32,000 nucleotides of DNA, taken from positions 12,149 through 44,148 of the IMG/VR virus record IMGVR_UViG_3300045988_037317, one strand, 5' to 3'. Positions 1 to 32,000 of this stretch are shown here, one piece after another. The stretch is from a virus. Within the stretch, counting starts at the first letter, position 1. Every line of letters starts with the position of its first letter. Under the pieces are notes generated by a model. That model saw nothing but the letters and a program-made list of their open reading frames with translations. It did no database searches and was not told the DNA's origin. The position numbers and the translations under genes are program-made.

Positions 1-1
1 A

Positions 2-268
2 AAAGTATCTAATACCGAATATCTAATCGGAGTAGATGCAGACAAACTAGAAAAAGATTCTAGAAACCCTTCTCACGTTGATTACTCCCCAATGGTACAG
101 AATGGAACGAAACGAGTTTATACGTTAGTGCGTAAAAACGGAAGGCCATTCGTTTGGGTAGATGAAATGGGAAAGAAACACTTTGCACACAAAATTAAGA
201 TGCCACCTAGAAAGGCAAATGATTTTGTTGCTAGAGCGGTATCTAGATTTGATGCAAAAGTTAAATAA
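2..268 (+). CDS. 5'-truncated head-tail joining / tail-completion protein (HK97 gp10-like, tentative)
   Basis: The frame is open from the window edge to TAA 266-268. Translation ends ...KNGRPFVWVDEMGKKHFAHKIKMPPRKANDFVARAVSRFDAKVK. It lies directly upstream of the tail genes. The family resemblance is from memory only. Confidence 0.4.
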   Translation, partial: KVSNTEYLIGVDADKLEKDSRNPSHVDYSPMVQNGTKRVYTLVRKNGRPFVWVDEMGKKHFAHKIKMPPRKANDFVARAVSRFDAKVK

Positions 269-280
269 AGGAGATTAAAA

Positions 281-442
281 ATGGAAGAAAAAGTTTCAAA
301 AGCTAAAAAGACTCCTGAACAGAAAGTAGATGTTCAAGCATTTGTTTCACGCAAACTAAACGCTTTAAATCAATTAGGCGGTGCTAAAGCAGAGCGTGCT
401 ATGGAGCGTGTACTAAAAGCTACAATGGGAGGGCAAAAATAA
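281..442 (+). CDS. Small hypothetical phage protein (53 aa)
   Basis: ATG 281 is preceded by aaaggag with a 6-nt spacer. Its TAA overlaps the next ATG (TAATG at 440-444). It is below the 60-aa track cutoff. Translation: MEEKVSKAKKTPEQKVDVQAFVSRKLNALNQLGGAKAERAMERVLKATMGGQK. Confidence 0.45.
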   Translation: MEEKVSKAKKTPEQKVDVQAFVSRKLNALNQLGGAKAERAMERVLKATMGGQK

Positions 443-1848
443 TGTCTAACTGCAACATTAACAAAATTATTAGTGACAAATTAAGCGTCTCTAAATTAAC
501 TAAAACTCAAGAAATTGATATTACTATCATGAGTGATATTGATTCTTGTTTAAAAATCAATACTCGTAAATTTGAAAAGATTACAGGTACTGCTAGTGCT
601 TATACATCACGTACTATTGCACCTGATTTAATCAACGTTTGCGAATCATTTGGATGTAAGAATACAGGTACATTGTTCATTACTTCTAAAGAAACAGATG
701 CAAAAGCTGGAGAAGGGAACAAAGTACACACAAGTGGTGCGGTATTTAAAGCGTTGAAAAATGCATTAGACTTTGCGGCAGGTGTTGTTTACTACTACGT
801 GAATGTTCCTCAAGCTGGTACTTACACAATCACAACAAAGATTTCAGATGTTTTAGATCATGAAATGACAAATGCAGATGAGTATACAAGCACTTTAAAA
901 GCAGATAAAGAAGGATTCTACCCTGTACAGATTGACTTATCAACAGTTCCTACAAATGTAGTAGGAGAAGGATGGGAAGCAAGTACATCAGGAGTCCGTT
1001 TAAGCATTGAAGTAGCATTAACAGATAAATCATCAGATAGTATCTTGATTGGTCTTTCTTCAATCTCTTTCTTTGAAGAATTTGCAGACTTAGATTCTAA
1101 CAACGATATTAAAGTAAGCTGCTTATCAGGATTTGATGGTGACGATACTGTAGACCCTGTAGATACAAGTTGCTTTGATGATTCTTATGATGATGATTCT
1201 GCTTCTATTGAGCGTTCATTTACAGGCACTCAATTAACATCAAACTACTTAACTATGAACCCATTTATCGGCAAGGGAGATAAGTCTCAAGGCTTTATGA
1301 TGCGTACTCAGGAAGTGGTTATTGAAGCAGATAAAGAACATTCTGAATATGGTTCAATCCATATTGCAGACCACTTTGTTGAAGAATGTGGATTTATCTA
1401 TGCAGCATTGAGTGACCAATGCAATATCACAGATTCTACATTGAACCGAATTAACACTCCATTGTTGGCTAATTTAGATGAGTCTCAATACCAAGTATTG
1501 AACAGTAAAATCAATCCAAGCTTAGATATTGAGGGTTCAAAAATTTACTTCAACAAAAATTTAGTAGGTAAAACATTAAAGATTTCTTATCCAATGACTG
1601 TTGATGTATTGCAACACTATGTAGCAAACAACGATAGCTTAAAGAATAAGAGAGCAAAAGTTACAATCACTCGTTATAGAAGTGATGGAACTGCGGAAGT
1701 ATTTACTTACCACAATGCAAAAATCACTTCATTCCCAATGGGTATCCCTGATGATGGAGCGTTTGAATTTAGTTTAGCGTTCAAGAAAGATACTCGTGGA
1801 AACTGGTATGAAGTTTATGTAGTAAACAAAGCTAACGCTAATTTATAG
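442..1848 (+). CDS. Putative major tail protein (assigned by position)
   Basis: 468-aa ORF translationally coupled to the upstream ORF. It sits immediately before the chaperone pair and tape measure, which is the canonical major-tail-protein slot. No family motif was recognised by eye. Confidence 0.5.
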   Translation: MSNCNINKIISDKLSVSKLTKTQEIDITIMSDIDSCLKINTRKFEKITGTASAYTSRTIAPDLINVCESFGCKNTGTLFITSKETDAKAGEGNKVHTSGAVFKALKNALDFAAGVVYYYVNVPQAGTYTITTKISDVLDHEMTNADEYTSTLKADKEGFYPVQIDLSTVPTNVVGEGWEASTSGVRLSIEVALTDKSSDSILIGLSSISFFEEFADLDSNNDIKVSCLSGFDGDDTVDPVDTSCFDDSYDDDSASIERSFTGTQLTSNYLTMNPFIGKGDKSQGFMMRTQEVVIEADKEHSEYGSIHIADHFVEECGFIYAALSDQCNITDSTLNRINTPLLANLDESQYQVLNSKINPSLDIEGSKIYFNKNLVGKTLKISYPMTVDVLQHYVANNDSLKNKRAKVTITRYRSDGTAEVFTYHNAKITSFPMGIPDDGAFEFSLAFKKDTRGNWYEVYVVNKANANL

Positions 1849-1867
1849 AAATTGAGAGGCAAATGAG

Positions 1868-2578
1868 ATGGAAGAACAAAAGATTTTAGAACCAACACAG
1901 TTAAATGCCATGATTGAAAAGTTAAAAGTAGCTCGTGAGGATGATACTCCTCACGCAGTCTATGGCAATGGTGGTGAAATTGCAGTTGTTGGTGATGCAA
2001 ATAAGACAGATGTTAAAACAATTGATATTGAAGTGAGTTTTAGATTCACTGAAAAAGAAATCGAAGAACATAAAATTGATGTTCCTGAGAATGCTAAAAG
2101 GGTAGGGCAATATGTTATGTTCGATAAGAAGTTTGAAAATCTAACATTATCTCCTAGACAAGATATGAAGATGGTAGAAGCTTTAATCGAAGTAAAACCA
2201 TTGCTATTGGATGCAGAACAAATCCTAGACCCATATAAAGAAAAATTCCAAGAAATCGAGGAATACTATGGTCACAAATTCATTGAAGGAAAAGATGGAA
2301 TCGTTACAACAGACACAGATGATGAAGAAGTGAGCAAAACTATGGTTCAGATTTATGAAGCGTATATGAATGAAGCAAACGAACAGATTTTCCATTTATA
2401 CGCTCAATCCTCTACAAATTTAGTTGATGGACTTTATAAAGTTGTTGCAATTTTCTTAGGATTAGATGAATTTTATGAAGATCACATGATGCAATATTCA
2501 GTTTTAACTTGCATGATTAGCCTAATTATCAAATATCCTGAATTATTTAATGAGGTAGAAACAGTTTTTATCAAATAA
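1868..2578 (+). CDS. Tail assembly chaperone (gpG-like)
   Basis: Acidic 236-aa ORF with RBS gagagg 8 nt upstream. It lies directly upstream of the tape measure, and its 3' end overlaps an open -1 frame. Confidence 0.6.
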   Translation: MEEQKILEPTQLNAMIEKLKVAREDDTPHAVYGNGGEIAVVGDANKTDVKTIDIEVSFRFTEKEIEEHKIDVPENAKRVGQYVMFDKKFENLTLSPRQDMKMVEALIEVKPLLLDAEQILDPYKEKFQEIEEYYGHKFIEGKDGIVTTDTDDEEVSKTMVQIYEAYMNEANEQIFHLYAQSSTNLVDGLYKVVAIFLGLDEFYEDHMMQYSVLTCMISLIIKYPELFNEVETVFIK

Positions 2579-2898
2579 TTGATAAGGGGGATGATAAAAA
2601 GGATTCAGTAAAAAAAGCAAAGTCTTATGTTGCAGAACTAAATCTTTATTCAACCATGGCTCATTATGTCGGTAAAATTCTAAAAATACGCCCCAATGAG
2701 ATATTAGACCATTGGGGTGTTTCTGAATTAGTTGTAGCCTTTGGGTACTACGCAAATCTACAAAGCGATAAAACATGGAATGAAATTAACGAGGCAAATA
2801 AAAATTCTAAAAAGAAAATACCTCAGATTGACAGATATGCGGTTCATTTCATGCAGAAAACAGATTTAGCGAAGGAGTCCGAAGATGTCAGTACGTGA
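2554..2898 (+). CDS. Tail assembly chaperone frameshift extension (gpT-like part of a G-T fusion)
   Basis: The -1 frame is open from 2554 to TGA 2896-2898. The first ATG (2656) has no Shine-Dalgarno sequence. The 3' end overlaps the tape-measure start at 2885. Confidence 0.5.
   Translation, partial: GRNSFYQIIDKGDDKKDSVKKAKSYVAELNLYSTMAHYVGKILKIRPNEILDHWGVSELVVAFGYYANLQSDKTWNEINEANKNSKKKIPQIDRYAVHFMQKTDLAKESEDVST
2564..2570 (+). promoter_or_regulatory. Candidate -1 programmed ribosomal frameshift site (G UUU UUA)
   Basis: A run of five T in gtt-ttt-atc sits 6 nt before the zero-frame stop. tRNA-Phe can re-pair UUU to UUU after a -1 slip, and the -1 frame is open through to 2898. Confidence 0.45.
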
Positions 2899-5800
2899 AG
2901 TCGGTGCTAGGTTAGTCCTTGACATTAAGGATGCCGAAGCAAAGATAAAACAACTTGAAAAAGAGTTAAAAGATATTGAAAAGGCAAAGCTTAAATTTGA
3001 TGCTAGCACTAATGAATTAGAAAAAATTAAGGCAAGATTAGAAGAAATCAAAAAAGAAAAGGAAGCTTTGGAAAGACAAAAACTTTCTTTAAAAGTTGAT
3101 TTGGATAATCTAGCTAATTTCAAGAATCAATTATTGGATATTAAAGATGATATTAGTGAGCTTAAAAAAGAGTTATTAGCCTTGAACAATAAAAAGCTTT
3201 CTATTGATATTGATTTAAAAGCAAATGCCAATGAAATTCATGATGTCATTAATGACATTACACTAGGTGAAAACGATAAAAGCGACAAGCTTAAAGACCT
3301 ATACAGTGCACGTGAAGCTCTCAAATATGATATGCGAGAGGTTGGCATTGAAATTGATGAAGTACAAAAGAAAATTAACAATCTTAACAAAGAGAAGATA
3401 AAGATTGAAGCTAACATCAGTGAATTAAATGATGCTCAAAAATTGGTTGATGAGATTGATGATTCAATCGCAGATTTAGATAAAGAAAAAATAAAATTAG
3501 AAGCTGATTCTTCTAAGTTAGAAGATACAAATAAAAAGCTAGATGAAACAATCGAAAAAGAGAATGATGTAAGAAACACAAAAGCTGATATTGAGTCACA
3601 AGTTATCGGCTATCAAGATAGTTTGAATAAACTAAACAATCTTCAACAAGCTGCTAAAGCTTTGAAAGCTGCTAGTAAGGTTACATTTGATGTCGGAAAT
3701 AAAATGTCAAATCTAGGCTCTAGTATGTTGAACATTGCCAAGAATTTCCAAAACAATCCAATAGGAGATATTGGACGATTCTTAGTACAAGGTGTTGGAT
3801 ATCCTAGTTTGTATAGATTGGTTTCAGGTGCACAAAACGCAATGGGCGAAGCATTTTCAAACGGTGTTAAAAGATACGATACAATCAAAGTTGCGAAAAG
3901 AACATTGTCCACTGTAGTAGGTGATGTAGACGATTCTACAACGAAAATCCAAAAGATGATTGATAACCTAGATGAAAGCATTTTGGGCCTACCAACCACT
4001 TTAGATGACGCTCTAAGCCATGTTACGAGATTTACTTCAATCAATCATGATTTAGATAGGTCTCAAAAGCTATTCTCGGCAATTAATGATTCCATTTTGA
4101 CATTCGGTGGTGATTCTGAGGGGGTAAACAATGCGGTTACTCAGTATTCTCAAATCATGGGTTCTAAAATGGATGCTCGTACATTGAGATCAATGGAAGA
4201 TGCAGGTATGACACCAGCCTTAACTGCTATTGCAAAGAAATTTAATATGTCATTTGCAGAGTTTAGAGAAGCATTTACAGGTTCAAATCCAACTATTTCA
4301 TTACAACAATTTGAAGATGCTCTGATTGAATTGGATGAAAAAGGTGGTGGTGGCCTAAATTCGTTGGCAACTATGGTTAAATCATCTGTAGCCACAATCT
4401 CAAACGGTCTTGACTTAATCCCTAAGAGATTTAGTAAAGCCGAAGAAAAGTGGTTAGGTGCATTAGATGAGGTTTCAACGGAATTAACAGGAGCTACAAT
4501 TTACGGAAATATCTATAAACTTTCTCAAAAAGTTGAAGGCTTAGGAGATATAGGAGCAAACTTCATTAGAAGCCATAAAAAAGAAATTGGCGAAGGCATA
4601 GACTTCATTAAAACGAAGTTCTCTGAATTATTGAGCGTTTTAAAAACGTTTAGTTTCAAAGATTTTGTTGGTGGATTTAAACAAGGATTAGATGATTTCA
4701 AAGGAGCAATTGATTTCTTCAAGCCTCTTGTTAGCGGTCTATATAATTTTGCAAAAGATAAAATCACCGAAATGGGAGACGGAAGCTTTTCTAAAGGATT
4801 AGGACGTTTCGTATCAGACTACATCCAAATTGGTATTGGATTAAAGTATGCTGGTAAGTTAATGAAACTTGGAAGCGGTGGAATTAGCCTTTTAGGAGAT
4901 TTAGTAAACATTTCTTCAAAATTCAAAGGAAAAAGTTTCAATATTCCATTCCTAGGAAAATTAGGAAGTAAATTTAGTTCTATTAAAGATGCATTCAAGA
5001 GTTCAGATGAGATTACTACTGCGGCAGGCACACCAAAAACTTTTGATGTAGAAGGATTTAAAAATAAATTATCTTCATTAGCTATCATAGCTGGTGGGGC
5101 AGGAACAATTATTCTTTATTGCAAAGCGATAAAGGAAATTGAAAAGAATGTTCCAAATGACATTACAACATTGCCTATGCGATTAACAAATTTGTTCTCT
5201 GTAATGGGATTGATGATGGGAGCTAACACACTTAATACAGCAGTTTCAAAAGCATTAGAGATGAACAATGCATTAACAGGATTAGCAATGATGATTGGTC
5301 AAGGCGGAGCTTTATGGCTATTTGCAAAAGCTATGCAAGAGCTAGATAAGACTATGCCTGATGGATTTGACACATTTAATGATAAGTTATTAGGCTTATT
5401 TGAGTGCATTGGCTCTATGACACTTATTACAGGTATTCAAGGTGGTGCCGGTGTCCTAACGGGTGGAATCACTACATTGGCCCAAGTGCTAGGAATGGTA
5501 ACAACAACAGGACTAGCTGGTACGTTGATTGCTTGTGCTAAGGCTATGCAAGAAGTCGATAAGAATGTTCCTTCAAACACAAAAGGATTGAAAAAGAAAA
5601 TCCAAGGAATTATGGATGTCATAGATATGTTTGAAGGTGGAGGAACATATTCTTCTTGGTGGAGTCAAGTTATTAAAAGTTCTGAGTCTTTATGGAAAAA
5701 TATGGAGACTTGGAATATTACTAGGATTCTAAAGAAACTTGTTACTATTGGAGAATCAATTTCAAAAGTGCAAGGAATGAGTATTGATAGCAGTTCTTTC

Positions 5801-7468
5801 AACGATCAATTCAAAGATATTCAAGATGTAATCAAGAATATTAATGATTTTGAGTTTCCTACAGTTAGTACTTCAAGTGCAACAAACATTGCGGATGCAA
5901 ACAGTATTGTTAAGAACTATACAACAATGGCTTCTAGCCTTTCTAAGATGTCTAGTATCAATGGAAGTTCAATTAACGTTGAGAATTGTACAAGCATTTT
6001 AAAGAATGTCGCTAGTGTTGTTAGTGAAATGAAAAAAATTGTATTCCCTGATGTTACAAAGAGTATTAAATCTAATTTAAACTCTACAAATGCTCAAGAG
6101 TTCCTAGATACATTGAAGATTTTGGAACAGATTGTTCCTGAATTTGGAAACTTGCAAGCAACAATCACAAACAATCCTTTACCAAATGCAGAGGATATTA
6201 AAAAGACAATCTCTAGTATTTCTCAAGCAATTGGATACATTTCTGTTGCTGGTGTTGGAACAGGAAAAGACAAGAATATGTTGTCTTATAACTTAAGACA
6301 AATGCCTGATTCTAAGCTATTTAACAACGCACTAAAGGCGATTACAACTTTAGGTGATATAATCCTCAAGTTTGGAACTTTGAACGTGTATTCAACTGAT
6401 TTCGACTTTGAAACACTGAGAGCCAATATTAAGAGTATTGGAAATGCAGTGAATGAAATGGCAACCAATAAAGGCTTAACAGAAAATCTAGAGAATATGG
6501 ACACAGTTAATAAAACTGTTTCTAAGTTGAAAAAAACGTGTGAAAGCTTAAATTCTATCGTTGGATTAAATCTAGATTTTGTTAAGGTTGGAGAAGTTAC
6601 AACAGGTATTCAGACATTCCTAAACAATGTTAAAGGATTGAAAGTTGGAGAAGCTACTACAGATGTTGTTACAGAAGTAAACTCAATCGTTACTTCATTC
6701 CACAATATGGCAACAACTTTATCAAACATGAAGTCTGAATTTAATACCTCTGGTACAGATATGGCCAATGGAATTATTGAAGGTTTCAAAAGTATTGATA
6801 TTGAAGGTTCATTTGGAACTAAGATTGATAATGCTAAAGCTTCATTGAAGAAGAAAAGCTTCAAATCCGTAGGTAAGAAGTTTGGAAAAGATGTTGTGAG
6901 TGGATTCAGTGAAGGTATCTCTAATATGTCTAGTTCAATCTCTAATCAGATTACTATGATGTATGGATATTCAACACGATTCACAGATTTAGGACAATAC
7001 TTAGGAAGTGCATTTAAAAATGCGTTCAACAATCAATCAGGAAGCATTAATACAGGCGGTACAACCACTCCTACAGTAAACAGAGGTAACGAATCAATAG
7101 GAAACAATATGAAGTTTGCTAAAGGTGGCCCAGTTTACTTAAAACGAGGCGGACAACCTGTCGTTATGAAGCCTAGTGGAACAGATACAGTACCAGCTAT
7201 GTTGACTCCTGGTGAGTATGTAATGAAACGTAGTGCAGTTAAGAACGCAGGTCAAAGCTTCATGGATAAAGTAAATAACATGGATTTGAAAGGTGCGTTT
7301 AGAGAGTTGTCTACTAGATATGGTTCTCAAGTTGGAAGTGTTGTTAACAAGAATGTGACTATCAATAATAACGATAATCGTGTTACGAATAACAGTATCG
7401 CTTTCAACGAAGGAAACGAAAGAAGGCAGGCTATCAAAGTAGGTAGATGCTTGAGAGGTTTGGCATAA
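2885..7468 (+). CDS. Tail tape measure protein
   Basis: 1527 aa. The N-terminus is an extended coiled coil (LEKELKDIEKAKLK...). The central region is Gly/Ala-rich and hydrophobic with three AKAMQE-DK-VP repeats. The C-terminal motif TDTVPAMLTPGEYVMKRSAV is typical of Gram-positive phage tape measures. RBS aaggag. Confidence 0.92.
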   Translation: MSVREVGARLVLDIKDAEAKIKQLEKELKDIEKAKLKFDASTNELEKIKARLEEIKKEKEALERQKLSLKVDLDNLANFKNQLLDIKDDISELKKELLALNNKKLSIDIDLKANANEIHDVINDITLGENDKSDKLKDLYSAREALKYDMREVGIEIDEVQKKINNLNKEKIKIEANISELNDAQKLVDEIDDSIADLDKEKIKLEADSSKLEDTNKKLDETIEKENDVRNTKADIESQVIGYQDSLNKLNNLQQAAKALKAASKVTFDVGNKMSNLGSSMLNIAKNFQNNPIGDIGRFLVQGVGYPSLYRLVSGAQNAMGEAFSNGVKRYDTIKVAKRTLSTVVGDVDDSTTKIQKMIDNLDESILGLPTTLDDALSHVTRFTSINHDLDRSQKLFSAINDSILTFGGDSEGVNNAVTQYSQIMGSKMDARTLRSMEDAGMTPALTAIAKKFNMSFAEFREAFTGSNPTISLQQFEDALIELDEKGGGGLNSLATMVKSSVATISNGLDLIPKRFSKAEEKWLGALDEVSTELTGATIYGNIYKLSQKVEGLGDIGANFIRSHKKEIGEGIDFIKTKFSELLSVLKTFSFKDFVGGFKQGLDDFKGAIDFFKPLVSGLYNFAKDKITEMGDGSFSKGLGRFVSDYIQIGIGLKYAGKLMKLGSGGISLLGDLVNISSKFKGKSFNIPFLGKLGSKFSSIKDAFKSSDEITTAAGTPKTFDVEGFKNKLSSLAIIAGGAGTIILYCKAIKEIEKNVPNDITTLPMRLTNLFSVMGLMMGANTLNTAVSKALEMNNALTGLAMMIGQGGALWLFAKAMQELDKTMPDGFDTFNDKLLGLFECIGSMTLITGIQGGAGVLTGGITTLAQVLGMVTTTGLAGTLIACAKAMQEVDKNVPSNTKGLKKKIQGIMDVIDMFEGGGTYSSWWSQVIKSSESLWKNMETWNITRILKKLVTIGESISKVQGMSIDSSSFNDQFKDIQDVIKNINDFEFPTVSTSSATNIADANSIVKNYTTMASSLSKMSSINGSSINVENCTSILKNVASVVSEMKKIVFPDVTKSIKSNLNSTNAQEFLDTLKILEQIVPEFGNLQATITNNPLPNAEDIKKTISSISQAIGYISVAGVGTGKDKNMLSYNLRQMPDSKLFNNALKAITTLGDIILKFGTLNVYSTDFDFETLRANIKSIGNAVNEMATNKGLTENLENMDTVNKTVSKLKKTCESLNSIVGLNLDFVKVGEVTTGIQTFLNNVKGLKVGEATTDVVTEVNSIVTSFHNMATTLSNMKSEFNTSGTDMANGIIEGFKSIDIEGSFGTKIDNAKASLKKKSFKSVGKKFGKDVVSGFSEGISNMSSSISNQITMMYGYSTRFTDLGQYLGSAFKNAFNNQSGSINTGGTTTPTVNRGNESIGNNMKFAKGGPVYLKRGGQPVVMKPSGTDTVPAMLTPGEYVMKRSAVKNAGQSFMDKVNNMDLKGAFRELSTRYGSQVGSVVNKNVTINNNDNRVTNNSIAFNEGNERRQAIKVGRCLRGLA

Positions 7469-8544
7469 TGACTTGTTATAACTTAAACCCATTAAAAACA
7501 TACGTTCAGTTCAATGATCTTGTAATAGACAGTGCAGAGGAGATTTCCTCTGCCTCTCTAAAGCAAGACACAAAGACTGCAACGCAAGAATACAGTTACG
7601 GACATGGTAGTTATGTTGCTTTCCAAAAGAATCAACAGTTTCTTACGGAAGGTGATTTGTCCTTAACATTGAATTTTAATTATGAACATTTTCATGATGA
7701 AGATAGAAGATTCCTACGTGACTATTTCAATTTGAATTTGCTTAAACCTGGAAGATTATGGGCAATTCAAGATAACAAATTGATTTGGGCATGGGCCTAT
7801 GTCACAGGATTTAGTGAAGATTACAAAAAATACCAAGGTTATCTATCAATGGATATTGATTTTAAACTTTGGGAAGGTGTATGGCATATTGCAGATACAA
7901 AGAAAACATTCTTAGTTCCTTACTCTGTATGTAATATCCTTGATTGTGAGGATTTCAGAGATGCTCAAGAGTGCTTATCGTGTTGTGTTACTTGCCCCCC
8001 TGATATGGAAACTTGCAATTCGTGTTTATGCGATTGTGGAGACATTACAGAGGAAACATCTTTATGCGTAATGGGAACTAAAGCATTGGAAGATTTTATG
8101 AATTGTGGCAATTCATACAAGATTGTCTATGATTGCATCAAAGGCGAACAAATTTTCGGTGATGATTTGATTAAGAACAAAATCTGTAAAAAAGATTATT
8201 GTATTGAGTCAATTGCTGGAAGATTCTACAGTGGAACAGTATTAGATACCGATAAGGTCAAATTGATTCTAGATGGTAAATTCCAAAACCCTGAAATTGA
8301 AATCAACGGAAACAAAATGATGATTTTAGGTGAATATGATGGAATTTTAACACTTGATTCAAGTTGGAACTTATACTTTACTGCGGATGGATGTTGTGCA
8401 TCAGAGGAAGTAGATTTAGATAATCTAGTGATCGAAGATGAATTTGGGTTCACAGTACATCATGGAATGAATAGATTAGTGGTCACAGGCTCATGTTGTA
8501 AGATGGCTTGTGTATATATAGATGTTGATGAACTTACAAATTAA
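7468..8544 (+). CDS. Distal tail protein (Dit)-position protein with a cysteine-rich insertion
   Basis: First gene after the tape measure. ATG 7468 overlaps the tape-measure TAA (TAATG), and the track's in-frame upstream ATG 7447 is an alternative start. About 21 Cys, including 10 within SVCNILDCEDFRDAQECLSCCVTCPPDMETCNSCLCDCG. Confidence 0.5.
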   Translation: MTCYNLNPLKTYVQFNDLVIDSAEEISSASLKQDTKTATQEYSYGHGSYVAFQKNQQFLTEGDLSLTLNFNYEHFHDEDRRFLRDYFNLNLLKPGRLWAIQDNKLIWAWAYVTGFSEDYKKYQGYLSMDIDFKLWEGVWHIADTKKTFLVPYSVCNILDCEDFRDAQECLSCCVTCPPDMETCNSCLCDCGDITEETSLCVMGTKALEDFMNCGNSYKIVYDCIKGEQIFGDDLIKNKICKKDYCIESIAGRFYSGTVLDTDKVKLILDGKFQNPEIEINGNKMMILGEYDGILTLDSSWNLYFTADGCCASEEVDLDNLVIEDEFGFTVHHGMNRLVVTGSCCKMACVYIDVDELTN

Positions 8545-8555
8545 GGAGGCTTGCA

Positions 8556-9401
8556 GTGGCGAATGTAAAAAGTTATTGCACTGCTTGTGGAAAGTTAAAA
8601 GATAGCAGTGCAGAGTTTATCCAAAATGGTGTCACAGATTCAATCTGTACGTCTTTAGGAAACGATACAGGCTTAAATCCTGATAATGGTAATAATACGT
8701 GTACAGACATGGAAAATGCCAATGATTGTCTTACAAAAGGCTTGTATGACATCATAGATGGATTTGATTTGTGTGATTGGAAATTATTCATGAGTCAATA
8801 TGCCAACAATGATTACAACATGAAAGCAGCTATGATTTGTTGGATGTGTGGATTGCAAGACCAGTTGTATAATCTTCAACTTCAAAATTTGGCAATCGAG
8901 ACGCAATATACTATTGAACAGTCTACACCTGGATTGAGCGTTGAAATTGACAGACAAGGTAATTTCACATTCAGATATTCAGATTGGATTCACACTAGTG
9001 ATTACGAGAAAGTAGCTGACGGAGTTATTACAGGAAAAGTAGATTTCTGTATGAAGCCTAACAAAGATAAGAGTGCTACATACAAATTCAACAGTGTTAC
9101 ATTGAAACACTACTCTTATAAAATGACAGGAGTTCAAGCTGGTTCAGCTCCTACTGTTTCGATTCGTGTTCCTAATAAGAGTGGGTCGTTGGTTTATTCA
9201 AAAACAACAAACGCTTCATTTGAAGAAGATATTAACAAAACAGTGGAATTAAGCATGAGTGGAACAGTAAAAGCTGGAGAAACAACGAATTGGTTGCAGT
9301 TCCTTTCTATTTATGTTGATTGGATAGAAGATGATGAAATATCTCTACACACTCGTTTTGTAAATGATAACAAGGTAAACTTCGTTATCTGTAGAGATTA
9401 G
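8556..9401 (+). CDS. Hypothetical tail-tip/baseplate protein, Cys-motif paralog A
   Basis: GTG start 6 nt after aaggagg. The N-terminal ~95 aa are paralogous to the next ORF (C-x2-C...FIQ-GVTD-IC...NCTDM...NDCL...D-CD-K...MIC-x2-CG). Confidence 0.6.
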   Translation: MANVKSYCTACGKLKDSSAEFIQNGVTDSICTSLGNDTGLNPDNGNNTCTDMENANDCLTKGLYDIIDGFDLCDWKLFMSQYANNDYNMKAAMICWMCGLQDQLYNLQLQNLAIETQYTIEQSTPGLSVEIDRQGNFTFRYSDWIHTSDYEKVADGVITGKVDFCMKPNKDKSATYKFNSVTLKHYSYKMTGVQAGSAPTVSIRVPNKSGSLVYSKTTNASFEEDINKTVELSMSGTVKAGETTNWLQFLSIYVDWIEDDEISLHTRFVNDNKVNFVICRD

Positions 9402-9414
9402 GAGGTACACATAA

Positions 9415-10017
9415 ATGAATAAAGATGTTTGTTCTGCTTGCGATTCTTTGAAAGCTACAAGCAGTAATTTCATTCAAAAAGGTGTAACAGATGCTATTTG
9501 TGCAAATCTTAAAGCAAATCAAGGGTTTGAAAATAAGGGCCATAACAACTGTACAGATATGCACGATATGAACGATTGCTTATTAGGTGGGTTGTTAGAA
9601 AAGATTGATACATATGATGTTTGTGATGCAAAAGAAGCTATCAAAGATTTGGAAAAGAATTTAATCAGTATCATGGATGTAATGATTTGTTCTGATTGTG
9701 GACAATGGGAAGAAATCGAAAAGCTATGGGCAGAAATCCAAAAGATTTGGAATGCTATCAGAGATTTACAAAATAAGGTCGGAAAATTTGAAGGCAGCAT
9801 TGGAGATATGTACAGTGCGGTTGAAAAGATTCTTACAAATCTTAAAAACAGTGGAGCATGGAAACAAACAGGAGATACTGTATTTGAAGGAAAATTCAAT
9901 GACGGAAGAAGCATTGCTACAGGTAATATAAATATCTTTGGTGGTACTCCTGATGGAAATTCATACATCCGTACTAATAACGGAAGTTCTGAGAATGATT
10001 TGGCTGGTGGTGTTTAA
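9415..10017 (+). CDS. Hypothetical tail-tip/baseplate protein, Cys-motif paralog B, with a coiled-coil segment
   Basis: RBS taggagg. It shares the N-terminal Cys module with 8556..9401, followed by a heptad-like stretch WEEIEKLWAEIQKIWNAIRDLQNKV. Its TAA overlaps the next ATG. Confidence 0.6.
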   Translation: MNKDVCSACDSLKATSSNFIQKGVTDAICANLKANQGFENKGHNNCTDMHDMNDCLLGGLLEKIDTYDVCDAKEAIKDLEKNLISIMDVMICSDCGQWEEIEKLWAEIQKIWNAIRDLQNKVGKFEGSIGDMYSAVEKILTNLKNSGAWKQTGDTVFEGKFNDGRSIATGNINIFGGTPDGNSYIRTNNGSSENDLAGGV

Positions 10018-10733
10018 TGGCATGGCAAAACTTTCATGGAGCTTACGATAACACAGGGCCATACGCAAACGTAGTATTAGGTGGAAATCCAGGCGATACC
10101 GCAGACTTTGGATTCCCACTTGCTACCGCCCATGCAAAAGGCTATGGAAAAGGTATCAACTTTTCAGATGATGGAAACTATGGTGTTACGTTCACATTAG
10201 ATTTAGTTGGATATGGTGTAACGGATGCTGGTCAATATACAGGAAACGGAAAGTATGTACAGTATGGCGGAAGATACAACTATATTTTGATCATTAGCGT
10301 TTCTAACAACAATAAAGCCTCATGGAGAGAGATTTACAATCAAGTAATATTCTCTCATGCAGATACATGGCCATTAGCTTATTCATCAGGTTGGGAAACA
10401 GTAGCACAAAATAGTCAATGGAGTGGTAAGCTACAACTTCCGACAGATACAACACACGTTAAAGTTGAATTAAGAGGTGAAGATGCTACATTACCTTACG
10501 AGAATATATATTCTATTCAACAAGTTATCCCTGATTTTAGACCATGGGCAGTAAGAAAAGGTAAAGTGTTCTATTCTTTGGATAGAGCTACAGGATGGTT
10601 TAAAAAGAGAGTTAAAGGCTCCTGGGCCACTATTGGCAAATATAGTGCTGATAAAGCGAATAAAGAAAACCAAGGGTCAAGTAGAATCAGAAAAAATGGT
10701 AAATGGGTAGGACAAGGCAAAATTGGTAGTTAG
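10017..10733 (+). CDS. Hypothetical tail protein
   Basis: 238-aa ORF coupled to the upstream ORF (TAATG) and located inside the tail-tip module. No motif recognised. Confidence 0.5.
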   Translation: MAWQNFHGAYDNTGPYANVVLGGNPGDTADFGFPLATAHAKGYGKGINFSDDGNYGVTFTLDLVGYGVTDAGQYTGNGKYVQYGGRYNYILIISVSNNNKASWREIYNQVIFSHADTWPLAYSSGWETVAQNSQWSGKLQLPTDTTHVKVELRGEDATLPYENIYSIQQVIPDFRPWAVRKGKVFYSLDRATGWFKKRVKGSWATIGKYSADKANKENQGSSRIRKNGKWVGQGKIGS

Positions 10734-10741
10734 GAGTAAAT

Positions 10742-13033
10742 ATGATTCCTTACTTTGAAATATTAGAATTTGGAAAAGTTAAGAAAAGATTCAGAGAGGC
10801 TTTAAGCACAATCAGTTTTTCAAACGAGTTAATGACAGTACCTGAAATGCAAATCACAATTCCTAACGAATACTACGATTTAATCTCAGGAAGAAAAGAA
10901 ATGAGGGTAATCATGGATTGTGGAGTTTTCTACGGAATGATTACCAACTATAAACCCTCTGTAAGTGGTTTAAACATATCTCTAACGCATGTAATCAACG
11001 AATGGGAATACAGACAAGTCCCAACAAATTATGCGGTTAAAAACGCCCTTATAAAGAACGTATACGAAAGCGAAGATATGTATTATTCGACTCAGTGGAA
11101 GATGAATTTTGAAACTGAGATTGATAACGAAAAGATCGACTATGTTTATTCTAGACAATCTAAATTGGATGCACTTACTAAAACTTGTGAATTGACACAA
11201 TCTGTTTATTGGAGAGTTCCATTTACAAATGATAAGCAAGTTGAAGTTGGATATTTTGGAAAGAAACAACCTGTTATGCTTTCTAATAAACCAACGTTAG
11301 GAAGAAACTACAGAATCATTGGTGAGCCAACAATGGAAACCAATTTTTCGGATGTTATTAACTTAGCTACAGTTTATGCTAATAAATCTGATAGTGGTAT
11401 GTCCTCTTTGTCATTAAGAGAAGTATATAACGATAAAAGCTTACAGAACCCTAAGTTTCCTGTAGTTATTTTGAGATCAAACATAAATAACGAGCGTGAT
11501 TATGAATATGTAGACTTTCCTAAATTAGCTCCTAACAATCAATTGGAGTATTCGATTATTGATACGGAATCAGTTGGATATGAAAGCGGTGTATTCATTG
11601 AAGGAACATTTGCTTTTGATGATTTATCGCCATTTAGTCTAGAGGACATGACAAAAGACTCTAAAGACTATAAATGGGTAATTCCTAAAGAGCAAAGATT
11701 TTTGACGGATACAGAGGAAATAAACAATGCTAAAGCCTTATGGCACTCTTTAAAAGACATTTGGAGCAAATCTGCTATTGCTGCTTTATGTGGTTCGTGT
11801 CACGTAGAATCAACCTTAAACCCTAACTTGTATCAAATGGGTGATGTTCCTGATTCTCAAAAAGGATTTGGATTGGTTCAATGGACTCCGTACACACGAA
11901 TCACCAATTGGCTTGGTTCTCATGGATATTCAAGCTACACAATGTACGGAAAAGGGGAAGTAGCTAAGTTAGTTGAAGAATGGTCAACAAACGCTACAAA
12001 TGGGCCTTGGATTCCTACTCCTTCATATAACATCACATTCCAACAATGGTCACACATGGAAGCCGATATGAATTACATGGTAATGGCTTTTATGGCAGAT
12101 TATGAACGTGGTGATACATCTATTGATTTACAGTATCAAAAACGTATTGAATTTGCTCAACGTATTTATGGTTTGATTCCTGAATGGGAACAAGACGATA
12201 ACGGAACTACAACCGATACGGATAAAACACAATCTCGTCCTTGGAACGCTCAGAATTTTATCAACACATGGAATGGTCAATCTATCGACATGGATGGTGT
12301 GCCTCCTGAACAACCATATCAATGTGTAGATGCATGGAAAAAAGCGTTGCAAACATTAAATTATCCCGACCCTACAAGAGCTATTGGCGGTGATGGATAT
12401 GCAGATTACATTTGGTATAACAGAGATGAATTAGGCTATTCTCAATTCTTTGATTATGTTGATACACCTCAATTTGGCGATTGGTGCATATTCGGTAGAG
12501 GCGGTGACACACCTGCATCACACGTTGCAATGTACGTTTCAGATGCTGGTAATGGTAGAGCTAATTTCTTTGGCCAAAACCAACCTTATCCGTATTGCAA
12601 TACCACAACAATAAGTACATCAAATATCATTGGTATTTTCAGAGTAAAGAGTGTTTATGTACAACAGAACATTGACCCTGAGTCTACAAACGGAACTACT
12701 ATCATTACTGATAACGATAGAATTTATGCGGCCAAGGTTGTATATGATTGTGCCTGTAGAAAACTAATTAATGCAAGAAGAAAGTTTTCTATCAACACTT
12801 CTTGTGAAGCGTTGCCTAAAGAAGTAAATGTAGGTGATAGAATCAGATTTATTTATGATCTCAATTTATTGCAATTGGGAAGTTGTAACAGATACATGAA
12901 ACGTATTTTAAAGCAAGATGATTGGTTCTATATCACAAACCTACAAAGAGAAATAGATAAAACAGGAGTTGAAATAGACACATTGACTCTAGAGAAATTC
13001 CTAAGAACAGATAGAGACGGAAAGAGTGGTTAG
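10742..13033 (+). CDS. Tail-associated lysin (Tal-like) with lysozyme-like and CHAP peptidase domains
   Basis: 763 aa. A central segment AALCGSCHVESTLNPNLYQMGD...GFGLVQWTP resembles the phage tail lysozyme motif (ES..NP...G.GL.QW). It is followed by CHAP hallmarks: PYQCVDAWKKAL (Cys), GDWCIFGRGGDTPASHVAMYV (His) and FFGQNQ. Confidence 0.75.
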   Translation: MIPYFEILEFGKVKKRFREALSTISFSNELMTVPEMQITIPNEYYDLISGRKEMRVIMDCGVFYGMITNYKPSVSGLNISLTHVINEWEYRQVPTNYAVKNALIKNVYESEDMYYSTQWKMNFETEIDNEKIDYVYSRQSKLDALTKTCELTQSVYWRVPFTNDKQVEVGYFGKKQPVMLSNKPTLGRNYRIIGEPTMETNFSDVINLATVYANKSDSGMSSLSLREVYNDKSLQNPKFPVVILRSNINNERDYEYVDFPKLAPNNQLEYSIIDTESVGYESGVFIEGTFAFDDLSPFSLEDMTKDSKDYKWVIPKEQRFLTDTEEINNAKALWHSLKDIWSKSAIAALCGSCHVESTLNPNLYQMGDVPDSQKGFGLVQWTPYTRITNWLGSHGYSSYTMYGKGEVAKLVEEWSTNATNGPWIPTPSYNITFQQWSHMEADMNYMVMAFMADYERGDTSIDLQYQKRIEFAQRIYGLIPEWEQDDNGTTTDTDKTQSRPWNAQNFINTWNGQSIDMDGVPPEQPYQCVDAWKKALQTLNYPDPTRAIGGDGYADYIWYNRDELGYSQFFDYVDTPQFGDWCIFGRGGDTPASHVAMYVSDAGNGRANFFGQNQPYPYCNTTTISTSNIIGIFRVKSVYVQQNIDPESTNGTTIITDNDRIYAAKVVYDCACRKLINARRKFSINTSCEALPKEVNVGDRIRFIYDLNLLQLGSCNRYMKRILKQDDWFYITNLQREIDKTGVEIDTLTLEKFLRTDRDGKSG

Positions 13034-13035
13034 TT

Positions 13036-13530
13036 ATGGATATTAGTAAGGCGATAAATATATTAGCTGATAGTGTCTATGATTTGAAAGAAAAAGGAAG
13101 ATACAATTCCATTCAACGTAGAAACCATATAGTTGATTTTTATGGGTACGAGTTCCCTAGATGGGGATGTTCAAGTTCTAAACCAGCGGTAATAGGAATG
13201 TCAATTTCTCAGGATTTGATTTATTATGAGCGTTTTGAGTTTAAACTAGTAATAGATAATTCTACTGCTACAAACTTTAATGTTGAGATTGAAGGAATAG
13301 ACATGACACCATATTTCAAGCAGCAATTCAACGGAGCGTGGATTACAGGCAATGGACTATGGCCTGGGCAATACTCGAATTTTGATGTTCTTAAAGCTTG
13401 TGGATATCTTTCAGAGGATGAGAGAAATAGAATATTAGATCCAGGATATAAAACAATCAAAGTAACAGGAAACGGAAATTTTGATTGTACGTTAGTAAAT
13501 TATCTTAAATATAGTCATGTAAACAGATAA
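13036..13530 (+). CDS. Hypothetical tail/baseplate protein
   Basis: 164-aa ORF tightly packed after the tail lysin. No motif recognised. Confidence 0.45.
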   Translation: MDISKAINILADSVYDLKEKGRYNSIQRRNHIVDFYGYEFPRWGCSSSKPAVIGMSISQDLIYYERFEFKLVIDNSTATNFNVEIEGIDMTPYFKQQFNGAWITGNGLWPGQYSNFDVLKACGYLSEDERNRILDPGYKTIKVTGNGNFDCTLVNYLKYSHVNR

Positions 13531-13539
13531 GAGGTATCT

Positions 13540-13719
13540 ATGAATAGATATGAACAAAGGATTGAAAACCTATCAAATCATGTAAAACAAAATCCTAGAG
13601 ATTGGCAGTCTGCCATATCGCTATTGAAATTGAACAGTCAACAAATTGACTTTAAAAGAAAACAAAAACAACAGTCTGCTAGATTGTCTATCAAAGCATA
13701 CAAAAAGGAGGTTGTGTAG
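13540..13719 (+). CDS. Small hypothetical protein (59 aa)
   Basis: ATG 13540 follows gagg with a 5-nt spacer. TAG 13717-13719 abuts the next ATG at 13720. It fills an otherwise empty 190-nt gap and is below the track cutoff. Confidence 0.4.
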   Translation: MNRYEQRIENLSNHVKQNPRDWQSAISLLKLNSQQIDFKRKQKQQSARLSIKAYKKEVV

Positions 13720-14187
13720 ATGGAAAACAAATATAGCACTTCGGGAATTGGAGAAGATATTATCCGTAGTTTTACACAAATTGCAAGTGCAGAACTACAC
13801 GCTAAAACCTTATTAGAAAAACGTATTTCTGAGGTTGAAAACGGATTGATTAGTGAAGAAGAAATTCCTGATAATTTAGAAAAGATTGAAGCACTAAAGG
13901 ATGAAATTGATGATTATGCCAATATCAGACGTTCTCAAATGCTTTATCTATACAATTCTTTTGGTGGCAAAGGGGATAGAGAACAGTGGTGTTTAGTTAA
14001 ACATTTAAGTATGGCTATGTACACTGCATTTGAAGCGTATCAAGCTTCGGATAGAGACCCTGAATTATTGAATATTGCTTTGGAGATTAACAAGAAGTTC
14101 ATTGAAGCTTGCACTAAGTTCTTAGGTGTAGAAATTACTTCTTGTGCATCTTGTTTTGCAGACATTATGAAAGCTGGAGGAAAATAA
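13720..14187 (+). CDS. Hypothetical protein
   Basis: 155-aa ORF with RBS aaaggagg upstream. Predicted helical and acidic. No motif recognised. Confidence 0.5.
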   Translation: MENKYSTSGIGEDIIRSFTQIASAELHAKTLLEKRISEVENGLISEEEIPDNLEKIEALKDEIDDYANIRRSQMLYLYNSFGGKGDREQWCLVKHLSMAMYTAFEAYQASDRDPELLNIALEINKKFIEACTKFLGVEITSCASCFADIMKAGGK

Positions 14188-14188
14188 T

Positions 14189-14851
14189 ATGCAACCTGTA
14201 GTATGTAATAAAGATATGGCGGTAGTATTTCCTTTAAAAGACGGTGATTGTCAATTTTGGCTAGAAATCGTTGATTCTGTAAATGATATTACTAATCCAA
14301 GCAGAGACCATGCGTATGTGGATTCAAAAGGATTGTTCTATATCTACAACGGAAAAGAAATTCAAGTAATCAATGACCATGCGAATCTGAAAATCAAATG
14401 GGGAAATATGATTGGTGATATTTCTAATCAATTGGATTTAATGGAAATTCTAAATCAATTCGTAAAGACAATTTCTGTAAACGGGACAAACATTGCCAAA
14501 GACAACAAAAAAAACATTGCTATTCAAGTGCCTATCACAACTATTAAATTAGATGGAAATACAATTAGTCCTGTTGATTATATTGTCAATCTAGATTTAG
14601 CTAGTGTTTATGCAAAGAAAACTGAAATCCCTAAAAATGTATCTGAACTTCAAAATGATGCTGGATATATTAAACAAGAAGTTGTAGATCAATTAGTGCC
14701 TATCAAAACAATCAAGGTTAATAACGTAACGATACCGCCTGATGAAAACCATGCAGTAAATATTGAAGCGATTCGTTATAAAGTTGGAACTGCCGACCCT
14801 ACTACAACAAATTGTCCTAACGGATATTTCTACTTTCAGATAGGAGACTAA
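14189..14851 (+). CDS. Tail-fibre-like protein with three short beta-repeat units
   Basis: 220 aa with three related units: ISVNGTNIAKDNKKNIAIQV, IKLDGNTISPVDYIVNLDL and IKVNNVTIPPDENHAVNIE. These are reminiscent of fibre-shaft repeats in Gram-positive phages. Confidence 0.5.
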   Translation: MQPVVCNKDMAVVFPLKDGDCQFWLEIVDSVNDITNPSRDHAYVDSKGLFYIYNGKEIQVINDHANLKIKWGNMIGDISNQLDLMEILNQFVKTISVNGTNIAKDNKKNIAIQVPITTIKLDGNTISPVDYIVNLDLASVYAKKTEIPKNVSELQNDAGYIKQEVVDQLVPIKTIKVNNVTIPPDENHAVNIEAIRYKVGTADPTTTNCPNGYFYFQIGD

Positions 14852-14854
14852 TCT

Positions 14855-16345
14855 ATGGCTTATGTAGGTGGAGGATGGGAATTACTTGCAACCCATCTGA
14901 TTTGGACATACAGTGGCAAATGCAATATGTATTTCCAAGTATACGCACGGAGCGAACAAGATGCTATAAATAATAGGTCTACAGTCCATACAAGAACTAG
15001 GATTTTAGTTGAAAATAAAAACCCAAACTATTCAGGTTATCGTGTTGAACAAGATTGGTCAGCTGGTGTTACAGGAGCGCCGGATTACAGTAGCCATGCT
15101 ACATTAACAGATGGTGGAGCTGGTACAAGCAAGGAATATATTCTACATAATGGTTCATTTACTGTTAACCATGATTCTAATGGTAATGCATCAAGTGAAG
15201 TATATTATTGGTTTAACGGAACATATACAGGAGCTATAGGAAGTCCTACAAGCGCAAACGTAGTATACATTTCGCTTCCTAATATTGATAGAACTGCACC
15301 AAAAGCAACAATAAGCAATGTTGGAAGTACATACAATACAATGTACTGTACAATTTCTGTTCCGTTTTATTCTGAGGAAAACCAATGGAGTCGTGACGGG
15401 AAAACATGGACGGATTGGAATAAAGTAATAAATGCCGATACTCCTTTTGTAGATACATGGACAGGGTTAAAGCCGAACACAAAATACACTGGATATTATC
15501 GTTTTAAAAGGAAATACAATGGAGTTTGGAGTGAAGCGGTCGATTTTACTGCTACCACTAAATATCCTAATGCACCTTCAAAAGGAAGTGTTTCTTCAAG
15601 TTCGATAACATCCAACTCCGCAAAAGTTAGTTGGAGCGGATTCTCATTAGGAGATATGGCTACTGATTATTCTTATCAAACATCTAATGATGAAAATAAT
15701 TGGACAGACCGAGGAAAAGAAACAAGCTTGATCCTTGGCAATTTAAAGCCAAATACGAAGTATAAATTCTATGTAAGAATGGTTGATAACTATGGTCAAC
15801 CTTCGTTGGCAGCTAGTACATCATTTACGACGTTGAACCCTGAAAAACCAAATGTAGGTGGTATTGAATGTACACGGTTAACACCGTTTGGCGGTATGTT
15901 TTATTGGTATGGATTCTCTGTAAATGAAGGAGCTACAATAGATCATTACGAATATCCGCTAGACAATTCAAATTGGATTAATGTAGGAACTGATACGCAA
16001 ATTAATTTAGACAATTTAAGCCCTGAAACAAGTTATACATTATACGTTCGTGTAGTTGATAACTTCGGTTCTAAATCAGATAGTGCTACATTCGATTTTA
16101 AAACATTGGTTGACCAATTGAAGATTGCCTACAACTCAAATACGTATGAAGAAAACATCCTTACAAAAGGCGGAGTAGACATCTTAGCTAAGAATGGAGA
16201 TAACTTGATTGTTGATGTTCTTGGTAGAGAAAGGCTTAGAACTGCTAGAGTTTTCTACAACGATAACGGAGTAATAAAGAAAGTAAAAGCAGTTTATTTC
16301 AATAAGAAAGGTAAGATTCTACGTCATACAAACTATGGCAGTTAG
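14855..16345 (+). CDS. Fibre/receptor-binding-module protein with three fibronectin type III-like repeats
   Basis: 496 aa. It has three FN3-like units ending LKPNTKYTGYYRFKR...DFTATT, LKPNTKYKFYVRMVDNYG...SFTTL and LSPETSYTLYVRVVDNFG...DFKTL. Confidence 0.65.
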   Translation: MAYVGGGWELLATHLIWTYSGKCNMYFQVYARSEQDAINNRSTVHTRTRILVENKNPNYSGYRVEQDWSAGVTGAPDYSSHATLTDGGAGTSKEYILHNGSFTVNHDSNGNASSEVYYWFNGTYTGAIGSPTSANVVYISLPNIDRTAPKATISNVGSTYNTMYCTISVPFYSEENQWSRDGKTWTDWNKVINADTPFVDTWTGLKPNTKYTGYYRFKRKYNGVWSEAVDFTATTKYPNAPSKGSVSSSSITSNSAKVSWSGFSLGDMATDYSYQTSNDENNWTDRGKETSLILGNLKPNTKYKFYVRMVDNYGQPSLAASTSFTTLNPEKPNVGGIECTRLTPFGGMFYWYGFSVNEGATIDHYEYPLDNSNWINVGTDTQINLDNLSPETSYTLYVRVVDNFGSKSDSATFDFKTLVDQLKIAYNSNTYEENILTKGGVDILAKNGDNLIVDVLGRERLRTARVFYNDNGVIKKVKAVYFNKKGKILRHTNYGS

Positions 16346-16356
16346 GAGGTATATAA

Positions 16357-16563
16357 ATGGGTGTTAGAATTGCAGAATTGCCTTCAAGCAAAGGCATTTC
16401 AAAAACAGATTTAATTATCGTCCAAGATAATGAAGCTACCAAACAAGGTACAGTCCAACAATTAGATGATTCTTTAGGCGTAAGTAGGCTTAGAGAAGAA
16501 TTTGAAGCGTTGGGATTATCTGTAGACGAAGAAGGATATATTGTTCAGGAGGTACAAGAATAA
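16357..16563 (+). CDS. Small hypothetical protein (68 aa)
   Basis: RBS taggagg 8 nt upstream. Its TAA overlaps the ATG of the DGR target gene (TAATG). Confidence 0.5.
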   Translation: MGVRIAELPSSKGISKTDLIIVQDNEATKQGTVQQLDDSLGVSRLREEFEALGLSVDEEGYIVQEVQE

Positions 16564-17750
16564 TGGCAAAACACAAAATTTTAACGGATGAAACAGGAGA
16601 AAAAATTGTAAAAGCATTAAATATTATTGCTCAAAACGGAATTTCGCATCAATCAATGGATTGGCAGAAGGTAAGAACATTAATTGCAAATGGAGTTGGT
16701 GAAAGTGCGTTTGCTATTGGTACACAATTATTAGAGGATTGGACTGATACTGCGGACTCGAACAAGAAGTATACGTTGCCTTGGCAAGTCAATCATTTTG
16801 AGGATATGACTCTAGAGGACGGAGAAGTAGTCCCTGGAATGTGGTTGCAAACGCACTATACTTTACCTTTCGGAATTCAATTTTCGCATCAGAGAGCGTT
16901 TCTAGCGTGTCCTGATGGACTTAGTGCTGGTACTTACAATTTTGATTTTGCAAAGACATGGGGAAATAATGTTAAACCAGGAATTAACTACCAATTCACA
17001 TTAACTAATCCTGTAGAAAGAGGTGGTAGATTAGCTGGATGCTATGGAGCACCAGATACCGCACCTTCAAGTTGGAAGGTTTATTCATATGGAAAAGACG
17101 GGATTACATTAAACGAAACAGTCAATGTTACTGTTGGTAGTGGTGGAACAAATCTAGGAACAATCCCATATGATAGCCGAAGTGGAAATTTAAACTCAGT
17201 ACAAGAAATGGCATATGGATGGAACAGATGGAAAACATCTGCGTTACGACAATGGCTAAACTCAAGTAAGCCAAAAGGGCAGTGGTGGACACCTCAGGAT
17301 CAATGGGATATTTGTCCTGACCAATTAGCTTCTAAAGATGGATTCCTTTGTGGCATGCCTGATGAAATGCTAAATTGTTTAAAAAAAGTAAAGGTAGTTA
17401 CTTATGCTAATACCGTTAATGATGAAGGTGCAGAGGACATCACGTATGATTATGTTACGTTGCCTTCATTATCACAGATGTTCATTAAACCACAAACGAG
17501 CGGAGAAGGTGATGTACACACCTATTGGAAAAGAAGAAGCGGACGTACAACTCCATGCGAATGGTGGACAGATTATCCAAATATGGTTGAGTATTCAATT
17601 GCTAACAAAACATCACCTCAGGGCGTCCGGTTGCGTTCAGCCTCCCGAGGCGATGCTTGTCGTGCGTGGTTTGTGAGCACTAGTGGCTATGTCGGCGGCG
17701 GCGGCGCTTCTTTTGCGAGTCCGTTCGCCCCGCTTGTTTGTGTCGCATAA
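16563..17750 (+). CDS. DGR target protein (putative receptor-binding protein) with C-terminal variable region
   Basis: 395 aa and the last gene of the fibre module. The VR encodes the final 42 codons plus 2 nt of the preceding codon (...QGVRLRSASRGDACRAWFVSTSGYVGGGGASFASPFAPLVCVA). The upstream motifs SALRQWLN and EWW plus the LRS...W.V...G.V...PFAPL pattern resemble the C-type-lectin/FGE-like DGR target fold (from memory). Confidence 0.85.
   Translation: MAKHKILTDETGEKIVKALNIIAQNGISHQSMDWQKVRTLIANGVGESAFAIGTQLLEDWTDTADSNKKYTLPWQVNHFEDMTLEDGEVVPGMWLQTHYTLPFGIQFSHQRAFLACPDGLSAGTYNFDFAKTWGNNVKPGINYQFTLTNPVERGGRLAGCYGAPDTAPSSWKVYSYGKDGITLNETVNVTVGSGGTNLGTIPYDSRSGNLNSVQEMAYGWNRWKTSALRQWLNSSKPKGQWWTPQDQWDICPDQLASKDGFLCGMPDEMLNCLKKVKVVTYANTVNDEGAEDITYDYVTLPSLSQMFIKPQTSGEGDVHTYWKRRSGRTTPCEWWTDYPNMVEYSIANKTSPQGVRLRSASRGDACRAWFVSTSGYVGGGGASFASPFAPLVCVA
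17617..17741 (+). repeat. DGR variable repeat (VR)
   Basis: Aligns without gaps to 18288-18412 (offset 671). It differs at 17652, 17662, 17664, 17694, 17695, 17700, 17701, 17713, 17733 and 17740. It is 63% G+C (79/125 by my count) in an AT-rich genome. Confidence 0.9.
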
Positions 17751-17760
17751 ATCTAAAATC

Positions 17761-17782
17761 GGGGCAGACAACGTACTGCCCC
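17761..17782 (+). promoter_or_regulatory. GC-rich hairpin downstream of VR (candidate DGR target-recognition hairpin/cruciform)
   Basis: ggggcag-acaacgta-ctgcccc: a perfect 7-bp stem with an 8-nt loop, 20 nt after the VR end and 11 nt after the stop codon. No T-tract follows (ccccatgcaatg), so it is not a canonical intrinsic terminator. Confidence 0.55.
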
Positions 17783-17804
17783 ATGCAATGAAAGGAATCA
17801 TTAA

Positions 17805-18248
17805 ATGGCAACTAATGTAAATGAAAGAAATGTACCTGATACACCAACAAATAAAATGTTGGATTGTTTGTGGGAAGCTAGAAACTTGTCTTTGTATACT
17901 GTAAAGATTTGTTCAAACACAAACAATTTTCCGCCTGAGTATTATCAGACAATGACGGGTGACATGATTAAGAAGGCAAAAGATATATACAGGCTAGGAA
18001 AAAGAGCAAATGCAATCTATGTTCAAGGTAAGACAGGACATGAAAGATGGAAAGAACGCAGTAGATACCAACGTGAAGCCATTTTCCTTTGTATAGATTT
18101 ATTGTCTGATATAGATGTAGCTAAAACATTATTTAATATCCGTGGAAAACGTGTTAAATATTGGACTAAGCAAGTAGTAACAGTAAAGAGAATGTATATC
18201 GCATGGCATAATGCAGATAAAGAGCGATATGCAAAATATATCAATTAG
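17805..18248 (+). CDS. avd: Accessory variability determinant (Avd-like)
   Basis: 147-aa basic, predicted helical ORF (K/R-rich: KRANAIYVQGKTGHERWKERSRYQREAIF...KRVKYWTKQVVTVKRMYIAWHN). It sits in the canonical slot between VR and TR. RBS aaagga. Confidence 0.7.
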   Translation: MATNVNERNVPDTPTNKMLDCLWEARNLSLYTVKICSNTNNFPPEYYQTMTGDMIKKAKDIYRLGKRANAIYVQGKTGHERWKERSRYQREAIFLCIDLLSDIDVAKTLFNIRGKRVKYWTKQVVTVKRMYIAWHNADKERYAKYIN

Positions 18249-18287
18249 TAATTATTAATAAATACTAATACGGGATGTAGGTTGATT

Positions 18288-18412
18288 CTCAGGGCGTCCG
18301 GTTGCGTTCAGCCTCCCGAGGCTATGCTTGTCTTACGTGGTTTGTGAGCACTAGTGGCTATGTCAACGGCAACGGCGCTTCTTATGCGAGTCCGTTCGCC
18401 CCGATTGTTTAT
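18288..18412 (+). repeat. DGR template repeat (TR)
   Basis: The non-coding copy of the VR, lying between avd and the RT. It retains A where VR has G, T or C, including two AAC codons that correspond to GGC in VR. It has 17 adenines, 8 of them substituted in VR. Confidence 0.9.
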
Positions 18413-18598
18413 CAATTTAAACTATATGGTCAACCTTAGATGTTGATACGATTTGATATGTGTAAACAAGGAATCTCATCCCTGCTCATTAGAGCGAACA
18501 ATACCGCATAATATACATAAATCAGTGTATTTTGCCACCGATGTTAGAGCCTCTTAAAAAAAGATGGTAGCTAACTATGACGGAAGGAAACTATTATT
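18413..18598 (+). ncRNA. TR-RT spacer, presumed 3' part of the DGR template RNA
   Basis: 186 nt without an ORF between TR and the RT start. It contains tcaacct (18430-18436), complementary to aggttga (18279-18285) just upstream of TR. The role is inferred by analogy with the Bordetella phage BPP-1 Sp region. Confidence 0.4.
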
Positions 18599-19642
18599 TT
18601 GGAAATAAAAGAATATATTACAGACTACGATCAATTGTTTGATTCAATGTTGAAATGTAAGAAAAATGTATCTTGGAAACCTAGCGTTAAATCATTTGTT
18701 TTAAATGGTGTAGAAAATTGTTTGAAGATGGAAGAACAATTGCAAAACGATACATGGATAAACAGAAAGCCTAAACCGATTGTTGTTACATATCCAAAAA
18801 GAAGGGAATGTTTAAGTATTCCTTTTAGAGATAGAGTTTATCAACGTAGTATTAACGATAATTCATTATATCCTCAAACAACAAAGCACTTTGTTTATAC
18901 AAATATAGCTTGTCAAAAGTTCAAAGGAACAAAGAAAGCTATGGATGTAATGAGACAATATCTTCATAGATATTACATCAACAACAAAACGAATGTAGGC
19001 TATGTTGTATGGATAGATATACATGGATATTATCAAAACATGAGGCATAAAGATGTTAATGAATGTTTTTATAAGATGTGCGATTCAGATACTGCTAGTA
19101 TGTCTCAAGATGTGTTAGATACACAATATTCAGGAGATATTGGATATAATCCAGGTTCTCAAATGGTTCAGATTGCTGGTATAAGCTTATTGAATGAATT
19201 AGACCATTTCATCAAAGAAAAACTACATTGCAAAAGTTTCATAAGATATATGGATGATTCATATTTGATTACAAATGACAAAGAAAAAGCGAAACAATGG
19301 AAGAAAATAGTTTGTGATAAGTTAATCGAATTAGGGTTTGAACCTAACCCAAAGAAAGCCAAGATTATAAGAATAGATAAAGGATTTATGTTTCTTGGAT
19401 TTAAAGCTACATTATCAAAAACGGGCAAGGTTTATTACAACCTAAGTTCAGAAAACATAAAACATGAAAGGCGAAAATTAAAGAAACAAGTCATTAAAGC
19501 TAAGAAAGGTGAAATGACAAAAGAAGAAATTGATGCAAGCCTTAATAGTTGGAAATCACACGCTGAATTAGGGAATACGTACAAGTTATTGCAAAGAATA
19601 GATGCGTATTACGCTAATCTATGGAAGGAGATAAAAGTATGA
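18599..19642 (+). CDS. DGR reverse transcriptase
   Basis: 347 aa with a TTG start. Motifs: SIPFRDRVYQRSI (compare PFRDRV of DGR RTs), DIGYNPGSQMVQI (an IGxxxSQ-like signature with one extra residue) and IRYMDDSYLI (YMDD catalytic box). There is no maturase or endonuclease extension. Confidence 0.9.
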   Translation: MEIKEYITDYDQLFDSMLKCKKNVSWKPSVKSFVLNGVENCLKMEEQLQNDTWINRKPKPIVVTYPKRRECLSIPFRDRVYQRSINDNSLYPQTTKHFVYTNIACQKFKGTKKAMDVMRQYLHRYYINNKTNVGYVVWIDIHGYYQNMRHKDVNECFYKMCDSDTASMSQDVLDTQYSGDIGYNPGSQMVQIAGISLLNELDHFIKEKLHCKSFIRYMDDSYLITNDKEKAKQWKKIVCDKLIELGFEPNPKKAKIIRIDKGFMFLGFKATLSKTGKVYYNLSSENIKHERRKLKKQVIKAKKGEMTKEEIDASLNSWKSHAELGNTYKLLQRIDAYYANLWKEIKV

Positions 19643-19836
19643 TTATCAAACAATTAGATGTTTCTATCGACAAACAAGCGGAAGAAGAATACCAAGCTTC
19701 TCAAATTCAATCTACAAAAGACGAATTGGCAAATCAAAAGTTTCTAACAGAATACGTTGCTTGTATGGCAGACATTGAATTACCTGTTGACGAAGAAGAA
19801 ACGGAGGGAATGATTCATGTACAGGATTTTGAATAA
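19639..19836 (+). CDS. Small acidic hypothetical protein (65 aa)
   Basis: ATG 19639 overlaps the RT stop (ATGA), with aaggag 7 nt upstream. The track's upstream in-frame ATG 19621 lacks an RBS. Confidence 0.5.
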   Translation: MIIKQLDVSIDKQAEEEYQASQIQSTKDELANQKFLTEYVACMADIELPVDEEETEGMIHVQDFE

Positions 19837-19960
19837 TCAGAAAAGCAGAGTGATTGATGGAAAATATAGTAAAGATAATTATATTTTCTTAGTTGAACAA
19901 GCTTATAATAAAAATAAAATCACTAAAGCAGAATATCAAGAGTTGATTGATTTTGAGTAA
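19817..19960 (+). CDS. XkdX-like small phage protein (47 aa)
   Basis: ATG 19817 follows ggaggga. Translation: MYRILNNQKSRVIDGKYSKDNYIFLVEQAYNKNKITKAEYQELIDFE. The C-terminal K-ITKAEYQELI pattern and the position before the holin match XkdX-family proteins (from memory). Below the track cutoff. Confidence 0.5.
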   Translation: MYRILNNQKSRVIDGKYSKDNYIFLVEQAYNKNKITKAEYQELIDFE

Positions 19961-20177
19961 TTTCGAGTATATTCAATATTTATTAGATATTATTGATAAG
20001 CAAAATAAAATCATTCAAGAACAGAATGAGATTCTATATATGAATGGAATTGATGTTTTGGACAAAGAGAAAGGGCGATAATGTACGTCCTTTTCTTTTC
20101 ATTATATAATTGAGATGCCATAAAACAGTACCTCAGAAAATATGAGAGAGATGAAATATTTTTGGAGGTGTAAATTT

Positions 20178-20558
20178 ATGAATGTACAAGATTTTTTAAC
20201 TTTATTACAGACTGTTGCTACTTTAGTTTGTGGTGGATTAGCTTTATATTTCAAATTCAGTACAAAAGCTAAAACCAAAGCAAAGGAAGTGCAAGAAGTG
20301 ATTGCTAGAATTACTGCACAAGCAGTTGTTTACATTAAAGAAGCAGAGGACAACTACAAAGATACAACTAATGCAGGTGGCAAGAAGTTTGAAGAAGTTG
20401 TTAGTAAGCTTTATGATCTAGTACCTGATGCATTGCATGGAATTATCACAAAAGAAATGATTAGTGAAATTGTTCAAAGTACTTTTGATGAAATTGAAGA
20501 ATACGTTAAGATTCAATTAGATAATGGAATTGATAAAATCAACGTCAAAGGTGACTAA
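20178..20558 (+). CDS. Holin (LL-H-family-like)
   Basis: ATG 20178 lies 9 nt after ggagg; the track start 20142 has no RBS. It has a single N-terminal TM helix (LLQTVATLVCGGLALYF) followed by a charged helical domain. Located two genes upstream of the endolysin. Confidence 0.6.
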   Translation: MNVQDFLTLLQTVATLVCGGLALYFKFSTKAKTKAKEVQEVIARITAQAVVYIKEAEDNYKDTTNAGGKKFEEVVSKLYDLVPDALHGIITKEMISEIVQSTFDEIEEYVKIQLDNGIDKINVKGD

Positions 20559-20959
20559 TGGGAAAAGTTATCACTATTGATTTAGAATATGTTTTATGGC
20601 TTCTAGGTTTCATTGCTTCCGCTTGGGGAGTAGTAAAGATTATTAAAGAGCTAAAGAAACCTAATGACAATTTAAAAGAAACTGTTAGAAAACACGAAGA
20701 ATGGTTAGCAAGAGATAATGAGAGAATTAAATCAATCGAAAGCTTAGTTATCACACAAGAAGGGATTAAGAAAGAATTGAATGAACATTCTAGAATGTTA
20801 GGGGAACATGAGGAAAGATTAGAAGAAGATAAGCAACGTGGTAATTTGACATTAAAAGCAAATATCGCAATTATCAACAATATGCTTTCTGAAAACGAAA
20901 AAGACAAGCTCCAAGAAACTAGAGACGAGATTCAAGACTTTCTGCTAGATAAAAACTAA
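20558..20959 (+). CDS. Membrane-anchored coiled-coil protein in the lysis cassette
   Basis: TAATG coupling to the holin. It has an N-terminal TM helix (LEYVLWLLGFIASAWGVV) followed by a charged coiled coil. Confidence 0.5.
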   Translation: MGKVITIDLEYVLWLLGFIASAWGVVKIIKELKKPNDNLKETVRKHEEWLARDNERIKSIESLVITQEGIKKELNEHSRMLGEHEERLEEDKQRGNLTLKANIAIINNMLSENEKDKLQETRDEIQDFLLDKN

Positions 20960-21058
20960 GGAGGAAAGAAATATGGAAGAAAAAGAAGTAAAATTTGAAG
21001 ATTTATCAGAAGAAGCTCAATCTGAGTTATCAAATGGAAAAGAAGAAGGTGAAGAAGA

Positions 21059-22156
21059 ATGTCATATTCAAGCTTAACAAATAAATATATTCCTGCTAGC
21101 GCAGACAACTATATGCGAGGACGTGGTGGCTATAAAGTATGTAAAATTACACCACACCACATGGCGTGTCAGTGGAGTGCCGAAAGATGTGCTCAATCAT
21201 TCCAAGTAAGTGGAAGAATGGCTAGTGCAAACTATTGTATCGGGTCAGATGGAACGATTGTTTCGAATGTTGATGAAGAAAATAGAGCATGGACATCATC
21301 AAACTACTACAACGATTGCCAATCAATTACAATTGAAGTTGCAAATGAAACGTGTGCGCCTAATTGGACTATCTCAACTAAAGCATGGAATGCATTGGTA
21401 AATTTATGTGTCGATATTTGTAAGAGATACGGATTTAGATTAAATTACACAGGAAACGCAAATGGAAGTTTGACAGAGCATAGAATGTTTGCAAGTACAA
21501 GTTGCCCAGGTCCTTTCCTACACGATAGAATGCCTCAATTAGCACAAGAAGTAAATGCTAGATTAGACGGTCAGACTGTAGCACCAAGCGCTCCTAGCAC
21601 TCCAAGCGCTCCAAGTGGTGAAAAGTATTCAGTCGGTACACCTATCTGCACAAATACATTAAGCGTTAACTGCTACGGAACTTCTAAAATCTTAAAAGGA
21701 GATTGGAGTGGAACAATCGGACGTGTAATCAAAGGTGCTAAATATCCATATCGTGTTGATCGTAATGGGGTAGCTATTGGATGGACAAATGATGCAGGTA
21801 TCGATACAGACCCTCATACACCAGTAGGAACGACGCAATCAAGTAGTGAAGCTATCGACCAAATCTTGCACGAAGGAAGCTATGTTACATCTGTGCACAT
21901 GAAAATCGGCAATCAAGGTTTGAAGAAAATCGGCGATGATTTATGTGCATACCTATCACAATTAGGCGGTTGGTTTCCAATTCGTATGGTAGACAAAGTG
22001 CCAAATTCAGATGGATATAATGACAATGTATTGCACACCACAAATGCAGTTGTCTATGTAACTAGAATCAGAGTTGATGCGGTTAATGTTCAAAAGAATA
22101 TTGTTAAAATTGGCGGTATTTGGGTTGACCCAACACCATTAACAGAAATTGCGTAA
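21059..22156 (+). CDS. Endolysin: N-acetylmuramoyl-L-alanine amidase (Amidase_2/PGRP-type) with a C-terminal binding region
   Basis: ITPHHMA...ASANYCIGSDGTIV...NRAWTSSN...SITIEVANE...LTEHRMFASTSCPG matches the Amidase_2 Zn-ligand pattern (H, H, C). A linker APSAPSTPSAPSG is followed by a ~180-aa C-terminal domain. Confidence 0.85.
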   Translation: MSYSSLTNKYIPASADNYMRGRGGYKVCKITPHHMACQWSAERCAQSFQVSGRMASANYCIGSDGTIVSNVDEENRAWTSSNYYNDCQSITIEVANETCAPNWTISTKAWNALVNLCVDICKRYGFRLNYTGNANGSLTEHRMFASTSCPGPFLHDRMPQLAQEVNARLDGQTVAPSAPSTPSAPSGEKYSVGTPICTNTLSVNCYGTSKILKGDWSGTIGRVIKGAKYPYRVDRNGVAIGWTNDAGIDTDPHTPVGTTQSSSEAIDQILHEGSYVTSVHMKIGNQGLKKIGDDLCAYLSQLGGWFPIRMVDKVPNSDGYNDNVLHTTNAVVYVTRIRVDAVNVQKNIVKIGGIWVDPTPLTEIA

Positions 22157-22321
22157 AGCACAAAAATAACACATATAAGTGTCAAAATTGTACAAAATGT
22201 GCAAAAATTACAATTAAATATCAATAAAAGTGTCATAATTTAAAAAAATGACACAAATCCTTCAACTATTTTTTGTGCTATTATTTTCATAGCTCGTCTA
22301 CTAGAGTAGAAGGAGTTTCCT

Positions 22322-22355
22322 AGACCGTATGATGTTTGTACGGTCTTTGCTTTTT
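22322..22355 (+). terminator. Intrinsic terminator ending the late/lysis operon
   Basis: agaccgta / tacggtct 8-bp stem with a 9-nt loop, followed by ttgcttttt. Confidence 0.7.
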
Positions 22356-22413
22356 GTGCTATAGTATATGCACATAGATTAGCAGAGTGCACAATGCGAC
22401 CAATACCACAATA

Positions 22414-22422
22414 TGGTATAAT
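22414..22422 (+). promoter_or_regulatory. Extended -10 promoter element (TGgTATAAT)
   Basis: Perfect TGnTATAAT. A weak -35 candidate tgcgac lies 16 nt upstream. Located in ORF-free DNA. Confidence 0.4.
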
Positions 22423-22622
22423 GTCTATGTTAGCTTGATGTACAAATCCAAGTTAGGCATATGGATTTATTAGTATTAATCTATAATCATACCAAGCGTG
22501 ACTGATTAATATTATTTTTATGCAAGTCGACTACAAAGAAACATTATTTTCTTACCACTGAATAGAGTACATTCTAGAAGTACTTGAAAGGTGGTTCTTT
22601 TTATATAAAATTCATACTGATA

Positions 22623-22631
22623 TGATATAAT
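22623..22631 (+). promoter_or_regulatory. Extended -10 promoter element (TGaTATAAT)
   Basis: Perfect TGnTATAAT, about 175 nt upstream of the 22805-22843 terminator. No credible ORF lies between them. Confidence 0.4.
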
Positions 22632-22804
22632 CATGTTGCTAGGAAAAAGCAGAGTGATAAAGGCCGAAGCTCTCTTTTGTGTAGAGACGATTGCAGACGT
22701 GTGATTGTATCTTCACTTTTCTCTTGTAGGCACTAGCATAAACAACAACAAAATGTGACAATTGCTAAAAGCTCCCCTTTTTAGATACTGTCACCAAAAC
22801 GATT

Positions 22805-22843
22805 CCATACCTCATCCACATCAGGTATGGTTTTTGTTTTTTT
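22805..22843 (+). terminator. Intrinsic terminator
   Basis: ccatacct / aggtatgg 8-bp stem with a 10-nt loop, followed by tttttgttttttt. Confidence 0.7.
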
Positions 22844-22930
22844 AACAAATCTTGAAAATTATATGCTATATTATTGATGTGTTCTTCATGGATGAACACA
22901 TCCTTTCTAAGATAACTAAAACTTATGCAA

Positions 22931-22965
22931 AAGAGTCTCCTTACCAAGCGGGAGACTTTTTTGTT
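22931..22965 (+). terminator. Intrinsic terminator
   Basis: agtctcc / ggagact 7-bp stem (extendable) with a 10-nt loop, followed by ttttttgttt. Confidence 0.65.
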
Positions 22966-23094
22966 TATATATTATAAGGAAAGGAAACAATAATATGTTT
23001 GTGGCATAATGGCATAAAGTAGCCTTATTTTTCACCTATTTTCACTAGTTTTTTATAAAATTTAAGTGTTATCTAAAGAAAGAGGGAAAATTAC

Positions 23095-24195
23095 ATGGCA
23101 GTAAAAAAAGATGAAAAAACAGGTACGTGGTATTTCTATGGCTCGTACAAAATGAAGAATGGAAAGTATAGACAATATAAGAAACGTGGCTTTCCAAAAA
23201 AGAAGGATGCAGTAAAAGCGGAGATTCTATTCAAAGAGAATATCAAAGACCCATACAAGAATATCACACTTGAGGAATTGTTTAATATCTATGCAGCATA
23301 TACAGAAAAGAGAATAAAAGAAAGCACCTATAAAGTTCAGAACAGATTGCTTGAAAGATGGATTGATATTTTAGGTGATGTGAACATAAAATCCATTACA
23401 ACACACGATATAGAATGTGCAATGGAATTAATGATTAATAACGTAGGATATGAAACTGCAAAGAATTACTTATCTAGAATCAATAAGATGTTAAGATTTG
23501 CAGTTCGTAAAGGATATTTAGAAACAAATCCTTGCTCCCCTGTTGAATTGGCTAAAAATCCAAACGAAAAGAAAACAGAAATGCAGTATTGGACTTTGGA
23601 ACAATTCAACTTGTTTATTCCTTATGTTGAAAATCCTTTGTATCATCTTCTATTCACGAATCAATTCTACATGGGGATGAGAATTGGAGAAACATTGGCT
23701 TTGACTTGGGAAGATGTGGATTTGGAAAATAATACGATTGCGATTAAAAAAACGTGGTCAAAAGATTTACATAAAATCACAACTCCAAAAACTCCAAACA
23801 GTTATAGAACGATTACCATGCCCAAGTTCTTATCGGATGAATACAGAGAGTTTAAAGAAATGTTGGATGTTCCTGAAAAATCATTTGTGTTCGGTATAGA
23901 TATTCCTGTATGCAATACGACAGTTAGAACGAGGATGAGAGAAGCTATTAAAATTGCAAACGAAAACAACGAAGAACAAATACCTATCATTCGTATACAC
24001 GATTTAAGGCACTCATGCGCTTCGTATATGATTGGCAATATGGTAAGAGATGGAAGCTCACATTTTAGCTTATATGACGTTGCAAAACGCTTAGGAGACA
24101 ATCTAAGCACTGTATTAAGTGTTTATGCTCATTGGCTACCTCAAGCCGATAAAGGAATTGCTAAATTAATGGATAAAGATAATGCACTAGATTAA
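23095..24195 (+). CDS. int: Tyrosine recombinase / phage integrase
   Basis: 366 aa. N-terminal SAM-like core-binding region. Catalytic signatures: MRIGETLALTWEDVDL (Arg), IHDLRHSCASYMI (H-x-x-R) and LSVYAHW (Tyr). Confidence 0.9.
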   Translation: MAVKKDEKTGTWYFYGSYKMKNGKYRQYKKRGFPKKKDAVKAEILFKENIKDPYKNITLEELFNIYAAYTEKRIKESTYKVQNRLLERWIDILGDVNIKSITTHDIECAMELMINNVGYETAKNYLSRINKMLRFAVRKGYLETNPCSPVELAKNPNEKKTEMQYWTLEQFNLFIPYVENPLYHLLFTNQFYMGMRIGETLALTWEDVDLENNTIAIKKTWSKDLHKITTPKTPNSYRTITMPKFLSDEYREFKEMLDVPEKSFVFGIDIPVCNTTVRTRMREAIKIANENNEEQIPIIRIHDLRHSCASYMIGNMVRDGSSHFSLYDVAKRLGDNLSTVLSVYAHWLPQADKGIAKLMDKDNALD

Positions 24196-24212
24196 TTTCT
24201 AGTGCTTTTTTT
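24184..24212 (+). terminator. Intrinsic terminator of int
   Basis: gcactag / ctagtgc 7-bp stem with the int stop codon in the loop, followed by ttttttt. Confidence 0.7.
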
Positions 24213-24220
24213 ATTAGTAA

Positions 24221-24249
24221 AAAGAAAAACACACTCTTTAGCGAGTGTG
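24221..24249 (-). terminator. Intrinsic terminator of the repressor transcript
   Basis: cacactc / gagtgtg 7-bp stem. On the - strand it is followed by tttttcttt. Located 110 nt past the repressor stop. Confidence 0.6.
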
Positions 24250-24360
24250 CCTTCCATGAAATAGAGAGAGATGAAAATACAGTTGCCTATTTACAGGCAC
24301 TTAAAGTTTATCATGTTTTTATGCGGACGTTTTGTGCTACCTCTAATTATCAGATGATTA

Positions 24361-24741
24361 TTATTCATCAATTCCTCGTTGCTTTCGTATGGTGTCAACA
24401 AACATTATTACTGATTCTATATCGTTATCAGTTAAATCACATACTTTGTCGAATAATTCATTAAGAAGATTATGGCTAGATAATTTATTACATATGGTCT
24501 TTAATCGTATGTCTTGTTTGTTTGGTCGTTCTTCAACTTCATATCCAAGAAATACAAGTGGTGATACATTAAAAATTTCTGCCATTTTTTGAATTGTTGA
24601 TCTTTTCAAATTTTCAACTCTTCCTTTTTCATATTTTGCTATCGCAGATTTCTGAACGCCTAATTTTTCTCCTAATTGTTCTTGTGTCCAATGGTTTTGC
24701 ATACGTAGCTTTTTAATCATTTCTCCTGTTTCCATTTTCAT
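24361..24741 (-). CDS. XRE-family HTH repressor (CI-like, short form without a peptidase domain)
   Basis: IKKLRMQNHWTQEQLGEKLGVQKSAIAKYEKGRVENLKRSTIQKMAEIFNVSP is a classic HTH_3 domain. It is divergent from a Cro-like gene. At 126 aa there is no S24 Ala-Gly / Ser-Lys region. Confidence 0.85.
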   Translation of the reverse strand: MKMETGEMIKKLRMQNHWTQEQLGEKLGVQKSAIAKYEKGRVENLKRSTIQKMAEIFNVSPLVFLGYEVEERPNKQDIRLKTICNKLSSHNLLNELFDKVCDLTDNDIESVIMFVDTIRKQRGIDE

Positions 24742-24779
24742 ATACCTTTGTCAAATTATCGTGACCTCCTTATATATTG

Positions 24780-24877
24780 ATTCTAACAAATATGTATCGT
24801 GAAATTCAACTTACAGTTTAATAAGTTTCTAAAAAAGGCACATTTCATGTTGCAAAAAGATAAAATAGTGATATACT
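24780..24877. promoter_or_regulatory. Divergent lysogeny/lytic switch promoters
   Basis: - strand: TTGAAT (24804-24809), 18-nt spacer, TAGAAT (24780-24785). + strand: TTGCAA (24850-24855), 16-nt spacer, TGaTATACT (24869-24877). Confidence 0.55.
24825..24841. promoter_or_regulatory. Operator-like site Oa (GTTTCTAAAAAAGGCAC)
   Basis: One of three related 17-bp pseudo-palindromes. It lies between the two -35 elements. Confidence 0.5.
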
Positions 24878-24881
24878 ATAA

Positions 24882-24898
24882 GTGTCTTAAAAAGACAC
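24882..24898. promoter_or_regulatory. Operator-like site Ob (GTGTCTTAAAAAGACAC, perfect palindrome)
   Basis: 7-3-7 perfect inverted repeat immediately downstream of the lytic -10, over the expected transcription start. Confidence 0.55.
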
Positions 24899-24921
24899 CT
24901 CAAAAAAAAGGTGGTGATAAA

Positions 24922-25161
24922 ATGGATAAGAAAAAATTAAAGTCATTAATGGTATTAAATAATGATACAGGCAAAACATTATCTCAGTATTTAGGCATTT
25001 CTGAGCAAACTTTTTCCATGAAATTGAATGAAAAGCATGGTAGACGTTTCACTAAAGATGAGGTGGAAGCAATATCTAATAAATACTCGTTAACGCCTCA
25101 AGAAATGGTATCTATTTTTTTTAAACATATGGTGTCTAAAAAAGGCACAATTCAAATTTAA
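24922..25161 (+). CDS. Cro-like HTH regulator
   Basis: ATG 24922 follows aaggtggtg. 79 aa containing TGKTLSQYLGISEQTFSMKLN (HTH). The track's start at 24799 would run through the promoter/operator region and has no RBS. Confidence 0.65.
   Translation: MDKKKLKSLMVLNNDTGKTLSQYLGISEQTFSMKLNEKHGRRFTKDEVEAISNKYSLTPQEMVSIFFKHMVSKKGTIQI
25132..25148. promoter_or_regulatory. Operator-like site Oc (GTGTCTAAAAAAGGCAC) inside the 3' end of the cro-like gene
   Basis: The 23-nt stretch 25132-25154 matches 24825-24847 at 21/23 positions. It lies about 250 bp from Ob. Confidence 0.45.
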
Positions 25162-25202
25162 CAATTTGCTACACATAAATAGAAAGGAAGAAGATTGAAT
25201 AA

Positions 25203-25916
25203 ATGAACGAATTATTTAATGTAACTACAAATGGTGACAAGTTAACTTTGTCGGCTAGAGAGTTGCACAAAGAATTAAACATTGCAGGAAGATTCTCTAG
25301 ATGGTTTGAGCAAATGTCAGAATACGGATTTGAAGAAAACGTCGATTTTACAAGTGTACAAAATTGTACGGTTGTTAATAACGGAGCAACTAGAGAATTG
25401 CAAGACTACCGAATCACACTTGATATGGCGAAAGAAATTGCAATGCTACAACGCAATGAAAAAGGAAAAGAAATTCGTAGAAAACTAATCGAATTAGAGA
25501 AGGCATGGAATAGTCCTGAAAAGGTTATGGCTCGTGCATTAGACATTGCACATAAAACAATTGCTAATCTTCAAATCGAAAACGAAGAAATGAAACCGAA
25601 AGCGATCTTTGCAGATGCAGTTGCAACTAGCGATACTTCAATTCTGATTGGTGACTTAGCTAAATTGATTAAACAGAATGGCACAGATATTGGTCAAAAA
25701 CGATTGTTTGAAAGAATGCGAAATGACGGATATTTGATTAAGACAGGTACTTCAAAAAATATGCCAACTCAAAAGGCAATGGAAAAAGGATTGTTTGAAG
25801 TTAAAGAACGAGTAATAAGCAATCCTGATGGTTCAACAAGAATCACGAGAACCACAAAAGTGACAGGCCAAGGTCAAATTTTCTTCATTAATAAGTTCAA
25901 AAAAGAATTGGCCTAA
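25203..25916 (+). CDS. Antirepressor (AntA-like N-terminal domain plus KilAC/ANT C-terminal domain)
   Basis: N-terminal LSARELHKELNIAGRFSRWFEQMSEYGFEENVDF (AntA/AntB-like). C-terminal SILIGDLAKLIKQNGTDIGQKRLFERMRNDGYLIK...TQKAMEKGLFEVKE (KilAC-like). Confidence 0.8.
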   Translation: MNELFNVTTNGDKLTLSARELHKELNIAGRFSRWFEQMSEYGFEENVDFTSVQNCTVVNNGATRELQDYRITLDMAKEIAMLQRNEKGKEIRRKLIELEKAWNSPEKVMARALDIAHKTIANLQIENEEMKPKAIFADAVATSDTSILIGDLAKLIKQNGTDIGQKRLFERMRNDGYLIKTGTSKNMPTQKAMEKGLFEVKERVISNPDGSTRITRTTKVTGQGQIFFINKFKKELA

Positions 25917-25930
25917 AACGATAAGAAAGG

Positions 25931-26143
25931 GTGAATAAAATGGCAGAACCAAGTGAAAGATTAGAAAGTGACAGATTAGATTCAATTAGATTATTCCAAG
26001 ACTCAGTGCATTGGGAAGGAAAAGTTTTTGATGTGCTAATTAAGAACGGATGTTCTAAGGAAGATTTAGTAAACGTATCTTCAATGCTTCAAACCATTTA
26101 TATGTGTGGATTTGAAGTTGGGAAAAGATGTGTAAAGGAATGA
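25931..26143 (+). CDS. Hypothetical early protein
   Basis: 70-aa ORF. The GTG 25931 and ATG 25940 starts are both possible, the latter with better spacing to aaagggtg. Confidence 0.4.
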   Translation: MNKMAEPSERLESDRLDSIRLFQDSVHWEGKVFDVLIKNGCSKEDLVNVSSMLQTIYMCGFEVGKRCVKE

Positions 26144-26352
26144 AAGTGTTGCTTGGCTATAGAGACATCATGGAACTTGGTGTTTCTAAGAAAACCGCAT
26201 ACAAGATGTTGAATCTTATATGCGAATCGGAGGCTTACAAAAAGTCCAATCTATCCAAAGTGATAGATACAAAGAAAGTTCCAACAAAGTTATTTATCAG
26301 GATGTTTCCTGAGTTCAAAGAAAGGTGTGAACAACATGATGAATGTAGATGA
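26128..26352 (+). CDS. Small putative DNA-binding protein (HTH; excisionase-like role possible)
   Basis: 74 aa. LGYRDIMELGVSKKTAYKMLN resembles a MerR/Xis-type HTH. The start codon is uncertain. Confidence 0.35.
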   Translation: MCKGMKVLLGYRDIMELGVSKKTAYKMLNLICESEAYKKSNLSKVIDTKKVPTKLFIRMFPEFKERCEQHDECR

Positions 26353-26408
26353 TTTAAGAGAGTTAGATGACAACAGATACATTGATGAAGATGAGGAGGA
26401 AGAACAAG

Positions 26409-26696
26409 ATGAGTACAGTTACGAAGACTACTGTTTCGACTGTTGCAAAGCAGAAAGAGACGAAGAAGCCTGGTTCTAAATCAAAGAAAAAAGCAGTTGA
26501 ATTAGGTGATTGTATCACGCTTCCTTCTTTTGCTAATAACGAGTACGAAACTCAGTATTCAATGCTAGTTAGAAGTCAAAAGCAGACTCATATGGTTAAT
26601 CGTGCTGCTAAATTCAATTACATATGTTCAATTGTTTTATTGGCACTAGCTATCGCATTTACAGTTTTCGCAAACTGGTACATAAGAGGCTTGTAA
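26409..26696 (+). CDS. Hypothetical membrane-anchored protein (C-terminal TM helix)
   Basis: ATG 26409 lies 8 nt after gaggagga; the track start 26367 lacks an RBS. The N-terminus is Lys-rich, and a C-terminal helix ICSIVLLALAIAFTVFANWYI is present. Confidence 0.45.
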   Translation: MSTVTKTTVSTVAKQKETKKPGSKSKKKAVELGDCITLPSFANNEYETQYSMLVRSQKQTHMVNRAAKFNYICSIVLLALAIAFTVFANWYIRGL

Positions 26697-26697
26697 A

Positions 26698-26937
26698 ATG
26701 ACGCAAACAGAAAGAGTTATCAAGCACCTAAAGGAGCATGGTACGATCATTCCTTTAGAAGCTATCAGAGAATATGGAATCACTCGTTTAGGTGCAAGGA
26801 TTTGGGATTTAAGAGACTTGGGGTATGACATTGAAACTCAAACCGAAACTTCAAAAAATCGGTTTGGAGATAAAACATCATATGCCAAGTACGTATTAAA
26901 AGGAGGGGCTAAAAATGAATCTGTATCAAGACACTGA
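26698..26937 (+). CDS. Small winged-helix/HTH DNA-binding protein
   Basis: 79 aa. ERVIKHLKEHGTIIPLEAIREYGITRLGARIWDLRDLGYDIET is typical of small phage winged-helix proteins. Confidence 0.45.
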   Translation: MTQTERVIKHLKEHGTIIPLEAIREYGITRLGARIWDLRDLGYDIETQTETSKNRFGDKTSYAKYVLKGGAKNESVSRH

Positions 26938-27586
26938 AAAGTTTAGTGTTGAAAAGTATGGAAGTCATGAAGAATGGTTAAAAAAGCGTGGATGTGGTAT
27001 TGGTGGCTCGGATGCAGCGTGCTTCATGAATTTAAACCCATGGAAAACGCTTAATCAGTTGTGGCATGACAAGAAGTTTGGATCACAACAAATCACAAAT
27101 GATGCTATCGAGTATGGCAATACTGCAGAGCCTTGTTTAAGAACGCTATTTCAAGCCAAACATCCTGAGTTAGATGTGCAATACGTGGATAACGTTACAT
27201 TGGTTTCTAAAGAACATGAGTTCTTGAGATACAGTCCTGATGGATTGATTTACAACAAGGAAACCGGTGAAAGAGGAATCTTGGAAATCAAAACATCTAA
27301 GATAATGAATCAACAGAGTTTAGATAAGTGGGGAACAAATGGGGAGAAAGCAGTTCCTAATAACTACTATTGCCAAACTTTAGAGGGATTGATCGTTACG
27401 GATTTCGACTTTGTTATTTATTGTGCAGAACTAAGATTTTTAAATGGCAAAGCATGGATAATAGAGCGTTCATACAGAAAAGAAGAAGCACTAGATAGTA
27501 TGAATGAACTAAAAGAAAACATGTTAGAAAAGTGGGATATGTACTTTGTTAATGATGTAGAACCGCCTACCCCATTGTCTTTATAA
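26915..27586 (+). CDS. YqaJ-like (lambda Exo-type, PD-(D/E)XK) recombination exonuclease
   Basis: WLKKRGCGIGGSDAACFMNLNPWKT...SPDGLI...GILEIKTSK matches the YqaJ N-terminal and D...E-x-K catalytic pattern. Confidence 0.8.
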   Translation: MNLYQDTEKFSVEKYGSHEEWLKKRGCGIGGSDAACFMNLNPWKTLNQLWHDKKFGSQQITNDAIEYGNTAEPCLRTLFQAKHPELDVQYVDNVTLVSKEHEFLRYSPDGLIYNKETGERGILEIKTSKIMNQQSLDKWGTNGEKAVPNNYYCQTLEGLIVTDFDFVIYCAELRFLNGKAWIIERSYRKEEALDSMNELKENMLEKWDMYFVNDVEPPTPLSL

Positions 27587-27604
27587 AAAATGGAGGATGA
27601 AAAT

Positions 27605-28453
27605 ATGGAATTTAATTTAGTGGTACGTGCACAAAACGGAAAAGTGTACACAAATGCAAGTGATTTATTACCTGAAATCCAAGAAGGTTTAAAGCACTAC
27701 AACTATGTAGTAGATGAAGGCAACTATAAGAAGGCTAAAACAGATAGAGCTGCTTTAAACAATTTGGTAAAGCTTGTATCTGATAAGCGTAAACAAGTTG
27801 AAAATGACGTCTTTGCTCAGTGGTTGCAAGATAAAAAAGACATTATGCAAGTCGAAAAGACTATCAAAGAAGCATCCGATAAATTGGGTGCTGGAATCAA
27901 TGATATTGATAATGCAGAGAAAGAATTGAAGAAAAATCAAATCAAAGAGTTATGGGAAAGCATGACGAACAACAAATATCCTTTTGAACTAGTTTTTGAA
28001 GAAAGATATTTGAATAAGTCTGTTAAACCTAAAGAAATTGAAGAATCGTTGAATAACAAGTTCTTGAAAGCCGAAGAACAATTATCTTTTATCGAAGCTT
28101 CTTTACCTGAAGATGAATTACAGGCAGAACAAGTAATCCAATTGTTCTGCAAAACATTGGATCTAAGCAAAGCTACGGAACGTATCAACGAGATCAAGGA
28201 AGCTAAAGCAAAGCTTCAAGAAAAAGTAAATGCTCAAATTGAACAGTCTAAGCAAGCTCAAATGGAAAGAGAAAATGCAGTACCTGTTCAAACTCAAGTG
28301 AATGAGGTTCCAAGTCAAACAAAGCCTAACAGATATTGCGTGTTCAAAATGGAAGGCCCTATGGAAGAACTACAAGCGTACAATCCATTGTTGAACCAAT
28401 TTATTAAAGAACACAACGTTAAAGTAACAATTTTAGAAAAGGGAGAGTGTTAA
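27605..28453 (+). CDS. DUF1351-like recombination-module protein
   Basis: ATG 27605 lies 8 nt after ggagg. The N-terminus reads MEFNLV...LLPEIQEGLKHYNYVVDEGNYKKAKTDRAALNNLVKLVSDKRKQVEN. The position between Exo and RecT is typical of DUF1351 (from memory). Confidence 0.55.
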   Translation: MEFNLVVRAQNGKVYTNASDLLPEIQEGLKHYNYVVDEGNYKKAKTDRAALNNLVKLVSDKRKQVENDVFAQWLQDKKDIMQVEKTIKEASDKLGAGINDIDNAEKELKKNQIKELWESMTNNKYPFELVFEERYLNKSVKPKEIEESLNNKFLKAEEQLSFIEASLPEDELQAEQVIQLFCKTLDLSKATERINEIKEAKAKLQEKVNAQIEQSKQAQMERENAVPVQTQVNEVPSQTKPNRYCVFKMEGPMEELQAYNPLLNQFIKEHNVKVTILEKGEC

Positions 28454-28454
28454 C

Positions 28455-29285
28455 ATGATTCAAAACAATATTGCTAAAAAGCCACAGGCTTCATTCGCAT
28501 CTTACGTAAAGTCTGATGCAGTACTTGCAAATATCACAAAAACTTTAGGAAGTGCAACAAGAGGAAAGAAATTTGTTGCATCCATTATCAGTGCAGTTAA
28601 TACGGATAAGAAATTAATGGAATGTGATTTTCCAACGATTATAAGTGCAGGAATCGTAGGTGATTCTTTGAACTTATCACCAAGTCCACAATTAGGACAC
28701 TACTACATGGTGCCATTCAGAGACACTAAGAACAATCGTACAGTCGCTACATTCCAACTTGGATATAAAGGTTATCTTCAATTAGCTATTCGTTCAGGTC
28801 AATATAAGAAAATCAATGTTGTAGCAGTTAAAGATGGTGAATTGTTAAGCTATAACCCATTTACAGAAGACATTGAAGTAAGAGCAATTACAGACCCATT
28901 AGAACGTGAAAAAGCTCCTACTATTGGATATTACGGAATGTTTGAATTGACTAATGGTTTTACTAAATCAATGTACTGGTCAAAAGAAACAATGGAAGAA
29001 CACGCTCAGAAATATTCTAAAGGGTATGCAGCTCATAAGGGATATACATTCTGGGAAAAAGATTTTGACGGAATGGCTTTCAAAACTATCTTACGTCAAT
29101 TGATTTCTAAATGGGGAATCATGAGCATTGAAATGCAAACTGCAATTGAAACAGATATGTCATTTAAAGATGATGTAAGTTCTGAACCTGTTTATTTCGA
29201 TAGTGAAGAAAATCAACAAGTAGAACAAGTTCAAGTATATCAAGAACAAACATATCAAGAACCAGAGGGCGTAAGTCTTGTATAA
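28455..29285 (+). CDS. recT: RecT-family single-strand annealing protein
   Basis: YYMVPFRD...ATFQLGYKGYLQLAIRSGQYKKI is the RecT core pattern. It is adjacent to the YqaJ exonuclease. Confidence 0.85.
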   Translation: MIQNNIAKKPQASFASYVKSDAVLANITKTLGSATRGKKFVASIISAVNTDKKLMECDFPTIISAGIVGDSLNLSPSPQLGHYYMVPFRDTKNNRTVATFQLGYKGYLQLAIRSGQYKKINVVAVKDGELLSYNPFTEDIEVRAITDPLEREKAPTIGYYGMFELTNGFTKSMYWSKETMEEHAQKYSKGYAAHKGYTFWEKDFDGMAFKTILRQLISKWGIMSIEMQTAIETDMSFKDDVSSEPVYFDSEENQQVEQVQVYQEQTYQEPEGVSLV

Positions 29286-29589
29286 ATCAAAACGTAGTAA
29301 AGCTACAGATATTCCTAAATCAATTAAAGATACTGTATGGGAAAGAGACGGGAGAATGTGTATCTTTTGCGGTTCTCCCTTCGCATTTCCTGAAGCACAC
29401 ATTTATTCAAGATCACAAGGCGGACTTGGAGTAGAAAAAAACATTATTACAGTGTGTAGAAGGTGTCATAACCTACTAGACCAGAGTCCAAAGAGAGAGA
29501 AAATGTTAGGCATTGCCAAAAGATATTTAGAACGTATCTACGGACATATTGATGAATCAGAGGTGAAATATAATGCTAAGTCAAAATGA
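29278..29589 (+). CDS. HNH endonuclease
   Basis: CIFCGS...EAHIYSRSQGG...NIITVCRRCHNLLD carries the Cys4 and H-N-H motif. TTG start overlapping the recT 3' end. Confidence 0.75.
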   Translation: MYKSKRSKATDIPKSIKDTVWERDGRMCIFCGSPFAFPEAHIYSRSQGGLGVEKNIITVCRRCHNLLDQSPKREKMLGIAKRYLERIYGHIDESEVKYNAKSK

Positions 29590-30052
29590 ACTGTTGTTTA
29601 AATACAATCCATTCAAAATCAAGCATTGGAAAGATGAAGAAATTCAAGAACAATTAGGAATCCTAGTTGATGCTTATATCTCTGATGCAGAAACAGTAAT
29701 GGAAATGGCGTTAAATGTCGAAAACCTAGCGAATCAAATGTTCTTGATTGGTGAAATGATAGCTAGATTACAGGAAAGCTCAAACATTTTGAAAGCAGAC
29801 ATTGAAAACAAAACAAATCAAGAGATTTATGTTGCACGTAGTACTTGGGAACGTGAGCATGATGGAAAGGCACCTAGTATTAAATACTTTGAAGCTTTAG
29901 CAGGTCAAAAAGTTTCTGAGGAAAGAACTAAGTTTGCAAAAGTTGATTCTGATTTAAAACGTTTCAAAACTGCTTACGAAAGTATTGAAGCAAAGATGAA
30001 CTCAGAAAAGAAAAAACTTGATGCTACTAAGTTTGAGATTGGAGGTGCGTAG
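29573..30052 (+). CDS. Hypothetical coiled-coil protein
   Basis: 159-aa ORF overlapping the HNH 3' end by 17 nt. No motif recognised. Confidence 0.45.
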   Translation: MLSQNELLFKYNPFKIKHWKDEEIQEQLGILVDAYISDAETVMEMALNVENLANQMFLIGEMIARLQESSNILKADIENKTNQEIYVARSTWEREHDGKAPSIKYFEALAGQKVSEERTKFAKVDSDLKRFKTAYESIEAKMNSEKKKLDATKFEIGGA

Positions 30053-30053
30053 G

Positions 30054-30548
30054 ATGATTTTAGGTATTGATCCAGCAAATGAATACAGTGCATTTGTTGT
30101 GGTAGAAAATGATTTATCGGCAGTTGTTGATAAAGGGAAAATATCTAACTTGGAATTGCAAGATAAAATCTCAAATTGGAAAGCAGAGAATTATCCAATT
30201 GATTATGTGGCGATTGAAGGAATACAAAGTTTCGGTATGCCTGTAGGTCAAACAACATTTGAAACTTGTTACTTTATAGGACGCTTATTGCAGCAATTTG
30301 AAGCTTTCGATATTGAACCTACATTAATATACCGAAGTGAAGAAAAAATGACTCTATGCCACTCTATGAAAGCGAAAGACAGTAATATCATTCAAGCTTT
30401 AATTGATTTGTTCGCTAAAGACACTCCAAACAAAGGAAAAGGAACAAAAAAAGAGCCTGGATATTTCTACGGATTTAAAAAAGACATATGGCAAGCAATG
30501 GCAGTTGCTTACGTTTTCCATACAAAGTACATAGGTACAGAATGCTAG
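30054..30548 (+). CDS. RuvC-like Holliday junction resolvase
   Basis: ATG 30054 follows ggaggtg. MILGIDPANE...(Asp) and DYVAIEGIQ (Glu) fit the RNase H-fold resolvase pattern. The track's upstream start overlaps the previous gene. Confidence 0.5.
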   Translation: MILGIDPANEYSAFVVVENDLSAVVDKGKISNLELQDKISNWKAENYPIDYVAIEGIQSFGMPVGQTTFETCYFIGRLLQQFEAFDIEPTLIYRSEEKMTLCHSMKAKDSNIIQALIDLFAKDTPNKGKGTKKEPGYFYGFKKDIWQAMAVAYVFHTKYIGTEC

Positions 30549-30560
30549 GAGGTGTGATGA

Positions 30561-31349
30561 ATGGAAAACACGGATTTCTTAAATATTCAAGGATGGATGA
30601 TAAATGAGCTAAATTTAAAAGGAAACGAGCTTATCATATACGCTTTGATTTATGGGTTCACAAAAGATGGAGTTTCTGAGTTCAGAGGAAGTAGACAGTA
30701 TATGGCAGATTGGACAAACTCATCAGTAAGGTCTGTTCAAAACGTTGTCAATTCTTTAGTTAATAAAGGAATGATTGAAAAAAATAATCACATCAATAAA
30801 TATGGTTCTTTGGAAACACCAGGATATAAAGCTATTAATGTTCCTAAATTATCTAGTGAAAAAAATTCTCTAGTAGAGAAAAAAGTTCATGAGGGTAGTG
30901 AAAAAAATTCTCTAGTAGAGAAAAAAGTTCACGGGGGTAGTGAAAAAAGTTCCTCACCCCTAGAGAAAAAAGTTCACGGGGGTAGTGAAAAAAGTTCACA
31001 CAATAATATAGATAATAATATATCTAATAACATAGTTGATATAAAAGAAAAAAATATAAAAAAAGAAAGTGTTAATTCTGTTATTGCAGAGTATACAGAA
31101 AACAAAGATTTGCAAGATGCATTGCATGGTTTTGTTGAAATGCGTACGAAAGCAAGAAAACCTCTTACTGTTAGAGCAATGAAGTTATCTTTAAATGTAT
31201 TAGATAATTTGGCGGTAGATGATGTTACCAAGATTGCAATTGTAAATCAGAGCATTGTACATACCTGGTCAACATTCTACAAGTTGCAGAACAATAACAA
31301 TGGCGGTCAAAGACAATTGACGAGAAAAGAAATGGGGTATGCATTTTGA
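30561..31349 (+). CDS. Replication initiator / replisome organiser with an N-terminal winged helix and an internal repeat linker
   Basis: The N-terminus reads LKGNELIIYALIYGFTKDGVSEFRGSRQYMADWTNSSVRSVQNVVNSLVNKGMIEK (wHTH). The central repeats are SEKNSLVEKKVHEG / SEKNSLVEKKVHGG / SEKSSSPLEKKVHGG / SEKSS. A helicase-loader-like gene follows. Confidence 0.6.
   Translation: MENTDFLNIQGWMINELNLKGNELIIYALIYGFTKDGVSEFRGSRQYMADWTNSSVRSVQNVVNSLVNKGMIEKNNHINKYGSLETPGYKAINVPKLSSEKNSLVEKKVHEGSEKNSLVEKKVHGGSEKSSSPLEKKVHGGSEKSSHNNIDNNISNNIVDIKEKNIKKESVNSVIAEYTENKDLQDALHGFVEMRTKARKPLTVRAMKLSLNVLDNLAVDDVTKIAIVNQSIVHTWSTFYKLQNNNNGGQRQLTRKEMGYAF
30855..31000. repeat. Tandem iteron array (42, 42 and 45 bp plus a 17-bp partial unit): candidate origin of replication
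   Basis: The units are 30855-30896, 30897-30938, 30939-30983 and 30984-31000. The core GAAAAAAGTTCA occurs four times, plus one GAAAAAAGTTCC variant. The array is immediately followed by a very AT-rich tract (30999-31066). Confidence 0.65.
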
Positions 31350-31924
31350 CATTAGAAGAAACTGAAAGAATCTTACAGGTGCTAAGAATCAATTACCCAA
31401 TGAGTTACAAAAACATGACTCAAGAAGATACACAAGCCTATTTAAAACTTTGGCAAGTATCTTTTAAGAATTATGAATATTTAACTGTAGCAAATGCAGT
31501 TAATCAAATCATCCAAAGTGATACAAGAGAGTTTGCTCCAAATGTAGCACAAGTAAAAACAAGAATTAGTAAAACTGCGATTGGAAAAACAAAGGAAGCT
31601 GGAGAGGCTTGGGAAATCGTTTTAAGGAACGCAAAGTGCGATCCTCATACTAGTAAGGTAAACTACGATAAACTGCCTAGAAACATTCAGAAAGCGCTCG
31701 GAGGGAGCTATTTGTTAAGAGATATTGCGTGGAGTAATAAAAAAGACTTGCAATATTACCGAGATAGATTTTTGCAAGCTTATAAAGATATTTGTGAAGA
31801 AGAAGTACAGTTATTAAATTCAGGACAAATCAGTTTGGAAATGTATCAACAACACGATCAATTGCCTGCACCTCCAAAAAAGGAGGAAGGTATGAAGATG
31901 TTGGGAGATTTGATGAACGGATAA
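31346..31924 (+). CDS. Helicase loader-like protein (SPP1 G39P-like, tentative)
   Basis: 192 aa with a TTG start overlapping the upstream stop. N-terminal ILQVLRINYPMSYKNMTQEDTQAYLKLWQVSFKNYEYLTVANAVNQIIQSDTREFAPNVAQV resembles the loader/inhibitor-of-G40P family (from memory). Confidence 0.45.
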   Translation: MTLEETERILQVLRINYPMSYKNMTQEDTQAYLKLWQVSFKNYEYLTVANAVNQIIQSDTREFAPNVAQVKTRISKTAIGKTKEAGEAWEIVLRNAKCDPHTSKVNYDKLPRNIQKALGGSYLLRDIAWSNKKDLQYYRDRFLQAYKDICEEEVQLLNSGQISLEMYQQHDQLPAPPKKEEGMKMLGDLMNG

Positions 31925-31954
31925 GAAAGGGATGGGTGGAAAGTGCATTATTAT

Positions 31955-32000
31955 ATGTTGGATAAAAACGATATATCAGTTGTACGTGGAATCGTAAACA
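31955..32000 (+). CDS. 3'-truncated ORF (start uncertain: GTG 31943 or ATG 31955)
   Basis: The frame is open to the window edge (MLDKNDISVVRGIVN...). gggtgga lies upstream. By synteny the next gene could be the replicative helicase, but the sequence is too short to tell. Confidence 0.25.
   Translation, partial: MLDKNDISVVRGIVN

Follow-up and report, generated by a model that had tools for sequence, protein, structure and literature searches.

A phage DGR cassette with an eroded template in a likely Holdemanella phage of the human gut

The window, a stretch of 32,000 nucleotides from virus record IMGVR_UViG_3300045988_037317, very probably carries a canonical DGR of a temperate, siphovirus-like human-gut phage, whose template (TR) has been worn by homology-driven back-copying of mutagenised sequence. 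The eroded template is what is new in this analysis; otherwise the element is an ordinary DGR and one more gut-phage example.

Anatomy of the cassette

The cassette runs in the order target, Avd-like ORF, TR, 186-nt spacer and 347-aa reverse transcriptase (RT), and, in this temperate phage, is flanked by the tail module on one side and the lysis module on the other. This is the position given in the preliminary description, which also named XkdX-like and holin genes as neighbours; the cassette does precede the lysis module, but the XkdX and holin labels themselves are sub-threshold. Coordinates of the ORFs, both repeats and the spacer were unchanged on re-checking, and the grounds on which a DGR had been recognised (RT clade, Avd, non-coding TR, VR at the 3' end of an ORF, and A-specific divergence) all held. 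The features are as follows.

16563..17750, + strand: 395-aa DGR target, last of the large ORFs in the tail module, with VR at its C-terminal end
17617..17741, + strand: VR, a gap-free repeat with TR; mutagenesis zone ~17622-17721, putative IMH ~17722-17741
17761..17782, no strand assigned: GC-rich inverted repeat GGGGCAG-N8-CTGCCCC, a candidate target-recognition hairpin/cruciform from DNA folding and sister-locus conservation
17805..18248, + strand: Avd-like accessory protein, 147 aa, pI 9.7, with a phrog_3206 match and an AF2 four-helix bundle
18288..18412, + strand: TR, intergenic and eroded, 17 adenines; putative IMH* ~18393-18412
18413..18598, + strand: TR-RT spacer, 186 nt, placed from sequence
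18599..19642, + strand: DGR-clade RT, 347 aa, TTG start, YMDD, motif 4 variant PGSQMVQ
26915-27586, + strand: RecE-like exonuclease (phrog_434, E=4e-36)
28455-29285, + strand: RecT-like annealing protein (phrog_148, E=7e-67)

A repeat-finding tool returned a direct repeat at 17617-17739 / 18288-18410 with 93% identity, and our own alignment reproduced the gap-free 125-nt pair with 115/125 identical positions. VR covers codons 352-393 of the 395-codon target and has a GC content of 63%, against 35% for the window. Eight of the ten mismatches lie at TR adenines, all eight at codon position 1 or 2, and two TR AAC codons read GGC in VR, as first described. With 17 adenines in 125 nt, at least eight of ten mismatches would fall at A by chance with a probability of 4e-6, which rules chance out. 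The count of eight was correct in the preliminary description, but two of them are fixed differences between IMH and IMH* rather than mutagenesis, since they are invariant or nearly so across sister loci: at 17733/18404 (repeat position 116) VR has C in 26/28 loci and TR has A in 35/35, and at 17740/18411 (repeat position 123) VR has G in 28/28 and TR has A in 35/35. The mutagenesis zone of the window thereby holds six A-to-N changes, five of them A-to-G, and two T/G mismatches (A bias P = 2e-4), with 15 adenines left in TR.

The putative IMH opens GC-rich, with CGTTCGCCCCG directly after the last variable A. The hairpin begins 19 nt past the end of VR and has a 7-bp GC-rich stem and an 8-nt loop (ACAACGTA); DNA folding gives -8.7 kcal/mol (z=-2.5), and it is kept in all sister loci. 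Published DGR hairpins or cruciforms are GC-rich, lie 4-34 bp 3' of VR and have stems of 7-10 bp with a 4-nt GRNA loop, which matters in BPP-1 (PMC3240598); stem length and distance here are inside the published range, but the loop is twice as long. A downstream hairpin is present in only 34% of DGRs (PMC5758913). No T-run follows the hairpin on the + strand, and it is terminator-like on the - strand only. Going by its BPP-1 counterpart, the spacer presumably belongs to the DGR RNA; it has no Rfam match, and the fold of TR plus spacer shows no gain over shuffled sequence (z=-0.68).

The RT matches Pfam RVT_1 and phrog_1423 (E=5e-63), and its best PDB match is the RT of the Bordetella DGR RNP (8ub7_A, E=1e-6, residues 6-338 against 11-323). 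Among its relatives at 20-36% identity, 49/87 adjoin a TR and a VR whose mismatches are at least 80% A-specific. Placement in the DGR clade is based on this PDB match and on the relatives' TR/VR pairs. The PFRDRV and YMDD motifs noted earlier are present. IGYNPGSQ, previously proposed as a third motif, was read out of register: in alignment with more than 70 DGR RTs, GYNPGSQMVQ lies opposite GIPIGNLTSQ, and the correct reading is PGSQMVQ. The motif 4 hallmark [I/L/V]GxxxSQ is absent, with P in place of I/L/V and V in place of S, while the G and final Q are retained; the nearest relatives, L035 and L021, retain LGSQVSQ. Adenine mutagenesis at the level of the family shows the variant motif to be compatible with function.

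The Avd-like protein matches phrog_3206, "Avd protein of DGR" (E=2e-10), and has no sequence match in Pfam, NCBIfam or PDB. Its AF2 model (pLDDT 88) is all-helical, with four long helices in a four-helix bundle, bearing out the earlier assignment of a basic helical ORF as Avd. The top PDB folds are 2gsc and 2rld (target-normalised TM 0.84-0.87), and the Avd chain of the DGR RNP, 8ub7_C, ranks 46 (TM 0.67).

Residues 216-343 of the target are a DUF6273 domain (Pfam E=4.9e-7; 30.2 bits, cut-off 23.5), and the protein also matches phrog_19280 (E=4e-24). Profile and sequence searches of PDB returned no match to it, and its AF2 model (pLDDT 45) is too low for a fold call. The preliminary description had suggested that the target family may be uncharacterised. 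DUF6273 is, however, already known as a C-type-lectin-like DGR target: three reports describe targets with this domain (PMC10743442, PMC11792537, bioRxiv 10.1101/2024.10.15.618418), and a CLec-like character with VR at the C-terminus has been published for it. From gene position and this domain, the target is presumed to act in the tail fibre or receptor-binding tip. Homologues number 2913; among the best 119 of these, entropy is 2.5-3.1 bits at residues 354-387 and ~0.1-0.5 bits elsewhere, and the peaks coincide exactly with AAY-templated residues. The consensus TR has 13 AAY codons.

Adenine-specific variation and template erosion in sister loci

We compared 35 sister loci, with VR bases counted in 28 and TR bases in 35; some data sets may overlap, as L016 matches L017 exactly and only 2 nt separate L018 from L118. 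VR variation across this phage family is adenine-specific. In the 28 loci with a counted VR, mismatches between VR and its own TR lie at TR adenines in 421/442 cases, and VR is polymorphic at 32/36 consensus-TR adenine columns, compared with 17/88 other columns. Co-variation of VR and TR, which the preliminary description had associated with an ordinary duplication, is not the general pattern, as flanks and most TRs are constant in related genomes while VR varies at TR-adenine positions. Partial co-variation does occur at former adenine sites only, because the TR of the window is heavily eroded. In the window genome itself the element may still be active: the six A-to-N differences in its one consensus sequence are compatible with recent homing, though no proof of it.

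Adenines number 36 in the family consensus TR and 17 in the window TR. The window TR deviates from the consensus at 21 sites, of which 19 are consensus-A sites (P=6e-9), and at 19/21 the deviant base is that of the window's own VR. Across the family, 76/81 deviant TR bases equal the VR of their own locus, versus 29% for the VRs of other loci. The converted patches are internal (positions 5-59, 59-77 and 95-102), so they are not products of 3'-anchored retrohoming. Other lineages have smaller internal patches, and similar TR changes are found in at least eight genomic backgrounds. Two loci are crossover products: L007 has a VR/TR fusion without avd, and L116 a duplication with a hybrid repeat. 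Together, the VR-matching deviations at A sites and the patches, fusion and duplication elsewhere suggest that mutagenised sequence flows back into TR.

Among the loci compared, the window shows the most advanced erosion (36 to 17 adenines).

Proposed mechanism and alternative explanations

In the preferred reading, the RT and Avd-like protein would reverse-transcribe an RNA spanning TR and the spacer, template adenines would be miscopied, and the cDNA would replace VR, the last ~42 codons of the DUF6273 (C-type-lectin-like) protein, rewriting its presumed ligand-binding surface. This retrohoming chemistry is proposed by homology with BPP-1, and the target would serve in receptor binding. Mutagenised sequence, either VR or cDNA, would also have been back-copied into TR through recombination driven by homology, and this probably took more than one step. 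Such back-copying would have removed 19/36 ancestral adenines, leaving ~11 diversifiable codons (~10^8 proteins) where there were formerly ~18 (~10^18). Recombination may have proceeded through RecA, phage RecET or cDNA annealing, and the RecE/RecT-like proteins are candidate agents of transfer from VR or cDNA to TR. We lean slightly towards the view that natural DGR templates are not fully protected: homology-driven back-flow of VR DNA or free cDNA, possibly via phage RecE/RecT, would act as an adenine-fixing ratchet that shrinks the repertoire, and unequal VR x TR crossovers would delete or duplicate avd.

The strongest competitor, which we consider unlikely, is a fossil DGR with intact ORFs that has lost homing: gene conversion would have made its VR and TR alike, and the differences that persist would be relics of patchy mismatch repair. 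On that view, the six A-to-N differences could be leftovers of patchy conversion rather than new homing. Such a history would account for the loss of TR adenines and for the A-to-G character of 5/6 A-to-N differences, and 34/36 ancestral-A sites fit a mosaic in which TR is either A or the VR base, with later homing unneeded. Decay products also exist in the family, including L019 (without TR and the RT N-terminus), L011 (VR frameshifted) and the avd-less L007. However, none of the three ORFs (RT, Avd and target) is truncated, sister copies of the RT share 96-99% identity with it, and the run AAC GGC AAC GGC in TR against GGC GGC GGC GGC in VR needs several conversion switches within 12 nt. Further, in eroded lineages the retained TR adenines are mutated in VR at the same rate inside patches (16/35) as outside (86/199), as continued homing predicts.

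The T/G mismatches at 18323 and 18333, where the family consensus TR base is A, fit neither simple model and need an extra event.

It is far less probable that metagenome assembly created the eroded TR artificially, by joining VR and TR reads into a chimeric path. The window is a metagenome contig with ~6x coverage, the repeats are 125 nt long and VR populations are heterogeneous, all of which could favour such a path. Yet the unique 5' flank of TR and the first converted site are separated by just 5 shared nt, which would make a k-mer path switch impossible unless reads carry the junction. The similar changes in at least eight backgrounds, their recurrence in two assemblies 2 nt apart (L018 and L118) and the exact target protein on four contigs also argue against an artefact.

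A third reading, in which the repeat is a plain segmental duplication or lies by chance near an RT of another kind (group II intron, retron or Abi/DRT), is refuted: a group II RT/maturase model (TIGR04416) is the best NCBIfam match by E-value, but it scores 76 bits against a 300-bit cut-off, with retron St85 (21.5/235), Drt5 (30/550) and Drt3a (27.5/200) also far under theirs, no group II intron or retron RNA is found in Rfam at E<=1 across 16000-20500, the best PDB match is a DGR RT, RT relatives adjoin TR/VR pairs, and 95% of the 442 family mismatches are at adenines, in agreement with the earlier grouping of this RT with DGRs.

The phage host is probably Holdemanella, a 156-kb MAG contig of which contains an RT 97% identical to that of the window. 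A programmable adhesin would be gained by this likely Holdemanella phage, which is useful for host-range studies and unsurprising. The comparative result is more useful than an extra DGR: the ~30 near-identical cassettes, whose templates have lost adenines to varying extents and which include a TR deletion, a VR/TR fusion and a reciprocal duplication, offer a direct view of DGR ageing and death. They also provide a testable link between a phage's recombination module and template stability, relevant to directed evolution with RecT and DGRs. If back-flow is general, DGR lifespan would be limited, part of the "non-A" TR/VR mismatches in surveys would be explained, and faster erosion is predicted in phages with annealing recombinases.

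Comparison with known DGRs

The BPP-1 DGR (mtd-avd-TR-brt) has the same gene order of target, avd, TR and RT. Both have VR at the 3' end of the target, A-specific mismatches at codon positions 1 and 2, an AAC-rich template, a GC-rich start of the IMH with fixed IMH/IMH* differences, and a GC-rich inverted repeat after VR. The window RT aligns end to end with bRT, at the level of remote similarity only. The window differs from BPP-1 in motif 4 (PGSQMVQ, against IGSLTSQ in BPP-1), in its hairpin loop (8 nt, against GAAA) and in its target, which has DUF6273 and shows no sequence similarity to Mtd detectable in PDB; its TR is eroded, and its host is a low-GC Firmicute.

DGRs with DUF6273 targets have been described in phages of human-gut Firmicutes, namely in the Faecalibacterium phages Lelie, Roos and Pioen (PMC11792537), in nd4 and nd12 (PMC10743442) and in a Toutatisvirus hotspot (bioRxiv 10.1101/2024.10.15.618418). 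These too are temperate gut phages with VR at the C-terminal end of a DUF6273 target and a cassette that adjoins tail genes, and the window RT is homologous to those of nd12 (31% identity), Lelie (28%) and Roseburia phage Shimadzu (28%). The window phage differs in belonging to a separate lineage, in having just one target and in lacking Ig-like "tentaclin" domains; the closest deposited record, MT835491.1, is unannotated (RT 47%, target 46% identity). The available text of the same three reports describes no template erosion, whereas the window TR is eroded.

When a DGR is combined with a RecT-type annealing protein, as in DGRec (bioRxiv 10.1101/2025.03.24.644984) and an E. coli DGR (bioRxiv 10.64898/2026.07.21.739853), mutagenised cDNA is installed by homology alone. 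Such RecT-assisted engineered DGRs mutagenise their own TR ("TR self-mutagenesis"), and RT-independent homologous recombination between TR and VR was also seen in these systems (both reports). Those are artificial plasmid systems, whereas the evidence from the window is natural and drawn from comparison, and the phage RecT may take part. The window phage resembles them in having RecE/RecT-like genes together with A-site changes in TR.

Gene content and identity of the retroelement cassette

The window, identical to a 45.7-kb metagenome contig of ~6x coverage (ENA ERZ1742712 NODE_368), carries a real and complete diversity-generating retroelement (DGR) of the familiar phage type, whose target domain is likewise known. 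The target occurs in identical form on three other contigs. All open reading frames and coordinates of the preliminary description proved exact on recheck. Genes for a structural protein, a tape measure protein, tail proteins and an FN3-repeat protein lie upstream of the cassette, and small ORFs, a weak holin candidate and an amidase endolysin follow downstream. Farther downstream are an integrase, an anti-repressor, a RecE-like exonuclease, a RecT-like annealing protein, a Holliday-junction resolvase and replication genes. The principal features are:

16563-17750, target gene, with the variable repeat (VR) at 17617-17741
17805-18248, Avd-like ORF
18288-18412, template repeat (TR), non-coding
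18413-18598, spacer between TR and the reverse transcriptase (RT) start, 186 nt
18599-19642, RT
19817-19960, XkdX-like candidate, 47 aa (sub-threshold Pfam match, E=0.054)
20142-20558, holin candidate (sub-threshold Pfam match, E=0.009)
21059-22156, amidase endolysin (E=5e-19, solid)
26915-27586, RecE-like exonuclease
28455-29285, RecT-like ssDNA-annealing protein
30018-30548, Holliday-junction resolvase

The RT matches Pfam RVT_1 and phrog_1423, and its closest solved relative, aligned over residues 6-338, is chain A of 8ub7, entitled 'Diversity-generating retroelement (DGR) ribonucleoprotein reverse transcriptase' in the fold library. Models for group II RT/maturases, Drt5, Drt3a and retrons all scored far under their curated cut-offs. 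To test the clade by function, 87 loci with RT relatives of ~20-36% identity were taken from the genomes of IMG/VR and GTDB. For 49 loci, no less than 80% of the mismatches in the best internal repeat pair fall on adenines of a single copy, and in most of the 49 the adenine-bearing copy is directly upstream of the RT. The sequence IGYNPGSQ, previously listed as an RT motif, was out of register: in an alignment with over 70 DGR RTs, GYNPGSQMVQ faces GIPIGNLTSQ, and the DGR hallmark [ILV]GxxxSQ reads PGSQMVQ in the window (motif 4, 19129-19158, residues 177-187). A proline occupies the position equivalent to Ile181 of bRT, the RT from the DGR in Bordetella phage BPP-1; adenine-specific mutagenesis is seen in the phage family despite this motif.

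The ORF in the Avd slot encodes a basic protein (pI 9.7), and its proposed identity is borne out by a match to phrog_3206 ('Avd protein of DGR', E = 2e-10). Pfam and NCBIfam gave no match, and sequence and profile searches of the PDB were empty or at chance level. An AF2 model (pLDDT 88) consists of four long helices; the top matching folds are 2gsc and 2rld (target-normalised TM 0.84-0.87), and the Avd chain of 8ub7 is among its structural matches.

Residues 216-343 of the target protein match Pfam DUF6273 with a score exceeding the gathering threshold, and VR (codons 352-393) therefore sits at the C-terminal end of this domain. Published work presents DUF6273 as a C-type-lectin-like domain of DGR targets in which VR is C-terminal (PMC10743442, PMC11792537, bioRxiv 10.1101/2024.10.15.618418). 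The AF2 model of the whole target, built with 35 close homologues, has a pLDDT of 45, which leaves the C-type-lectin fold unconfirmed; the PDB, queried with the target by sequence and by profile, gave nothing or matches at chance level. Residue 335 (17565-17567), located 17 codons upstream of VR and not templated by TR, is hypervariable across 119 homologues (Y44, W40, R10, F10, N6, H3) and may be a binding-site residue that diversifies through ordinary mutation.

Adenine-specific variation in the repeats

A repeat finder recovered 17617-17739 and 18288-18410 (93% identity) as the sole long direct repeat within 16000-20000. The gap-free alignment over 125 nt has 10 mismatches, eight of them at adenines of the intergenic copy, as first reported, and all eight affect the first or second codon position in the coding copy. 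This proportion has a low probability by chance (P = 4e-6) because TR holds just 17 adenines in 125 nt. The remaining two mismatches pair a T in TR with a G in VR (18323, 18333), and both fall on adenine positions of the family consensus TR. While the count of eight stands, its reading as mutagenesis does not extend to 17733/18404 and 17740/18411. These are fixed differences (VR has C in 26/28 and G in 28/28 loci, respectively; TR has A in 35/35), and they mark IMH versus IMH*, the 3' ends of VR and TR, after the GC-rich start (CGTTCGCCCCG). GC content is 63% in VR, 56% in TR and 35% in the window, and many A-to-G replacements supply part of the VR excess in the window copy. An Rfam search (E<=1) of 16000-20500 returned only a chance miRNA match and nothing from RNA families of introns, retrons or DGRs. 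The predicted RNA fold of TR plus spacer is not better than that of shuffled sequences (z=-0.68), so no structural claim is made for the spacer.

We compared 35 sister loci with RTs 96-99% identical to that of the window (20 from IMG/VR, 1 from a Holdemanella MAG and 14 from gut-metagenome contigs); a pattern scan of IMG/VR found no contigs beyond those already in the set. Of the 442 mismatches between a VR and its own TR, counted over the 28 loci that have both repeats, 421 are at TR adenines. Across all TR-adenine sites, VR has A (58%), G (19%), T (17%) or C (6%). Polymorphic VR columns comprise 32/36 of the consensus-TR adenines versus 17/88 positions elsewhere. In an independent comparison of the 119 best target homologues (80-93% identical), entropy is 2.5-3.1 bits, with 10-14 residue types, at exactly the AAY-templated residues 354-387, versus ~0.1-0.5 bits in the rest of the protein. 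Such variation is the mark that mutagenic retrohoming leaves on a population, and on the tests proposed in the preliminary description the family-wide comparison of VR with TR decides in favor of a DGR. One VR (L011, about 4014-4139) has a +1-nt insertion that truncates the target at 372 aa, and four others (L003, L008, L013, L016) have one additional codon facing the AAC run of TR; indels at AAC repeats are already known (PMC5758913).

Erosion of the template repeat

Most sister loci have the same TR, here the consensus, which contains 36 adenines and 13 AAY codons. The window TR retains 17 adenines, the lowest number among all 35, and 15 of the 17 lie upstream of the IMH. It deviates from the consensus at 21 positions, 19 of which are consensus adenines (P = 6e-9), and 19 of the 21 match the base in the window's own VR. 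At least eight other backgrounds show smaller losses of TR adenines (L013, L016/L017, L018/L118, L006, L008, L122, L020, and L010). Consensus-adenine sites hold 81 deviant TR bases when all loci are pooled; 76 of these equal the base of the locus's own VR, compared to 29% for the VRs of other loci. Since the changes are confined to adenine sites, their source must be mutagenised products of the DGR itself, whether VR DNA or cDNA. The theoretical repertoire is reduced from ~18 variable codons (~10^18 proteins) to ~11 (~10^8).

Retained TR adenines are mutated in VR at similar frequencies inside (16/35) and outside (86/199) the eroded patches, and the target, Avd-like and RT ORFs are all intact in the window. 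Judged from these sequences, this is consistent with homing that continued after erosion. A one-step, patchy conversion of TR by VR with no later homing would explain the window almost as well, and current activity of this DGR is therefore rated only as likely. Such a conversion requires an extra event at the two T/G sites, as does sequential erosion followed by re-homing.

The eroded patches are internal (positions 5-59, 59-77, and 95-102) with other adenines intact, and the four AAC codons near the TR 3' end are untouched in several eroded cases. They are thus not products of classical 3'-anchored retrohoming into TR, which was rejected as the sole route: several patches spare the TR 3' half and its 17 normally variable adenines. 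The patches instead point to homology-driven exchange as a probable route. One sister locus (L007, 4690-4812) has a single VR/TR hybrid repeat and has lost avd, and another (L116, 573-698 and 1251-1373) carries avd in tandem duplicate together with a hybrid repeat that joins a TR 5' flank to a VR 3' flank; these are reciprocal products of unequal crossover between VR and TR. In a third (L019, about 5000-5013), a deletion equivalent to 18057-18725 of the window removed TR and the RT N-terminus. An assembly artefact is an unlikely source of the eroded TR, since merely 5 nt of shared sequence separate its unique flank from the first converted site, and erosion recurs across backgrounds and in two assemblies with 2 nt of sequence difference.

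Host and comparison with known DGRs

The phage host is probably Holdemanella, because a Holdemanella MAG contains, within a 156-kb contig, an RT 97% identical to that of the window. A Megablast search with 14000-22000 gave no match among deposited phages. The nearest deposited phage, the unannotated MT835491.1, is not close (47% RT and 46% target identity), and the named DGR phages nd12, Shimadzu, Lelie, and VP585 have 28-31% identity.

An inverted repeat at 17761-17782, 19 nt past VR, forms a 7-bp GC-rich stem that is kept in relatives. Its stem and distance are within the published ranges (PMC3240598), but the loop has 8 nt in place of the published 4-nt GRNA sequence. Read on the minus strand, the hairpin (17760-17783) is followed by a T-rich tail and has a terminator-like score; the plus strand has no T-run after it, and genes of 90 aa or more are absent from the minus strand within ~2.7 kb.

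This element is of moderate interest, through the comparative evidence that mutagenised sequence flows back into the template rather than through the cassette itself. Literature searches of incomplete coverage, not aimed at this question alone, found no description of natural TR erosion. The phage RecE/RecT-like proteins and Holliday-junction resolvase may drive the VR/TR exchanges as plausible agents, and we infer the tie between the RecE/RecT-like genes and TR erosion. In engineered systems, RecT-assisted DGRs mutagenise their own TR, and RT-independent recombination between TR and VR has been observed (bioRxiv 10.1101/2025.03.24.644984, 10.64898/2026.07.21.739853).
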